Source: a virus
Taxonomy: Duplodnaviria > Caudoviricetes
IMG/VR virus record: IMGVR_UViG_3300020112_000420
Span: 22,459-86,458 of that record
DNA: 64,000 bases
Reading direction: 5' to 3' (one strand)
Part shown: positions 1 through 64,000 of the stretch, piece by piece
How positions within the stretch are numbered: position 1 is the first letter of the stretch
Layout of the letters: each line of letters opens with the position of its first letter
Notes under the pieces: generated by a model
What the model saw: the letters and a program-made list of their open reading frames with translations, nothing else
Databases searched by the model: none
What the model was told of the DNA's origin: nothing
Translations under genes and position numbers: made by a program

Positions 1-85
1 CCCTTGTCGGTATTCAGCGAAAAGTAAAGTTCTTCAAGCCGTATTTCACGGTGGTAAACAACAATAAATGAAAGGAAAGCGATAA

Positions 86-701
86 ATGAAAAATCTGCCC
101 CTGAAGGTTCATATTCCAAAAGGCGACAAGCAAGTGGTCACGCTTGTGCCGATTGGAAACATACATTCGATACGCGAGGTGACGGACGAAAAAGACCTTT
201 CCTACGGTTTTAAGTCGCGTATATTCTTTTTGGGCGAGTCGGAAGGGTGCATATCCGTGTCTGACGACATACTAGACATTCTGAAGCAATACCAACATAT
301 GTTTGAGTTCGTGCAGTCAACTAAAAGCAAATTCAAAAAGGGAGCGTGAAAAAATGCTTTCACCACTTGCAGTTGCCACGGAACTTGAGACGTTCAAGAG
401 GGCGCATAACGGAGGTCAGATTATCACCGATGCCGTCCGAACGATACGGGAGCAGAACGATGAACTTCGGCATTACCGCGCAATGGAAGCGCAGTTCGGT
501 GATATGTTGAGGTTTGTCAAGAAGCACATGGGTCGCCGCATGGAGATATATGCTCGGCGCAAGAAATACAAGCGAACGGCGGGAGGATTGGAAGAGATAC
601 GGTATGTGATTCCGACGGGCGCGGAGCGCAACATGTTCGACGGCATGGTTCGCGAGTGCGAGAAGTATGTGCCGAACGCGGGAATTTACGGGAAACTGTG
701 A
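86..701 (+). CDS. Two small hypothetical phage proteins (86-349; 354-701)
   Basis: ORFs with AAGGA/GGAG-type RBS, tightly packed, same strand as all neighbours; no recognisable motif. Confidence 0.6.
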
Positions 702-946
702 AAGAGTACAAGTTTCAGATACGGTTTTCGCCGTGCTATTCGGACAATCCAAATCGCGATTGTCATTGGCACGATGTCGATACGATGACGGATGTTTCCC
801 GCCGTCATGCATTAGCGCACTTGAAGTCATTGTCACATGATGCTATTAGGTACGATTACAGACTTCTTGAACGCGAAGTGTTGCCGTGGAAAAGGTCGTT
901 TGTCGCCTACAAGTCAACAGAACAGCAAGAAAGGAAAAAACAAGGT
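698..946 (+). CDS. In-frame coding segment upstream of the ACP-like domain (GTG start overlapping the previous TGA); may be an N-terminal extension
   Basis: GTGA start/stop overlap at 698-701; no stop before the ACP ATG at 947. Confidence 0.4.
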
Positions 947-1204
947 ATGGATAATAAACGTGAGCAGTTTGAACGGCGCATCGAGGAAATCGTCGTGGCA
1001 CAACTCGGCGTAAACAAGGAGAAAGTGAAGGACGACGCGAACATCTGCGCCGACCTTGGTGCTGACTACCTTGACATGGTTGAACTCGTGATGGATGTCG
1101 AATGCAAACTTGAAATCACGATTCCCGACCAAATGGGCGAGACGATTCAGACCGTCAAACAACTGAAGGAAGTTGCTTGGGCGGAGTATTCTAAAGGCAT
1201 TTGA
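947..1204 (+). CDS. Acyl carrier protein-like protein with Tyr in place of the phosphopantetheine Ser
   Basis: EIVVAQLGV...ADLGADYLDMVELVMDVECKLEITIPD matches AcpP except DSL->DYL (TAC at 1067-1069); AAGGAAAAAACAAGGT RBS before ATG 947. Confidence 0.85.
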   Translation: MDNKREQFERRIEEIVVAQLGVNKEKVKDDANICADLGADYLDMVELVMDVECKLEITIPDQMGETIQTVKQLKEVAWAEYSKGI

Positions 1205-1220
1205 CGGGCGAAAAAAAATT

Positions 1221-1320
1221 AAAATACCCCCTTGCGGTGGATGCGACAAATATGCTATAATGTAAGCGTCAAAGGGAGAGAAGGTTTTGGCAAGGTGCTG
1301 AAACGCCCAATGGCAGAAGG
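1221..1320 (+). promoter_or_regulatory. Early promoter cassette A (sigma70-type) with structured leader
   Basis: AAAATACCCCC, TTGCGG 1232-1237, 18-bp spacer, TGc-TATAAT 1256-1261; hairpin 1284-1304 with AGG loop. Confidence 0.8.
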
Positions 1321-1344
1321 ACAAAAAAGGAAAGAAGGTCAGAA

Positions 1345-2158
1345 ATGGCGGAAATGATGAAGAGGTACGAAATGACGCAGGACGAGCGTAATGCCATGCG
1401 TCGGATTGCGGGCGACCAGTCGTGGGGATTCACCTACGATGAAGTGCTTGCCATGTCAAAGGTTGCGCAGATGTGCGACATTGGCTCTTTTACTATGTTC
1501 GACATGAAGAAGTATCTGCCGAAGACGTGGGATATTCCCGCAAGCATCGACAAGCCGAACAAACTCAAGGTGTTCATTTCGGACTTGCTTGAGGATTGCA
1601 ACTTTCACGGCGAGTCGTGCCTTATCGACGGTTGTTGCTATCGTCTTCTCGACGAGCATTACAACATGCTGAAGGCGCACGAGGAGGAATGACCATGAGC
1701 AAGTACAACACATTGGACGAGTTGCAGACCACGCCAGGGAATTGGCAAATGTCGTCGCCAACGAATGAGTTGGCTATAATGACGGATGCATCGCCTTGGG
1801 TGATTGCGACCATATGCGACTATGCGACGGGAACTTCTATGGCGAAACGGAACGGTCGTCTTATGATGGCTTCCCGTGAACTGTACGATGCTTGCTATGA
1901 GGCGTTGCATTGCGGAAAGGCGGTTTATCTTGGTGACAAGGTGCTGTCTAAACTGATTGCGGCGTTGGAAAAGGCGGGAGGGCTTGAAAAATGAAGACTG
2001 TTGAAGAGTTGGATGAAAACAAGGTTCGCGATGCCTCCCGAAAACTCTATTCGGCATTGCGCCGTTGCTATGTGGCGTTCGGTCATGTCAACGCGCCTTC
2101 CTTGTGGGAAGAGGTCAAGTGTGCGCTATCGGAAGCGTCGGGGGAGCAACTGACATGA
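1345..2158 (+). CDS. Three early hypothetical proteins (1345-1692; 1689-1994; 1991-2158)
   Basis: ORFs coupled by ATGA overlaps directly downstream of cassette A. Confidence 0.6.
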
Positions 2159-2445
2159 CAATGGAATTGTTTGCATGAGTGATATGAAATTAAATAAGAC
2201 GAGAAGTTTCAAAGTGCCTGAAAGAAAACATCCTACATTGATTTCACAGCCCCATCGTGAGGCGCGTGTTAAAACGGAAATCACGAAGGCAACAGACGTG
2301 CGTGGGTGCAAACACGGAAGCGTTGAGCCGACAACGGGGAGATAATACTGCCAACCATGGAGAGCGACTTCATTGCCCCAAAAAGGAGAGTAATACTGGT
2401 ACCACCGTTCCCGTTCGGTGTCCTCGCAAACGGGATGGTCTTGAA

Positions 2446-2958
2446 ATGAAAAACAACATGATAATAACAGAAGGTAAACACATTCTCGATGTGACGTGTA
2501 GCAACCGTTCAATCTGGTTTGACAAGGAATGTCCTATAGCGTTGTATTGCGATAAGCGTAAATGCGTAGAAACGGTAGTGTTTGCAGGTGGAAAGAAAAA
2601 ACAAGATTGCGTTGTCAACCCCGATGTTGTGTGCGACTTCACAGACCTACCATTCTTCGACAATTCATTTGAACTCGTCGTCTTTGACCCTCCCCATGCT
2701 TTGAACATAAACGAGGATTCTTGGACGTGTAAGAGATATGGAACTTTGCTCAATGGGTGGGAAGAGGTGGTAAAAAGCGGTATCAATGAATGTATGCGCG
2801 TTCTGAAGCCATACGGAACTTTGATATTCAAATGGAGCGATGTTCACATTTCCACAGCCGACGTTATAAAGGCAATCGGAATTACGCCGTTGTTTGGGCA
2901 TAGAAGCGGTAAGAAAATGAACACACATTGGATGGTTTTTATGAAAGGAGATAAATAA
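2446..2958 (+). CDS. SAM-dependent (probably amino) DNA methyltransferase, small phage type
   Basis: ILDVTCSNRSIWFDK...CDFTDLPF..SFELVVFDPPH...HWMVFMK. Confidence 0.7.
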   Translation: MKNNMIITEGKHILDVTCSNRSIWFDKECPIALYCDKRKCVETVVFAGGKKKQDCVVNPDVVCDFTDLPFFDNSFELVVFDPPHALNINEDSWTCKRYGTLLNGWEEVVKSGINECMRVLKPYGTLIFKWSDVHISTADVIKAIGITPLFGHRSGKKMNTHWMVFMKGDK

Positions 2959-2959
2959 C

Positions 2960-4068
2960 ATGGTCATTAACTTCAGCACCAGACGACGGGATGTGGATAA
3001 TTCCGTATACTTCGGGTCGTGCATTATTCAGAATTGGCTGTTTGCCGCCATCAAAGAAGAGGCATGGAAAAAGCACATTAGCGAGAACACCTTGATACGG
3101 AAGATTCTTGCCGAGCATTTCAAGTCCAAGAAGCCGAACGGTTGCATTGCCGACCCCGTGGATGAACTCGACAAGCGTATGAGAACAAGTGACTAATGGT
3201 TTTGTATGCACGACGTGGAAAGTGCCATTTATCCAGTTGTTGAATTTGCAAGAAGCCATTTGTTGGTAAACCAATGGGATGCGGCAAAGGTTGTATCTAC
3301 TGCATATTTCAAACTCGTTGCATGTGGTGACGAAGCAGAACAGAATGAAGTTGCGAAAATCATCATGTCCGTTGATTGCAAGGTAAGCAAAAAACACCAT
3401 AACCTTGAATGTGGAATAAGGATAAATGAATGGGATGCACTTGATGCCATATTTGAAATACAAAAGATTTTTGGATATGGCTTTTTCTCAAAAAGGTTTA
3501 GAAGAAAACTGACGAAGATTGTTGAAAATTCAAACTTATTCAAGGCACGGACAACTCTTATTGAAGTTTTGAAAGCCGCATATTAGGTGTTTTGTATTTG
3601 ATTACGAAAGGAATTAAGCATGACAAACAATAAAAAGGTAATGGTTTGCGAAGCGGAAGATTCGCGCATGGTTGGGTTGAAGTTCGACGTTCCCGACCTC
3701 TTGGCGCAGTCCAGCGACTTCGCCGTGAAGAAGTTTATGAAGCGTTATATCGCGGAACGATTCGACATCGACATGTCTGGCGTTTCTCTTACCGTCACTT
3801 CCGAAGAATAACATTGACAATGAAGAGATTGAAAAATCTTGTGTATGCCCTTTTGTTTGGTATGGTAATCGGTATTGGGATTGACATAGCACATAGCGTA
3901 GAGGTTATTCCTATAAAGCATGACGAACTTTCAAAAGAGATTAATGACCTTAAAAGCACCATTAAAGAACAAGAGCGTTTGATTCGCGCACAGCATGACA
4001 CGATTGAGAACATGCAGAGGCAGATAATTAAGTACAAGCGGCTGTCTGAAAAGAAATCGTCTACTTGA
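2960..4068 (+). CDS. Four hypothetical proteins (2960-3196; 3206-3586; 3620-3811; 3820-4068, the last with an N-terminal TM helix and coiled coil)
   Basis: Packed + strand ORFs; hydrophobic LVYALLFGMVIGIGIDIA in the last. Confidence 0.55.
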
Positions 4069-4081
4069 CACGGTATAGAAA

Positions 4082-4774
4082 ATGCGAGAGATATACAATA
4101 CCGACTGTTTTTCGTGCATTGAAAAGACTGTTTCCGAAGTCAGCAACCCAATCATTGTGACTGACCCACCCTTTAACGTTGGATATGGGTACGATGAATA
4201 TGTCGATAGGTTGCCAGAAGAAGAATACCTTGAAAAGTTGGATTATATTTTTAGTCTTTGCCCATCTGTCGTGATACACTATCCCGAACATTTGTATAAA
4301 TTGTCGGTAAAGATGGGAAAGATACCGATGCGCGTCATATCTTGGGTTTACAATTCAAATACGCCACGTCAGCACCGCGACATTGCCTATTTCGGTATCG
4401 AGCCTGATTTTCACGGGTTGGGTGAATATAAAAATCCAACAGACAAGAGAATTGCCGAGCGTATATCAGAAGGGAAAAAGCCGATTGGCTATGATTGGGT
4501 GTATGCAGACCAAGTGAAGAATGTCAGCAAGGGTGTAAATTCTCATCCGTGTCAAATGCCTCTCGCTGTCATGTTGTATGTGGTGAGGACTTTGCCACAC
4601 GACTGCACAATCATTGACCCATTTATGGGTAGCGGAACAACATGTTTGGCGGCAAAAAGGAACGGCATGGAGTATGTCGGAATTGAGATAAGCAAACGGT
4701 ACTTCAAAATTGCCTACAACAGATTGAATAACGATTCTCCATTGTTTGATACCATTGAAGGTAATGAAAAATGA
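4082..4774 (+). CDS. DNA N6-adenine/N4-cytosine methyltransferase, beta class
   Basis: TDPPF followed by HPCQMP and DPFMGSGTT. Confidence 0.9.
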   Translation: MREIYNTDCFSCIEKTVSEVSNPIIVTDPPFNVGYGYDEYVDRLPEEEYLEKLDYIFSLCPSVVIHYPEHLYKLSVKMGKIPMRVISWVYNSNTPRQHRDIAYFGIEPDFHGLGEYKNPTDKRIAERISEGKKPIGYDWVYADQVKNVSKGVNSHPCQMPLAVMLYVVRTLPHDCTIIDPFMGSGTTCLAAKRNGMEYVGIEISKRYFKIAYNRLNNDSPLFDTIEGNEK

Positions 4775-5259
4775 AAATAAAAAAGCAAATCAAGAACAAA
4801 CCAAAAACGCTGTCACCTTGGGAATGGACGCTCATTGTTGCCGCGTGGCGATACTACGAGAACCGCATGACGATTGCATCTTCCATGTTCCCGCATGAAA
4901 TCATCGAGCATTTCTTCTGTGGCGCGTATGACGAAGATTCATGCAACCGCATTGCCCGTCAGTTTTCCTATATTGACCACCACAATGGCGAAAGCGATTG
5001 GAGTGGTACGAAGTACCTTATGGATATGGATAAAACGCCGTGGTGCAAGTTCTACGCCTTTATGAAGGCGTGGATAGACGGATTCGCAACCGTGACGGTC
5101 AGCGACGGGAAAAAGACCGAGGTTGTCGAGGCGTTTTACTGCGAGTTCACGAAGCGATGGCATCCGAAGCAGTTGTATATGGCGGGTGGACTGCACGAAA
5201 GCGCATACATACCACCGGAATACATTAAGAAGATTGTCGGGGGAAATCGAAATGTTTGA
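4771..5259 (+). CDS. Hypothetical protein
   Basis: 162-aa ORF overlapping both neighbours. Confidence 0.6.
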   Translation: MKIKKQIKNKPKTLSPWEWTLIVAAWRYYENRMTIASSMFPHEIIEHFFCGAYDEDSCNRIARQFSYIDHHNGESDWSGTKYLMDMDKTPWCKFYAFMKAWIDGFATVTVSDGKKTEVVEAFYCEFTKRWHPKQLYMAGGLHESAYIPPEYIKKIVGGNRNV

Positions 5260-6010
5260 ATACGACACGATATGTCAAGGGGATTGTCTGTCAGGCATGA
5301 AGGCAATGCCCGATGCTTGCGTTGACACGATTGTGACTTCTCCGCCATACAATAAGAAAGGGCAATCCAAGAAGAAGGGAAATCAGATTTGGGGAGGGTT
5401 TCGGATAGATTACGACTCGTATCAAGATAGTCTTGACAATGACGAATATGATGATTGGATGCGTCAATTGCTTTGTGAGTTCAACAGGATTCTCAAGCCG
5501 AATGGTTCTGTATTCTTTAATCATAAGGTTATACTTGAAAATTGCACGGCTCATTTCCCTTCTTTCGTATTGGATTGTGGAATACATTTATATCAGTTAG
5601 TAGTATGGAATAGGATGTGCAGTTGCAACATTAGAAATGATACATTGTTTCCGACATACGAACTTGTGTTTTGGCTTTCAAAAGGTAAGCCGAATGTTTA
5701 CAAGGAGCAGGCGACATACAAGAATGACATTTGGAACATACCACCCGAAAAGAATAGCGAACATCCAGCACCTTTCCCTTATAAATTGGCTGAAAACTGT
5801 ATTCTTCTGACAAATCCTAAAAACAGCGGAAATTTGATATTCGACCCTTTTATGGGTAGTGGAACAACGGCTGTTGCGGCTAAAAATACTGGAAATCATT
5901 TTTTAGGTTTTGAATTGTCTGAAGATTATCGAAGAATGGCAATGAAACGAATTGCTAATGTAAAGTCATTCAAAAATGGGATTGTTCAGAACGACCTTTT
6001 TGGAGATTGA
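5252..6010 (+). CDS. DNA N4-cytosine/N6-adenine methyltransferase, beta class
   Basis: TSPPY, HPAPFP, DPFMGSGTT; C-terminal QNDLF. Confidence 0.9.
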   Translation: MFEYDTICQGDCLSGMKAMPDACVDTIVTSPPYNKKGQSKKKGNQIWGGFRIDYDSYQDSLDNDEYDDWMRQLLCEFNRILKPNGSVFFNHKVILENCTAHFPSFVLDCGIHLYQLVVWNRMCSCNIRNDTLFPTYELVFWLSKGKPNVYKEQATYKNDIWNIPPEKNSEHPAPFPYKLAENCILLTNPKNSGNLIFDPFMGSGTTAVAAKNTGNHFLGFELSEDYRRMAMKRIANVKSFKNGIVQNDLFGD

Positions 6011-6111
6011 ATATGCACGAAGACCTCATTGTGAAGTTAGCCGTCGTCGTTTCTTGCTTGTTCTCTTTTACGCTTGTGTTCTTGGCAAGCCGACACATGG
6101 AGCATTGATTT

Positions 6112-6273
6112 ATGAGCAATGGAATATACATTGATAGGTCGTCCAAGGGCGACGGTCGAAGGCACGAATCCTACCGTGCAGAGGTAAATGTAAACGGAAA
6201 GCGCATACGCAAACGGTTCTATACCTATGCTGAAGCCCGCGCTTGGTATGACACGAACAAAGGAAAAAAGTAA
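6112..6273 (+). CDS. Small AP2/arm-type DNA-binding-like protein (53 aa)
   Basis: My translation MSNGIYIDRSSKGDGRRHESYRAEVNVNGKRIRKRFYTYAEARAWY fits the three-strand plus helix AP2 pattern. Confidence 0.4.
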   Translation: MSNGIYIDRSSKGDGRRHESYRAEVNVNGKRIRKRFYTYAEARAWYDTNKGKK

Positions 6274-6983
6274 TGAAAATAGACGGCAAGGTGCATTGTT
6301 TCTTTGAACAGTCGGGGACATTCAAGAACGAGTTTATCAAACTCGGTGTTCCCGCCGAGGACTACGACATACAAAACAACTTCGGGCAGACAGACCACGT
6401 TGTGGACTTGTTCGGAGAAATCGAAAAGGCATATGACGGCAAGCCGAGTCTTTTCGACGGAATAGGCAAGGACGATTTGATTATGGCGTTCTTCCCGTGC
6501 ATATACTTCTGTGACAATAATTCATTTTACTTCACCGATGTTGCAATAAATCTCCGTCATTTCAAAGATGACATAGCAGGAAGGTATCGTAGTATAATTC
6601 AAAGAAGCAAGGATAGGGAGTTTTTTTATCAGTTGCTATGGAAATTGGTTTATATCTCGAAAACAAGGCATATTCGACTAATCATAGAGAATCCTTGGGA
6701 CACAAATGGAACGACATATCTTCAGCACAATTTCATAAAACCATCTTTGATTGACAAGAACAGGATGGTTCGTGGTGATAAGTTCAAAAAGCCGACAGCA
6801 TACTGGTTTATAGAGTGCGAAAGGACGCACGCATTGTCACCTCAAAACGACAAGGTGCAAGTTAAAATTAGAAAATCTAAAGGAGGTTCAAAAGGGGTGT
6901 GTAGCGAAGATAGGTCGATGATAAGTTCCGACTACGCAAGGAACTTCATTTGCGACTTCATATTCGGTGGGGGGGGGGTATAA
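6273..6983 (+). CDS. Compact C5-cytosine-methyltransferase-like protein; G10 tract just before the stop
   Basis: FFEQSG (motif I-like), AFFPC (motif IV PC), IIENP (motif VI), KKPTAYW; poly-G 6969-6978. Confidence 0.6.
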   Translation: MKIDGKVHCFFEQSGTFKNEFIKLGVPAEDYDIQNNFGQTDHVVDLFGEIEKAYDGKPSLFDGIGKDDLIMAFFPCIYFCDNNSFYFTDVAINLRHFKDDIAGRYRSIIQRSKDREFFYQLLWKLVYISKTRHIRLIIENPWDTNGTTYLQHNFIKPSLIDKNRMVRGDKFKKPTAYWFIECERTHALSPQNDKVQVKIRKSKGGSKGVCSEDRSMISSDYARNFICDFIFGGGGV

Positions 6984-7024
6984 TACCGTTCCCCAGCAGA
7001 TAGATTTGTTTGATTTATAATGCC

Positions 7025-7040
7025 TTGACCCATTGGCTAT
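7025..7040 (+). promoter_or_regulatory. Putative phage late promoter (copy 1 of 10)
   Basis: TTGAC-CCAT-TGGCTAT. Confidence 0.7.
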
Positions 7041-7062
7041 CCGTGGAAGGGTTTTCAATGCT

Positions 7063-8190
7063 ATGGAAGACAATATCACGGAATTGGTAAGGGAGATTGG
7101 TCGATTTTCATCTGTTGGAAACGCTGTCCGTGTAATGGCAACGGACATGCGTGATAGGTTGGGTCTAGAACACGACAAATTGGGTCGATTTGCCAAGAAG
7201 GACGGGAGTTCCTCCGAGACGGGTGTTGAGTTCGCTCTGTCGCTTGTTGACAAAAAGAAACTTGAGTCGGTTCGCGCCGTCGGAAACTATACGACGGCAG
7301 ATGGAAAGAAGCACGACACGCGCATTAACAACAATACGGGTAAGCCGATTTCAAAGGCGTTGAACGACTGTATTGACGCGCTTATGTGCGGCGTAGCGGT
7401 CACGGCGGCGGAAATAGAGCAAACGCCCGAATGGAAGTTGGCGAGAGAGCAGTTGCGCCAGCACCGAGCGACGAATTGGAAGAAGAACGGATTTGTCTAT
7501 ACGCATAACATCGACACGAAGGAGCGCGGAGAACTCCGTAGCAAAGTCGAGAGTGACGCGCTTGCCGAAGTCATTACGCGGGAGCAGAATCCAGACGCAT
7601 TCGACTATGCGGACAAGACTGGGGCTGAACTGAAGCCATGGAAGGTGAAGCGCGGTCATGTCATTGACGTTATCACGGGACTTCCCGCCGCTGGAAAGTC
7701 AACGACGTTTGCCAACAAACTGTCGGTCGAGAACGAGGCGCGTCTGATTGATTCTGACGAGTTCAAGAAGCGTATGCCCGAATACAACCGAGGTCTCGGC
7801 GCGGATATGGTTCACGAGGAGTCGTCCCGCATTGCCAAGCGTGTATTTCAGAAGGCGGTCGAGCGTGGCGAGAACATTACCTATCCCGTCATTGGTTTCA
7901 AGGCGGACAAGTTGCGCGAGATGTTCAAGTATCTGCGCGACAACGGCTATACGATTCGCCTCCATTTGAACGAGATGGACGCGAACAAGGCGAAGGGGCG
8001 TATGCTTCTGCGGTTCGCGGAACGTGGTCGTTTTCTTCCCTTGTCGCTGTTCCGCAAGTACGGCAACAAGCCGACGGACGCTTACAACGCCGTCAAGGGC
8101 GAGGTGGACTTCTATGAGAAGTACCGTAGCGAGACGGGGATTGGCGAGAAGCCGAAACTCATTGAAAAGGGCGGCAAGGAATCCAAGTAA
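7063..8190 (+). CDS. Zeta-toxin-like P-loop kinase with an N-terminal leader
   Basis: GLPAAGKST, LIDSDEFKK, VHEESS; leader VREIGR...VMATD...EHDKLGRFAKK. Confidence 0.75.
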   Translation: MEDNITELVREIGRFSSVGNAVRVMATDMRDRLGLEHDKLGRFAKKDGSSSETGVEFALSLVDKKKLESVRAVGNYTTADGKKHDTRINNNTGKPISKALNDCIDALMCGVAVTAAEIEQTPEWKLAREQLRQHRATNWKKNGFVYTHNIDTKERGELRSKVESDALAEVITREQNPDAFDYADKTGAELKPWKVKRGHVIDVITGLPAAGKSTTFANKLSVENEARLIDSDEFKKRMPEYNRGLGADMVHEESSRIAKRVFQKAVERGENITYPVIGFKADKLREMFKYLRDNGYTIRLHLNEMDANKAKGRMLLRFAERGRFLPLSLFRKYGNKPTDAYNAVKGEVDFYEKYRSETGIGEKPKLIEKGGKESK

Positions 8191-8216
8191 TCTAACGAGA
8201 AAGGTCTGATAGGGTT

Positions 8217-8441
8217 ATGGCGGACAACCATGTGATTGGCGACGACAAAAGCGCGGCGGAAGTTTACGCGGAATACAAGGACGGAATGATTGACCGCGAG
8301 ATGTTCATGGAATGGCTTATCGAGCGTCACGATGCGAAACTCATCGACGACGCGACGTATGACAAGTATGCGGACGAACTGACGTGCGACGTGTACGGCG
8401 AGACCGATACGGTGGCGGATGTCGAAGACGAGGAGGAGTGA
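8217..8441 (+). CDS. Small acidic protein (possible inhibitor/antitoxin of the kinase)
   Basis: 74 aa, D/E-rich, directly downstream of the kinase. Confidence 0.55.
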   Translation: MADNHVIGDDKSAAEVYAEYKDGMIDREMFMEWLIERHDAKLIDDATYDKYADELTCDVYGETDTVADVEDEEE

Positions 8442-8446
8442 AGGTC

Positions 8447-10009
8447 ATGGCGGAAGAGAACGAGAATGTCGAGACGTTTGACGTGGCGGAAAGCGTCAGG
8501 GAGATTGCGCGTATGGCTTTGGATGCGTCCGAAGTCAAGCGTTCCGTGGCGGATTGCACGGCAAAGGGCGGCCCCGAAAACTGCCCGTACCACCGTCAGT
8601 TCATACATAAGGAAGGCGAAGGCGTAGCGTCATACTACAACAAGAAGAAGATTGTCGAAAAGAACGGCAAGCGCGTCTATATCGACACTGGCGCGTCGGA
8701 GAACAGCAAGTTTCTGACAGACAAGGAGAAGAAGGATGGCGTTCGGAGCGACCCCGAATTTGGAACGAAGATTTACAAGGGCGGAGAGAAGAAGCGCAAG
8801 CCACCGAAAGGTGCGCGTTCCATTGGTATTGTGTTGCCCGAAGCGAAAGCACCCGATGCCACGCCGAACCTTGACAGTTTCAAGAACGTGGAAGAGGTGC
8901 GCGTTGCCAAGATAAACGAACTCGCCGCCGACCAAGTGTACGTCCGTTCTGAAGACCCGATTGCTGGCGTTGAAATCAAGCAGAACGACCGACTGAAGAA
9001 AGAGGAGCGCGTCGCCAAGAAAGGCGAGGCGGGTATGCCCGTCTACAAGTGGACGAAGGGTGGCAAGGAAGTCGAGCCGTCTGAAGCGTTGCGCCTTGAA
9101 GCCGCGCTCGGAGAATTGAAGATCGGTGCGGCTCTTTCCGCCGACAGCGCGGACGTGAGGATTCGCGCCGATATTGCCAACGGGTTCGGGCAGATTGCGC
9201 AGTACAAGGACGGCAAGGGGAACGTGAAGTACGGCTATTCGCAGACGTTCAAGGACGCTTGCGCCATTGAGAAGTGGAAACGCCTTGAAGGTCTTTTCGG
9301 ACATTACGATGACATTCTCCATAAAATCATGGGCGACTGTCAGAAGGGGCGCAAGGAGGCGATTATCGCCTACTTCATGTACCGAACGAAGTGCCGCATT
9401 GGGTCGAAGAGTAACCCGAAGCCGAACGAAGGGCGCGGGGCGACTTCGCTCACGACGGGGAACTTCGCCGTGGATGGTGACGACGTGTTCCGCGTGTCGT
9501 TCCCCGCCAAGAACGGCTATTGGCACGTCAGTTGCCAGGACAAGTTCCTGACGGACTTCATTCGCAAGCGCAAGGAAGAGATACGGGCAAGCGGCGAAGG
9601 AATGAACAGCGAGAAGGTGTTTGGCGTTTCCTACGGTAAGGTCAACGACTATCTCAAAGAAATCAGCCGAGAGTATGTCGGAGGCGACGACAAGTTGGCG
9701 TTTCGTCCGCACAATTTCAGGCATTTCGCCGCAACCCGAATCGCCGTTCAGAAAATGGACGAGTTCGCGGCTGGCGTTGACCCCGAAAAAGACCCGTTGA
9801 AGTACCAGACAGCCGTGTGCAAGGCAATCACGGAAGCGGCGAAGGTACTCAACGATACCCCGAAGGTGGTTTACGAATCCTACGTCATACCGCGTATGCT
9901 CTATGCGAAGAATCCGAAGATGATGGTAGGGCAATTCCCGTATTTGAGCGAAAAGCGCGGTCTTGAAGGTCTGACAATGGAAGACTTCGACGAGGACGAC
10001 GACGACTAA
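8447..10009 (+). CDS. Type IB DNA topoisomerase with a long N-terminal extension
   Basis: QYKD..G..KYGY, CRIG, FPAK, FRPHNFRHFAAT, LNDTPKVVYESY (Tyr codon 9881-9883) match the poxvirus/bacterial TopIB catalytic order. Confidence 0.8.
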   Translation: MAEENENVETFDVAESVREIARMALDASEVKRSVADCTAKGGPENCPYHRQFIHKEGEGVASYYNKKKIVEKNGKRVYIDTGASENSKFLTDKEKKDGVRSDPEFGTKIYKGGEKKRKPPKGARSIGIVLPEAKAPDATPNLDSFKNVEEVRVAKINELAADQVYVRSEDPIAGVEIKQNDRLKKEERVAKKGEAGMPVYKWTKGGKEVEPSEALRLEAALGELKIGAALSADSADVRIRADIANGFGQIAQYKDGKGNVKYGYSQTFKDACAIEKWKRLEGLFGHYDDILHKIMGDCQKGRKEAIIAYFMYRTKCRIGSKSNPKPNEGRGATSLTTGNFAVDGDDVFRVSFPAKNGYWHVSCQDKFLTDFIRKRKEEIRASGEGMNSEKVFGVSYGKVNDYLKEISREYVGGDDKLAFRPHNFRHFAATRIAVQKMDEFAAGVDPEKDPLKYQTAVCKAITEAAKVLNDTPKVVYESYVIPRMLYAKNPKMMVGQFPYLSEKRGLEGLTMEDFDEDDDD

Positions 10010-10029
10010 TAGCGAAAGGAAACAGCGAA

Positions 10030-10389
10030 ATGGAAAGCAAGGACATCATGACACCCGAAGCGTGGGAAGCGAAAAAGCGGGAAATCGTCAGCGATTTCGT
10101 CGGCAAGGAACTCGACAGGCTCGACGTGGCGGAAGCGGACGGCGTTCCGTTCGACGAAGCAGAAGGAGAAGGGAATGCGGATGTGGCGTTCGCGGATTCC
10201 GACATGGGCGCATTCATAGAGAAGTACCCAATGGCGGGAGAAGTTCTCGGCATGTTGGAAAAGGCGGATGGCGGCGAAGGCGGCGATGAAGTCTATGGTG
10301 GGAAGGTGGAATCGGACGGGTGCGTTTTCGCCATTACGAAGGACGGGGAAAGTCCCGATTGGGACGATGACGAAGACGACGACGAATAG
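10030..10389 (+). CDS. Small highly acidic protein
   Basis: 119 aa, D/E-rich, follows TopIB. Confidence 0.6.
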   Translation: MESKDIMTPEAWEAKKREIVSDFVGKELDRLDVAEADGVPFDEAEGEGNADVAFADSDMGAFIEKYPMAGEVLGMLEKADGGEGGDEVYGGKVESDGCVFAITKDGESPDWDDDEDDDE

Positions 10390-10410
10390 AATACGTTGGA
10401 AGCCATTGTA

Positions 10411-10457
10411 AAACAGCCGCCCCGTGCATTTGGTTAGCGTGTGCGGGGCGGTTTTTT
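10411..10457 (+). terminator. Intrinsic terminator
   Basis: CCGCCCCG..GCA / TGCGGGGCGG stem followed by TTTTTT. Confidence 0.8.
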
Positions 10458-10475
10458 CGTCTTGAAAAATTCTTA

Positions 10476-10580
10476 AAATACCCCCTTGACGGTAGAGGCG
10501 ATATTATGTTATCATAGTGTCGTCAAGAGGGGAAAAGGTTTCGCATGGTGCGGGACGCCCCGAATGGCGGAAAGTCAAGG
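10476..10580 (+). promoter_or_regulatory. Early promoter cassette B
   Basis: TTGACG 10486-10491, 18 bp, TATCAT 10510-10515; hairpin 10538-10556 (TGG loop); CGCCCCGAATGGCGGAA. Confidence 0.8.
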
Positions 10581-10589
10581 AGGTTGGTT

Positions 10590-10961
10590 ATGGCGCAGAA
10601 GTTGATTACCAAGGCAATCGAGAACGCGATTAGGAAAACGCCCTACGGTTCGCAGGACGGGAAGAAGGAGAACGCGAAAGTCATTGCGCGTCTGTTCGGC
10701 GGGAGCGTCACGGCGTACATTCTTGAGGGCTATCAGATGCCAAGCGAAGAATGGGACGGCAACACGGTGTACGGTTTGGTTGACATGGGCTATGGCTTTG
10801 AATACGGCCCGTTCAACCTCAACGACTTCAAGCGCGGATATGCCTACGGGCCGTTTCGTCTGCCTTATGAGCGCGATGCTTATGTCGGCGTTCTAAAGGA
10901 AACCATTGGCGATTTGTCGAAGGAAAACAACGAGACCGAGAAAATGCCGTTCGGAAAATAA
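10590..10961 (+). CDS. DUF2958-like early protein
   Basis: ARLFGGSVTAYILEG...VYGLVDMGYGFEYGPFNL resembles the DUF2958 pattern. Confidence 0.5.
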   Translation: MAQKLITKAIENAIRKTPYGSQDGKKENAKVIARLFGGSVTAYILEGYQMPSEEWDGNTVYGLVDMGYGFEYGPFNLNDFKRGYAYGPFRLPYERDAYVGVLKETIGDLSKENNETEKMPFGK

Positions 10962-10972
10962 CGAGGTTGAAC

Positions 10973-12056
10973 ATGGGAGCGGAAATCAACAAACTTATCA
11001 AAAGCGACGCGCTGACCAACAATCAGCGCGAGACGCTGTATCGCCGCCTTTGCTTCATTATGACGAAGCGACCGACGATGATACCCCGTTGCTATCTGTG
11101 CGACCCGTTCAATGAAATCATCGATGAAAAATTCATTATCTATCCGCTGAAAGTGGAGAAGTGGATGAAGCGTCGTGGTCATTGTTTGAAGGAAAACGAG
11201 AGCATTAAGGAACTTGTCGAGCGGGTATACGGCAAGGAGGCGGTCAACATTATGCTCAAACTCATGTGACACGGAGGTAAAGCCATGAAATACATTAAGC
11301 CGAAGTTCGGTATACCTTTTGAAGTCGGAAAGCGTTATGCGGGTTCTTGCGTGTTTGGAATAGGGCGCATTGGCGGTGAGTACGATTTCCTTGACATGCA
11401 GATTGATTCGGTCGAGATTCTGCACCGTGACGGCGACGAACTGACGGTGTGCATTCACAATAACTACCACCCTTCGCTTGGTTGCTGTGTGTGCGAGACG
11501 AAACTTGTCACCGTCCATGTTGTCAAGTGCGGAAATAATTGCGAGTGCATTGGCGATGGCAACGGCGTTTTCTTCTCCAAGTATGAAATAAGCGATAGGG
11601 CATGTGATGCTTATGAGCGCAGGCTTCAAGTTTACGCGAGAAGGTGGCGGGCGAATAAAAGTAAGGAGGCGGCGGCATGAAACTGGGAAATTGTTTCAAA
11701 ATGACGGGTCGCTATGATAACACGTTGGAGCAGACGGCTCTATCCATTGAGCATGACCGCAATTGGTTCATCAATTGGGCAATGGGGCGAGGCATGACCT
11801 ACAAGCAGGCTTTGCAGAAGTACAAGGAAATGATGACGAAGGATGAAAGAAGAAAAAGGAGGTAGGAATGTCGGATTTTCAGATAATTGACCGACTTGAA
11901 CAATTCTGTCGTGGTCAGGGAAAGTTCAAGTACAACAAGAACATGCGGCGTATCGAAAATGGCGCGGGGCAGTTGATTGACGAATCGTTGCTTGTTTCCA
12001 TACTGAACGCTGTTTCGGAAAACGCCAAGAAACGGTATGACCGAAAGGATATGTAG
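10973..12056 (+). CDS. Four early hypothetical proteins (10973-11269; 11285-11680; 11677-11865; 11868-12056)
   Basis: Coupled ORFs with GGAGG RBS. Confidence 0.6.
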
Positions 12057-12756
12057 AAAAATGGGGTATTCTTACGCGAAGACGAATATCAACGGATGTT
12101 TCTTTGAACTGCACCATAGCGATTGCTTGGAGCAATTGCGCGGCGAGGTTGGGTTGACGGTTGACTTGGTGATGACGGACATTCCCTATGGGGAAGTGAA
12201 TCGCAAGACGAACGGTTTGCGCGACCTTGACAAGAAGGCGGCTGACACCGTTGACTTTGACGTGTGCGAATTGACGAGGTTGCTGTGCGCCAAGACGAAG
12301 GGTAGTATTTACATGTTCTGCGGGACGGAGCAAGTGTCGGACATTCGGCGCACAATGGTCGAGTGTGGGCTGTCTACTCGGCTTATCGTGTGGGAAAAGA
12401 CCAATCCGAGTCCGATGAATGGCGAGTACATTTGGTTGTCGGGTGTCGAGGTGTGCGTTTTCGGAAAGAAAAGCGGGGCGACGTTCAACGCCCGTTGCCG
12501 CAATACCGTCTTGCGATACCCGTGCGGTGAGCGCGACTTGCACCCGACGCAGAAACCGCTGTTGCTCATTCAAGACCTCATAGAGGTATCGACGAAGGCG
12601 GGCGATGTTGTGTTCGACCCGTTCATGGGAAGCGGAACGACGGGCGTGGCGTGTGCCAATACGGGGCGTTGCTTCATTGGCATCGAGCGCGACGATGGCT
12701 ATTACGCGATTTGCGAAAACCGCATCCGCAACGAAACGGAAGGGCGGCTGTTGTGA
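12037..12756 (+). CDS. DNA amino-methyltransferase, beta class
   Basis: TDIPY, HPTQKP, DPFMGSGTT. Confidence 0.9.
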   Translation: MTERICRKMGYSYAKTNINGCFFELHHSDCLEQLRGEVGLTVDLVMTDIPYGEVNRKTNGLRDLDKKAADTVDFDVCELTRLLCAKTKGSIYMFCGTEQVSDIRRTMVECGLSTRLIVWEKTNPSPMNGEYIWLSGVEVCVFGKKSGATFNARCRNTVLRYPCGERDLHPTQKPLLLIQDLIEVSTKAGDVVFDPFMGSGTTGVACANTGRCFIGIERDDGYYAICENRIRNETEGRLL

Positions 12757-12770
12757 TTTAATGCCACAAA

Positions 12771-12810
12771 CCCCATTGACGGCAAATGGGTAGTTGTGAT
12801 ATACTTACTC
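12771..12810 (+). promoter_or_regulatory. sigma70-type promoter (second subfamily)
   Basis: TTGACG 12776-12781, 18 bp, TATACT 12800-12805; shares GGTAGTTGTGATATA with the 22661 promoter. Confidence 0.7.
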
Positions 12811-12836
12811 ACGGTCAAAAAAAGAAAGGAATCGAA

Positions 12837-13226
12837 ATGGCACAAGCAACATTCAACGGGGTCACGGGTGAGATAATCAACATGACCTTGAAATACCATT
12901 GGTTCAACCGCATTCTGTCGGGAAAGAAGCATATCGAGTACCGCGAAGCCAAGGACTATTGGCACAGCCGACTTATCGGACACGACTACAAGTTCATTCG
13001 GTTCAGCAAGGGCTATACAAGCACGTCGTTCGTCATCGAGTGCAAGGGCATCAAGGCGATGCTGATTGACAATCCGAACGTCGGTTCAGAACCAGAAGAG
13101 GACGAGAATTACGAGAAGGACTTTACCGAAGGTACGATTGCGCTGGATTCCGACGAGTTCGACAAGGACATCGTGGCGGAGTATCAGATTAAACTCGGCA
13201 AAATCGTCTCGCGCCACTTGTGCTGA
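12837..13226 (+). CDS. ASCH/PUA-like domain protein
   Basis: MTLKYHWFNRILSGKKHIEYRE...YW..RL. Confidence 0.75.
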   Translation: MAQATFNGVTGEIINMTLKYHWFNRILSGKKHIEYREAKDYWHSRLIGHDYKFIRFSKGYTSTSFVIECKGIKAMLIDNPNVGSEPEEDENYEKDFTEGTIALDSDEFDKDIVAEYQIKLGKIVSRHLC

Positions 13227-13266
13227 AGACGCGCTGATTTTTTGTTGGAAAGGAGAAAAAGGCAAA

Positions 13267-13530
13267 ATGAGAAAGCAAGACCCGAACACGCATTGTTTCG
13301 CCGTGCGCTGTCCGTTGCAAGTCGCGGCGAAAATCGTCACGGACGCTGACGAAAAGGGAATCACCGCATCGGCTCTCATCGGAGCGGCGGCGGCTGAAAA
13401 GGTGAAGAACGTCAAGGCATCCCCGAAATCGCTGAAATGGGCGGCGGGTCGTCGTGCCGTGTACGCGGAACGCCGTCGCAAGATGGACGAACTCTACGGC
13501 AAGCGTAACAAGGGTGTGCGTAGCAAGTAA
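13267..13530 (+). CDS. Ribbon-helix-helix-like DNA-binding protein
   Basis: FAVRCP beta strand followed by two helices (KIVTDADEKGITASALI). Confidence 0.5.
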   Translation: MRKQDPNTHCFAVRCPLQVAAKIVTDADEKGITASALIGAAAAEKVKNVKASPKSLKWAAGRRAVYAERRRKMDELYGKRNKGVRSK

Positions 13531-13630
13531 TAGCGTCACAAACGCGCCATTGCATGACGGGTAACGGGATTCTCGTCATTGCAATCCGCGTTCCGAACAA
13601 GAAAACAAAAGACAGAAACGGAGAATAATC

Positions 13631-14578
13631 ATGGATAAGGCATTGGACGAAGCCGCATGGAAGCAAATGCGGCGTTCGGGCATCGGCGGCTCTGACGTTG
13701 GGGCTATCGTCGGCGTGAACAAGTGGCGCACGGCTCTTGACGTGTTCCTCGACAAGACGGGACAGGCACCGGAAACCGAACCGAACGAGGATATGGAACT
13801 CGGTACGGCTCTTGAACCGTATATCGTCAGCCGATACGAAAAGATAACGGGTCACAAATGCGTCGAACAGCAAGGCATGTGGCGCGATGGCGTGGTTGTC
13901 GCCAACGTAGACCGCATCGTTGACATGGGCGACGGCAAGACGCAGGACGCGCAAGGTCGCATTGTCAGCAAGCGCATTGTCGAATGCAAGACCTCGAACT
14001 ACGATTGGGAAGACGGCGTTCCCGAATCCTACCAATGCCAGGTGCAATGGTACATGGGGCCGTTCCCCGAAGTCGAATCGTGCGATGTCGTGGTGTATTT
14101 CAAGCACCGAAAGACCGACCGCGTTCAGATTTTCAACGTCAAGCGCGACGACGACGTGTATGCCGTGCTTCTCAAACGCGCCACGGAGTTTTGGGAGAAC
14201 TATGTCAAGACGGGCATTATGCCTCCGCCAGAAACGGAGAAGGACTGCAAATTCCTCTACAAGAAGGGAAAGACGGCAACATCCGTTGAAGCGAATGGGA
14301 AGGCGCAGAAGGCATATAACGAATGCAAGAAGTTGGAAGAGCAAATCGACGCGCTTGAAGAAAAACTCGGCAAGTGCAAGGCGACGATTATGGCGGAAAT
14401 GAAGGAAAACGAGATTCTGAAGGACAAGAAGGGGAAGGTTCTTGTCACTTGGAAGAATGACAAGGATTCCGTCAAGGTTGACTTCAAGGCAATCGCCACC
14501 GCGTTAAGGGCGGATGACAAGGTTATCGCCCGCTATACGACGGTCAAGCCAGGTTCGCGCAAGTTCTGCATCAAGTGA
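13631..14578 (+). CDS. YqaJ-like (lambda-exonuclease family) recombination nuclease
   Basis: RRSGIGGSDVGAIVG, ANVDR, VECKT, YQCQVQWYM. Confidence 0.9.
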   Translation: MDKALDEAAWKQMRRSGIGGSDVGAIVGVNKWRTALDVFLDKTGQAPETEPNEDMELGTALEPYIVSRYEKITGHKCVEQQGMWRDGVVVANVDRIVDMGDGKTQDAQGRIVSKRIVECKTSNYDWEDGVPESYQCQVQWYMGPFPEVESCDVVVYFKHRKTDRVQIFNVKRDDDVYAVLLKRATEFWENYVKTGIMPPPETEKDCKFLYKKGKTATSVEANGKAQKAYNECKKLEEQIDALEEKLGKCKATIMAEMKENEILKDKKGKVLVTWKNDKDSVKVDFKAIATALRADDKVIARYTTVKPGSRKFCIK

Positions 14579-14645
14579 TTTTTTCACATGGGGCAACGCC
14601 ACTTATCCCCAGTAAAGGTGTGGCACAAAAAAGGAAAAAAAGACC

Positions 14646-15572
14646 ATGAGTAATGAAATGGTTAAAGTCGAGGGTGAACTCACCCAAACGTCCAACGGTT
14701 CGGTAGCGGTCGCGCAGTCACGCGCTATGGCGGCTACCATTGCGAAGATGCAAGTCGCGAAGCAGTTTCCTCGTGACGTGAAGACTGCCATCGCCCGCAT
14801 TAACAACGAGTGTATGCGCCCGACGCTTGCCGCCGTAGCGACGTACACCTACAGCCGTGGCGGTACGGAAATCACAGGGCCGTCGATTCGCCTTGCCGAA
14901 GTGCTTGCCCGAAATTGGGGCAATGTTGACGCGGGCATCAAGGAAATCGAACAGCGCGACGGCGAAAGCACCGTTCTCGCGTACTGCACCGACCTTGAGA
15001 CCAATTTCCATGACGAGAAGGAGTTTCAGGTCAAGCACATTCTCTTCAAGAAGAACGGAGGCGCGAAGCGTCTGGTTGACCCCCGCGACATCTACGAGAA
15101 GGTCGCCAATGACGGCGCAAGGCGCAAACGCGCCTGCATTCTCTCGGTCATTCCGAAGGACATCGTTGACATGGCGGTCGAGCAATGCGAAAACACGCTC
15201 AAGGCGAACGTCGAAGTCACGAAGGAACGTATCGAAGGAATGATTGCCAAGTTCTCCGACTACGACGTGACGACGGAAATGATTGAGAAGCGCATTCAGC
15301 GTAGCATTAGCGCGATTACGCCCGCGCAGTTCCTTTGGCTCGGAAAGGTCTACAACTCGCTGAAGGACGGCATGGGCAAGGTCGAGGACTTCTTTGAGAA
15401 GGCGGAAGCGGCTACGACTGAAAATGGCAAGGAAGCGAAGCCCGAAGGCAAGGCGGCGGAAAACCTCCGTGGCAAACTCGGTCTCGGCGTGAAGGAAGAC
15501 GACAAGCGCGAAGAGCCGAAGCAAGCGACCAAGGCGGACGCGCAGAAGGGTGGCGAACTCAACCTCAAGTAA
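14646..15572 (+). CDS. Putative single-strand annealing/recombination partner
   Basis: Position right after YqaJ; AKQFPRD...GPSIRLAE..AR.WGN pattern of a common phage family. Confidence 0.5.
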   Translation: MSNEMVKVEGELTQTSNGSVAVAQSRAMAATIAKMQVAKQFPRDVKTAIARINNECMRPTLAAVATYTYSRGGTEITGPSIRLAEVLARNWGNVDAGIKEIEQRDGESTVLAYCTDLETNFHDEKEFQVKHILFKKNGGAKRLVDPRDIYEKVANDGARRKRACILSVIPKDIVDMAVEQCENTLKANVEVTKERIEGMIAKFSDYDVTTEMIEKRIQRSISAITPAQFLWLGKVYNSLKDGMGKVEDFFEKAEAATTENGKEAKPEGKAAENLRGKLGLGVKEDDKREEPKQATKADAQKGGELNLK

Positions 15573-15673
15573 ACAACCCGTGGCGTTGGCACGGCACGAC
15601 TTATCATCGACACGGTTGTGCCAACGCCATTTTTCAATTCGGAAGGAATCACGAAAGGTGGAAAACACAAGCA

Positions 15674-16456
15674 ATGAAAGAGGATGCCATGCGAATGTTT
15701 GACACGGAGTTGTTCGGTCAAGAGTGGTTCGGAGAACTTCGCCCAATCCACAAGTTGCTCTACATCTATCTGCTGATGGCGTGTGACTGCGCGGGTGTCA
15801 TCGAGGTCAACATGCGTCAGTTGCGGTTTGACTTGAACGTAGGTAGCAAGGAAAACCCGATTGACGGCATGTATATCGAGAGGGAGGACTTGTTCAAGGC
15901 GTTTGGAAAGCGCGTACTTCCCGTCGGCGGCGACGCGCATACGGCGACCAAGGCAATCATTCCCGACTTCATACGCTTTCACTATGGCGAGAAGTTGTGC
16001 AATGACCACAAGCACCGCATACACCTTGCCGTCGTCAAGCGTATCAAGTCCATTGGACTCACCGTTGAAGAGGTCAGCAAGATGTCATCCAAGCCGTTTG
16101 CATACGATGACTTCGGAAACGTCAAGGCGAACGTGCTTCTGCAAGATGAGTTCGGCGGATTGAAGAAGGCGAAGCGCGAGGAGAAATCCGACGCAAAGCC
16201 GATGCAGGCGGTTCGTCCTACCGTCGAAGAAGTACGCGCCTACTGCGAATCGCGCTCAAACGGCGTTGACCCGCAGGCATGGTACGACTTCTACAGTTCA
16301 AATGGGTGGAAGGTCGGCAAGAACCCGATGAAGGACTGGCAAGCGGCGGTCAGGACATGGGAGAGACGCGACAAGGCGAAGAATACGCCACATCGCGGCG
16401 ACAACTTCCGTGGCGGAACGTCCGAGCAAATGAAGGAGATGAGCCGTGTCCTCTGA
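15674..16456 (+). CDS. Phage replication initiator (replisome organiser)
   Basis: N-terminal wHTH-like region; C-terminal PTVEEV..YC...FYSSNGWKVGKNPMKDWQAAVRTWE; precedes the loader. Confidence 0.8.
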   Translation: MKEDAMRMFDTELFGQEWFGELRPIHKLLYIYLLMACDCAGVIEVNMRQLRFDLNVGSKENPIDGMYIEREDLFKAFGKRVLPVGGDAHTATKAIIPDFIRFHYGEKLCNDHKHRIHLAVVKRIKSIGLTVEEVSKMSSKPFAYDDFGNVKANVLLQDEFGGLKKAKREEKSDAKPMQAVRPTVEEVRAYCESRSNGVDPQAWYDFYSSNGWKVGKNPMKDWQAAVRTWERRDKAKNTPHRGDNFRGGTSEQMKEMSRVL

Positions 16457-17084
16457 AAGCGAAGCGAACGCGGGTCTTTTGCCCGTTGGTGCGGCGGGAC
16501 AAACGCTTATCGACCAAGTAAAGGCGATGCCAGTAGAAGAGAAAGAGCGTAAACCGCGCATTTCTCCACGCGACTACCTTCTTTCTCGTCTCGCGGCGGC
16601 GAACCCGCCGTGGACGAAGGAGGTGGCGGGCGACGACTTCGACCTTGCCGTGGATTCGCTTCTCACGGCGAACGAAAAGAAAATAGGTCTCATTGTCAGC
16701 GGCGACTATGGTTGCGGAAAGACATCGTTTGTCATGTCATGCGGTTTCGTCGCGAAGAAGATTGAATGCACCATTCCCGAACGGGTTGAATGCCTCAAGT
16801 TCTCCGACTACCAAGACTATGTAAACGAACTGCTGTCACGCAACGTCCTGCTCGACGACATTGGGGCGGAGTGCCTTCAAAATGACTTCGGCATCAAGCG
16901 CGACTTGGTGGGAGATTTCATTTGCCGATACCACCTCTATGGCAAGGGGCGGTTGTTCATCACGACCAATCTGCGCGGCGCGGAACTTCTCGACCGATAC
17001 GGCGGGAGGGTCATGTCGCGCTTGAAAGACTTGTGCTATCCCGTCCGATTCAACGGCAAGGACAAGCGCAAGTGGGAATTGTAG
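16446..17084 (+). CDS. DnaC/IstB-like helicase loader ATPase
   Basis: SGDYGCGKT, LLDDIGAE, ITTNL, GRVMSRL. Confidence 0.85.
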   Translation: MSSESEANAGLLPVGAAGQTLIDQVKAMPVEEKERKPRISPRDYLLSRLAAANPPWTKEVAGDDFDLAVDSLLTANEKKIGLIVSGDYGCGKTSFVMSCGFVAKKIECTIPERVECLKFSDYQDYVNELLSRNVLLDDIGAECLQNDFGIKRDLVGDFICRYHLYGKGRLFITTNLRGAELLDRYGGRVMSRLKDLCYPVRFNGKDKRKWEL

Positions 17085-17117
17085 TCAATCAAACACAAAC
17101 GAAAGTAGGTTGCAAAA

Positions 17118-17513
17118 ATGGAAGACAAGAAGGAAACAATGTACGAGTTCACCTATCGTGGGCGCATTGTCACGATTAGTCCCGTGCAGACGTTCGACAG
17201 CGGGTTCAAGAAGCGTGAAATCGTCATCGACAAGGCGGCGGTGGACGCGAAGTTCCACAACCCTGTGTCGTTCTCGCTCACGAAGGACGACGTGTCGAAG
17301 GGCGACTCGCTGAAGGTAGGTCAGACCGTGACTGTCCGTGGTTTCATCAACGGACGGGAATGGAAAAGTCCGAAGGACGGCAAGGTGAGGTTCTTCAACG
17401 ACCTCGTAATCTTCGGTAAGATTGATGTCGAAGGCGGTGCGGCGGTTGACGATGACGCACATGCGGAGGCGACGCTTGCAGAAGCGGATGGAGATGACGA
17501 AATGCCGTTTTGA
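17118..17513 (+). CDS. SSB-like OB-fold protein (DUF3127 type)
   Basis: FKKREIVI...INGREW...FNDL and acidic DDEMPF tail. Confidence 0.75.
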   Translation: MEDKKETMYEFTYRGRIVTISPVQTFDSGFKKREIVIDKAAVDAKFHNPVSFSLTKDDVSKGDSLKVGQTVTVRGFINGREWKSPKDGKVRFFNDLVIFGKIDVEGGAAVDDDAHAEATLAEADGDDEMPF

Positions 17514-17520
17514 TTTGCGC

Positions 17521-17567
17521 GGCGGCGGACGTGTCGGGAAGCGCGTTCGCCGCCTTTTATTTTTTTT
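17521..17567 (+). terminator. Intrinsic terminator
   Basis: GGCGGCGGACG / CGTTCGCCGCC stem followed by TTTTATTTTTTT. Confidence 0.8.
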
Positions 17568-17569
17568 GA

Positions 17570-17670
17570 AAATACCCCCTTGCGGTAGACGCGATAAATA
17601 TGCTATAATGTGTGCGTCAAGAGGGGAGAGTAGGGAGGCGAAGTGCTGACCGCCCCGAATGGCGGAAGGG
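17570..17670 (+). promoter_or_regulatory. Early promoter cassette C
   Basis: TTGCGG 17580-17585, 18 bp, TATAAT 17604-17609; CGCCCCGAATGGCGGAAGG. Confidence 0.8.
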
Positions 17671-17678
17671 AGAACAGC

Positions 17679-18116
17679 ATGTCGATTTGGACGAACAAGG
17701 GCGGAAACGAGACGGCGAAGGTAAGTGACTTCAAATGGGCGCAACTTCTTCGGAACGGAAAGCCGTATTGTATGCGCATTGTTTCATGTGTAAACTATAG
17801 CGTGACAATGGAAGATGTTATCAAGCAATACCCGAAGGAATGCACGATACTTCGGTTTCAAGGCGATTTCTTGGTGTTTCCGTCGGAACACGACTACTTG
17901 ACTTGGTGCAATGACGAGAAGTAAGGAGGTTTTTTCATGGCTCTTACTTCGCATGATGGCGTGGAAGTGAAAAAGGGTATGCGCGTGGCGTATTCTGACT
18001 ACTGCGGTTTTCTTACTATGGGGACGGTGACGGGGTTCAAGTACGGATTTGCCGTCGTCAAGTTCGATGATGGGTACTCGCGCATTTGCAATGGTTCTGA
18101 AATATACGCAAGGTAA
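17679..18116 (+). CDS. Two small early proteins (17679-17924; 17937-18116, SH3/Tudor-like)
   Basis: ORFs after cassette C; the second has VKKGMRV...GTV...AVVKFDDG. Confidence 0.55.
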
Positions 18117-18814
18117 TGAATATGGTTCAGCCTTTTTACGAAAATTCTAGGGTTCGTCTGTTCTGCGGTGACAGCCGAGATGTTCTCAAGCAGTTGTCTG
18201 AAAACGGTGAGCGTTTTGACTTGATGCTGACCGACCCGCCGTATGGTCTCGACCAAAAGCGGAACAAGCCGAGCGGCGTTAATGCCGAACGTGCGAAAGC
18301 CGCCTACAAGGACGACCTTTTCCCAGATACGCCCGAATATCTGCACGATGTCGTTCTGCCGATTATCGAATTGGGTCTTCAAGTGAGCGAATTGGGCATC
18401 GTCACGGGCGGCGTTGGATGTTGGAAGTATCTGCCTCCGCCATCCGAAGAGGGGTGTATGTACATGCCATCTGCGCCAGGGTTCAACACTTGGGCGCATT
18501 CGGACTATCAGCCGATTTGGTACTACGGACACCCGAAGGGGAATACGGGTAAATATCGCACGTTGTCGCATACCGTCACCGAGCGCGGGTTCTGCAAGTC
18601 GCACCCGTGCGCGAAGCCGTTGGAGTTTTGGAAGAAACTCATGCTGTGCGGGACGGACGGCGAGAAGGACAAGCGCGTTCTCGACCCGTTCGCGGGTTCG
18701 GGTACGACGGGACGCGCCGCCCTTGACCTTGGCATGAAGGCGACGCTCATTGAACTCAATCCGCGCTACTGCGAACTGATTGCCAAGACGTGCGCACAAG
18801 AATCTTTGTTCTAA
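18116..18814 (+). CDS. DNA amino-methyltransferase, beta class
   Basis: TDPPY, HPCAKP, DPFAGSGTT; ends in QESLF. Confidence 0.9.
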   Translation: MNMVQPFYENSRVRLFCGDSRDVLKQLSENGERFDLMLTDPPYGLDQKRNKPSGVNAERAKAAYKDDLFPDTPEYLHDVVLPIIELGLQVSELGIVTGGVGCWKYLPPPSEEGCMYMPSAPGFNTWAHSDYQPIWYYGHPKGNTGKYRTLSHTVTERGFCKSHPCAKPLEFWKKLMLCGTDGEKDKRVLDPFAGSGTTGRAALDLGMKATLIELNPRYCELIAKTCAQESLF

Positions 18815-18833
18815 ACGAAAGGAAAAACAAGAC

Positions 18834-19823
18834 ATGGGAGAGCATAAGTTGCCCGAAAAGGTGGCAGAATCGAACGAGCGCAAGGTGTACAAACTCGACG
18901 AAAAGGAGTTGGAATATGCAAAGACGCTCATGGGAACGTTCCAAATCGACCAGACGGAAGCCGAACAGCGGACGCTGATGGTCAAGAGGTTCGTGCTAGA
19001 ACATGGGTCGCTCAAGAGCAACAAACGACTTGACATGAAGTTGGTCGAAGCGGCGGTTGACCTTATCAGCGCGGGGCTTGTCGTGCCGACATCGCAACAC
19101 AAGGAAGACTACCCTCTGTCGGCGTTCGCGCTTCTGTTTGAAGCGGAATCGCGCAACAAGCCGAAGAGCAAGTTTCTCCGACTTTCCTTCAAGATGAAGG
19201 CGGGCGGCGACGAAGTGCGCGTTATCGTCATGCAGGACAAGTACGCCGAAAAGGTGTTTGGCCCGATTGCCACGATGGATAGCCATTGCGTACCCGTTGA
19301 CGAAGGTATGCCGAACAAGGCGGCAGATGAAAATGAGCAAGGTGTGGAGTAGGAAACGTAGGTGCGACGTGGATGAACGCGAACTGACCAACACGGAAGT
19401 CGCGGAATACCTTGAATGCATATACATCGCCACGTCACATTGTTGGTTTCCCGACAAGGCTAGAAACAATGTTGAAGCGGCATTGCGTCAGGCGATGAAG
19501 AGATTGAGAAAGTTAGACCGTATCGAAAGGAAGTCGAAATGAGTTTTATCAAAGCAATCAACCCGTTCTACGTTATGAAGGTTCGCCGCATTCGCAAGCG
19601 CGACGAACGCATGACGCGGGACGCGCTTCTGTTTTCGTATCTTGAATACATTACCGTTCTTTTGGAGAAGAACCTCCATTTGCAGGCGGTGAACGCTGGT
19701 TATGAAGACGGAAACCGAAATTTCAGAATGGACAAGTACGTTCGCAAGGGACGCTCGTGCCTTGACCGTTGGTGGAGCAACTACCGTTCCGCCAACGGCA
19801 TTTCGCGTGACCCCCGTGACTGA
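18834..19823 (+). CDS. Three hypothetical proteins (18834-19352; 19333-19542; 19539-19823)
   Basis: Coupled + strand ORFs. Confidence 0.55.
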
Positions 19824-19850
19824 CGAAAAAAAACATAGGAAAAAATAACA

Positions 19851-20249
19851 ATGACAAACGAAGAATATCAGAAGGCGGCGCATGGATTCGCGCAGTACGG
19901 AAACAACCCGCACTATCCCGAACTCATGCTTGCCGAAGAAGTCGGAGAACTCCTTGGCGTGGAGGCGAAGTTCATACGAAAGCACGAAGGCATGGACATT
20001 GAGAAGGCTATTGGGTGGGAAACGATGCGCGGCGATGCCTTGAAAGCACGAGACCGAATCAAGGGGGAATTGGGCGATATTCTATGGGGGGTGTCAGAAT
20101 ACGCCACGAGGCATGGGTTCACGCTGTCGGAAATCATGGACTACAACATCGCCAAACTGACCGAGCGCAAGGAAACTGGTACAATCTGCGGAAGCGGTGA
20201 AACCGTCGAAGAGCGCAAGGCTAACGCCGAAAGGGAAAATGCAAAATGA
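19851..20249 (+). CDS. MazG-like nucleotide pyrophosphohydrolase
   Basis: LAEEVGEL...KGELGDILW...NIAKLTER. Confidence 0.85.
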   Translation: MTNEEYQKAAHGFAQYGNNPHYPELMLAEEVGELLGVEAKFIRKHEGMDIEKAIGWETMRGDALKARDRIKGELGDILWGVSEYATRHGFTLSEIMDYNIAKLTERKETGTICGSGETVEERKANAERENAK

Positions 20250-21019
20250 ACCGCATTTTCATTGAGTGCGACGGTGTTCTCATGTATCTTGCCAAGCCCG
20301 ACATGGTGTCGGTGCATGATGGAATGGCTACGATAGCCGTTAAGGGTAGCATACCTATCAGCGTTTCCGTTGAGAAGATTGAACAGTTGAAGGTGGTGGA
20401 AAAATGACAAACCTCGTCGCTATTCTCGTCGTGACGAACCTTGTGCGCGTTTCTTGCCCGTGCGGGTATTGCCACCATAGCATCGTCGTACCCGAACACG
20501 TCAACCGCCTTGGGTATGACTTGCGACTTGTCGTGACGACCAACTACCTACCCGTCGTCTCATGGGAGAAAGTGAGGGAGAAATGACAAAATCTGAAAAG
20601 CATGAAAACGACATTCTTGCCAAAATCGACGAGTGCCTCGTATTCCTAAAGAACTCTCCTTCAGAAGCGACGGTGCGTAAGGCGGCTGAACTTGAAGGGT
20701 ACATTCTGAAATGGCGCGAAGGTTGCGTGTCTGCCATGTTCAAGAACGCAACAGAAATCGCCAAGACATTTATGGAAAGTCTTGGGCAGATTGGCATCAA
20801 GTTCGATATCCCGACCGAAAAGAAGGGAGATGGCAAATGAACCTCGTCAAGTTGTGTCTGAAGGACAACTACGACCCATGCCCGTGGCGTAGGAAGCGTC
20901 ACGAACACGACGGCGTTAGGATTTCCCGCTCGGTACACCGTTGCGCGAACCCGAAGGGTTGTGTGTGGGAGTATTGGGGCGAAGTGTGCGAAAAACTGAA
21001 AAAGGAAAACAAGTTATGA
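20246..21019 (+). CDS. Four small hypothetical proteins (20246-20407; 20404-20586; 20583-20840; 20837-21019)
   Basis: Chain of ATGA overlaps. Confidence 0.55.
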
Positions 21020-21843
21020 TGGAAAGCGAAAGCAAGGACACGCACGGCGCACTTGGAACGCCGTGGTACGGATTCGACCTCGATGGTACGCTGGCGTACT
21101 ACGACCATTGGCACAACTACTGCCATATCGGTGCGCCCGTTCCGAAAATGGTGGAGCGCATCAAGGCGTACCACAATGCGGGCAAGTTGGTGAAAATCGT
21201 CACCGCCCGCGTCGCGCCGAAGGCGACCGACCCGAAGAAGCCATGTGGCGGAACGCCGAAGGAGTGCCGCGAAGTCATTGAGAAGTGGTGTCGCAAGTAC
21301 CTGGGGTTCGTACCCGAAATCACGCACGAGAAAGACCACCTCATGTTGGAACTCTACGATGACCGCGTGAAGCAAGTCCGTTCCAACACGGGCGTTCTCG
21401 TCGAAGAGGAACTCGACGAAGTGACGAAGGAGAACCTCGCGCAGGCGGCGGAACTACTTGCCTTGAAGCGCGAGAAGGCGTACAGCAAGCACGTCGTGAC
21501 CAAAAAGGAACTGTTGGACGCGCTGAACGAAATCGCGGACGAAGTGTATCTGACGCGCTATGTCGGAAACGTGAAAGAGCCGTATTTCCAAGAAGACGAC
21601 ATTACCGAAGACAACGGGCTGTCGTTCACCATAACCTTCTTGCGTTGCGACACGGAAACCATTGAAAAGCGCATTATGCGTTTGGTGCGGAAAGCCGAGA
21701 AGAAGTACGAAGTGAAAGACAGAAAGAAGAGCGGCATGTTCGCGGAAGTGCTTGAAGAGGAGTTTACGGGAAAGAAATACACCATGTATGAATGGCATTT
21801 CGACCCGAACTACGTCAGAAACCCCGAAGACGACGAGGATTGA
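21016..21843 (+). CDS. HAD-superfamily phosphatase (polynucleotide 3'-phosphatase-like) with C-terminal extension
   Basis: GFDLDGTLA, KIVTAR, LYDDR. Confidence 0.75.
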   Translation: MMESESKDTHGALGTPWYGFDLDGTLAYYDHWHNYCHIGAPVPKMVERIKAYHNAGKLVKIVTARVAPKATDPKKPCGGTPKECREVIEKWCRKYLGFVPEITHEKDHLMLELYDDRVKQVRSNTGVLVEEELDEVTKENLAQAAELLALKREKAYSKHVVTKKELLDALNEIADEVYLTRYVGNVKEPYFQEDDITEDNGLSFTITFLRCDTETIEKRIMRLVRKAEKKYEVKDRKKSGMFAEVLEEEFTGKKYTMYEWHFDPNYVRNPEDDED

Positions 21844-22640
21844 TGGGAATGACGGAAAGACGATACGATACGGCGGCGGACGGGAACGCCATATCCCCGT
21901 TTCTCGACAGGAACTTCTACGGCGAAATGTCGTGCAACATGGGCATTACGCCGACGAGGATTGACGACAGAGCGTTGCAGTACCGTGGCGTGGACGTGAA
22001 AATCGAAGGAATGCGCGGCACGTCGTACATAGACGAAAAGGTGAAACTCAACAACATCAACAACCCGCCGCCGAACTTCTGCTTTGAACTGTCGTCCATC
22101 CAAGGCGCGAAACAACGCGAAGGGTGGCTTACGCACCCCGAATCGCTGACGACGCACTATCTCATCGGTTGCGTGTTCTCGCGAAACACGGACAAGAAGA
22201 CGCTTACCGAAACGCAAGTAGACCACATTACCGCGTCGCTGATAAGCAAGACCGACGTTATCGTCTATCTGGCGTCGCTGGGTCTGACGGTCGATTATCT
22301 GCGCGACTTCGCGGCGAAGTTCAACCGCACATGCGAAATCGCGGGAGGCGTGAACGGACGCATTCAGCGCATTAGCGTCAAGGACACCGATGCCGTGTGG
22401 ATGACGTGTTCGCATTGGCTTGACGAACGACCGCTCAACATCGTCATACCGTCCAAGACGCTCAACCTTCTCCCGCATACGAGGAGGTACTGCATATCTC
22501 GCGGCGGCTACGTCGAAATCGGCTACCCGACGAGCGAGGACGTGCTGACGGCGCGTATCATCGAAATGGAACGGCGCATGGGCGAAATCGAAGAGAGGTT
22601 GGCGAATTTGGAGGATTCCGACGTTGACAAGGCGATATGA
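21843..22640 (+). CDS. PD-(D/E)XK-nuclease-like protein
   Basis: QYRGVDV...YIDEK...NFCFEL. Confidence 0.55.
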   Translation: MGMTERRYDTAADGNAISPFLDRNFYGEMSCNMGITPTRIDDRALQYRGVDVKIEGMRGTSYIDEKVKLNNINNPPPNFCFELSSIQGAKQREGWLTHPESLTTHYLIGCVFSRNTDKKTLTETQVDHITASLISKTDVIVYLASLGLTVDYLRDFAAKFNRTCEIAGGVNGRIQRISVKDTDAVWMTCSHWLDERPLNIVIPSKTLNLLPHTRRYCISRGGYVEIGYPTSEDVLTARIIEMERRMGEIEERLANLEDSDVDKAI

Positions 22641-22653
22641 AAAAAACTCAAAA

Positions 22654-22690
22654 TTCCCCCTTGCGGTACAGTTGGTAGTTGTGATATAAT
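22654..22690 (+). promoter_or_regulatory. sigma70-type promoter (second subfamily)
   Basis: TTGCGG 22661-22666, 18 bp, TATAAT 22685-22690. Confidence 0.75.
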
Positions 22691-22717
22691 TTACGCCGTC
22701 AGCGAAAACGGGAGTCG

Positions 22718-24437
22718 ATGACCATGAAAGACATAGACAGAAAGCCAAAGACCATTGCACAATGGCGACAGTTCCTCGACCGCTTCAACGAAACGGAGCG
22801 GTGGAGGACGGGGGAAGACGACCGCACGATGAAGGAAGTCATACCCGACATCGGACTCTACCACATGGAAATGCGCATGGTGGCGACCATCATCAGGGAA
22901 TCCATTGCGCTCTTGCCGAAGGCGTTGGAAGAGTGCGAGAACTGCCAGCCGTCCGTGCCGTGCGCCGACGGTTGCCTTGCCGAGGCGTTCCTCACCATTT
23001 TCGGACTTCACGGAAAGCCGAAAGGCGACACCACGAAGACAAAGGAAAAAAACAAGATGAAAGGGAAGAAATGAAGAAGAAAACCAATGACAAGCGGGAA
23101 ACCGACGGTCTGCCCGACTGCAAGAAGTGCATGAAGGAGAACGGAGGCAAATGCCCCGATGAAATCAAGCCCATCCGCATGGCGGTCTGCGACCTTCACG
23201 CGCTGTTGGATTTCGCGTTCAATGCGCGTTTCCTTCTGCTTGCGCTTGCGCCCGACTACAAAAAGGACACCAAGGGCTACCGCATGATGAAGTGCATCGA
23301 CGAGAGCGGGACGTTCCTCCGTCAGATGGCAAAGACAGTCGGTTTCAAGTCCCCCGTTTCGCTCTGCGACAGCGATTTCGGCGGCAAGAGCGACAAGTCG
23401 GGAGGCAAGAAGACCGTCGGCAAGGCGACCAAGAAGACCGTCAAGAAGGGGGGCAAGTGACATGAGGTACGCGCTCAAGGACGTAAGGCAGAACGCCAAA
23501 GACCTTCTTGCCTTGCAGACGAAGGAAATCCAGGACGCGAAGAAGCGCAAGGTTGCGGAAGGCGAAATCGACCGCGAGGTGGCGGAGAGCGGACGCGAGG
23601 CGATGACCACGGCGTTCCTCATGCTTGGTCTCGTGACGAACGAGGAAGCCCAGGCGATTTACAAGAAGCGGTGGACGAACGCCGACATCAAGGCGATTGA
23701 GTCCACGAAGTCGTGGATGTGCGCCGAATCGCGCCTAGCCAACGACTTCCGCCGCGTCGAAAACGGCAAGAAGAAAGGAGCGAAGTGACATGGCTATCAT
23801 CATTACCGACGGCAAGGAACGAGGCGCGGACAAGGGCAAGCGCGAATCCAACGGGCGTTTCGCCAAGAAGACGGACTTGAATACCGTCGCTCCGCACGAT
23901 TCCCGCAACAATCTCTGCGTCATGTCTTTCAGCGATGAAGTTCCTCATCATGTTCGCCGTCGCTGTGCCGAGTACGTCAACGAAGTGCTGAACCGCGACT
24001 TCGACGAAACGACCAAGCCATGGTTCGCGACCGATTACCGCGACAAGATTCTGTTGATTGGCGAACGCCTTGCGAACATGCGTCTCGCAAGGATTCTTGG
24101 CGAAAAGAACGCCACCATCACGAGCATGGAAGAGCGCATCAAGAACCTTGCCGCGTTGGTTGACGAACGCGACAGGCAGATTCACGACCTTGACCTCACG
24201 GCGGAATCCAAGTTGAACCAGACGCTTGCCGAAAAGACCGACATGCAGAATACCATCGACGACCTCCGCAAGTTGAGCGACAAGCGTCTTGAAGACAACC
24301 GCTTACTTTGCAAGTACCACGACTTCAAGTTGGCGGAATCGAACAACTTGGGTTGGTTCAAGTGTTTTATGGGCTTTGCGCTCGGCATCGCCATCGCCAT
24401 GCTCGTTTCAAACATCAAGGTGGGAAAGTTGTTCTAA
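22718..24437 (+). CDS. Four middle hypothetical proteins (22718-23074; 23071-23460; 23462-23788; 23790-24437, coiled coil with C-terminal TM)
   Basis: Coupled ORFs; the last ends in CFMGFALGIAIAMLV. Confidence 0.6.
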
Positions 24438-25159
24438 TGGCGAACATGCGTTTGGAAGACCTACCCGAACGCTATCAGACGCAGGCGAGGCGGCAGTTGA
24501 ACGCCCCCCGCCTTGCGTCTTTGCTCGTTAAAAAGGTCGGTTGCGTCGAGAAGGGGGCTAAAAAGCCCATAGGAACGCTTGGCGGAAAAGGCGGCTCATT
24601 GACCGAAAAACCGAAACGGAACGCCTGCAAGGGCGGAAAACGCGCAAAATCGGACATCGTGACATGTATAAGGGGTGTCGTGTGCGATTTTTCATTTTAT
24701 TCGGGAAAAACCACCCTTAAAATAGACGTAGACCCATCCAAAATACCGACGGCACAGCAGAAGGGAGCGGGCATTCGTGGCGGAAAACTCCATTTCTTCA
24801 CGAAAAAGAAGGTCGCCGCATGGGAAAAGGCATTGGTTTCGGCATTGAAGCCTTTGGCTTCCAAATTTGACCAATACCGCCGTGCCGCGCATGAAAACGG
24901 CATCGCCATTGACATGGAGTTCGCCTTCCGATACCCCGTCCAAACGCCGAACCGCGTCCTTTTGCTCGGCTCTTCGGCCATGGTGAAGCGTCCCGACGTG
25001 GATAACTTGTGCAAGGGGGTCATGGACTGCCTTACAATGTCGGGCATATTGGACGACGACAACTGCGTTTCGACGCTTCACCTTCGGAAATGCCGCGAAA
25101 CGTGCGAACCCTATATCATGGTTTCCATTGCCAAGGACACTTGGATGAGCGCATGTTGA
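24437..25159 (+). CDS. RusA-family Holliday junction resolvase
   Basis: KRPDVDNLCKGVMDCL..GILDDD..V. Confidence 0.85.
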   Translation: MANMRLEDLPERYQTQARRQLNAPRLASLLVKKVGCVEKGAKKPIGTLGGKGGSLTEKPKRNACKGGKRAKSDIVTCIRGVVCDFSFYSGKTTLKIDVDPSKIPTAQQKGAGIRGGKLHFFTKKKVAAWEKALVSALKPLASKFDQYRRAAHENGIAIDMEFAFRYPVQTPNRVLLLGSSAMVKRPDVDNLCKGVMDCLTMSGILDDDNCVSTLHLRKCRETCEPYIMVSIAKDTWMSAC

Positions 25160-25223
25160 CCGAGGGGCTGTCGTTGAAAGGAATGCGACACGGGTGAAAC
25201 GGAAGATACGATAGCGCGGAAAA

Positions 25224-26249
25224 ATGGCACGAAGCGACGAAACGGGGAACTGCACCAAATGCGCTCACCAAGCGGAGATAGCGGCGGCGACGACCGACGC
25301 GGAACGCACACGCCTACAGAAAATCTGCCTGCGGTGCATCCGTGGTTGCGACAAGTGCGAACACGGAAAGCGAAAGGACGCGCTCGACGGATTCATCGAC
25401 ATGTGCGACGGCGGCAAGTCCGTTGCCGACTTGTACCTCGAAAAGTCAGACATACGCAAGCGGCATTGCGAACCATGCAAAGACCCTCGGCAGAACACGG
25501 GTTGCCGCAACTGCCCATTCCGAGAACGCATCGACACCATTTCGCTTGTCGTCCAACTCATTGAGCGCAAGGGCGTTTTAGCTGGCAAGAACAAAGTCCC
25601 GTCGTCATGGAACGACGGCGTACCGACGCGCCTCGATGCCTTGAAGGAGCGAAACCGCATTACCTACGAGGTATGCACAAAGTGCCGCAAAGCACCATTC
25701 ACCGATGACTGCGCCCCGCACGGCGGGAAGGAAGTCGTCGCCTTTGAAGCCGCCGAAAACCCCGACTCCATACTTGAATACGCCGACCCATTCGCCTTCC
25801 AGCACGACAAGAAGGACTTTCGACACTTCGACGAAACAGCGACGGAACAAGAGGATTTCGTCCGCAACAAGGTCACGAAGCAACTCACCGCCGCCGTCGA
25901 AGAACGCCTCAAAATCGAGATTTCCAACTTCGGGTCGAAACTCGACATGATTGACCGCGAACTCGTCTTCTTCATACTTCACGGCGGACACCTCAAGGAC
26001 TTCGGCTCGATGCAATGGGCGCAGAAGTACATGCAGAAACTCACCACCCCTATGACCAAGCAGGCGATTCACAACCGATTCAAGAAGGTGTGCCACGAAA
26101 TGCCCATTCTCCGCTCCGTAGCGCATGGCATGATTGGCAAGGGAAAGGGCGGAAAGGGACGCGCCAAGGCACAGCCATCCTATCAGCAACTCGACATGTT
26201 CTCCGTTCTCGCGGGAATTGCGTCGGCGGCGAACGGTTCGGGCGAATAA
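25224..26249 (+). CDS. Multi-CxxC protein with C-terminal sigma-region-4-like HTH; candidate late transcription activator
   Basis: Six CxxC motifs; MTKQAIHNRFKKV helix; position after RusA at the end of the middle region. Confidence 0.45.
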   Translation: MARSDETGNCTKCAHQAEIAAATTDAERTRLQKICLRCIRGCDKCEHGKRKDALDGFIDMCDGGKSVADLYLEKSDIRKRHCEPCKDPRQNTGCRNCPFRERIDTISLVVQLIERKGVLAGKNKVPSSWNDGVPTRLDALKERNRITYEVCTKCRKAPFTDDCAPHGGKEVVAFEAAENPDSILEYADPFAFQHDKKDFRHFDETATEQEDFVRNKVTKQLTAAVEERLKIEISNFGSKLDMIDRELVFFILHGGHLKDFGSMQWAQKYMQKLTTPMTKQAIHNRFKKVCHEMPILRSVAHGMIGKGKGGKGRAKAQPSYQQLDMFSVLAGIASAANGSGE

Positions 26250-26262
26250 AAAGCAAAACCGC

Positions 26263-26936
26263 ATGGAAAGAACTTATCCGACCACCTACTTGCTGATGAA
26301 AAGCGGCCCGTGTGCCTACGCCTGCAAACATGACGGCGACTGCGACAAATGCAAAGAATACGGCGACATCCGATCTTGCCCGTGGAACGTCTACGTCACG
26401 AAACGCTATTGCCGCTTGTGCCGTGAGCGCATGTTTTCAGTAGAGCAACTAACAAAGAAGGTTTCCGAGGTTTCCGAATGAACGACATTGAAACGCTAAT
26501 GGGTGGCATGAACATCGGAGGCGATGCGGCGCACATGTCGCCACGGCAGATTCTAGACATGCGATTCGGCATTGCGCAGAAAATCGCACAACGGGCCGCC
26601 CAACAGCAAAAACTGATTGCCACCCGTGGTCTCGACAAAGCCTTGCTTCAATCGGCTCACCGTAAACACTTGTTTCCGGTTCGCTCTATCCCCGCGCCCG
26701 CACACGCGACGCTCGGTAGCATACCAAATGAAGAAAAACGTTATCAAGAAAGATTAACAATCATCAATGCCATTCGGCAGAGAATGGGCGCAATCCCCAT
26801 GCCAAAAAAAGTGCGCGAAGAACGCATAAAAAAGGGCTTGCCAGTTCCAGACCCAAATGTACCCTATGTTATCGTCGAAGCACCCGATAACTCGCAAGAA
26901 AACAAAGAACAACAACAATTCCAATCATTTTCGTGA
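26263..26936 (+). CDS. Two hypothetical proteins (26263-26481, Cys-rich; 26478-26936)
   Basis: Coupled ORFs. Confidence 0.5.
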
Positions 26937-27035
26937 GTTCGTTAAATAGGTTGGACATAGCCGTGGCGTGACCCGTGTATAGATAGCGCACACGCACGCG
27001 CACGAATGGCATTATAAACATAAGGAGAAAACAGT

Positions 27036-27908
27036 ATGGCGAAAAGTTTACAAACGCGGTTCGGGAAGATTAAAAAACTGCACAATAATCCTCGGAAAAT
27101 CAGCAAGGTGCAAATGCAGAAGTTGGTAGACAGTCTGTACGAGGACAAGGACTTCATGCCGTTCGGCGGCATTGTGATAGACGAGAACAACGAGATATTG
27201 AGCGGGAACCAGCGGTACACGGCGTTGCAGACCATCCACGAAGAATTGCAGGGACAAGACGACATCGAGGATGTGGATTGGCAGTCGATACGGGACGGCG
27301 TGATACCCGACAAGTGGGTATTGCAGATGACGCGACCGTCGGAGTTGAGCGAAGCGGAGTGGGAAGCGAAGAAGAAGCGGTATGTCATCAAGATGAACTC
27401 TCCCGAAGGAATGAGCGGCGAGTTCGACTACGAGATATTGCAGGCGGAGTTCGGCATGGAAATCCTTGGGGAGTCGGGCATTGACTTCGCGAACTTGACG
27501 GACGACGTGCAGAAGAACGACGGGGAAGAGAAGACGGAGGAGATAGAGGGAAGTCCCGTCGGTGAGAACAACGAGCGCATAGCATCGTTCAAGGATTTGC
27601 GAAATTCGTTCAAGAATCGCGCATGGGACATGGCGGAAGCGGCGCACTATGTCTGTTTCGTGTTTCAGAACACGGAGCAGAAGCATGATTTTCTTGAGAA
27701 GGCGAAAATCGGAAGCCGCTATGGGCTGTTTGCCAACGGCATTGACTTGGCGAAGGCGATGGGCATTGAACTTGTGGAAGCGAAGGGAGTCCGTGCGGCG
27801 GTTGAACTATCGCCCGTCAAGGACTTGAAGGCGATGACGCTGAATCCCGAAGCGGACGAAGACGACAAAGAAGACGACAATGAAGATGGCGAAGGCGAAG
27901 AATCGTGA
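27036..27908 (+). CDS. ParB/sulfiredoxin-like N-terminal domain protein
   Basis: HNNPRKIS...GIVIDENNEILSGNQRYTAL. Confidence 0.75.
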   Translation: MAKSLQTRFGKIKKLHNNPRKISKVQMQKLVDSLYEDKDFMPFGGIVIDENNEILSGNQRYTALQTIHEELQGQDDIEDVDWQSIRDGVIPDKWVLQMTRPSELSEAEWEAKKKRYVIKMNSPEGMSGEFDYEILQAEFGMEILGESGIDFANLTDDVQKNDGEEKTEEIEGSPVGENNERIASFKDLRNSFKNRAWDMAEAAHYVCFVFQNTEQKHDFLEKAKIGSRYGLFANGIDLAKAMGIELVEAKGVRAAVELSPVKDLKAMTLNPEADEDDKEDDNEDGEGEES

Positions 27909-27914
27909 TTGACT

Positions 27915-27930
27915 TTTACCGAATGGCTAT
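27915..27930 (+). promoter_or_regulatory. Putative late promoter (copy 2)
   Basis: TTTAC-CGAA-TGGCTAT. Confidence 0.7.
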
Positions 27931-27985
27931 AAGTGGACTTTGATAAGTCCATTATTCCAATAAAATAAAAAGGAGATACAAGAAA

Positions 27986-28219
27986 ATGGCTACGAAGAAG
28001 AAAGCGGCGGGAATGCCTGGGCGCGTCAAGTCCGCAAGTGGTGTCAAGGTCGCGAAGGGTAGCGGCTTTACGGCGTTCGCTCGGACGCGGAAGGTCGGCA
28101 AAGGCGGCGGTCGTACTGCCTATGGCAAGATGTCGGTCGTTCGCGGCGGCGGCAAGGTCGCGGTGAGCGGCAAGGGTACTCACGCCTACAAGAACGGTTC
28201 GCACGAGCCGAGCAAGTGA
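27986..28219 (+). CDS. Small K/G-rich basic peptide A (77 aa)
   Basis: AAGGAG RBS; MATKK...GTHAYKNGSHEPSK. Confidence 0.7.
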   Translation: MATKKKAAGMPGRVKSASGVKVAKGSGFTAFARTRKVGKGGGRTAYGKMSVVRGGGKVAVSGKGTHAYKNGSHEPSK

Positions 28220-28239
28220 TTTCAACAGGAGGTGTCAGA

Positions 28240-28407
28240 ATGGCTACGAAAAAGAATGGCAAGGGCAAGGCGAAGGCGACGAGGACTGTTCCCAGGAACA
28301 TTAACGACACTTGGGGGATGCTGAAGCGCGGCGCGAACGCCCATGTGACCACGAAAACGAAGGGCGGACATACCTACAAGGGTACGTCGCACGAGCCGAC
28401 CAAGTAA
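28240..28407 (+). CDS. Small basic peptide B (55 aa), paralogue of A
   Basis: GGAGG RBS; MATKK...GGHTYKGTSHEPTK. Confidence 0.7.
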   Translation: MATKKNGKGKAKATRTVPRNINDTWGMLKRGANAHVTTKTKGGHTYKGTSHEPTK

Positions 28408-28410
28408 GGT

Positions 28411-29241
28411 ATGGTTTTCGACCTTCCTTTCAACACGCCCGAAACCGACGCGCTCTGCAAGGAGATTGCCAAACGGTCGAAGGGCGTGTGTCTTTTAGGG
28501 TTCAGCGGAGGCAAGGATGCCGTCTGCGCGTGGCTGAACCTTTCGCGCTATTTCAAGCGCATCGTCCCTTTCCATTGCGCCACGATACCGAAACTCCCCG
28601 TGCGGGAGGAGGCGTTGCGGTACTATGAGCATGTGTTCGACACGCATATCTACCGCATGGCGGAAAAGGACATTTTCACGATGATGTCCCGCATGATTTA
28701 CCAACTCTACGGCGACGAGGACTTCATCGACTCGCTCGGATTCTTCGACTACGACAAGTGCGACATAGCCGACTTTCTGCGCTACAAGTTGAACCTTCCG
28801 AAAGCGTGGTGCGCGTTCGGCATAAACGCCTGCGATTCGCTTGAGCGTCGCTTTCTATGCAGTTCGTGCGGGGGTATGCACGAAGAGGGCATGTCGTTTT
28901 ACCCGACGTGGAACTGGCCGAGGGCTGAAATCCTCAACACCATCCGCGTCAATGAAATCAAACTGTCGGATGAATACAACCACTTCTGCGGTTCTATCGA
29001 CACCGCACCGACGTGGCACATGATTAACAAGTTGAAGAAATACTATCCGACGGAGTATGCTATTTTGAAGGACTACCTACCGCTGTGCGAGGCGGAACTT
29101 GCGCGTCAGGACTTTCGCCGCGAATGGCTGAAGGTGGACGAACGGGGACGCAAGCGCGACTCGGACGAAGAAGCGGAAAAGGAGGAACGTTCCAACGGGA
29201 AGGACGGAGCAAATGAAACCAGCACAAGGGAAGAAGGATGA
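28411..29241 (+). CDS. PAPS-reductase-like / PP-loop ATP pyrophosphatase
   Basis: LLGFSGGKDA; FYPTWNWPRAEI. Confidence 0.75.
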   Translation: MVFDLPFNTPETDALCKEIAKRSKGVCLLGFSGGKDAVCAWLNLSRYFKRIVPFHCATIPKLPVREEALRYYEHVFDTHIYRMAEKDIFTMMSRMIYQLYGDEDFIDSLGFFDYDKCDIADFLRYKLNLPKAWCAFGINACDSLERRFLCSSCGGMHEEGMSFYPTWNWPRAEILNTIRVNEIKLSDEYNHFCGSIDTAPTWHMINKLKKYYPTEYAILKDYLPLCEAELARQDFRREWLKVDERGRKRDSDEEAEKEERSNGKDGANETSTREEG

Positions 29242-29767
29242 CAAGCCGAAAGGCACGGCACCGGATGCCGCGCCCATGCACGAGAGCAACGGGAAGAAGG
29301 CGAACGGTAGCGTGTCGCACTTCCGTTTCAACCGCAAACTCGGCAACGACGACATTGAGTTGATTCTGACGGGGCTGAAACGCTACCGCCCCCTCGTCAA
29401 CATCGCCAACGAACTCGACTGTTCCTACGGCGCGTTGCTCAAATTCATCAAGGACACCCCCGTTCTCGCGGAAATGAAGTACCGTTCGGCGGAAGGGCGC
29501 ATCGACATCGCGGAGTCCGCGCTGATGAACTCCATTGCCGAGGGCAACCTCAACGCGATATTCTTCTTCCTTGACCGCATGGCGCGTAGCCGTGGCTACG
29601 GTCAGCATCATGAAGTCGAAGCGGCGGTCAAGGAAAGTGCGCCGCGCATTGTCATTGGCACGATTGGCAAGGAGCGCATCGAAGCGGCGAAGAAACTTGT
29701 GGAAGAAGCGACGAAGGCGGCGAAGGCTTGTATGCCAGACGACGAAAACGGCGGTGGCGAACAATGA
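29213..29767 (+). CDS. terS: Terminase small subunit (probable)
   Basis: N-terminal HTH (NIANELDCSY), DIAESALM..I..GNLNAIFFFL...RGY; lies upstream of TerL. Confidence 0.65.
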   Translation: MKPAQGKKDDKPKGTAPDAAPMHESNGKKANGSVSHFRFNRKLGNDDIELILTGLKRYRPLVNIANELDCSYGALLKFIKDTPVLAEMKYRSAEGRIDIAESALMNSIAEGNLNAIFFFLDRMARSRGYGQHHEVEAAVKESAPRIVIGTIGKERIEAAKKLVEEATKAAKACMPDDENGGGEQ

Positions 29768-30228
29768 GAAAGCCAAGGTTGCAGATTATCCGTGGACTGC
29801 CAGGAAGCGGCAAGTCAACCTACGCGCACAAGCATTGGCCGAACCTTCTAAAGTTGGAGTTCGACTACTACTGTATGCGCGGAGGCGTGTACGAGTGGGG
29901 CGTGAAGCGCAACGAAGAAGGTCAGCGTTGGCTTGAGGTGACGATTTGCTCCATGTTGTTCCAACAGATTGATTTCGTCGTGTGCGGCGTGTTCGCGGGA
30001 AACGCCGAGCGTTTGGAGTACCTCGTCAAGTTGGCGGAGGCGTTCGGCTACGACGTGTGGATAAAGACGCTGACGGCGAACTTCGGCAACGTCCACGGTT
30101 GCCGTCCCGAAGACCTTGAAGACATGAGAATCGGGTTCAAGCGGTATGACGAATGGCTGGCGCACAAGGATAACGTAAACATTGGCGACATGCCGACGGA
30201 GTATGCCGTTGCGCCATTGGTGGACTGA
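29764..30228 (+). CDS. AAA_33-type P-loop kinase (polynucleotide-kinase-like)
   Basis: LQIIRGLPGSGKSTYA. Confidence 0.75.
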   Translation: MRKPRLQIIRGLPGSGKSTYAHKHWPNLLKLEFDYYCMRGGVYEWGVKRNEEGQRWLEVTICSMLFQQIDFVVCGVFAGNAERLEYLVKLAEAFGYDVWIKTLTANFGNVHGCRPEDLEDMRIGFKRYDEWLAHKDNVNIGDMPTEYAVAPLVD

Positions 30229-30262
30229 ATAAAACTGAATAATCAGAAAAGGTAGGCATTTC

Positions 30263-30787
30263 GTGAAGTTCATGCCTGAAAGCGGCTTCAAATCAAACGA
30301 TGTCGTGTATACGCCGCCTCGTTTGGCGCGTCTGTTCGTACAGCACTTCAACCCGCAAGGAAAGGGTCTCGACCCGTCCCGTGGTGGTGGCGCGTTCTAC
30401 AACGAGTTCCAAGGCGAAAAGGACTGGTGCGAGATAGCCGAGGGGAGATATTTCTTCGACTACAAGGAAAAAGTGGACTACATAATGACCAACCCGCCGT
30501 GGTCGCTCATGCGCAAGTTCTTGATTCACAGTTATGAGATTGCCGACCATATCTATTTCCTTGTGACGCTGGGGCATTGCTTCACGAGGGCGCGGTTGAA
30601 CGACATGGAGAACGCGGGTTTCGGAATGGTGGAGTTGTGCCGTTGCAACACGCCGAAGGACGGCAAGTGGCCGACGACGGGGCTTCAACTCGGCATGGTG
30701 CATATCGCACGGGGCTATACGGGCAACATCGCCTTGACGCGGCTCGACGAAAGCGACGGCAAGGTGCAGGGCGTTCTCGCAATCTGA
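30263..30787 (+). CDS. DNA adenine methyltransferase (gamma-like motif order)
   Basis: VVYTP, LDPSRGGGAF, then IMTNPPW. Confidence 0.8.
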   Translation: MKFMPESGFKSNDVVYTPPRLARLFVQHFNPQGKGLDPSRGGGAFYNEFQGEKDWCEIAEGRYFFDYKEKVDYIMTNPPWSLMRKFLIHSYEIADHIYFLVTLGHCFTRARLNDMENAGFGMVELCRCNTPKDGKWPTTGLQLGMVHIARGYTGNIALTRLDESDGKVQGVLAI

Positions 30788-30801
30788 GGAGGTGAAAGGC
30801 A

Positions 30802-32628
30802 ATGGTAAACTTATCCACGGGTCGTGACTTCGACGAAGCGGACGAAGAGGAAAGCGGTAATGCCGACATTACCGAACACGCCTTTTTCGCCCCCGCGTTC
30901 TATGAAGCGTGGGACGATTGGATAACGGGTACTTACACCACGCCCGACGGAGTGACGCACACGTTGCGCGAGATGATTCTTGCGGGCGGGCGAGGTTGCG
31001 TGGACGGTGACACGCTTGTAGACACGCCTATGGGCAAGGTTCGCATCCGCGACTTCAAAGGCGGCAAAGTGCTGTGCTTTGACGGCGGGCGCATGACAGT
31101 TGGCGAGGCGAAGCGTCCGACAATGGGTACGGAAGAAGACCTTTATGCCGTGACGGTCGAGGACGGTCGAACGATTGTCTGCACCGACCAGCACAAGTTC
31201 CTTACGGGCGGCGGCAAGTGGAAGCAAATGTGCCAACTCGCCCTTGGAGAGCCGCTTGTCATGCTCGGAAAATGCGGCTACGCGGAGAGTGTCAGCGTTG
31301 CGTCCATACGTTTCGTCAAACGCGACTACTACTATGACCTCGATGTCGTCGGGACGCACAACTACTTCGCCAATGGATTCCTCAACCACAATAGCACAAA
31401 GTCATCGTTTGCGGCGGCGGCTATCGTGCTGGCGTTGGAGCGCGATTGGCAAGACGCGGAAGACCGCAAGTGCGGGCGAAACGGCATGGGCATCGGGCCG
31501 AACCACGACCTTCCCGACAAGAAGTGGTATCGCCATCTGACGAACGCCATTGTCTATCGAAAGGTTGCCGCCACGCTTGCCGATTCCGTCTACAACCAAT
31601 TTGCGCAGACGATGGGCGACTACATGGGCGAAGCGATAATGAACCATTGGAAGTTCAGAAAATCGCCGCTCTCGATTGTCAACGAGGAGTCGGGTCAGGT
31701 CATTATGTTCCGTGGCTTGGACGACCCGCTGAAGTCGAAGTCCATCAAGCCGCCGAAGGGGTACTTCAGATACCTATGGTTGGAAGAATGGGCGGAGTTC
31801 GACGGCATGGAAGAAGTGCGTTCCGTCCGTCAGTCCATTCTTCGCGGCGGTAAGAAGATGCAGTCGATTTACTCGTACAACCCGCCCGAAACGTCGTCGA
31901 ACTGGGTCAACGAGGAAGCGGAGCGCGTCGTCGAAGGGCGCAAACTCTACAAGTCGGACTACCTATCCGTGCCAAAGGAGTGGCTTGGGGAGGACTTCTT
32001 CATCGAAGCGGAGAACCTCAAAAAGCAGAACTACCGCGCCTACCGCCACGAGTATTTGGGAGAAGTCACGGGTAATGGTGGAACGATATTCCCGAACCTC
32101 GTTGAGCGCGAGATTAGCGATGAAGAAATCAAACACTACGACATTATTAGGTATGGATTGGACTTTGGTTTTGCCATTGACCCTGCGGCGGTTGCGTTCC
32201 TTTACTATGACGTGACGAGAAGGCGCGTGGTGTGCTTTAACGAAATCTATGAAAGGGGATTGACAAACCAAGAACTTGCAGAGAAGGTGCTGAAGAAGAT
32301 TGTCAACCTTGAGTTCGTCCATTGTGATAGTGCTGAACCGAAGTCGATAGCCGAACTCATATCGTGTGGCATCAACGCGCTTGCCGTCCGAAAAGGCCCT
32401 GACAGTATTCGTGCGGGCATCCACTTTTTGCAAAGTATGAACTCGATTGAGTGCGACATGCGCAGAACGCCAAACTTTTACAATGAGTTCAAGAAGTATG
32501 AGTACGAGAAGGACAAGAGTGGAAATTTCGTGTCACGCTATCCCGACGGGAACGGCGTTGCGAACCATCTCATCGACGCCTGCCGCTATGGATTAGAGGA
32601 TGATATGACGCACGGTGGACTGTTCTGA
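30802..32628 (+). CDS. terL: Terminase large subunit (PBSX-like), interrupted by an intein
   Basis: Walker A GGRG|STKSS, FRGLDDPLKSKS, WLEEWAE, YSYNPP, GLDFGFAIDP, HLIDACRY. Confidence 0.92.
   Translation: MVNLSTGRDFDEADEEESGNADITEHAFFAPAFYEAWDDWITGTYTTPDGVTHTLREMILAGGRGCVDGDTLVDTPMGKVRIRDFKGGKVLCFDGGRMTVGEAKRPTMGTEEDLYAVTVEDGRTIVCTDQHKFLTGGGKWKQMCQLALGEPLVMLGKCGYAESVSVASIRFVKRDYYYDLDVVGTHNYFANGFLNHNSTKSSFAAAAIVLALERDWQDAEDRKCGRNGMGIGPNHDLPDKKWYRHLTNAIVYRKVAATLADSVYNQFAQTMGDYMGEAIMNHWKFRKSPLSIVNEESGQVIMFRGLDDPLKSKSIKPPKGYFRYLWLEEWAEFDGMEEVRSVRQSILRGGKKMQSIYSYNPPETSSNWVNEEAERVVEGRKLYKSDYLSVPKEWLGEDFFIEAENLKKQNYRAYRHEYLGEVTGNGGTIFPNLVEREISDEEIKHYDIIRYGLDFGFAIDPAAVAFLYYDVTRRRVVCFNEIYERGLTNQELAEKVLKKIVNLEFVHCDSAEPKSIAELISCGINALAVRKGPDSIRAGIHFLQSMNSIECDMRRTPNFYNEFKKYEYEKDKSGNFVSRYPDGNGVANHLIDACRYGLEDDMTHGGLF
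30997..31392 (+). mobile_element. Mini-intein (132 aa, no homing endonuclease) in the TerL Walker A
   Basis: Begins CVDGDTLV; block B CTDQHKF; block F YDLDV; ends NYFANGFLNHN followed by Ser+1. Confidence 0.93.
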
Positions 32629-32633
32629 TTTAT

Positions 32634-33090
32634 ATGCTTGAAGAATACGAAAACCGTCTCACGGGAGAGCGATACCCAATTTACGGCGACATGCGTTTGC
32701 CGCAGATTATATCCATTGTCAAGACATTGACGCGGTTATGGAATGACCGTCGATTGAGTTTTGCCCGCATAGGCGACGGGGAACTTACGCTTATGGGCGG
32801 AAATGCGGGTTGCGTCTACGAGAAGGGTGGTGATGGGTTCGCTGAAATGGTGGCGCGTATGCTGACGGAGCGCAATGCCCGTTGCATGGTGGGTCTGTCG
32901 TTGCCGCATTATGAACGGGAGCGGCACGAAGTTGGTGTGCCTCTGTTGCGGGCCGCTTGCATCTGTTCTGGCGTGGGAGTTGTCGCACGAAATGCGCTGT
33001 CTCGACATGGGACACTTCCCACGGGAGTTCGCGGAGTTTGAGCAAGGTGTCGCGCCTACGAAGAATTTTGGGCTGTTTTTCTGCTCGTGA
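32634..33090 (+). pseudogene. Frameshifted, internally deleted GT-D (DUF1792-like) glycosyltransferase
   Basis: SFARIGDGEL in ORF 32634-33041; GPLASVLAWEL...LDMGH in ORF 32875-33090 (different frame). Confidence 0.65.
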
Positions 33091-33091
33091 T

Positions 33092-33107
33092 TTGACCTTA
33101 TGGCTAT
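33092..33107 (+). promoter_or_regulatory. Putative late promoter (copy 3)
   Basis: TTGAC-CTTA-TGGCTAT before the portal gene. Confidence 0.7.
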
Positions 33108-33127
33108 CATCGGAAAGGTGTAGACCT

Positions 33128-35014
33128 ATGTTTGGCAAGATTAAAGACATATTCGGCAAGGGCAAGCCGTTGGAAGAAGTGAAGAAACCGAAGCGCGAGA
33201 AGTCCGCGCTTGAGCGCATTAAGGAGAACCGCGCCCTCAACGGGCGACCGAAGGTCGGACTGCACAAGACGTTCGACAAGGAAGCCGCGCTGAAGCGGTG
33301 CTTTCCCCGTCAGGGCGTAGGCACGAACAAGGGCATTTGCATTACGCCCGACGTGCCGATGGGTTCGGCGGCGAACGGTGCGTCAGACGCGCCCCGTGGC
33401 ACGGTGGCGACGGACGCAAGCGAGGAGGGTGGCGCGGAGGCGGCGCGTCGCCAAGACCAGTTGGAGCGCATGGAGTATTTCAACCCGCTGTCCCGTTGGG
33501 GCATGGACGAGAAGGTGCTGGAACTCTACGAGAGCCGCGTCTTCATCGGATTCCCCGCAATGGCGCAGATTGCGACGCATGAAATCGTCTGCGGTGCGCT
33601 CGACATTCCCGCGAAGGACGCAATCGCGAAGGGCTACACGATTGACATTGCCAACGAGGGCGGCGAAGAGAGCGACAAGGACAATGACGGCGTGGACGAG
33701 AAGAACGCCGACATGGTGCGGAAGATTCTGAAGGTGGCGGACGGCGAACACCGCATCGGCAACGTGTGCCGCAACTTCTGCTTTCAGAAGCGCGAGTTCG
33801 GCGTGGCGTATGCCGTGCCGATTTTCAAGGACGAGGAGAACCACGACTACAGCAAGCCGTTCAACCCCGACGGCATTGCGAAGGATTCCTTCATCGGCAT
33901 GAAGGTCATCGAGCCGATTTGGATGTCTTGGGAGTTCAAGAAGGCGGACGCGAACAACCCGCTGGCGTTTTCGTTCTACGAACCGGAGTGGTATCGCGTC
34001 CAGGGCAACGAGCGCATCCATAAGTCGTGGGTCGTCAAGGCGATACACGTCCCCGTGTCGGATTTGAAGAAGCCGACCTACTACTTCGGCGGCATGTCGC
34101 TGACGCAGATGATTTACGAGCGCATGTACTGCGCGGACAAGTGCGCCAACGAAGCCCCGATGTTGGTTATGACGAAGCGTCTGTTGGTTGCCGACGCGAA
34201 CGTGCAGGCGATGCTGTCGGACGACACCGTGGCGAAGAAGACGATGGAATCGCTCAACTACTTCCGCGACAACTTCAGCGTGTTCTTCAAGAACCCGAAC
34301 ACGCAAGTCAACCAGATTGACACCTCGTTGGAAGGCGTGGCGCAGACGGGCATGACGATGTATCAGTTGTGCGCGGCAATCGCGGGTATGCCCGTCACCA
34401 AGTTGATGAAGAACGTGCCGACGGGACTCCAAAGCACGGGCGACTACGAGATGGCGGACTACCACGAGTTGCTGACGGAAATCCAGGAGCATGACTACAA
34501 GCCGCTCATGGATATGTACTTCAAGTGCCTCACCAAGTCGATGTTCGGCAAGGTGATAGACGTTGTGGTGAAGTTCAACCCGCTCGACACGCCGAAGCGG
34601 GGCGAAATCGTGCAGGAGGAGTCGTCGTTGGCTTCCACGATTTCGACGTATCTGACGGCGAACGTGATTACGATTGAAGAGGCGCGTGACATTCTTCGCA
34701 AGCGCAAGGACGGTTTCTTTTCGGGCATTGGCAAGGTGCTTCCCGAAACGTTGGAGAAGCGCAAGCAGACGGAACTCGCGCAACTCGACCAGCAGATACA
34801 GCAGGCGAAACAGCCGCAGAACCCGATGGGCGGCATGGGCGGAGAGCCGACGGCGGAGAACGACCCCGCCGCGCAGGAGGAAGAGCAGTTGACATCCCAA
34901 GCGGTAGCCGAAGCGGAGAAGGTGATTCAAGGCAACGGCGCGGAAGGTGGCAAGGAAGAGGAAGGTGGCGAGAACGCCGAACAGCCGCCGAGCAAGGAAA
35001 GCGCGGAGGGATAA
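33128..35014 (+). CDS. Portal protein (DUF1073 type)
   Basis: GFPAMAQIA...DIPAKDAIAKG...IHKSWVV...AGMPVTKLM...GLQSTGDYEMADY; follows TerL. Confidence 0.85.
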   Translation: MFGKIKDIFGKGKPLEEVKKPKREKSALERIKENRALNGRPKVGLHKTFDKEAALKRCFPRQGVGTNKGICITPDVPMGSAANGASDAPRGTVATDASEEGGAEAARRQDQLERMEYFNPLSRWGMDEKVLELYESRVFIGFPAMAQIATHEIVCGALDIPAKDAIAKGYTIDIANEGGEESDKDNDGVDEKNADMVRKILKVADGEHRIGNVCRNFCFQKREFGVAYAVPIFKDEENHDYSKPFNPDGIAKDSFIGMKVIEPIWMSWEFKKADANNPLAFSFYEPEWYRVQGNERIHKSWVVKAIHVPVSDLKKPTYYFGGMSLTQMIYERMYCADKCANEAPMLVMTKRLLVADANVQAMLSDDTVAKKTMESLNYFRDNFSVFFKNPNTQVNQIDTSLEGVAQTGMTMYQLCAAIAGMPVTKLMKNVPTGLQSTGDYEMADYHELLTEIQEHDYKPLMDMYFKCLTKSMFGKVIDVVVKFNPLDTPKRGEIVQEESSLASTISTYLTANVITIEEARDILRKRKDGFFSGIGKVLPETLEKRKQTELAQLDQQIQQAKQPQNPMGGMGGEPTAENDPAAQEEEQLTSQAVAEAEKVIQGNGAEGGKEEEGGENAEQPPSKESAEG

Positions 35015-35170
35015 ATGCCGACGTTGCCGAAGGGTGAGCCGCTTCCGCTTGTGAAAAAGGAAAACGCGACGCTGGCATTTCTCAAAAAGTGGTTGCCTCG
35101 GTTCGTCGTGAAGACACGGGACGCGACGGGGCGACCGACCATCTTCATTGGGTTCAAATGGAAGTTTTAG
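35015..35170 (+). CDS. Small hypothetical protein (51 aa) coupled to the portal gene
   Basis: TAAATG junction; MPTLPKGEP...IFIGFKWKF. Confidence 0.45.
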   Translation: MPTLPKGEPLPLVKKENATLAFLKKWLPRFVVKTRDATGRPTIFIGFKWKF

Positions 35171-35256
35171 GACTTGGGCGAACGCCCGCATCGTCGTTGG
35201 TGGTGTTCTGAACGGGCGGCGGTGCGGGCGAAAACCCTAACGAAAAGGCGGTTTTC

Positions 35257-35279
35257 ATAGCGAAAGCCGCCATTTTTTT
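35257..35279 (+). terminator. Intrinsic terminator after the portal operon
   Basis: GGCGGTTTTC / GAAAGCCGCC stem followed by ATTTTTTT. Confidence 0.7.
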
Positions 35280-35296
35280 CGCCCTAAAAAAAGTTT

Positions 35297-35375
35297 AAAA
35301 TACCCCCTTGCGCGGTAGATGCGATTTATGGTATCATATTGGTGTCGAAGGGATAAGAGGAAGGCAAGGTGCTGA
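35297..35375 (+). promoter_or_regulatory. Early promoter cassette D
   Basis: TTGCGC 35308-35313, 18 bp, TATCAT 35332-35337; short GGCA-AGG-TGCT hairpin. Confidence 0.75.
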
Positions 35376-35485
35376 CCGAACTTTGCAAGTATATCGACGA
35401 AGGCGGGTACAACCCGAAAATCAAAAAATACGTTCGTTCGCAAAATTGGGTTGCGGCGGCATAACGGGAAATGAGGAGGTGCGAT

Positions 35486-37120
35486 ATGGCGAACACGAAA
35501 GAGAGAAATGCGAAAATCGTCCAGTTCTTCGACGAGGCATTTGACGAGGAAATGGAACGCAAGTTCAAGGACATGCTCAAGGCGCATTTGTTGGATAACA
35601 AGGTCTATGTTTTCGGACACGGGAACTACACCATTGTTCACCCCCGAAACGGGCGGCTGATGGTCATGCGCGACAAGAGCGCGGCGACGGCGTTTGCGGC
35701 GATTCACGAAATCAAGTTTGACAATTGGAGGTGATTGAAAATGGACTACATGATGATGGCTACCCACTTCTTCGGCACGGCGCAAGACTTGACGCTCAAT
35801 GCGAAAGGGTGCGAATACTACGTCTCTATCAGCAAGGGCGGGTTCAGATACCGCGATACCGAATACGAGGACGATAAGTTTGAGTGCGCGGGTTCGCCAG
35901 CCTTTCCGACATACCAGGCGGCGGCGGAGTTCTATTGCAAGTTGGCGGCGGAGTTCGGTGCGGGCAACTATGATTGGGAGCATCGCGCCCGTTTCGTCAG
36001 GGAAGGTGAAATCGCGTAATACGGAGGTTGAAACAATGAAGCGCAAGCAGAAAGACGGCGGCGGTTTTTGGGTTGAGGTGTCGCGTGAAGGTGACACGAG
36101 CGGGGCGCGTATCGACTTCGGGCAACTGCACAAGTTCAAGACGCGCCTGGGCGCGGTAGCGTTCGGCACAAGGTTTGTGGAACTATTCTACGACACAATG
36201 GCGGATGAGAAGTATACGAAGAAGCGGCTGAACCTTCCCGATGTGGCGAATGCGCTTCTATCGGGTGGCAACGTGATTTGCATGGGTCACGAGTTCCTTG
36301 TTTGCGGTGGAAAATGAAAGCGAAACGCATTGCAATCGGTCATTACAACTATCGTGGTTTAGACATTAGAAGGCACGATGGACGCGGTGTTTCTCATTGG
36401 CGTTGGGTATGGGAGATAACCGATAATGATGGCTGTTGGGGACATTGGCCAACGCTTGAAATGTGCAAGGACGACATTGATTCAGAAATAGAGAAAGAAA
36501 ATGCGAAGAAAAGCGGTCACAACGGTTGAGAGCGAAATGCCGATGACGGCGTTGCGCAAGGTGCTGTCAATAGCCGAAGACGGCAATCTGACGGAGCGCA
36601 AGCGTCTCTCGATGATAGTCAAGGCGGTTCGCATGGCGTTGAAGAGGAACGACAAGCCGAAGGCGAGGACATGGATTCAGCGCGAACGCGAGGCGTTCCT
36701 ACGGAGATGGGGCGTATCGTATGCTTATGCGGAGCATTTATGGTATACTGAAGTCGTGGCGGGAAGGCGCATATCGTCTGATTTTCAAATGGCTATCGTG
36801 CGACATGCACAGTTGGAATGCGCGTGGGAAGAGACGGGCGAACGCCCCAAGGAGATTGAATAAGTATGACGCAATATGAATACGAGCGCAAGACGACGGG
36901 TGAAATGCGGGCTATGCGGCGCGAAATGGCGCGGCGGGCGCGGTCTTGCTTTTGGTATGCGGTGGGTCATTTCTGTTTGGCGGTGATGACATTCGCCATT
37001 CCCCGCGTTGGTCGCCGCGAACGCATGAAGTGCCTAGATGGTTGGTTCACTATGGGTATGTATCGAAGCGGAATCAAGGTATTGCTTCAGCATAAGGGCG
37101 TGGCAGAGCCATTGTTTTGA
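35486..37120 (+). CDS. Six small early hypothetical proteins (35486-35734; 35741-36019; 36036-36317; 36314-36529; 36537-36863; 36866-37120)
   Basis: GGAGG RBS, coupled ORFs after cassette D. Confidence 0.6.
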
Positions 37121-37132
37121 GTTTATGAAAAA

Positions 37133-37216
37133 CGGAAGGTGTCAGAATCGGTCAATGAACTGGTCTCATAATCCAGCGCGAAAGCATTGCGGGTTCGAGT
37201 CCCGCCCTTCCGACCA
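37133..37216 (+). tRNA. tRNA with CAU anticodon (Met or Ile2) and a long variable arm; CCA encoded
   Basis: Acceptor CGGAAGG/CCTTCCG, A73, CCA; anticodon arm CTGGT-CTCATAA-TCCAG; T-arm GCGGG-TTCGAGT-CCCGC. Confidence 0.9.
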
Positions 37217-37230
37217 TTTTAGTTGTCTGT

Positions 37231-37246
37231 TTGACCGTGTGGCTAT
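37231..37246 (+). promoter_or_regulatory. Putative late promoter (copy 4)
   Basis: TTGAC-CGTG-TGGCTAT. Confidence 0.7.
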
Positions 37247-37267
37247 TGTTGAACGGAGTTTACAAAC

Positions 37268-38143
37268 ATGAGCCATAAAGAAGCAGTTGACAGCCTTTTG
37301 AGCGAACTTATCGGCAAGCGTGTCCGCACGATTGCCCATGATGCTCTTGAAACCATGAATAAAGCACCGACTTCCACGGCGGTTGGTGGTGGCGACGGAG
37401 ATGGCGACGAAAAGACCATTGAGGAGCATGACAGGAAGCATCATCCCGATGGCTACAAAGGCGGCAAATGCTCATGGCGCGATAAACACGGCATGACGGC
37501 GGGACAAGTTGCGACGGGAGCGAGTGGCGCAAGCGGTGCGGCGGTGGCGACGACAACTCCGACTTGGAACACGGGCGTGACTGCCACGGGCGCAAGCGGT
37601 GCGCCGAGCAACGAGGCGACGGGCGCGACGGGGGAAAGTGGAAACGCCGAGCCGATGGAAAAGGACTTCACGGGCATCAAGGATGGCAAGGTTTGGAAGT
37701 CTGGAGCGGAACTTGCGCCGACTTTCCAAGATGAAGGAACGAAGTCGAAGTACCGCATGGCGCGAAACAAGTTCGTGCGCGAACTCCTCGGCAAGGAGGA
37801 TGGCACTTTCGACCTTGAATCTGGCAATCCCGTGTCCTACAACGACGGCTATCAGGTTGCGTTTCAGACCACGGAATCCGAAGATGGCAAAATGTCGGAC
37901 GAGGAATATGACAAGATTGTGGAAGAGATTGTAAAGGCAACGGGCGCAAAGCCGAACCTTGGCAATTTTGAAGTGCCGGAGATTTCGTTCCATGTCGCCA
38001 CGAAGAAGCAGGCGAAGGAACTTATGAAGAAGTACAACCAGCATTCGATATGGGATTGGAAGGCTGGCGACATAATTCTAAACGAAGACCTTGACGTTGC
38101 GACGAACAGCGTCAAGAGCGGAGAAAACAAGGAGGAGAAGTAA
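37268..38143 (+). CDS. Leader + His/Cys module + C-terminal SAM-lyase-like domain (putative virion cargo)
   Basis: DGTFDLESGNP...GYQVAF...LGNF..PEIS...NQHSIWDW..GDII resembles the phage SAM lyase pattern. Confidence 0.5.
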   Translation: MSHKEAVDSLLSELIGKRVRTIAHDALETMNKAPTSTAVGGGDGDGDEKTIEEHDRKHHPDGYKGGKCSWRDKHGMTAGQVATGASGASGAAVATTTPTWNTGVTATGASGAPSNEATGATGESGNAEPMEKDFTGIKDGKVWKSGAELAPTFQDEGTKSKYRMARNKFVRELLGKEDGTFDLESGNPVSYNDGYQVAFQTTESEDGKMSDEEYDKIVEEIVKATGAKPNLGNFEVPEISFHVATKKQAKELMKKYNQHSIWDWKAGDIILNEDLDVATNSVKSGENKEEK

Positions 38144-38147
38144 TACC

Positions 38148-38468
38148 ATGATTGACGAAGCGAAGTTGGACGAGGCGTTGGCGGCGTTTTTGTCGAACCC
38201 GAAATGGGCGGAATACTACGGTAATGCGCCGAGCGGAGCAAAGGAACTCATTGCGCTTCAGTTCTATCGTTCCCATGTGGATGACGAGGACACGCCCGAA
38301 ATGCTGGAACTCGTGAAAGAGACGAAGGAAGCATTGGATGGCGAGGATTTGGACTATCTGATTGAGAATTGCCCTAATGCTCAGGCGAAGGCGGAGTACC
38401 GCGCTTTGAAGGATAATCGCGGAGGTGGCGTTCAGACTGATGGAGCGGCGGTTGGCGAAGGCAAGTGA
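38148..38468 (+). CDS. Small acidic protein (possible inhibitor of the upstream domain)
   Basis: GGAGGAG RBS, 106 aa, acidic. Confidence 0.6.
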   Translation: MIDEAKLDEALAAFLSNPKWAEYYGNAPSGAKELIALQFYRSHVDDEDTPEMLELVKETKEALDGEDLDYLIENCPNAQAKAEYRALKDNRGGGVQTDGAAVGEGK

Positions 38469-38585
38469 TTTGTGTTGGTTGGGTGTTGTTTCATGGTTGG
38501 TTGTGTTCATGGTTACTCCTTGGTTTGGGTGAACGGCTAAAAGGTAGGCCGTAGAAGGTAAAACGCGGCAAATGCTTGCGTTTTA

Positions 38586-38633
38586 GGGCGGGTTCGGGGT
38601 CTGCAAGGGTTTCCTCGTTCCCGCCCCTTTTTT
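38586..38633 (+). terminator. Intrinsic terminator
   Basis: GGGCGGG...CCCGCCC followed by CTTTTTT. Confidence 0.6.
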
Positions 38634-38647
38634 GACCTAGTGGCTAT
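38632..38647 (+). promoter_or_regulatory. Putative late promoter (copy 5)
   Basis: TTGAC-CTAG-TGGCTAT. Confidence 0.7.
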
Positions 38648-38682
38648 GGTTAGATAGACAAGCATTAGGAGAAGTGCCGAAA

Positions 38683-40857
38683 ATGACAAACAGAGAGTTC
38701 TTGCTTGAGGCGATTAAGAAAGCCATTGCGGTGAGCGGTGGCATTGAAGCATTTGACGAAATGCCGAAGCCGAACATGGGGGCTGGCATGGGCAAAGGCG
38801 GGAACGGAGGCACGGCTGGCGGCGGTGGTGCTATGGGCGGATTGGGCGGCGACGGCGATGGGAGCGAGGCGACGCTTGAAGAGCATGACAAGCGGTGGCA
38901 TCCCGACGGCTACAAGGGAGGGCCGTGCGGTTGGCGCGAGAAGCACGGCATACCAACTACCGACCCGAACGGAGGAAAAGACCCCAAGGCGCAGAAAGCG
39001 GCGAAGGAAGCGGTCAAGGGGACAAACATCAACCCCGATAACGTATCAGAGGTCTGGACGCCTGGTCAGAAGCCGCAAGTCATCCAACAGCCCGAAGGCG
39101 AGTTGAAGAACACGCAAGGCGGTCTTGGCGACTTGAAATCACCGAAGAGCGCGGAGAACGTGGAGAAGTTGGAGCAGTTGAACGCGCAGGCGAAGACACC
39201 CCAGCAGAAGACGCTCATACAGGAAATATACGCACGGCTCAAGTACAAGTTGGGCAATCTCGGCATTTCGGGCGGCGCGGAGGCGGGTTCAACGGGAGCG
39301 GCGGCTGGCGGTCAGCCCGAAGCGAAGTACGAGAAAGAAGAGGATATTCCCTATCTCGACGACATTTCGGACGATGACTATGCGAAACTGTCCCCGACGC
39401 AAAAGAAGCAGATTGACGAAAAGGAAGACAAGAGAATCGAAGAAGAGGCTAAAAAGGGCGACGAAGAATTGGACAAGGAGTTTGCCGAGAAGGAGAAGAG
39501 CGACAAGAAGGAATCGGACAAGCGCATCAAGGCACTTGACAAAAAGATAGCATCCGAGCGCAAGAAACTTGTCGCCAAGCAAGTCGGCATACTGCGCGAG
39601 AACGAGCGCAAGGCGTTCCGCAAGTCCTATGACGACGAGTTCAACGCCATCGAGAAGCGGGTCAAGAGCGGAGAGATTACTCGCAAGCAGGGCGACCGCT
39701 TGCAGAAGAAGGCGGAAGACAAGTATTTCAAGGCGCACGAAGGTTGGAGCGCGAAGAAGGACGAGGACTATTTGGCTGAAGCGAACAAGCGCGTTGGCGA
39801 ACTGTTGGCTAATGCGTATCAGCCGAAGCCTCCCGCCGAAGGGGCGAAGCCCGCATCGAAAGCGCGTCAGCAGTTCCAACATGCGCTAGGAAACGCGCAC
39901 AAGGGAGCGGCGGAACGCGCAAACGGCGCGACGGCGGACGGTGGAGACAACAAGGGAGATGACATTCTTAACATGTCGCAGGAGGACTTCGACAAGTTGC
40001 CCGATGACCAGAAGCGCACGAAGTACATGGAATATCTGCAAAAGGCGCATGGTCTCAAGGGTTTCGCAAGCGAAGCGGAAACGCCAGATTTCGACAGGAT
40101 TTCCCCCGAAGAATACAAGAAACTCAATCCTCTTCAGCAGATGCAAGTGACGGAGAAGTATCACAAGGCAATGGCTGAAGCGAAAAAGCCGAAGCCTGAA
40201 GCGGCGGCGAAGATTAAGCCATATACTCCTAGTTGGGCGGGCAAGCCGCTGGCGAAGCCGCCGACACCTATGCGCAAGAAGTTGGGTGACGCGCTTCAGC
40301 GTTGGGGCAAGGCGTTGAGCGATATGGGCGAAGGCAAGGTACAGCACACATACCGAGACTTGGCAATGAAGCACAAGTTGGAGATGAAGGCGCGGGGCAT
40401 CGACATTTCCACGCCGAAGCATTGGAGCGTCAAGGACTTGATGGCTGACAAGCAGAATGCAATCGCCGAGCAGAAGTACGGGGCTGAAGCTGACATGCGG
40501 CTGGGTGGTGGTCATCAACCGCAAGGCAATCCTAACGCGCAACCGTCGGGGAAAGTCGGAGGCGCGGAGAACAAGTCCGATGGTCTGACGCTCCACAAAA
40601 ACTCTCTGTTTGGAGAAATCAAGAACCTCGACAATCCGGACGTGATGGGAATGGCTCTCGACATTGAGAAGGAATACAACGATGCGAAGCGGAGCGGCGA
40701 TAGAAAGAAAATGATGTCGCTGATGAAAGAGTGGAAGTCGTTGAAGAAGCAAATGGACGGCGATGATGAAGATGGCGACGAGCAGAAGCGTTGGAACGCA
40801 ATGGCGGACAAGGGCGTGAAGACGCGGACGAACTACGGAAGTCCAGACTTTTCATAA
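38683..40857 (+). CDS. Large K/E-rich low-complexity protein with leader and His/Cys module (putative internal virion protein)
   Basis: IEAFD leader motif; GDGDG.E.T.EEHD...HPDGYKGG.C.WR.KHG shared with 37268. Confidence 0.7.
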   Translation: MTNREFLLEAIKKAIAVSGGIEAFDEMPKPNMGAGMGKGGNGGTAGGGGAMGGLGGDGDGSEATLEEHDKRWHPDGYKGGPCGWREKHGIPTTDPNGGKDPKAQKAAKEAVKGTNINPDNVSEVWTPGQKPQVIQQPEGELKNTQGGLGDLKSPKSAENVEKLEQLNAQAKTPQQKTLIQEIYARLKYKLGNLGISGGAEAGSTGAAAGGQPEAKYEKEEDIPYLDDISDDDYAKLSPTQKKQIDEKEDKRIEEEAKKGDEELDKEFAEKEKSDKKESDKRIKALDKKIASERKKLVAKQVGILRENERKAFRKSYDDEFNAIEKRVKSGEITRKQGDRLQKKAEDKYFKAHEGWSAKKDEDYLAEANKRVGELLANAYQPKPPAEGAKPASKARQQFQHALGNAHKGAAERANGATADGGDNKGDDILNMSQEDFDKLPDDQKRTKYMEYLQKAHGLKGFASEAETPDFDRISPEEYKKLNPLQQMQVTEKYHKAMAEAKKPKPEAAAKIKPYTPSWAGKPLAKPPTPMRKKLGDALQRWGKALSDMGEGKVQHTYRDLAMKHKLEMKARGIDISTPKHWSVKDLMADKQNAIAEQKYGAEADMRLGGGHQPQGNPNAQPSGKVGGAENKSDGLTLHKNSLFGEIKNLDNPDVMGMALDIEKEYNDAKRSGDRKKMMSLMKEWKSLKKQMDGDDEDGDEQKRWNAMADKGVKTRTNYGSPDFS

Positions 40858-40873
40858 GGCGAAACCATCCCAC

Positions 40874-40903
40874 TTGCGTATTTCGCCCGTGGGATGGTAC
40901 AAT
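40874..40903 (+). promoter_or_regulatory. sigma70-type promoter of the tRNA-like RNA
   Basis: TTGCGT 40874-40879, 18 bp, TGg-TACAAT 40898-40903. Confidence 0.65.
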
Positions 40904-40915
40904 ATCCCGCAAGCA

Positions 40916-41064
40916 AGGCGCGAGTGGGATAAGTGCGGAACTTGACCTCTGCATGAAGCGGCTGGTGGAAAGCCGCGCCCCGTGGATGGGTTTTAGGTTT
41001 GTTGCATTTCCTTTCGGCTCATGTCGCGGAGTCCCGACGGCGGGTTCGATTCCCGCCGCGTCTT
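40916..41064 (+). ncRNA. tRNA/tmRNA-like RNA of about 150 nt with a G3.U70-type pair
   Basis: AGGCGCG (40916-40922) pairs with CGCGTCT (41057-41063); T-arm GCGGG-TTCGATT-CCCGC; internal stems. Confidence 0.5.
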
Positions 41065-41073
41065 CTTTCTTTT

Positions 41074-41089
41074 TTTACCCTTCGGCTAT
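41074..41089 (+). promoter_or_regulatory. Putative late promoter (copy 6, variant)
   Basis: TTTAC-CCTT-CGGCTAT. Confidence 0.55.
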
Positions 41090-41166
41090 CTGCGGAACGG
41101 TCAGAACCGACCTAATCCTAAAAACGAAAAAAACGAAACAAAAACAGAAACGGAGTGATACTCACT

Positions 41167-41724
41167 ATGAATAAAATCCTGGTGTTTGCCACGCTGTGCA
41201 TGACGTTGTTCGCAATAGTCGGTTGCGCCACAATGCCCAGCACGGAGAAAATGTACAACGCATCCTACGCCATTGGCGTTTCGGGAGGTCTTGTCGCAAA
41301 CATGACCGACATGGACGCTGACACGCGGAACGCAGTATGCGATATCCTTGGCATCGTCAGCGTAGTGATTCCCGCCACGAACGAGACCTTTGAGGCGGCG
41401 TGGACGGAAACCGCGCAGAAGCACACGCAGAAACTCATCGAAGAAGGCAAGATTGACGAGAAGCAGGGGCAACTCGTAATGGCGGCGTTCAAGGTCGCCG
41501 TGAAGGGGCTTGACTATGTGTTTATCGTCTACCCGAAGGCGAAGGCATACAAGGAACTCGTCGTCGCGTCCGTTGACGGATTCACATCGGGATTCCTAGC
41601 CGTGTTCAAGCCAATCAACGCCGTGTCGCGTTGCGGATGCAAGTGCGGAGACAAACTCGTAATCGAAACGTCGCGGACATACGATGTCGGTGCTTACATG
41701 TATCTTTTGAGGTCGTGCAAGTAA
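41167..41724 (+). CDS. Lipoprotein
   Basis: Signal peptide with lipobox IVGC. Confidence 0.75.
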   Translation: MNKILVFATLCMTLFAIVGCATMPSTEKMYNASYAIGVSGGLVANMTDMDADTRNAVCDILGIVSVVIPATNETFEAAWTETAQKHTQKLIEEGKIDEKQGQLVMAAFKVAVKGLDYVFIVYPKAKAYKELVVASVDGFTSGFLAVFKPINAVSRCGCKCGDKLVIETSRTYDVGAYMYLLRSCK

Positions 41725-41762
41725 TGGATGGTTTTGTTCGGTTCTGAAGTTCTTACGAAATG

Positions 41763-41798
41763 CGGCGCGGGGCGAAATGCCTTGCGCCGAGTTTCTTT
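41763..41798 (+). terminator. Intrinsic terminator
   Basis: CGGCGCGGGGC / GCCTTGCGCCG stem followed by AGTTTCTTT. Confidence 0.65.
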
Positions 41799-41859
41799 AT
41801 TCGCGTAAACCCTTGAAAAACATGGGTTTCGTCGTCATGGAAAAAAGTTAAACTTTTTT

Positions 41860-41975
41860 CATTCACCCCCTTGACGGTAGAAGCGATAAAATGGTATTAT
41901 ATGAGCGTCAAGAGGAGAGAAGGGAGTATCACGGTGATACGAACAATCGGCCAAATGATAGAAAGAGAAGGAAGG
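41860..41975 (+). promoter_or_regulatory. Early promoter cassette E
   Basis: TTGACG 41871-41876, 18 bp, TATTAT 41895-41900; hairpin GTATCA-CGG-TGATAC 41926-41940. Confidence 0.8.
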
Positions 41976-41982
41976 AAACACC

Positions 41983-44057
41983 ATGAAGAACAAGTCGGAA
42001 GTCATTGAGAAGATTCGCGAAGCCCGCGCCCTGCGCACGAAGATGGAGCGCATCAACGCCGAACTTGAGAAGGTGAAGGGCGAAATCAAGGGACTGATGG
42101 AGTTGGGCGACAGCGTGTTGGTTGACAACGTGAAAGCGTCGCTTTACGAGACGGTCAAGCGTTCGCTTGACGCGAAGAAGTTGGAGGCGTGGCTGAAAAA
42201 GCCGATTCCGACGGAGTGCTACAAGGAAACGAAGTACCCCACGCTGAAGATTTCGTAAGGCAATAAACCCGTTGGCGGCGCGGGACAAATTACCCGCCCG
42301 CGCCGCCGACAACCATTCAAAGGGAGAGCAGACCATGAACGATGAAGTTCTGAAGACGTTGGAGAAGACGAACGAGGAGATTTGCGCCATTGGCGAGGAA
42401 CTCGGAAAAATCTACAAGCGGCTTGAAGCGGCTTTAGGGACGGTGAAGATGTGCGAACGGTTCAACACCGCGCCGGACTTCGACGATTCGCACCGCACGA
42501 TGAACACGCGCATTTGCGTCTACACGGACGCGCTCGACAACTTGAACTTGGCGATTGAGAAGGTCAACCGCCAGGGGTTTTGAAAAAACAAACGGAAGGG
42601 AGTGTTGAACTATGGAAAATTTCAGCAAAGGTCAGCGCGTTAGGGTCGTTTCCGATACGCATTCAATCGTGAGTCGATTGGTTGTCGAATGAAAGGAGGC
42701 ATGTTATGGAAAACGACTGCGTTCCATTTGAGGTCGGCAAGTTCTATTCTGTCGAATATGCTCCTAACGGCATTACCATCAGACGATTAGTTTGCGAATG
42801 CACTAGGGTTCTGAAGGTCAAGGTTGAGTTTCGCTATGCACAAAGGGGCGAAGATGGAAAATTCCGGTTTGTTGTATTTTCGCGCAGATTGCGGATAGTT
42901 CACTACAACCGCAAGGACACGAAGAACCAAATGATTGCCTACGACCCCTATGTCTGGACGCTTGTGCGTCCGTGTTATAGCGCGGACGATGAACGCGACA
43001 AGCCTGAGTGGTGGGACGCGGAAGCATCCGAATGTGAAAGTGAGCGTGTAAAAAAGGAAATCCAAGGAGGTGTCAAATGACTAACGGCGAGAAGTATAAG
43101 ACGGCAAGCGGACGAAAAAATCAATTTGACCACTACTGCAAAAATAACGCATGTAGCGACATTCCATGCGAATGCGATAGAGTACATTGTGCATTTGAAT
43201 GGCTTGAATTGGAAGCAGATGACATGGTTACTGAAATTGGTACAATGGAATACGGCGTAAAGCGCGTATGGTCGAATGGCTATACGGAATACGAACCAAT
43301 GACGGACTATGAATCGGCGCGGTATCGTGTTCAATTCTACAAGGACGAAATGAAAGATGTGGAAGCATCCGTAGTTGTACGCGAAGTTGGCGAATGGAAA
43401 GAAGTTAATGAAAGCGAGGCGAAAAAGTGCATGGAGGTAAAGGAATGACAAAAAATGAAAGATTGATAATTACAGAATTGATTGCGTTCGCAGAAATGAA
43501 CATTGAATCACCTTGTTATGGATGTACAAGTAGGAGTTGTCTTGGAGTCGAGAAATGCTCAAGTACCAAATGGGGATATGAGATTGTTGAAAAGACAAAA
43601 GACTTGCTCTATAAACACAACCGCGTGGCGAAGGCGGTCAATGAAAGCGAGGCGCGGCAATGTACATAAAAATCACCATGAAGAGCAAAAGCAACTATCA
43701 AGGAGAACTCGGACTATGACGGAAGCGGCATTGAAACTGTTGGCGAAGGTCGAACGGCGCGAAGCGGTGCGCAAGGCGAACTTCGACAAGGCGATGAAGA
43801 TGATGGTGGCTCGTTCCCGTGCGGAGCGGGCGGCGGAGAACGAGCGCAAGTACGGAGGCGACGGCATGGGCGGCGACAGCATTGACGAGGTTTTCGTCGG
43901 GTTGTCTCAAGCGGGGCATGAGCAGTCGGTGTATTCCCAGATTCGTGCGGGATTCGACAACGGTGGTTGCAAGACGCGGCGCGGGACATACAAGCGGTTC
44001 TTGAAGAGCCAAGGCAGGGAAATCGTGCCGAGGTCGATAACGAGGCGCAAGGTATGA
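41983..44057 (+). CDS. Six early hypothetical proteins (41983-42258, coiled coil; 42335-42583; 42706-43080; 43077-43448; 43445-43669; 43716-44057)
   Basis: RBS-preceded ORFs after cassette E. Confidence 0.6.
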
Positions 44058-44073
44058 CCTTGTAAAAAAGACG

Positions 44074-44180
44074 AAAATACCCACTTGATGGGTAGAGGTG
44101 ATAAATGCTATTATAGTGTCGTCAAGAGGGGGAAAGGTACTTGCATGGTGCGGGTAGCCCCCGAATGGCGGAAGGAGAGA
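44074..44180 (+). promoter_or_regulatory. Early promoter cassette F
   Basis: TTGATG 44085-44090, 18 bp, TATTAT 44109-44114; hairpin 44138-44156 (TGG loop). Confidence 0.8.
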
Positions 44181-44184
44181 GACC

Positions 44185-44800
44185 ATGAGACGGAAGAAAA
44201 TCAGTTGGGCGGAGTTGGAGCGCATTATGACGGCGCACACATCGAAGGTGAGTTATTGCAACGACCAAAACCCCGTCAAGGCGGTTGTCGTGTTCGACCC
44301 CGAGAGGAGTAAGTGGCAACATAGGAACAACGGGTATTCTCTAAAGGCACGTTCCTACGAAATGAGTTCGTGTAGCAAGTATTGGCATGGCGAGTGCGGA
44401 GGAAATTCTCTGTTTGCGTTATGCCTTGACGAAAAGGAATATGATTCTATCGGCATTCGCCTCGATTGGTATTTGGGCGAATGGGTCGTGGACTACTGCT
44501 ATATCACCGACAACGGAAAGGTGGCGTGATAACATGGACTGTTCCAAGTGCATTGCGAATGAGTGCTGTGGCAAGGACAAACACGGTCATTGCGACAATG
44601 GAGAGATGGTGGATGAATTGACCAAAACGCTATTGGTGGTGTTCAATTCCTATGACACGCTATTGTCTCCTTTCGTGGCTAATGGCAACAAGCCGCTTGA
44701 TTCGGAAGGGTTCAACTTTGCGCGAAATCTACTTCGCGACGAGTTCAAGAAACAGTTGGCGAAGGTGAACGATGGGATTCTGGCAATCGCACGGAGGTAA
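44185..44800 (+). CDS. Two early hypothetical proteins (44185-44529; 44534-44800)
   Basis: ORFs after cassette F. Confidence 0.6.
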
Positions 44801-44807
44801 ATTGAAA

Positions 44808-45425
44808 ATGAAACGAAACGAAAACGGTTGGGATGCATTTTTGGACTTCATGTCGAACTTCACGATATGGCTTGCCCTTGGCATTATTTTGTTCTTGGCA
44901 TACCATTACAACAAGAAGATGGAACGCGAGAGGGATGACAAAGCCAACATTCCAAATACTGTCGAAAGCGTGAATGAGTGCCGCGAAGTTGACGATGGTT
45001 TTCGTGAATGCAACGATGAACATCGGATTATGGGCATTGGTATTGTGGCGGAAACCTTGTGGCGAGAAGCGCGTGGAGAAGGCGAGAACGGCATCCGAGC
45101 CGTCGCCAGCGTGATATGGAATCGGTCAAAGGAAACGGGGTTGCATCCTATGTTGGTCTGCGTCAAGAAGAAGCAGTTTTCATGCTGGAACAATGAAAAC
45201 CCGTTTGCGCGTGATAACATGGAGTGTACTGGTGAGAAGGCGACGGATGGCGGATTCCGCATTTGGACGCTGTGCGTGGATTTGGCGCGGAAGATTGTAG
45301 ACGGTCAGTTCCAGCCAACCGTCAGCGCGAACCACTACTACAATCCGAAGAAGTGCCGCCCGTCATGGGGCAAGAAGATGAAGCGAGTCGTGACGATTGG
45401 CAAGCATAGGTTCGGGAGGATTTGA
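44808..45425 (+). CDS. SleB-like cell wall hydrolase (Hydrolase_2) with an N-terminal TM anchor
   Basis: TLWREARGEG..G..AVASVIWNR, QFSCWN, ANHYYNP, PSW, TIGKHRF. Confidence 0.88.
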   Translation: MKRNENGWDAFLDFMSNFTIWLALGIILFLAYHYNKKMERERDDKANIPNTVESVNECREVDDGFRECNDEHRIMGIGIVAETLWREARGEGENGIRAVASVIWNRSKETGLHPMLVCVKKKQFSCWNNENPFARDNMECTGEKATDGGFRIWTLCVDLARKIVDGQFQPTVSANHYYNPKKCRPSWGKKMKRVVTIGKHRFGRI

Positions 45426-45428
45426 GAC

Positions 45429-45602
45429 ATGAAGCACCGTCAGTACATGAAGTACAGCAAAATGGCTTATGACCGCACGTTGGATTCCAAGACGGCGACG
45501 CTGAACGGGCGCAAGTTGCTGAAGCGCATTATCAAGCATCTTGTGGTCGGTTTGGCGGCATTTGTTGTCGCCTATGTTGCCGTGCTGTTGGCTATTGGTT
45601 GA
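45429..45602 (+). CDS. Small membrane protein (57 aa)
   Basis: C-terminal LVVGLAAFVVAYVAVLLAIG. Confidence 0.55.
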   Translation: MKHRQYMKYSKMAYDRTLDSKTATLNGRKLLKRIIKHLVVGLAAFVVAYVAVLLAIG

Positions 45603-45655
45603 AAAAACGGCGAAAATCGCCTAAAAACAAACGATAAGAAGAATGAAAAAAAAGT

Positions 45656-45760
45656 AAAATACCCCCTTGCAAGGTAGAGGCGATAAATGCTATAATATGA
45701 GCGTCAAGAGGGGAAAGGGTTTTAGAGCGGTTCTGAAACGCCCCGAATGGCAGAAAGCGA
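45656..45760 (+). promoter_or_regulatory. Early promoter cassette G
   Basis: TTGCAA 45667-45672, 18 bp, TATAAT 45691-45696; hairpin 45719-45739 (CGG loop). Confidence 0.8.
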
Positions 45761-45769
45761 GATGTCTAT

Positions 45770-47579
45770 ATGGCTGACAAATACATGCGGATGATTGACA
45801 ACGCGAAGTCTGGCGCAGAACTTCGTGAAATCGAGAATGATATTCAAGCGGACAAGTCGCTTGATATTCAAGTGAAATGCGATTTAGTTGGCTATTCTTC
45901 CGAGCGTCGTATGTATGATTTTGGTGAACTTCTAAACATGTGAAAGGAGGCAACTGAAATGACGGACTTCAAAGGTAGCAAGCACGACTATTCGGGTTGG
46001 TCGATGAGCGAGTGGGAGAAGGAGCGCAAGCGGAAGGACAAGGTTTTCAACGCGCCGTTCCGCGAAGACACGTTGTGCGTGTTCGTCGGCGGGAAGTTCA
46101 ACGGCAAGGTGATGACGGTTGCCGAAGCGCGTGAAACGGTTGCCGTCAGCGGTACGTCGCACGATTGGAGCGAAGACCGCAAGCGTGGAGGTGGTTGCCC
46201 GTACCCGATTTTCGACAATGCGCCGAGATTCTACGGGTACATGGGGCCGATGGCTGGGACTTCTAGTTGCCCGTTGCGCTATGAGACGTCGGATGTCTAC
46301 GCGCAGTTGAGCGCATGAAATTGGGGGTGTGAGACATGGGCGAAGCAAAGAAAAAAGCGGAGATTTTGAAGCGTCTTGACGAGGCGCAGAAAAGCGGTGA
46401 ACTCGCTGGCATGGTCGTAAACATGACAATGGCGAACATAACGCCAGACATGCTGGCATTGGTGAACCTACTCATACAGACGTGGGAAGAAGACGGCAAA
46501 GGCAAACTTTCCCCTTCCAAGGCATTGAAAAAACTGGTTTGGGCGCAGTCACAAGGTTGCCCGCTGTTTTGCGTCTGCAAGGACTGTCCGAAGGTTCGGG
46601 CGTGTCCGATTTTGGAGTGTAATAACAATAACAACGAGGAGGTCTGAAAATGATAACGATTAACAAGATGGAACTTGAAGCGGCGGCGCGTATGGTTGAA
46701 TACGCCCATTCGTTGCCAAGGACGGGAAAGACGGAGCGCGAGACGTTGGTGAACTGCGTAAAGCAGGCTTCCCACGCCGATGCCGTGACGGGAACGTTGT
46801 CGGCGTTGGGCTTGGAGTGGCGGCGCAATAGCACGACCGACTGCGGGTACGAAGTGTTTGCGCCCGTCTACCGAAAGTGCAACCAAGGTATTATCCGCAT
46901 TCTGTTGGAAGGGTACAAGACACGCCTTGAGACCGAGATTTGCGAACAGCAGTATTACATTGACAAAGGTTCTAATGTCGGACTTACTGACGAAGCGTTT
47001 ACGCATCGCATCGAGTTGGCGAAGAGCATTATCAAGAGCGGAAATAAAATCATTGCGATAATCAACGGTGTGCTTGAATCGGAAGCATAATGAAAAAGGA
47101 GGTGACTATGGAACGCGACGACATGATGAAGGCGGCGAAAAAGAGTTTGAACCGCATGGCGGATTTTGAACGCCGTTGCAAAAGCGCGGCTTACAAGAAG
47201 TTGGCGAACGGCGACAGAAAAGGACACGATAAGAGCATTCGTGACATGATGGAATGGTCATCCCGAATCATTGGCTATCGTGAGTGTCTTCACGACATGG
47301 GTTTCATGGCACTTTTGTTTGGAACACATAATGGCATTTCGTATGGTGTCAAGGACACCGAAACAAATAAGGAGGTTCGCTGACATGAACTTATACATGC
47401 GGTTCAAAAGGTGCTTAAAAATGTTCCTTTTGCGGTTTTTCGACGTGCGATGTCGGGACTGTGCGAGGTTTTGGTATAACAAAAGCACGGGTCACGGTGT
47501 ATGCAAGAACCACAAGGACTATCAGAGTTGGCATTGCATGAAAAAGGCGTGTTCCGACTTCAAAATTGATAGGGTTTGA
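45770..47579 (+). CDS. Six early hypothetical proteins (45770-45943; 45959-46318; 46336-46647; 46650-47090; 47090-47383; approx. 47385-47579)
   Basis: RBS-preceded ORFs after cassette G. Confidence 0.55.
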
Positions 47580-48849
47580 GTTATACCTTACGGCTATTGT
47601 CGAAAGGAACGCGCAAGTGAAGAGCAAGATTTCCGCCTTGATAATAGACCGAGAGTGTGCCAATCGGGATTATAGCAAGATTGTTTCAAATTACGGTGGG
47701 ATAGCAGAAGACACATTTGACTTGCGTGTCACATGCAATTGCGACCATATCCTTGAAGACATGGGAAACCATGTTGAAACAGATTGTATCGTCACAATCG
47801 GTGACATTAGAGAATTTGGAACATTGAATGGTTTGCCGTTTCTTATAAGAAAGAAATGGGTGCATTTAGACGACTACGACCCCGCGTTGATAGCCAACAG
47901 CATCATTGCCACGCTTTCCCTTAACATGCGCCGAAACGACTGCGACATTAAGTTGTTTTCGTTTTTCACATGCACGTTCAATACGGGCATAGAGAAGTTG
48001 ACGCGACTGTATGATTCCATTAAGGCGCAGACCTATACGGAATGGAACTGGTTTATTCTCGATGACAGCCCGAACGATGACACGATACGGTTGATAAATT
48101 CATTCAAAGACGCTCGTATAACCGTTGTGAAGAACGTCACCGTGCATGGGAACATTGGATTTAACAAACATAACATAGCCATGATGTGTACGGGGGATTA
48201 CCTTGTCGAAGTAGACCATGATGACGAATTGTTGCCCGATTGCCTTGAATATCTTGACATGGCGTTCAAAGCATACCCCGATGCTGGTTTCGCCTATTCC
48301 CGTGCGTTGGAGTTGAAGGGAGAAAAGAAGATACCGATTATCTACGGTGAAGGTTGGGGTTTTGGCGAGGGTTTGACGTGTAGTGAATTTGTAAACGGAG
48401 TGAAGTACACATTTTCCGAAACGCCTGGTGTCAACCCGTTTTCGATACGCACGATTTACGCACAGCCGAACCATGTCCGTTGTTGGAAACGAAAAGTGTA
48501 TCACGAAATTGGAGGACACGATGTTGGTCTTTCAGTTTTAGACGACATGGAACTTATCATCCGCACGTTTTTGGCGACAAGGATGATTCAGATACCTAAA
48601 GTGCTGTATCTGCAATACGAAGGTGATGGAGAGCGCGGCGTAGGAACGGACAATACGCAATCGGTTCGGTTCAAGGAAATACAGAGAAGCGTATGGATTA
48701 TAAAAGACCGATACGACAAGTTGATTCACGAAAGAATACTATCACTTGGATTCAAAGACACTCCTTGGGTTGAAACGTTGAATGCGTCGAATTTGAACTT
48801 AAAGCACGAAAAAGGTAAGGAAACAATGTCATACCTTTATAGGGTATAG
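47566..48849 (+). CDS. GT2-family glycosyltransferase with an N-terminal extra domain
   Basis: FTCTFNT...SIKAQTY.EWNWFILDDS...GDYLVEVDHDD. Confidence 0.85.
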   Translation: MIGFELYLTAIVERNAQVKSKISALIIDRECANRDYSKIVSNYGGIAEDTFDLRVTCNCDHILEDMGNHVETDCIVTIGDIREFGTLNGLPFLIRKKWVHLDDYDPALIANSIIATLSLNMRRNDCDIKLFSFFTCTFNTGIEKLTRLYDSIKAQTYTEWNWFILDDSPNDDTIRLINSFKDARITVVKNVTVHGNIGFNKHNIAMMCTGDYLVEVDHDDELLPDCLEYLDMAFKAYPDAGFAYSRALELKGEKKIPIIYGEGWGFGEGLTCSEFVNGVKYTFSETPGVNPFSIRTIYAQPNHVRCWKRKVYHEIGGHDVGLSVLDDMELIIRTFLATRMIQIPKVLYLQYEGDGERGVGTDNTQSVRFKEIQRSVWIIKDRYDKLIHERILSLGFKDTPWVETLNASNLNLKHEKGKETMSYLYRV

Positions 48850-49090
48850 ATACCCTGTCGATATGGTATCTATACCCTATGCAAAGGGTATGTATACCCT
48901 ATCCATACTCTTGTTAAATGGTAGCGAAAGGGTAGCCAAAGGGTAGCCAAAGGGTCAGAGACCCATATGTACTGTATATGTACTATACATATACAGTTAT
49001 GTACTATGTATAAATATAATATATTGGTTATAGATTATGGGATATGGTATTACAACCTCGTGCGCGTGTGCGCGTGCGTGCGCGAGGGGG
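48841..49090. repeat. Iteron-like AGGGTA/TACCCT repeats, AT-rich stretch and alternating purine-pyrimidine tract (origin-like)
   Basis: AGGGTA x4, TACCCT x3, tandem GGGTAGCCAAA x2 at 48910-48931, TATGTACT x3, then GTGCGCGTGTGCGCGTGCGTGCGCG. Confidence 0.6.
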
Positions 49091-49094
49091 TGAG

Positions 49095-49110
49095 TTGACC
49101 CCGTGGCTAT
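49095..49110 (+). promoter_or_regulatory. Putative late promoter (copy 7)
   Basis: TTGAC-CCCG-TGGCTAT before MuF. Confidence 0.7.
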
Positions 49111-49117
49111 TTGTGAA

Positions 49118-49789
49118 ATGAGAGATTGCGATAGTTGTTGCTGTGGCGAAGAATCGCGTATCATGCCCGTACCTTGCGAATGTTCCGAAGGGTATGGTCG
49201 GAGATTGACCGAGCGCGAACTTGTGGAAATCGGCGCGGCGGTGCGTACCGTGGCATATGATGCGGTCATGTCGGGATTCGGCGGCCCGCGCATTCTGTGG
49301 ACGAAGGTTGGTGAAACGGAAGGGCGCAAGATAGTGCGGGCAAACGTCGGGCTGATTCGGACGATACCCGTGGAAAGGCATCCCATGATTGTCCGAGCGA
49401 TTGTCAAGGCGTTGAAAGGCAAGTATGACCGCGACGAACTCATCGATGAAATCGAACGCATTGGTCAAGGAGCGGTCGATGACACGGGTGCGACGCTGAT
49501 AGCCAACGACCAGATTGCCAAGGCGACGCAGATGATGCAGTTGAACGTCTGGAGGGCGCAAGGGTGGAAGACGGTGCAATGGAGGCATTCGCACAAGGTG
49601 CAAGAGCCGCGAAAACTGCATGTCACCAAGTGGAACGGCAAGAAGCCCGACAAGGATGGGCGTGTGAATGGTCTCGATGGCTATGTGTTCCCGATAGACA
49701 AGCCGCCCGTGATTGACGAGAAGACGGGGGAGCGCGGCTATCCAGGGCAATTGATTAACTGCACATGTTTCTTAATCCCGATTTCGTGA
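49118..49789 (+). CDS. Head morphogenesis protein (MuF/SPP1 gp7 family), short form
   Basis: IANDQIAK, VQWRHS...PRKLH, LDG..F, PGQLINCTC. Confidence 0.85.
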   Translation: MRDCDSCCCGEESRIMPVPCECSEGYGRRLTERELVEIGAAVRTVAYDAVMSGFGGPRILWTKVGETEGRKIVRANVGLIRTIPVERHPMIVRAIVKALKGKYDRDELIDEIERIGQGAVDDTGATLIANDQIAKATQMMQLNVWRAQGWKTVQWRHSHKVQEPRKLHVTKWNGKKPDKDGRVNGLDGYVFPIDKPPVIDEKTGERGYPGQLINCTCFLIPIS

Positions 49790-49806
49790 AAGGAAAACAA
49801 AGCACC

Positions 49807-49971
49807 ATGAAGACGGTTTTTGGTATACTTGTTCTCGGTTTGGCGTTCGCCGTATTCGACGGTTGCGCGTCAGATAGGCGATATGTCAGCGATGACGGGA
49901 CGACGGTTCGCGCCAATGCCACGTCGAAGGACGGCACGGCGTTCCCTAAAAACGACATGTGGTGGAAGTGA
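49807..49971 (+). CDS. Small lipoprotein
   Basis: Signal peptide ending FDGC. Confidence 0.6.
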   Translation: MKTVFGILVLGLAFAVFDGCASDRRYVSDDGTTVRANATSKDGTAFPKNDMWWK

Positions 49972-49985
49972 AAGGGCAAAATGCA

Positions 49986-50693
49986 ATGAAAGAGAAAAAC
50001 AAGTATGCGGCAATGTTCAACCCGAACGGTTTGAAACTGCCGAAGTTGCTGTCGAAGAAGCGCATGTTCAAAGCGGGGAACAGAATGGTTCTCCCGTTGA
50101 ACTTCATCATCACGGGCGGTCTGACGAAGGTTGAAGACCAGGGCAACAAGCCGTATTGCGCGGCGTATGCGGCTTCGACGTTTGGCGAAAGCGTCCTTTG
50201 GAAGCGCGACGGCTATCCACGGGAAATCGACCCCGTGCCGATTTACAAACACGCCAAGACGATTGACGGCGACCCGAACGGCGACGGTACGCTATTGGAG
50301 TGCGCGTTGGACGGTCTGTTGCAGTTGGGGTACTTCGACCGGAACGTGTGCAAGGTCAAGACGATTGGCGGCGCGTGGTACGGCTACGACCAGAAGGAAG
50401 CGATTTTCTTGGCGAAGATGGCGGTGTTCCGCTACGGGGCGTGCGTCGTCGGATTCAATATCGACAGTTCGTGGTACACCCCGAAGAACGGCGTGGTGGT
50501 CGGTGGCGGCGTGTCGCAGGGCGGTCATGCCGTCACGCTGTCGGGTTTCGATGAGGGTGGGCTTGTCATTCGCAACAGTTGGGGAAGCGATTACGGTCAC
50601 AATGGCGACATCTACATTCCGAACTCGGTGGCCGAGAAGCAGTTTATCTACGGGGCGACGCTGACGAACGCGCTAAACGGTTTGGAGGCGTAA
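49986..50693 (+). CDS. Papain-like (C1) cysteine peptidase
   Basis: DQG..PYCAAYA, GGHAV, IRNSWG..YG..G. Confidence 0.85.
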   Translation: MKEKNKYAAMFNPNGLKLPKLLSKKRMFKAGNRMVLPLNFIITGGLTKVEDQGNKPYCAAYAASTFGESVLWKRDGYPREIDPVPIYKHAKTIDGDPNGDGTLLECALDGLLQLGYFDRNVCKVKTIGGAWYGYDQKEAIFLAKMAVFRYGACVVGFNIDSSWYTPKNGVVVGGGVSQGGHAVTLSGFDEGGLVIRNSWGSDYGHNGDIYIPNSVAEKQFIYGATLTNALNGLEA

Positions 50694-51163
50694 TGAAATA
50701 CCGTTGGCGAGATGCGCATGGCTTTGGCGGTAAAATGTATTGGCTGTGGCTATGGGTCAACGGACTTACCAGACTTGCGGTTGTTTTTGCGTGTTGTGGA
50801 ATGTTGAGCGGTTGCCTTTGGATTTGCCGCGTACCGTTTCCAATGGAAGCGCGGTATTCGGACGACGGGGTATGCACTAACCGCACATGGGTTTCGATGA
50901 TAACGGACGAGCGCAATAGGCACATGAACGACCCGACTAACGCTTGGTGGTGCGCGGGGTATTATCCGACAATCAAAATGCGTTGCGTTGTCACAATGGA
51001 AATGTGCAAGCCGATAGACGCGGAATTGAAGGGCGAGGACTTGTATCATGCGAAATGGCGAAAGCGGTTCGGTTGGTTTCCGTTGACGGTGTTGTGGCTC
51101 ACGTCGCCCATTGACGCGGTGGTTGACACGCTTATGATACCGTATGACATGACTGTGCTTTGA
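50693..51163 (+). CDS. YceK/YidQ-like lipoprotein
   Basis: Lipobox LSGC; C-terminal PIDAVVDTLMIPYD. Confidence 0.6.
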   Translation: MKYRWRDAHGFGGKMYWLWLWVNGLTRLAVVFACCGMLSGCLWICRVPFPMEARYSDDGVCTNRTWVSMITDERNRHMNDPTNAWWCAGYYPTIKMRCVVTMEMCKPIDAELKGEDLYHAKWRKRFGWFPLTVLWLTSPIDAVVDTLMIPYDMTVL

Positions 51164-51184
51164 ATCGAATGACGGAGATAAATC

Positions 51185-51739
51185 ATGGCTTGCGAATGTA
51201 TGCGAGATGAAATCGGGAACAAAGGTTTGCGAGACCTTATCGCCCATGTATATGTTGCATTGAACAAAAATTCCATAAACATGGTTGAAGTAGGTTCGTA
51301 TTCGGGTGAAAGCACAAAAGTGTTCCTTGATACGGAGAAAGTTGGAAGAATCTACTGCATTGACCCGTGGGAAAACATAACGGGGAACGGGTTTGGAAAC
51401 GATTATCTGGGAATGGAAGCGGTGGAAGCCGCGTTTGATGAACGTGTCGGTCGTGATAGCCGCGTAGTGAAGCGCAAAGGTGAATTGTCGCAGTATCTTG
51501 GATTTTGTTGGGAAGCGTTGGATTTCGTCTACATAGACGCAATCCATACATACGAAGCCTGCAAGCAAGACATACTCAATACGATAAAGTGTCTGAAGCC
51601 AAAGGTAATCGGGGGACATGACTACAACGACCAATTACAGCATACGGCTGGCGTAAAAAAAGCCGTTGACGAGATTTTCGGGAGTCCGGACAAGGTGTTC
51701 TGCGATACGTCGTGGGTTAAACGTCTATCGTGGTTTTGA
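51185..51739 (+). CDS. Class I SAM methyltransferase (Methyltransf_24-like, probably not acting on DNA)
   Basis: VEVGSYSGEST, IDPW, DFVYIDAIHTYE, GGHDY. Confidence 0.8.
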   Translation: MACECMRDEIGNKGLRDLIAHVYVALNKNSINMVEVGSYSGESTKVFLDTEKVGRIYCIDPWENITGNGFGNDYLGMEAVEAAFDERVGRDSRVVKRKGELSQYLGFCWEALDFVYIDAIHTYEACKQDILNTIKCLKPKVIGGHDYNDQLQHTAGVKKAVDEIFGSPDKVFCDTSWVKRLSWF

Positions 51740-51751
51740 CAGTTTGGCTAT
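51736..51751 (+). promoter_or_regulatory. Putative late promoter (copy 8)
   Basis: TTGAC-AGTT-TGGCTAT. Confidence 0.7.
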
Positions 51752-51775
51752 GTTTGACGAAGGAGAATTTTGAAA

Positions 51776-52339
51776 ATGAGCGAGAACGGCATTAAGGAAC
51801 AGTATCTCAATGGAGAAATCGCGGCGGACGAGGCGGAGAAGGTGGACGTTTTCGACGCATGGGCGACGACGCATCCGCAGTACAAGGTCGGCAAGTCGCT
51901 ACAAGACAAGTTGAACTCCATCCTTGCCGACGAGTTTCTGGCGTATGTCACCTACAAAATGTGCGAAGTGGCGATGGTCGGTCGGAAACAGCACCTTCTC
52001 GACGAGATTTCAAGCGACAACGGCAAGGACGAGTTGGATGACCATTTCAAGAACCTCGTCGTGTGGATGCAGTCGAAGGGTCTTCGGGTTGTGACGGACA
52101 TCGAGGAAATGCGGAAAATCACCAATTGCACGAAGTTCGTCATTCGGGACGGCATGAAAACGTCGGAAGTCGTTGACATTCTCATTAAGTCGGAAAAGGA
52201 AGCGATTGGCGTTTACGAGAGCATCCTCAAGGACAAGGAAGTGCAGTCGGACTTGACCGTGCTTCTGTCGGGTTTTCTGACGGACGAGCGCGAACATTTG
52301 AAGAAACTTGAAGACGCGAAAGCGGAAATGAAGGACTGA
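51776..52339 (+). CDS. Ferritin-like di-iron four-helix-bundle protein with leader
   Basis: ADEFLAYVTY, DELDDHF, EKEAIGVY, DEREH. Confidence 0.75.
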   Translation: MSENGIKEQYLNGEIAADEAEKVDVFDAWATTHPQYKVGKSLQDKLNSILADEFLAYVTYKMCEVAMVGRKQHLLDEISSDNGKDELDDHFKNLVVWMQSKGLRVVTDIEEMRKITNCTKFVIRDGMKTSEVVDILIKSEKEAIGVYESILKDKEVQSDLTVLLSGFLTDEREHLKKLEDAKAEMKD

Positions 52340-52361
52340 AAAAGCGAAAGGAGAGCATAAA

Positions 52362-53453
52362 ATGAATGACATCAAAGAGAAGTATTTGAATGGCGAGATG
52401 ACGTTTGACCATTCCGAGACACAGGACGTTTTCGACGCATGGGAAGAGCAGAAGCATCCCCGTGGCAAAGGCGGTCAGTTCTCCAAGAAGGGTGAGAGTG
52501 CAAGTGGAGGTTCTGATGGTTTTAAGGTTGGCGATAAGGTTGCTGATAAAAATGACCCTTCGCAGATGTATGAAATTCTTGAAGACCGTGGGATTATGGG
52601 TGGTGTCACTGGTAATAAGCATTACTACCTCGTCAAAAACCTCAAGAACGACAACAATCAGATGATTCCTAAAGACGCTTTTGCGCCAAAGAAGCGCGTT
52701 ATCGCGGGCAAGGAAGTGTTTTCCGCCACGGGAAAGACGGCGAACGCCGAGCAGATAGCCCATGCGAAGAAGGATTTGGAAGGCATTGACAAGGAACTCT
52801 CCAAGCGTGAAGGTTCGGGTGCTATTGTCAAGTTCCGCATCAAAAAGTTGGATGGTCTCGGCAAGTGGTCGGTAGAGCCGAATCTTTCCAAGTTCGGAGA
52901 GAATCAGAAAGAGAACCTTGCTCGGATTGAGAAGGAGCGCAAACTTTTCGACACAGAAGCGGAAGCGAAGGCGTATTTGGCGAAGGTTGAGAGTGGTACG
53001 AGCGGTGAATTGAAGCGGTCTGACATTTCTGTGAGTTCGCTGAAGGACGGTGTTGCTACGGCGTTCGCGCCCGAAGGCGTGAATGTTGACCAGGACGTTC
53101 GCAAGAAGATGATTGCGGCGGTCATGGAGAAGCATCCTGGCAAGAAATTCACCTTCTCCAAGGCGAAGAATGGCGGCATCGAGGGAGTGAAGGCGGTCGA
53201 GATTAAGGGCGAAGGTGATGACAAAATAGACAATGGGTATTTGGAAAAGATTAAGAAATTCCCTTCGTTCAAGAATTTACCAAATGACGTTATTTTGAAT
53301 GCGATAAGGAAGGCGAAGAAGAACAATCCTTCGGAGTTTAGTGGTATTCATCTTATCGAGAATGGAAGGAATTGGAGCAATACGCTGTTTCTTGTTGCGA
53401 AAAACATTGGTGATAAAAAAACAGCAAAAAGCGTGATTGATGATTTGTTGTGA
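52362..53453 (+). CDS. Multidomain putative virion cargo protein (leader, HPR..GQF motif, SH3-like module)
   Basis: VFDAWEEQKHPRGKGGQF; FKVGDKV...YYLVK. Confidence 0.7.
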   Translation: MNDIKEKYLNGEMTFDHSETQDVFDAWEEQKHPRGKGGQFSKKGESASGGSDGFKVGDKVADKNDPSQMYEILEDRGIMGGVTGNKHYYLVKNLKNDNNQMIPKDAFAPKKRVIAGKEVFSATGKTANAEQIAHAKKDLEGIDKELSKREGSGAIVKFRIKKLDGLGKWSVEPNLSKFGENQKENLARIEKERKLFDTEAEAKAYLAKVESGTSGELKRSDISVSSLKDGVATAFAPEGVNVDQDVRKKMIAAVMEKHPGKKFTFSKAKNGGIEGVKAVEIKGEGDDKIDNGYLEKIKKFPSFKNLPNDVILNAIRKAKKNNPSEFSGIHLIENGRNWSNTLFLVAKNIGDKKTAKSVIDDLL

Positions 53454-53454
53454 G

Positions 53455-53470
53455 TTTACCAATTGGCTAT
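53455..53470 (+). promoter_or_regulatory. Putative late promoter (copy 9)
   Basis: TTTAC-CAAT-TGGCTAT before the head protease gene. Confidence 0.7.
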
Positions 53471-53496
53471 AATTGCAAAGTACGGAGTAGAAAAAG

Positions 53497-54780
53497 ATGA
53501 AAGTTGACGACGAGAGCGGCTTTGTAGTGCTGAAGGCGAACCCCATTAGCATGGTGGGCGTGTTTCAGTACAGCGGCAAGGCGATTGACCCGAAGGGCAA
53601 GATGGGGCTTGACCCCAAGAAGTTCTACGGCGTTTACCGTTCGTCTTGGGAACTGTTCGACCCGAAGGCGATTGAGTCGTTCAACGGCGTTCCGTTCCAG
53701 GTCGGTCACGAGACGGTGGGCGCGGGCGGCAAGAGGGTCGATGACCACCCCGCCGACGGTTGCATTTTCAACGTGCGCCGCTCGATGGACTTGCCGAACA
53801 TCCTTATCGCGGACTTCAAGATTTACACCGAGTCGATTCTTGAGAAAATCAAGAAGGAGATGAACAATCTCTCGCTTGGCTACCGTTGCTCCTACCTTCC
53901 GCAGAAGGGCAGTTGGAACGGTCAGGATTACGACTTCATCCAAGTTCGCATACGGGGCAACCATGTTGCACTCGTAAAGAACGGACGCTGTGGGTCGGGC
54001 GTTCGTGTCTATGACAGCGTTGAGACGGGTGACGGCGCAGAAGCCGAAGGAAGTCAAGACGCGATTACGTTCGACTCTTTGGAGGAAATACAAAAAATGA
54101 GCGCAGAGACGAATAAGACAGAGAAGTCGGAAACGACCATGGCCCTCGATTCTCTTGCTGAAGCCCTTTCGGGGGCTGATGACAAGTTGGCTAATGCCCT
54201 GGTTGGCTTCGTGAAGGAGTATCGCGCCAAGGCCGCGAAGGGCGTTGAGACTTCCGACAACAAGGAAGAGCCGAAGACCGAAGTTGTCCCGACCGAGGAC
54301 GGCAAGGGCGGCGATGGCAAGGGCGGCGAAGGTCAGCCGCCCAAGAAGGAAGAAGAGCCGAAGACGCATGTTTGCGCCGATTGCGGTGCGACCGTGAAGG
54401 ACGGCGAGGAATGCCAGTGCAAGAAGGGCAAGGGCAAGGAGAAGGAAGGCAAGGAAGGTACGCCGACGGGCGATACCGTCGAGCAGATTGCGGCGAAACT
54501 CGCGGCGGGTCACGAACTTGCCGAGAAGATTTCCGCCAAGATTGGCACGTTCGACCATGCCGAAATGGACGAGGCGGACGTTGCGCACTACGCTTGCGAG
54601 AAGATGGGCGTGACGTTTGACAGCGCGGAAGCGGAACTTGGCTATGTCAAGGGTGTTTGCGCGATGCTTTCGTCGAAGAAGGAGGAAACCGTCACGGTGG
54701 CGGCGGGCGATTCGGCTGAAGTGGTGCGCAAGGAAGCGTCCCGCACGGCGGCTTGCCATGCCGATTATCTCGGCGCGTAA
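53497..54780 (+). CDS. Prohead protease/scaffold (DUF2213 type)
   Basis: NPISMVGVFQYSG, SLGYRC, RGNHVALV..GRCG; acidic scaffold-like C-terminal half. Confidence 0.85.
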   Translation: MKVDDESGFVVLKANPISMVGVFQYSGKAIDPKGKMGLDPKKFYGVYRSSWELFDPKAIESFNGVPFQVGHETVGAGGKRVDDHPADGCIFNVRRSMDLPNILIADFKIYTESILEKIKKEMNNLSLGYRCSYLPQKGSWNGQDYDFIQVRIRGNHVALVKNGRCGSGVRVYDSVETGDGAEAEGSQDAITFDSLEEIQKMSAETNKTEKSETTMALDSLAEALSGADDKLANALVGFVKEYRAKAAKGVETSDNKEEPKTEVVPTEDGKGGDGKGGEGQPPKKEEEPKTHVCADCGATVKDGEECQCKKGKGKEKEGKEGTPTGDTVEQIAAKLAAGHELAEKISAKIGTFDHAEMDEADVAHYACEKMGVTFDSAEAELGYVKGVCAMLSSKKEETVTVAAGDSAEVVRKEASRTAACHADYLGA

Positions 54781-54843
54781 GCCAAAAACAAGGTGATTTC
54801 GTTCAGAACGAATTAAGGACAAACTCAAAAAGGAGAAAATAAA

Positions 54844-55698
54844 ATGGGTGTTCAGACTGTTATTGAGCGCAAACTGCGCAAGGGCGTAATCGGTGCGATT
54901 GCCGATTCCTCCATGAAGCGTGGTCGTCCGTTCCGCGTCAACGCTGGTACTTCGTCCGTTGCGGCTTCTCTCGCCGTCACGGTGGCTACCAATGTTGTCG
55001 CGAACGACACGATTACGATTGCGGGTCAGACGTATAAGTTCGTGGCGAGTGTTTCGGAGGTGAACGATGTCAAAGTTGGCACGACGGCGGCGGATTCCGC
55101 TTCCTATCTCGCGGCGGCCATCACGGGCGGCGCGGGTGCGGGTACGAACTATGGCACGGGCACGGTTGTCAACGCGAAGGTCACGGCTTCGGTCGCTTCG
55201 GCGGTTATCACGCTGACGGCGAAGGAGGCGGGCTACACGGGCAACCTTCTCGGCTACACCACCTCGGATTCGGCGGCTACGAAGTTCACCTCGACGGGCA
55301 AGTACCTGACGGGCGGCAAGGACGAGCAGTTCCCCGCTTGCGTCGGTCGTGCCTACACCTTCTCGGCTACGGAAGGCGTGGTTGACATGGGCGGCACGGG
55401 CGCATTCGCGGGCATTATGGTTGGCCCGAGCGAGTACGCCAACCGCAACAACCTCAAGGATAGCCTGTGCGTTCCGAACAACACGGTCGCTGACCTTCTG
55501 ACGTTCGGTCGCATTTGGGTTCGCGTCACGGGTGCTGTCACGGCGGGTCAGGTCGCTTGCTTCAAGCAGAGCGATGGTTCGTTCGTCGGCGTTGGGACTT
55601 TGGATTCCGCGCCGTCGGGCTACACGAAACTCGACAAGTCGGTGTTCATCACGGCGGCTGACGCGGGTGACATCGCCACGGTCGAACTGTCCTACTAA
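54844..55698 (+). CDS. Capsid decoration/cement-like protein with an inserted Ala/Thr-rich domain
   Basis: Position between protease and MCP; G.IWV motif in the C-terminal part. Confidence 0.6.
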   Translation: MGVQTVIERKLRKGVIGAIADSSMKRGRPFRVNAGTSSVAASLAVTVATNVVANDTITIAGQTYKFVASVSEVNDVKVGTTAADSASYLAAAITGGAGAGTNYGTGTVVNAKVTASVASAVITLTAKEAGYTGNLLGYTTSDSAATKFTSTGKYLTGGKDEQFPACVGRAYTFSATEGVVDMGGTGAFAGIMVGPSEYANRNNLKDSLCVPNNTVADLLTFGRIWVRVTGAVTAGQVACFKQSDGSFVGVGTLDSAPSGYTKLDKSVFITAADAGDIATVELSY

Positions 55699-55747
55699 TC
55701 CACGGCGGTAAGTCAAGGACAACAAAGGAAAAGGAGAAAAAGAGAAA

Positions 55748-56887
55748 ATGAAAGACATGGATTTCACGCAGGTTCACATGCGGATGCGCCCTGACCAGGT
55801 TCGCGCATTCGACATGAACGAGGCGATTCGCAAGGGCAAGGATTGCACGGTCGGCTTCATGCACGACCTCGGCATTACCTTCGACGAGGCGGACGAGGGC
55901 GTTGCTGAAATGACGAAGATTGCCGAGGGCGTGTTCGCGGGTGACGCGGCTGAAGCCCAGACGGGTTCGACGATTTCGGCGGGCATTCAGTTCCTCCAGC
56001 ACTTCCTTCCGAAGACCATTACGGTCGCCACGGAGAAGCGCGTCATCGACGACCTCATTGGCCGCACGATTGCGGGCGATTGGTCGGACGAGGAAGTGGT
56101 GCAGTCGATTGTGGAACTCGTCAGCAACATCCGCGAGTATTCGGACAACGGCGACTTCACGCTGGCGGACTTCAAGCCGTCCTACGAGCGTCGCACCGTC
56201 CTCCGCCTCGAGAGCGGTCTGATGACTGGCAAGTTGGAAGAGATGCGCGTTGCCGCGATGAAGATGCGCATTTCCGCCTACGACGCGAAGCGTTCGGCTC
56301 TTGCGCTCGGCTTTGCCCAGACGCACAACGACATCGGCTTCAACGGCTACGCCAACGGCGACGGTCGCACCTACGGCATCCTCAACGATGACAACCTCTT
56401 CAGCTACGAGACGGTGGCTGACAACGGTGCGACGACCCCCTCGACGCTGTGGGCGAACAAGACCTTTGAACAGATTGTCAAGGACTTGAACACGGCGGCG
56501 GCGAAACTCCGCAAGCAGTCGGGGTCGAACTTCGACGCGAACACGTCGTCCTTCACGCTCGGCATTGCGGCGGACTGCATGGACTACCTCAACACGATGA
56601 ACAACCTTGGCAACAAGTCGGTTGCGGAGTGGATTGCGGGTACTTGGAAGAAGTGCCGCATCGTGAGCGTCCCGCAGTATTCGGCGGCGCAGGGTGGCGC
56701 AAACGTCTTCTACATGATTATGGACTCCCTCGGCGGCAATCCTGTGGTTGACCAGTATGTGCAGGCGACGATGCGTCTTCTCGGCACGGAGAAGAAGCCG
56801 AAGGGTCTCCTCGAGGACTACACGTCGGCTACGGCGGGCGTTCTCGTGAGCCAGCCGTGCGGCATTGTCCGTTATTCGGGCATCTAA
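55748..56887 (+). CDS. Major capsid protein (DUF2184 / HK97 fold)
   Basis: GDWSDEE, YGILND.NL, LRKQS, EDYTSATAGVLVSQP. Confidence 0.88.
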   Translation: MKDMDFTQVHMRMRPDQVRAFDMNEAIRKGKDCTVGFMHDLGITFDEADEGVAEMTKIAEGVFAGDAAEAQTGSTISAGIQFLQHFLPKTITVATEKRVIDDLIGRTIAGDWSDEEVVQSIVELVSNIREYSDNGDFTLADFKPSYERRTVLRLESGLMTGKLEEMRVAAMKMRISAYDAKRSALALGFAQTHNDIGFNGYANGDGRTYGILNDDNLFSYETVADNGATTPSTLWANKTFEQIVKDLNTAAAKLRKQSGSNFDANTSSFTLGIAADCMDYLNTMNNLGNKSVAEWIAGTWKKCRIVSVPQYSAAQGGANVFYMIMDSLGGNPVVDQYVQATMRLLGTEKKPKGLLEDYTSATAGVLVSQPCGIVRYSGI

Positions 56888-56971
56888 AACGGGCGCGTCG
56901 GCGCAAGGCGAATCGGGAAAATTGGCTATATGCCCCCCGCGCCTTGCGCCGATGGCGGCGCGTTTTCTTTT
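56887..56971 (+). terminator. Long hairpin/terminator after the MCP gene
   Basis: TCGGCGCAAGGCG / CGCCTTGCGCCGA stem followed by TTTTCTTTT; the loop contains TGGCTAT. Confidence 0.7.
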
Positions 56972-57058
56972 CGGGAGTTTGATTTCAATGCTATGGCGGA
57001 CGGGAAGCCGCGCAAGCGTTCAAGACAATGACAAAACAGAGACGAAAGGCATTTTGAC

Positions 57059-57481
57059 ATGAGCGAAGTTTACATCCACAGTACGTTGACGTGCGGGCAG
57101 AATTACACGGTCTACGCGCCCGCCGACAGCAGAAGCACGAACCAGACCATCAACCACGTCGCCACGGATTCGCACGGCAAGGAAATCGTGCTGAAGGTCA
57201 GCGGCGGCGCGAACTGCACGAACAAGGCACTCATCATGGTTGACGGCGTGGTGACGGAAGCCACCAAGGAACTCGTTGACCTCATTCGCGCCAAGTGTCC
57301 GCTGTTCCGGTTCCACGAGGAACACGGCTTCATTACGGTGAAGGACTACCACCGAACGGACGTGCGCGACATGGAGAAGAAGGACGCTTCGGCGCAGTTG
57401 ACGGCGGCGGACTTCAAGAAGCGCGGGCGCAAAGCCCCGAAGACGCGCAAGGACGAAATGCGCGATGACGACGACGAGTAA
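57059..57481 (+). CDS. Head-module hypothetical protein
   Basis: 140-aa ORF after the MCP. Confidence 0.65.
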   Translation: MSEVYIHSTLTCGQNYTVYAPADSRSTNQTINHVATDSHGKEIVLKVSGGANCTNKALIMVDGVVTEATKELVDLIRAKCPLFRFHEEHGFITVKDYHRTDVRDMEKKDASAQLTAADFKKRGRKAPKTRKDEMRDDDDE

Positions 57482-57545
57482 TCGTCTCGCCGTCCGCCGC
57501 CGCGCAACAGTTGAATTTTGACAAAACGGAAAGGAATCACAGGCA

Positions 57546-58130
57546 ATGGAATTTTCCAACGGTATCAGAAACCTCCAGGACGGTCGCGCTATCAAGCGTC
57601 CGATGTGGCGTGGCTATATCGAGCGTCAGATGCTGACGGCCGCAGAAGCCGCGCCCGCCATTTGGGACAGCACCAAGGCGGACTACGCCATTGGCAACAA
57701 GGTGACGTACAATGGCGCGTACTACATCTGCACGACGGCTCCTGGTTCGGCGGGCGTTCTTCCCACGGACACGTCGTATTGGGCGACCTACACGCTCAAA
57801 GGCGAAGAGTACGAGTACATCTTCCACAACCGTGCGGGTACGACGTTCCGCTTCAAGTATACGCCGAACGCGCCTTATTGGGAAAACACGAAGGCGTATG
57901 CGGTTGGCGACAAGGTGACGTACAAGAACAAGTATTACAACTGCGTTCAGGCAGGCACGGGCAAACAGCCCGATACGCAGACATCGTATTGGACGGAGTA
58001 CCTGGCGTCTGCGACGAACCTGACGCTCGACCGCGAACTGCTGACGAACATTGTCCAGAACGATTGGGAAGAGGGTGCGGCGGAGGACTTCGCGGAGTCG
58101 GCGGCGGCGGCTTCGGATTCCAATTGGTAA
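57546..58130 (+). CDS. DUF2829/Tad2-like scaffold interrupted by two CBM5/12-like repeats
   Basis: MEF...I..L..G..I.R..W.G and TNIVQNDWE; two W....Y.(I/V)G.KVTY...YY.C...W repeats. Confidence 0.55.
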   Translation: MEFSNGIRNLQDGRAIKRPMWRGYIERQMLTAAEAAPAIWDSTKADYAIGNKVTYNGAYYICTTAPGSAGVLPTDTSYWATYTLKGEEYEYIFHNRAGTTFRFKYTPNAPYWENTKAYAVGDKVTYKNKYYNCVQAGTGKQPDTQTSYWTEYLASATNLTLDRELLTNIVQNDWEEGAAEDFAESAAAASDSNW

Positions 58131-58166
58131 TGCGGGCATTGGTCGAAACACGGGGAAAGGGCGGAC

Positions 58167-58664
58167 ATGGCAACTACCGATGAGCGTTGGCGCGTACTGA
58201 CGGCGCGGGACGTTGCCGCCGCCTTGAACCAGGACGAAATCGACATGTACAACCAACTGCCCGATTTCGCCTCGTTGGAAGACCCCGTAGGGGATTTGCT
58301 GAAGGAAGTCGCGTCCTATGTGCGCGGCTTCTGCCGTGCATCGGGCAAGGTCAAGATTGACCCGAACGACAGATACACCATTCCCGAATCGCTCGTCAAG
58401 CCCGCGATTTCGATTGTCGTCTACCGCATGTCGGCGCGTATGCCGATGGAAGTGACGGACAGCCGAAAGGAAGCGAACAAGGACGCGGAGGAACTGCTGA
58501 AGAAGGTGGCAAGCGGCGAGTTTCTGCCAGAATCGTTCGGCGTGATGGATGACATGAACTGGTCTGCCGTTCCGCTGACGGGTATTCACCTTCGCCCGAA
58601 CTTCACCTTGCGCGGTTCTCCCACGAATCCGTTTCCACCGTGGTCGGGTCGGAGGTTGCCGTAA
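58167..58664 (+). CDS. Head-tail adaptor (Mu gp36/DUF1320-like)
   Basis: YVRGFC, IPESL, A.ELLKKVASG; position. Confidence 0.6.
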   Translation: MATTDERWRVLTARDVAAALNQDEIDMYNQLPDFASLEDPVGDLLKEVASYVRGFCRASGKVKIDPNDRYTIPESLVKPAISIVVYRMSARMPMEVTDSRKEANKDAEELLKKVASGEFLPESFGVMDDMNWSAVPLTGIHLRPNFTLRGSPTNPFPPWSGRRLP

Positions 58665-58700
58665 GATTGGACGCTACGCACAGAAACGGTCGGGTGTCGC

Positions 58701-59745
58701 GTGATTTCACTTGAGACAACCTACAACATCGAGAACCTCAAACGCAAGGTTCTCGCCTTGTCTAAAGCGGACACCATCCGAAGGATAGGCGGTCGCATCG
58801 TCTACCACATTTCGTCCTATATTGCGAAAGGGGCGGAATCGCGACACAAGTGGGCGAACAAGTTGGGTGCAGAGCCGACGGGCATGTTGGAGTTTGCGCC
58901 GCAGGAAGGCGAATCGCGGTCTCGGACGGGAGCCAGCATCGGCGTATCGGAAGCGGACAACGAAAGCGCGGAAATCGCCATTTCGGGCATTGAAGGCATT
59001 GGACGCGCCTTCCACGACCTTGAAATCTACCCGCAGAACGCGAGTGCGCTGACCGTGCCGATACACCGCGAGTCGTATGCCAAGACCGTCAAGGATTTGA
59101 AGGACAACGGTTGGCACATATTCCGAAGAGGGCGTGTTCTTGTCGGCAACCACGGCGAGACGATTGGCGGACGCGCCGTGCCGCTTTTCGTGCTATGCGG
59201 ACACGTCCACGTCGCCAAGGATGAAGAACTGTTGCCGTCGTCCACGCTTCTTTACGATTGGGCTATTGATGAGGCGGGCAAAGCGGTTGAAGCGGTAATG
59301 TGACATGTTGGAATTGCAGAATCCAGTACAGACAATACAGAAATACGTCGCGGACATGTTTCGCGACGAAGATTGGTTTTCGGCACACCGCGTCAACATC
59401 GTGGAACAGAACTCACAGCAGTTGGCGTTCCTTCTGAAGACGAAACTCGACGAACTGCGCGGCGTGTCGCTCGTGGTTGGCGTGGACGGTATTGACAACA
59501 ACCATCCGTCGAGGGAAGTGCAGATTACCGTGGCGGCAACCGAGCGCGTCACGCTCAACCGCGCCAAGCAGGGTTTTGTGACGGCGATAGACGCGGCGTT
59601 GGCGGCGGTTCAGTTGCTTGACGGTGCGGATTACGGAAACGTCAAGCAGGCGTTCCACTTCCATGACTTGCGGCATACGGCGGCGCGTGACGCGGACATT
59701 CTGAAGGCGACGGCGACGTTCGGCGTTCAGTTCAATTGGTGTTGA
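58701..59745 (+). CDS. Neck / tail-completion proteins (58701-59303; 59305-59745)
   Basis: Synteny between the adaptor and the tail tube. Confidence 0.5.
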
Positions 59746-59798
59746 TTTCCCTTGGTAAAAACAAGAGACAATAGGAAAAGAAAAGGAGAGTAAATAAA

Positions 59799-60233
59799 AT
59801 GGCAATGGCAGACATTGGAGTCGGTTCTTCGATTACATGGGGCATTAGCCCCACGTTGCGAGACCAGGTTAAGAGTTCGATGCAGTCGAACGGCGGCGTT
59901 GTATTGAGTTGGAACGCCGACAAGGAAGCGGTCGCCGCGCCGTGCGAAAACGAAATCGGTCAGCGCATCGGTGAGCGCGTCTACGACTACCACAAGACGT
60001 GCGACATGACGTTCCAGATTCCCGCAGGCACTCGACCGCCCGCCATGCTGACGAAGGTGAGCATCGAGGGCATTCAATGGATTATCCGAAACATCCGCGA
60101 AACGGAGAGCAATAAGGACTACAAGAAGTTCTCGGCGCGTCTGGAAGCGTGGGCAAACGGATTCCAACTCAAGGAGGCGACGGGCATTGTCACGACGAAC
60201 TTGAGCCAGCATGCTTCGGACTTCCCCACTTGA
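59799..60233 (+). CDS. Major tail (tube) protein, probable
   Basis: Beta-rich 144-aa ORF immediately before the chaperone/frameshift/TMP block. Confidence 0.55.
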   Translation: MAMADIGVGSSITWGISPTLRDQVKSSMQSNGGVVLSWNADKEAVAAPCENEIGQRIGERVYDYHKTCDMTFQIPAGTRPPAMLTKVSIEGIQWIIRNIRETESNKDYKKFSARLEAWANGFQLKEATGIVTTNLSQHASDFPT

Positions 60234-60284
60234 TTTTTCATTCGGTTTTCTCGTCTGTGACATCCAAGGGAAGTTGGTATCAAC

Positions 60285-60847
60285 ATGTCATTGTTCGGTA
60301 AGTTGAAGTTCAACAGGGGAAAGACGCCAGCGGCGGTGTTGGAAGCGGTGACGCGACCAACATCGCTGACATTGGCGCGTTTGGCGTTGCTTGAAAAGGC
60401 GGAATGCCCGATTATCTTCAGGGACATATCGAAACTTGCGGAGAACGTTCGGGCGACCTACCTTTTTAGCATACCCTACGAAGAGGCGGTGGAGAAAATG
60501 GCGACGGCGGACAAGGATTCCCTTGTTTGGCTTGAAAAGGTTGGAGAGAAAGCGTACCTTGACAAGTTCGAGGAACTTGCCCGTGGTATCGTCGAGTTTT
60601 GGAAAATGTTGCCGAACACCGAAAAAAAAAAGGACAGCGAGACCGTCTCGGAAACGGGTGGTTCGGAGAACTTGTCGAATGGCTCTGCCGAACCTACGGC
60701 TACCGCATAGACTACGTTCTGTACGAAATGCCCGCGCTTCATGTGGCGATGCTTTGGCGCATGTTCGCGCAAGGGATTGGCGGTAGCGAAACGGGGACGC
60801 TGATGGACGACGAAATGGCCAAGGCAATGAAGGAAATGGGAATGTGA
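60285..60847 (+). CDS. Tail assembly chaperone (60285-60710) with a -1 programmed frameshift extension to 60847
   Basis: A10 run 60622-60631 gives slippery A-AAA-AAG; -1 frame open to 60847; downstream hairpins. Confidence 0.8.
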
Positions 60848-60848
60848 C

Positions 60849-62156
60849 ATGGCGGAATCGGGCGCAAATAACGAAGTTCGGATAAAGGTCGTCCTCGACT
60901 CTGCCGAGGCGCAGGCGCGTCTTGCCGAAATCAAGGCGGCAATGGACGCGCTTAATTCGCAGATTTACGGAACAAGTAGCAATGGTAGTAGTGGAAGTAA
61001 TAACAATGGAGTTGGTGGCGCGACAACCAAGACAACAACGACTTCTATTGTAAATCAAGTACACGCCAATAATGGAAACAAAGAACACGCGAATATAAAC
61101 GATCCAAAAGGCAACGGTGCTAAATTCGGAAACGCCGTTGTAGACATCCTTTTGTCTAATGCAAAAAGTTTTGGATTCGCGGCTGGTTTAGCATTTGTTT
61201 CCAAAGCGATGGACTTGAAGTATTCCATTGAATCTTGGAACAAAGAAGTTGAATTTGCACAGCGAAGAAGTGGTGAAGAAGGAAATACGGCACTTGACCG
61301 CGATGAGGCGAAATGGGCTGGTCGTGGAAGGGGAATGTCAACATGGGGTAAATGGGGTGCTGTAATCGGCGGTGGTGCAATGACGCTTGCGGGACTTGCG
61401 GGAGCATTGTTTACGGGTGGAACGTCGCTTGCATTATCTGGTGCTGGGTTGGGGATTATGGCAACTGCGGGCGCATTAGGAGCGGGTGGAGGATATTTGG
61501 CGGGGCAAATTGCTGGTAAAGACAAGGGAGAAGAGCAAGCCGAAGAGAAATTTGAACAACTCCAACGTATTAGAAAAGAGGGAATTGTTCAACAACAGAA
61601 ACTAAATGCGACGCAGACAAATATCAGTCTTCAATCACAAATTGGAGAGGCAGCGTTTTCCAAGGCATTGAAATATGCAGGAAGCAGAGAAGGGCGCATC
61701 GAGCAATACAGAAGTGCATTGCAAGAATTGGAATATGGCGATGGCGAATCCTCTATAAGCAACTTAAAGAGGAATCGAGACCGAATGTTAAAGAGTAAAA
61801 ACTTCGACCCGAACAGTACCGAGTGGAAAGAAAACGAGATGAAACTTTCCCAACAGCGTTCAAAGTGGTCGCAACTTCAGTATGGTCTTTTCGAGCAGGA
61901 GTATTTGCAGAATCAGCCGAAACCGTATGAAGGGTCTGACTTTGCAGATAGCATGACGGCGAAAGGTCTTTATGTCGGTGGTCAGGTTGATGTTGGCAAG
62001 GCGAATCAACCGATTATCGACCATTTGGCTGAAATTCAGAAAATGCTTATGGACTACATTCCGAAGGCACTTGACAAGTTGGGTGAAAAGGACGGAAAGA
62101 TAGAAGATGCTGGATTTACATTCAACCCGACGAAAAACATAGGACGGTATAAATAA
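60849..62156 (+). CDS. Tape measure protein (short, 435 aa)
   Basis: Follows the chaperone frameshift; helical, with Gly/Ala-rich hydrophobic segments. Confidence 0.75.
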   Translation: MAESGANNEVRIKVVLDSAEAQARLAEIKAAMDALNSQIYGTSSNGSSGSNNNGVGGATTKTTTTSIVNQVHANNGNKEHANINDPKGNGAKFGNAVVDILLSNAKSFGFAAGLAFVSKAMDLKYSIESWNKEVEFAQRRSGEEGNTALDRDEAKWAGRGRGMSTWGKWGAVIGGGAMTLAGLAGALFTGGTSLALSGAGLGIMATAGALGAGGGYLAGQIAGKDKGEEQAEEKFEQLQRIRKEGIVQQQKLNATQTNISLQSQIGEAAFSKALKYAGSREGRIEQYRSALQELEYGDGESSISNLKRNRDRMLKSKNFDPNSTEWKENEMKLSQQRSKWSQLQYGLFEQEYLQNQPKPYEGSDFADSMTAKGLYVGGQVDVGKANQPIIDHLAEIQKMLMDYIPKALDKLGEKDGKIEDAGFTFNPTKNIGRYK

Positions 62157-62174
62157 TTTGAAGGGTGTTTTGAA

Positions 62175-62987
62175 ATGACAGTCACAAAGAGCGATTCGCG
62201 AGGTTATTGGGAAACGACACCATGCCAAGTCGTCCTTATGGCGGACAGGGAAGTGTATACGATTTTCTATGAAGGAGATTATGATACGCTTGAAGCAGAG
62301 GCGGCAAAATGTATTGTTGGAACGCAAGAGGTAATACTTGATTACAACAATGCTGGATATTATCAATCGGCAATGATTATCATAGGGTCTAATCTTGCAC
62401 GAAAACGTGGCGGTCTTGGGATTTTGCAAGTTCAGTTTGCGGCATTGTATAACCGTGAAATGTGGAACATTGACTTTGCCGAAGTTTCAAAGGATATAAA
62501 GACGTGGCTTGTCAGAGATTATTTCAATTCTGACAACGTACCAGTGGCTATTTGGGATGAATATCGGAAACTTGCACTTTGGGAAAACAATAAGACGAAT
62601 GAGACATGGAACGATTGGTCAAACTTCCAATATCCATCCGTCGGTGACACACCAGGAGGCACATTGTCTGGTGATACGTTGAAAATAGCAAAAAAAATTA
62701 TGAACGGCGTATCGTCTTATTCGATTTATGTTCCCGTCATATCGAGAACAACCGTTCATGTCATTTCTCCGACTATTGGGACAATTGGCAAGAAACAGAA
62801 ACCTTCTGACATGCCAGGTTGGACTGGGTTCAACAATCAGACATTGAATACAGCGTGGCTTGGATTGGCTCGTGAATGGCTTAAAACGGCTGAAAAGAGT
62901 TCTACCAACATGGATGGAACGTTCACAATGGTTGAACAATGGCAAGGGTGCGACTTGGTAGACCCAGACCTTTACAAAGAAGCGTGA
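62175..62987 (+). CDS. Distal tail/tail tip protein (putative)
   Basis: Synteny after the TMP. Confidence 0.5.
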   Translation: MTVTKSDSRGYWETTPCQVVLMADREVYTIFYEGDYDTLEAEAAKCIVGTQEVILDYNNAGYYQSAMIIIGSNLARKRGGLGILQVQFAALYNREMWNIDFAEVSKDIKTWLVRDYFNSDNVPVAIWDEYRKLALWENNKTNETWNDWSNFQYPSVGDTPGGTLSGDTLKIAKKIMNGVSSYSIYVPVISRTTVHVISPTIGTIGKKQKPSDMPGWTGFNNQTLNTAWLGLAREWLKTAEKSSTNMDGTFTMVEQWQGCDLVDPDLYKEA

Positions 62988-62997
62988 TTTTTTCGAT

Positions 62998-63013
62998 TTG
63001 ACACGGTGGCTAT
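62998..63013 (+). promoter_or_regulatory. Putative late promoter (copy 10)
   Basis: TTGAC-ACGG-TGGCTAT. Confidence 0.7.
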
Positions 63014-63047
63014 GAATAGATGGGGTTAATAAACTCCATGTATGATT

Positions 63048-64000
63048 ATGGTAGATATTCCACCTTTAGTAGCACCAGGTCAAGAAATAAAAGCGAGTAC
63101 GATAAACGCGCTCATCGAGGCGGTTCGTCGTTCTCGTCCTTTGCAATCCGCAACTGTCCGAGTTAGGCAGTCGTTCAATGGAACAATGCTTGATGTTATA
63201 CAACCGACAAGCAACGCAGGGAAAAAGGACAACACACTACATCCATTCAAATTGCGCGTTGCGGGTGATTATAGTTGTGTCTATGTTCCGAAAGGGTCTG
63301 TAAGTGTAAATGGTGTCGAGTCTACATTTGAATCCGCTACGCTTTCGGGTGAATTGCGAGACATAACACACGATGAAAGCGACCGAGATTGGTATGTTTG
63401 TCCGACATGTACAATTCTTTATGTACAAGTCCAAGAGGAATATGTTTCCAATAAAGAAACGGGAGAAAAGATAAGTGATACGTCTAAATTCCTTGTAAGT
63501 CAAAACGAAGAATCGCCTTACAAGGATGAAAATTACGAAACCGACACGACAAAAGTTGAATACACCAAATGGACGTTTGTGATTGGTGAATTTGAATTAA
63601 ACGACAGCGGAAACAAAGCAGTTAAAGTAAGAACGCAGAATATAAAAGAGGCGTTAAACCTACAAAATTCTCATGGTGGACTTATTGGCGCAACTGGAGG
63701 AACGGGTGCTACGGGTGCTACGGGTGCGCAAGGCGCACAAGGAGGACAAGGCGCACAAGGTTTTAAAGGAAGCCAAGGAACTCAAGGCGCACAAGGTTTT
63801 AAAGGAAGCCAAGGAACTCAAGGCGCACAAGGAGGACAAGGCGCACAAGGTTTTATCGGAGGACAAGGCGCACAAGGCGGTCAAGGAGCCGTCGGAGGAC
63901 AGGGCGCACAAGGTGCGCAAGGTGCGCAAGGAGTTATAGGTGCGCAAGGGCCGCAAGGAGGACAAGGCGCACAAGGAAGCCAAGGAACTCAAGGCGCACA
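63048..64000 (+). CDS. Tail protein with collagen-like G-X-Y repeats; runs past the window end
   Basis: I translated 63048 onward with no stop; GAT/GAQ/GGQ triplets from 63687. Confidence 0.8.
63687..64000 (+). repeat. Collagen-coding tandem repeats
   Basis: Repeated GGCGCACAAGG units, including a duplicated 36-nt GGCGCACAAGGTTTTAAAGGAAGCCAAGGAACTCAA. Confidence 0.85.

Follow-up and report, generated by a model that had tools for sequence, protein, structure and literature searches.

A candidate three-part module of a ParB-like protein, twin small basic proteins and a PP-loop enzyme at the head of a phage DNA-packaging operon

Phage genes annotated 'PAPS reductase' are routinely filed as auxiliary genes of sulfur metabolism, and the named pair of a PAPS reductase and a ParB-like protein is IbrA/IbrB of E. 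coli. In an uncultured 86-kb phage, of which a stretch of 64,000 nucleotides (the window) was analysed, such a gene is preceded by a ParB-like gene and by two small genes, designated pep1 and pep2, and the question raised by this locus is what the two small basic proteins do beside the enzyme. According to the original prediction, they are substrates or carriers in a RiPP-like or DNA-modifying pathway.

The genes lie on the + strand in the order ParB-like, pep1, pep2, enzyme, terS-like and, further downstream, terL, the twin small genes heading the DNA-packaging operon, and all ORFs listed in the original prediction were recovered where it had placed them. The ParB-like gene (27036..27908, +; 290 aa, pI 4.6) is followed by a copy of the phage-specific motif TTKAC-N4-YGGCTAT (27915..27930, +), located 56 nt 5′ of pep1. 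This motif occurs in 10 copies in the window versus 0.02 expected by chance, every copy on the + strand, and also 5′ of the small-protein gene in a relative (L014); it probably acts as the late promoter that had been proposed upstream of the peptides. A scan of positions 26800-29900 for sigma-70 promoters and terminators gave nothing exceeding shuffled sequences. pep1 (27986..28219, +; 77 aa, pI 11.6) and pep2 (28240..28407, +; 55 aa, pI 10.9, ATG at 28240) are each preceded by a good ribosome-binding site (GGAG, 10 nt upstream of the ATG, and AGGAGG, 7 nt upstream of the ATG, respectively). The enzyme gene (28411..29241, +; 276 aa, pI 5.4) starts 3 nt after the stop codon of pep2, a spacing that suggests coupling, and is overlapped over 29 nt, as predicted, by the terS-like gene (29213..29767, +). 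The latter was assigned by synteny (its match to phrog_4102 terS was weak, E 0.07), and its homologue lies immediately 5′ of terL in two relatives (L001 and L003). The end of the packaging block is formed by terL with a mini-intein (30802..32628, +; Pfam Terminase_3 1.6e-23, Terminase_3C 1.2e-17, Intein_splicing 2.4e-10). The Pfam and PHROG matches of all neighbours were phage replication or packaging genes, and blastn of the region against phage records returned one 77-nt chance-like match only.

The two small proteins are paralogues, as had been noticed from the letters. Both start with M-A-T-K-K and end in Lys within a common tail, Y-K-x-x-S-H-E-P-(S/T)-K; their last 20 residues are 55% identical (BLASTP E 1e-5 in a single comparison), and the N-terminus and tail have been kept while the middle has diverged. 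The 86-kb genome, read in all six frames, contains the S-H-E-P tail nowhere else, a back-translated search of viral contigs for Y-K-x-x-S-H-E-P-(S/T)-K-stop gave 0 matches, and a word-index search with pep1 returned pep1 only. Neither protein was matched in Pfam, NCBIfam, PHROGs or PADLOC. pep1 is predicted to be disordered (Atlas model pLDDT 0.31), and its Atlas feature and structure matches were all under useful scores.

The enzyme was placed, as predicted, among the PP-loop ATP pyrophosphatases of the PAPS reductase family (phrog_2302, E 8e-9). Its S-G-G-K-D loop occupies residues 32-36, and S32, G34, K35, D36, G137, R146, Y164 and P165 are invariant in 21 homologues, with D142 and S143 nearly so; the PP-loop is thus intact. 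The AlphaFold2 model (pLDDT 85.7) gave fold Z-scores of 14.3 to the PAPS domain of human FAD synthase, 13.1 to CysD and 11-12 to APS/PAPS reductases. The window enzyme itself falls under Pfam detection, and PF01507 is reached by 3 of the 21 family members; on the loop and the modelled Rossmann fold, membership in the PAPS reductase family (PF01507) nevertheless holds. The C-terminal tail is acidic. No fused or longer form of the enzyme was found in the search, which is weak evidence. Scans of viral and metagenome contigs with single proteins yielded no close relatives; scans with alignments A1 and A4 were successful, and one homologous enzyme (P0003) is 82% identical to that of the window.

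No Cys is invariant anywhere in the 21-sequence alignment of the enzyme. The C-S-S-C at residues 150-153 occurs in this phage and its nearest relative only, and the C-terminal catalytic Cys of CysH-type PAPS reductases (E-C-G-L-H-type) is absent. Because the family has no invariant cysteine, an Fe-S cluster would be impossible, as would a persulfide relay, and the sulfur or phosphorothioate chemistry that had been envisaged was not supported. DNA phosphorothioation of the Dnd/Ssp type, in which the enzyme would correspond to DndC/SspD and the ParB-like protein to DndB, would fit the superfamilies concerned, since DndB and DndC are likewise a ParB-superfamily protein and an ATP pyrophosphatase of the PP-loop PAPS-reductase fold with presumed DNA as substrate, and a vibriophage PAPS-domain protein counters Dnd. 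It is nonetheless very improbable: in addition to the missing cysteines, a cysteine desulfurase (PF00266) is absent from the 94%-complete genome, no PADLOC model of known or candidate defence systems matches at E 0.1, and DndD/E-like genes were not found among the neighbours by Pfam and PHROG; a DndC/SspD enzyme would be expected to have DndD/E or SspB/C as partners. Dnd systems, for their part, lack a small basic partner.

The same enzyme assignment bears on whether the twin peptides could be RiPP precursors matured by the enzyme into a modified peptide. Tandem small ORFs with a common terminal motif directly 5′ of an ATP-dependent enzyme have that appearance, but the enzyme belongs to the PAPS reductase family rather than to the lasso-cyclase/asparagine-synthetase type (Z 14.3 versus 7.2-8.2 to asparagine synthetase, beta-lactam synthetase and carbapenam synthetase), no RiPP-class maturase such as YcaO is present, and the operon is devoid of a recognition element, leader protease or exporter by Pfam and PHROG. 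The peptides are disordered polycations of 55-77 aa (≤250 aa in relatives), and the phage-borne genes are linked to terS/terL and accompanied by a ParB-like gene. We give this pathway almost no credence, and the RiPP logic of the original prediction was not supported.

The upstream gene product was confirmed as ParB-like by matches to PHROG 620/940 (E 1e-10) and by a below-cut-off Pfam match to GmrSD_N (E 2e-4). Its N-terminal domain was modelled by AlphaFold2 with pLDDT 80-93, the best folds being pNOB8 ParB-N (Z 8.0), KorB (Z 7.4) and sulfiredoxin (Z 6.4), and G-G-N-Q-R-Y, containing the G-x-x-R nucleotide-binding motif, is conserved, placing the protein in the ParB/Srx superfamily. ParB_N was matched by Pfam in 2 of 12 relatives. 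The protein does not qualify as a partition ParB, which would have a central HTH DNA-binding domain, a C-terminal dimerisation domain and a parA/parS partner: it was matched by neither HTH_ParB nor ParB_C in Pfam, and its virus-specific C-terminal domain, which ends in an acidic tail, matched unnamed viral clusters only.

The survey of neighbourhoods for a conserved upstream peptide, which had been suggested as a check, was positive across very distant phages. At about 100 related loci the enzyme gene usually has, immediately beside it, a gene for a disordered small protein of pI 10-12. This small ORF touches or overlaps the start of the enzyme gene both in the clade of the window and in phages with an enzyme of only about 27% identity. 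Among upstream ORFs, 29 of 91 were basic and ended in Gly, versus 41 of 862 among background small ORFs (Fisher p 7e-14). In the distant phages the protein ends in R-R-K-S-x-G-G-x-G-G, and this Gly-tailed family comprises 42 cluster representatives of 40-93 aa, 0 of them fused, in 40 of which the last position of the profile is the C-terminal residue of the protein itself. As in the window, the three genes share a strand, at or beside terS/terL, in L001, L003, L009, L049, L051, L060 and L073, and L060, with a small gene on each side of the enzyme gene, is a second twin case. The small gene is separated from the enzyme gene by another gene in L008 and L013, and none was found at the thresholds used in L017, L024 and L030. 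Where the ParB gene shifts from upstream to downstream, the small gene stays by the enzyme gene. An ASCH gene accompanies the module in L009, L022, L023 and L073; none adjoins the window module, and the window holds a sub-threshold ASCH match only (12882-12956).

Membership of pep1 and pep2 in this small-protein family is weak in statistics and strong in position and composition. Against the profile HMM of the Gly-tailed proteins, pep1 ranked first of 1694 ORFs of the genome, at an E-value (0.62) that is not significant alone. Residues 10-56 of pep1 aligned with an entire Gly-tailed protein (BLASTP E 0.001, composition correction off), its R-V-x-x-x-S-G-V was aligned by hhalign with the motif of the family (E 0.08), and its internal R-G-G-G aligned with the position at which the Gly-tailed family ends. 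R-N-I-N-D-T-W-G of pep2 was set weakly on the family motif I-x-R-x-T-G (hhalign E 0.16), and an M-A-T-K-K-N-G-K-G-K-A-K-like start together with D-T-W-G is common to pep2 and the upstream proteins of L002, L001 and L003. Both proteins thus have the predicted disorder, the pI above 10, the M-A-(T/K/R) start and, weakly, the R-(I/V)-x-x-x-(T/S)-G motif of the family, and neither ends in its Gly. The twins are best read as tandem paralogues of the small-protein part of a module.

Could the small proteins be nothing other than abundant proteins that condense DNA or lie inside the virion, as protamine- or histone-like counter-ions of the packaged DNA, placed first in the late operon for dosage, with the enzyme and ParB-like protein acting on DNA without them? 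Their extreme pI, their richness in Gly, Lys and Arg and their predicted disorder agree with this, as do the strong Shine-Dalgarno sites and first place behind the late motif, the variable copy number (twin here, flanking pair in L060) and rapid evolution in which composition is conserved better than sequence. It would leave unexplained why the small gene is glued to the enzyme gene despite movement of the ParB gene, why the termini are so sharply conserved (40 of 42 end in G-G-x-G-G), and why the paralogues have conserved the N-terminus and tail only; we regard it as unlikely.

The tails were further considered on the enzyme tree. Tails ending in Lys or Arg, present in this window and at 11 related loci, group together as a single clade within glycine-tailed lineages; one change accounts for them in 88% of bootstrap trees, and the window lies on the earliest branch of the clade. 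Tail class is inherited along with enzyme lineage, which is no proof of co-evolution, because adjacent genes are inherited together. The clade appears to have exchanged a near-universal Gly-Gly end, the ends in the window having probably been replaced or extended. Since the clade swapped Gly-Gly and both paralogues in the window kept the new tail, the tail seems to matter and terminal glycine to be inessential; that terminal glycine is not obligatory for the small protein is new here. Enzyme positions that vary with tail class were phylogenetically confounded ones only, at which the window is often unlike other members with Lys/Arg tails. The expectation that the C-terminal motif is a conserved core was not borne out, as the tail is unique to the window and those of relatives differ, being mostly Gly-Gly; the tail motif of the window recurs internally or near the N-terminus in L014, L003 and the 116-aa protein of L001, which makes a strictly terminal tail chemistry doubtful. 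What stood of the original interpretation is that the peptides are genuine paralogues with a functional tie to the enzyme gene next to them.

A Gly-Gly end recalls sulfur carriers and ubiquitin-like modifiers, and in TtuA the Gly-Gly tail of TtuB is received in the active site. The window enzyme shares the PP-loop fold with TtuA and Ncs6 (Foldseek E 2e-6, Z 10-12), and in the wider phage family the small partner, as with TtuB and Urm1, is encoded alongside and ends in Gly-Gly. The partner in the window, however, is a disordered, Lys-ended polycation and not a beta-grasp protein of the ThiS, MoaD, TtuB or Urm1 kind, the enzyme lacks Fe-S cysteines, and no E1-like activating enzyme is present. 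Tagging in the manner of ubiquitin or Pup, in which the small protein would be adenylated by the enzyme at its C-terminal carboxylate and ligated to lysines of phage or host proteins, draws on the terminal Gly-Gly that is near-universal in the distant subfamily, always last and never fused, on TtuA being among the best Foldseek matches, and on carboxylate adenylation by the PP-loop enzymes NAD synthetase, asparagine synthetase and LarE, all fold matches here. The Lys/Arg ends of the window and its 11 related loci and the disorder of the small proteins speak against it, there would be no obvious job for a ParB-like DNA-clamp fold, and a de-conjugating protease was not found in the module. We consider such tagging quite unlikely.

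Annotated pairs of 'PAPS reductase' and 'ParB-like nuclease' precede the terminase in known phages, for example Lactobacillus phage LR1 and Pasteurella phage Pm86, whose enzymes are of the same family (tblastn 27-28% identity, E 4e-27 and 8e-15) and occupy the same place before terS/terL. In LR1 a 141-aa protein of pI 11.2, starting M-A-R-Q-R and ending in Gly, is encoded between the enzyme and the ParB-like 'nuclease', and in Pm86 the ParB-like protein is represented by its C-terminal domain only; in neither record is the small protein annotated as part of a system. The window differs from both in having the ParB gene first, two small genes, and tails ending in Lys rather than Gly.

The best reading, to be taken as a proposal from sequence comparison, is that the window holds one instance of a widespread three-part phage module heading the late operon, composed of a ParB/Srx-fold protein, one or more small disordered basic proteins with a conserved tail, and a cysteine-less PP-loop enzyme. 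Within it, we tentatively favour pep1 and pep2 as working partners, either substrate or adaptor, of a PP-loop/ParB pair whose target would be phage DNA at the time of packaging; the most plausible setting remains the one originally proposed, a role directed at DNA and coupled to packaging. Counted for the best reading were the deep adjacency, the defined family, the twins elsewhere, the tail class following the enzyme tree, the kept ends of the paralogues, the pairing of polycationic small proteins with an acidic enzyme and ParB-like protein, both acid-tailed, the invariant PP-loop, the late motif here and in L014, and two precedents for a DNA setting. In one, phage ParB-like proteins activate a DNA base-modifying enzyme, the T-dioxygenase, and a ParB-like protein of NTPase fold is encoded beside, and required by, a post-replicative DNA modifier; that modifier is an Fe(II)/2OG dioxygenase and not a PP-loop enzyme, and a small basic protein was not described (PMC13229309). 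In the other, a vibriophage fusion of a PAPS domain with a Dam methylase has anti-Dnd activity, demonstrating escape from a DNA-directed defence by a phage-borne PAPS-reductase domain; unlike the window enzyme it is methyltransferase-fused, has neither ParB nor a small basic protein linked to it and lies outside the packaging operon (10.1101/2021.05.05.442762). Counted against the reading were the weak statistical case for relating pep1 and pep2 to the Gly-tailed family, the loci with separated genes or without a small gene, the internal tail motifs in relatives, and the lack of an enzyme residue clearly tracking tail class beyond phylogeny. Prediction of a complex of the enzyme (alignment A1), pep2 and ATP gave a score of 0.02, which counts neither for nor against binding.

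For such a partnership we infer the binding, chemistry, DNA target and timing as follows. The motif at 27915 would drive pep1, pep2, the enzyme gene and the terminase genes late in infection, and the polycationic bodies of the small proteins would bind phage DNA, on which the ParB-like protein may load as an NTP-dependent clamp or activator. The PP-loop enzyme would convert ATP to AMP and PPi, adenylating an oxygen, and would recognise the conserved tail of the small protein, which would either carry the group activated or serve as an adaptor bringing the acidic enzyme to DNA. The product would be a mark or decoration on DNA during packaging, most likely protective against host nucleases. A more specific version, in which an oxygen of the small-protein tail is activated by the enzyme at the expense of ATP and the protein becomes covalently attached to phage DNA (or protein) during packaging with the help of the ParB-like clamp, is unlikely; if true, it would be a new phage-borne conjugation chemistry tolerating a non-glycine, Lys-terminated tail, which would then serve for recognition and not merely as a Gly-Gly handle.

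The evidence points to the phage 'PAPS reductase' of this kind being a cysteine-less ATP-activating enzyme accompanied by a ParB-like protein and a dedicated small polycationic protein, encoded directly before the terminase in very different phages. The clade with non-glycine tails adds a constraint on any mechanism. The module is present in Lactobacillus phage LR1, whose host is L. reuteri ATCC PTA 6475, so that a cultured phage-host pair is available for testing it. If the three parts act together on DNA or virion proteins, they would represent a step of DNA packaging or anti-defence in phages that has not yet been described.

The window covers bases 22459-86458 of a single 86,458-bp IMG/VR virus record (94% complete by CheckV), and in it the genes for a ParB-like protein, the twin peptides pep1 and pep2, the PP-loop enzyme and a terS-like protein follow one another on the + strand at window positions 27036-29767. 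The ParB-like gene (27036-27908, 290 aa, acidic product) is separated by a 77-nt spacer from pep1 (77 aa, pI 11.6), which is followed by pep2 (55 aa, pI 10.9); the enzyme gene (28411-29241, 276 aa) begins 3 nt past the pep2 stop codon and overlaps by 29 nt the terS-like gene, which ends at 29767. The ATG of pep1 is preceded by GGAG at 10 nt and that of pep2 by AGGAGG at 7 nt. The motif TTKAC-N4-YGGCTAT occurs in 10 copies (7025, 27915, 33092, 37231, 38632, 41074, 49095, 51736, 53455 and 62998; 0.02 expected by chance), all on the + strand, and one copy lies in the spacer, so that a candidate late promoter would have pep1 and pep2 as its first genes, with the ParB-like gene lying upstream of the promoter. 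The same motif was found in the related locus L014, 5′ of the small-protein gene (294-309) and 3′ of terL (4278-4293), and in the related locus L003, ahead of the portal gene (7382-7397).

On the 3′ side of the terS-like gene, two ORFs (29728-30228 and 30263-30787) intervene before terL, namely a P-loop kinase-like ORF (phrog_2071, E 2e-12; weak AAA_33/zeta-toxin matches) and a short N6-adenine methyltransferase-like ORF (phrog_799, E 7e-26), which may be a methylase that has been truncated or split, because its match covers only part of the phrog_799 family. In terL (30802-32628), the Walker A loop is interrupted (G-G-R-G / C ... H-N / S-T-K-S) by a mini-intein of ~130 aa at about 30997-31392 (Pfam Intein_splicing, E 2.4e-10); intein matches were also obtained in terL of the relatives L001 and L003.

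The original prediction of twin peptides with a common start and tail beside a PP-loop enzyme was confirmed: both peptides begin with M-A-T-K-K, their C-terminal 20 residues are 55% identical (E 1e-5), and the enzyme carries S-G-G-K-D (residues 32-36) and C-S-S-C (150-153). The N-terminus and tail are the only parts conserved between these paralogues, and no further occurrence of the tail was found elsewhere in the genome.

About 100 loci encoding enzyme relatives were surveyed, and the conserved small protein expected at homologous loci was found both in the window clade and in distant phages. In the window clade (enzymes 36-54% identical), the gene 5′ of the enzyme always encodes a protein of pI 9.5-12 and 53 to about 250 aa, frequently starting with M-A-(T/S/K/R)-K. 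In distant phages (enzyme about 27% identical), a protein of 40-90 aa and pI about 12, ending R-R-K-S-x-G-G-x-G-G, abuts or overlaps the enzyme start. Of the upstream ORFs, 29 of 91 were basic and Gly-ended, vs 41 of 862 small ORFs in the background (p 7e-14). A family profile built from 17 Gly-tailed proteins retrieved 42 cluster representatives among 1.84 billion, every one of 40-93 aa and none fused, and in 40 of them the final profile position was the protein's own C-terminal residue.

Gene order in the module is variable (ParB before or after, ASCH often present, HNH or membrane genes inserted at times), yet the small gene keeps its place beside the enzyme. In L060 there are two copies, and the enzyme lies between them. 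In the cultured Lactobacillus phage LR1, which is inducible as a prophage from L. reuteri ATCC PTA 6475, the full module was found at 2923-5359: enzyme, a 141-aa Gly-ended protein of pI 11.2 labelled only hypothetical in the record, ParB-like 'nuclease', terS and terL. At L008 (861-1400) and L013 (195-1094), another gene separates the small basic gene from the enzyme gene, one encoding a membrane-like protein of 179 aa that weakly matches Peptidase_A8 and the other a 299-aa repeat protein resembling a homing-endonuclease-type insertion. The high-GC, actinobacterial-type loci L031 and L038 have no small basic gene 5′ of the enzyme; about 400 nt downstream (4082-4177 and 4078-4173, respectively) they share a conserved Arg-rich ORF of 31 aa, ending S-R-G-R-S-S-G-(T/S), that could be an equivalent partner or a GC artefact. 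ASCH genes lie directly 5′ of the small protein in L009, L022, L023 and L073; in the window, a sub-threshold ASCH-like match (12882-12956, E 0.0013, 15.8 bits) falls a long way from the module, in an ORF of 148 aa.

The N-terminal features of the Gly-tailed family are present in both pep1 and pep2, and R-V-K-S-A-S-G-V of pep1 (E 0.08) and R-N-I-N-D-T-W-G of pep2 (E 0.16) were aligned by hhalign to the family motif I-x-R-x-T-G. Against the family HMM, pep1 ranked first of 1694 genome ORFs, with an E of 0.62 that is not significant by itself. Residues 10-56 of pep1 match an entire Gly-tailed protein, and since the alignment stops at an internal R-G-G-G, pep1 looks like such a protein extended by 21 residues bearing the window-specific motif. 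Fragments of this motif lie inside proteins of relatives: H-T-F-x-K (L003), A-Y-T-F-K-G-N (L014) and, close to the N-terminus of a 116-aa protein, Y-A-K-A-T-G-R-E-P-K (L001). Other tails in the window clade are (Y/F)-G-(P/Q)-D-G-x-x-(K/R) or V-G-E-(R/A)-K-(V/I)-K.

In a maximum-likelihood phylogeny of 36 enzymes, Lys- or Arg-ended tails represent a single change in 88% of bootstrap trees, and their clade, of which the window is the earliest branch, sits within Gly-tailed lineages. This non-glycine variant and its apparent single origin are new here. Because adjacent genes are inherited together, the pattern indicates co-inheritance of tail class and enzyme, not proven co-evolution; no enzyme residues tracking tail class beyond phylogeny were found. 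The Lys/Arg-ended clade and the internal motif copies argue against a chemistry requiring a terminal glycine.

The enzyme matched PHROG 2302 ('PAPS reductase', E 8e-9) and nothing in Pfam or NCBIfam; 3 of 21 aligned homologues reached PF01507. S32, G34, K35 and D36 of the PP-loop, and also G137, R146, Y164 and P165, are invariant in the alignment and D142 and S143 nearly so; no Cys is invariant, and C-S-S-C is confined to the window phage and its 81%-identical relative. The AF2 model (pLDDT 85.7) matched the PAPS domain of human FAD synthase (Z 14.3), CysD (Z 13.1) and TilS, LarE and APS/PAPS reductases (Z 11-12), and asparagine-synthetase-type enzymes at Z 7-8 only. Judged from alignment and fold, the enzyme is a PAPS-reductase-family ATP pyrophosphatase that is unable to perform the sulfur chemistry for which CysH and DndC use cysteines; in line with this, the genome lacks a cysteine desulfurase and gave no match to PADLOC defence-system models. 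Two of the readings originally proposed were not supported, DNA phosphorothioation because invariant cysteines and the partners are missing, and a RiPP pathway because of enzyme class, accessory genes, nature of the peptides and genomic context.

The N-terminal 125 residues of the ParB-like protein were confidently predicted to adopt a ParB/Srx fold (pNOB8 ParB-N, Z 8.0; KorB, Z 7.4; sulfiredoxin, Z 6.4) with a conserved G-G-N-Q-R-Y motif; neither the HTH nor the dimerisation domain of ParB was found. The conserved C-terminal domain (F-V-F-Q-x-x-E-Q-K-x-x-F-L ...), which matches unnamed viral clusters only, stands alone directly 3′ of the enzyme gene in L011 (1575-2048) and Pasteurella phage Pm86 (3659-4087), as proteins of about 140-157 aa that have a basic stretch at the N-terminus and lack the ParB/Srx domain. 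The enzyme's constant partner may be this unnamed C-terminal domain and not the ParB fold.

Membership of the small protein in this cassette was not described in the literature searched. The main rival reading takes the small proteins to be plain DNA-condensing proteins; strict adjacency over deep divergence, sharply conserved termini and paralogues that keep only N-terminus and tail argue instead for a working partner of the enzyme, not a passenger. The enzyme and ParB-like protein are acidic, whereas the small proteins are polycations, which fits a role as adaptor or substrate. The ParB-like fold and the place ahead of terS and terL point to DNA at packaging time as the setting of the module, as do two experimental precedents: a DNA base-modifying dioxygenase that ParB-like proteins of phages activate (PMC13229309), and a PAPS-domain protein with which a phage escapes Dnd (10.1101/2021.05.05.442762).
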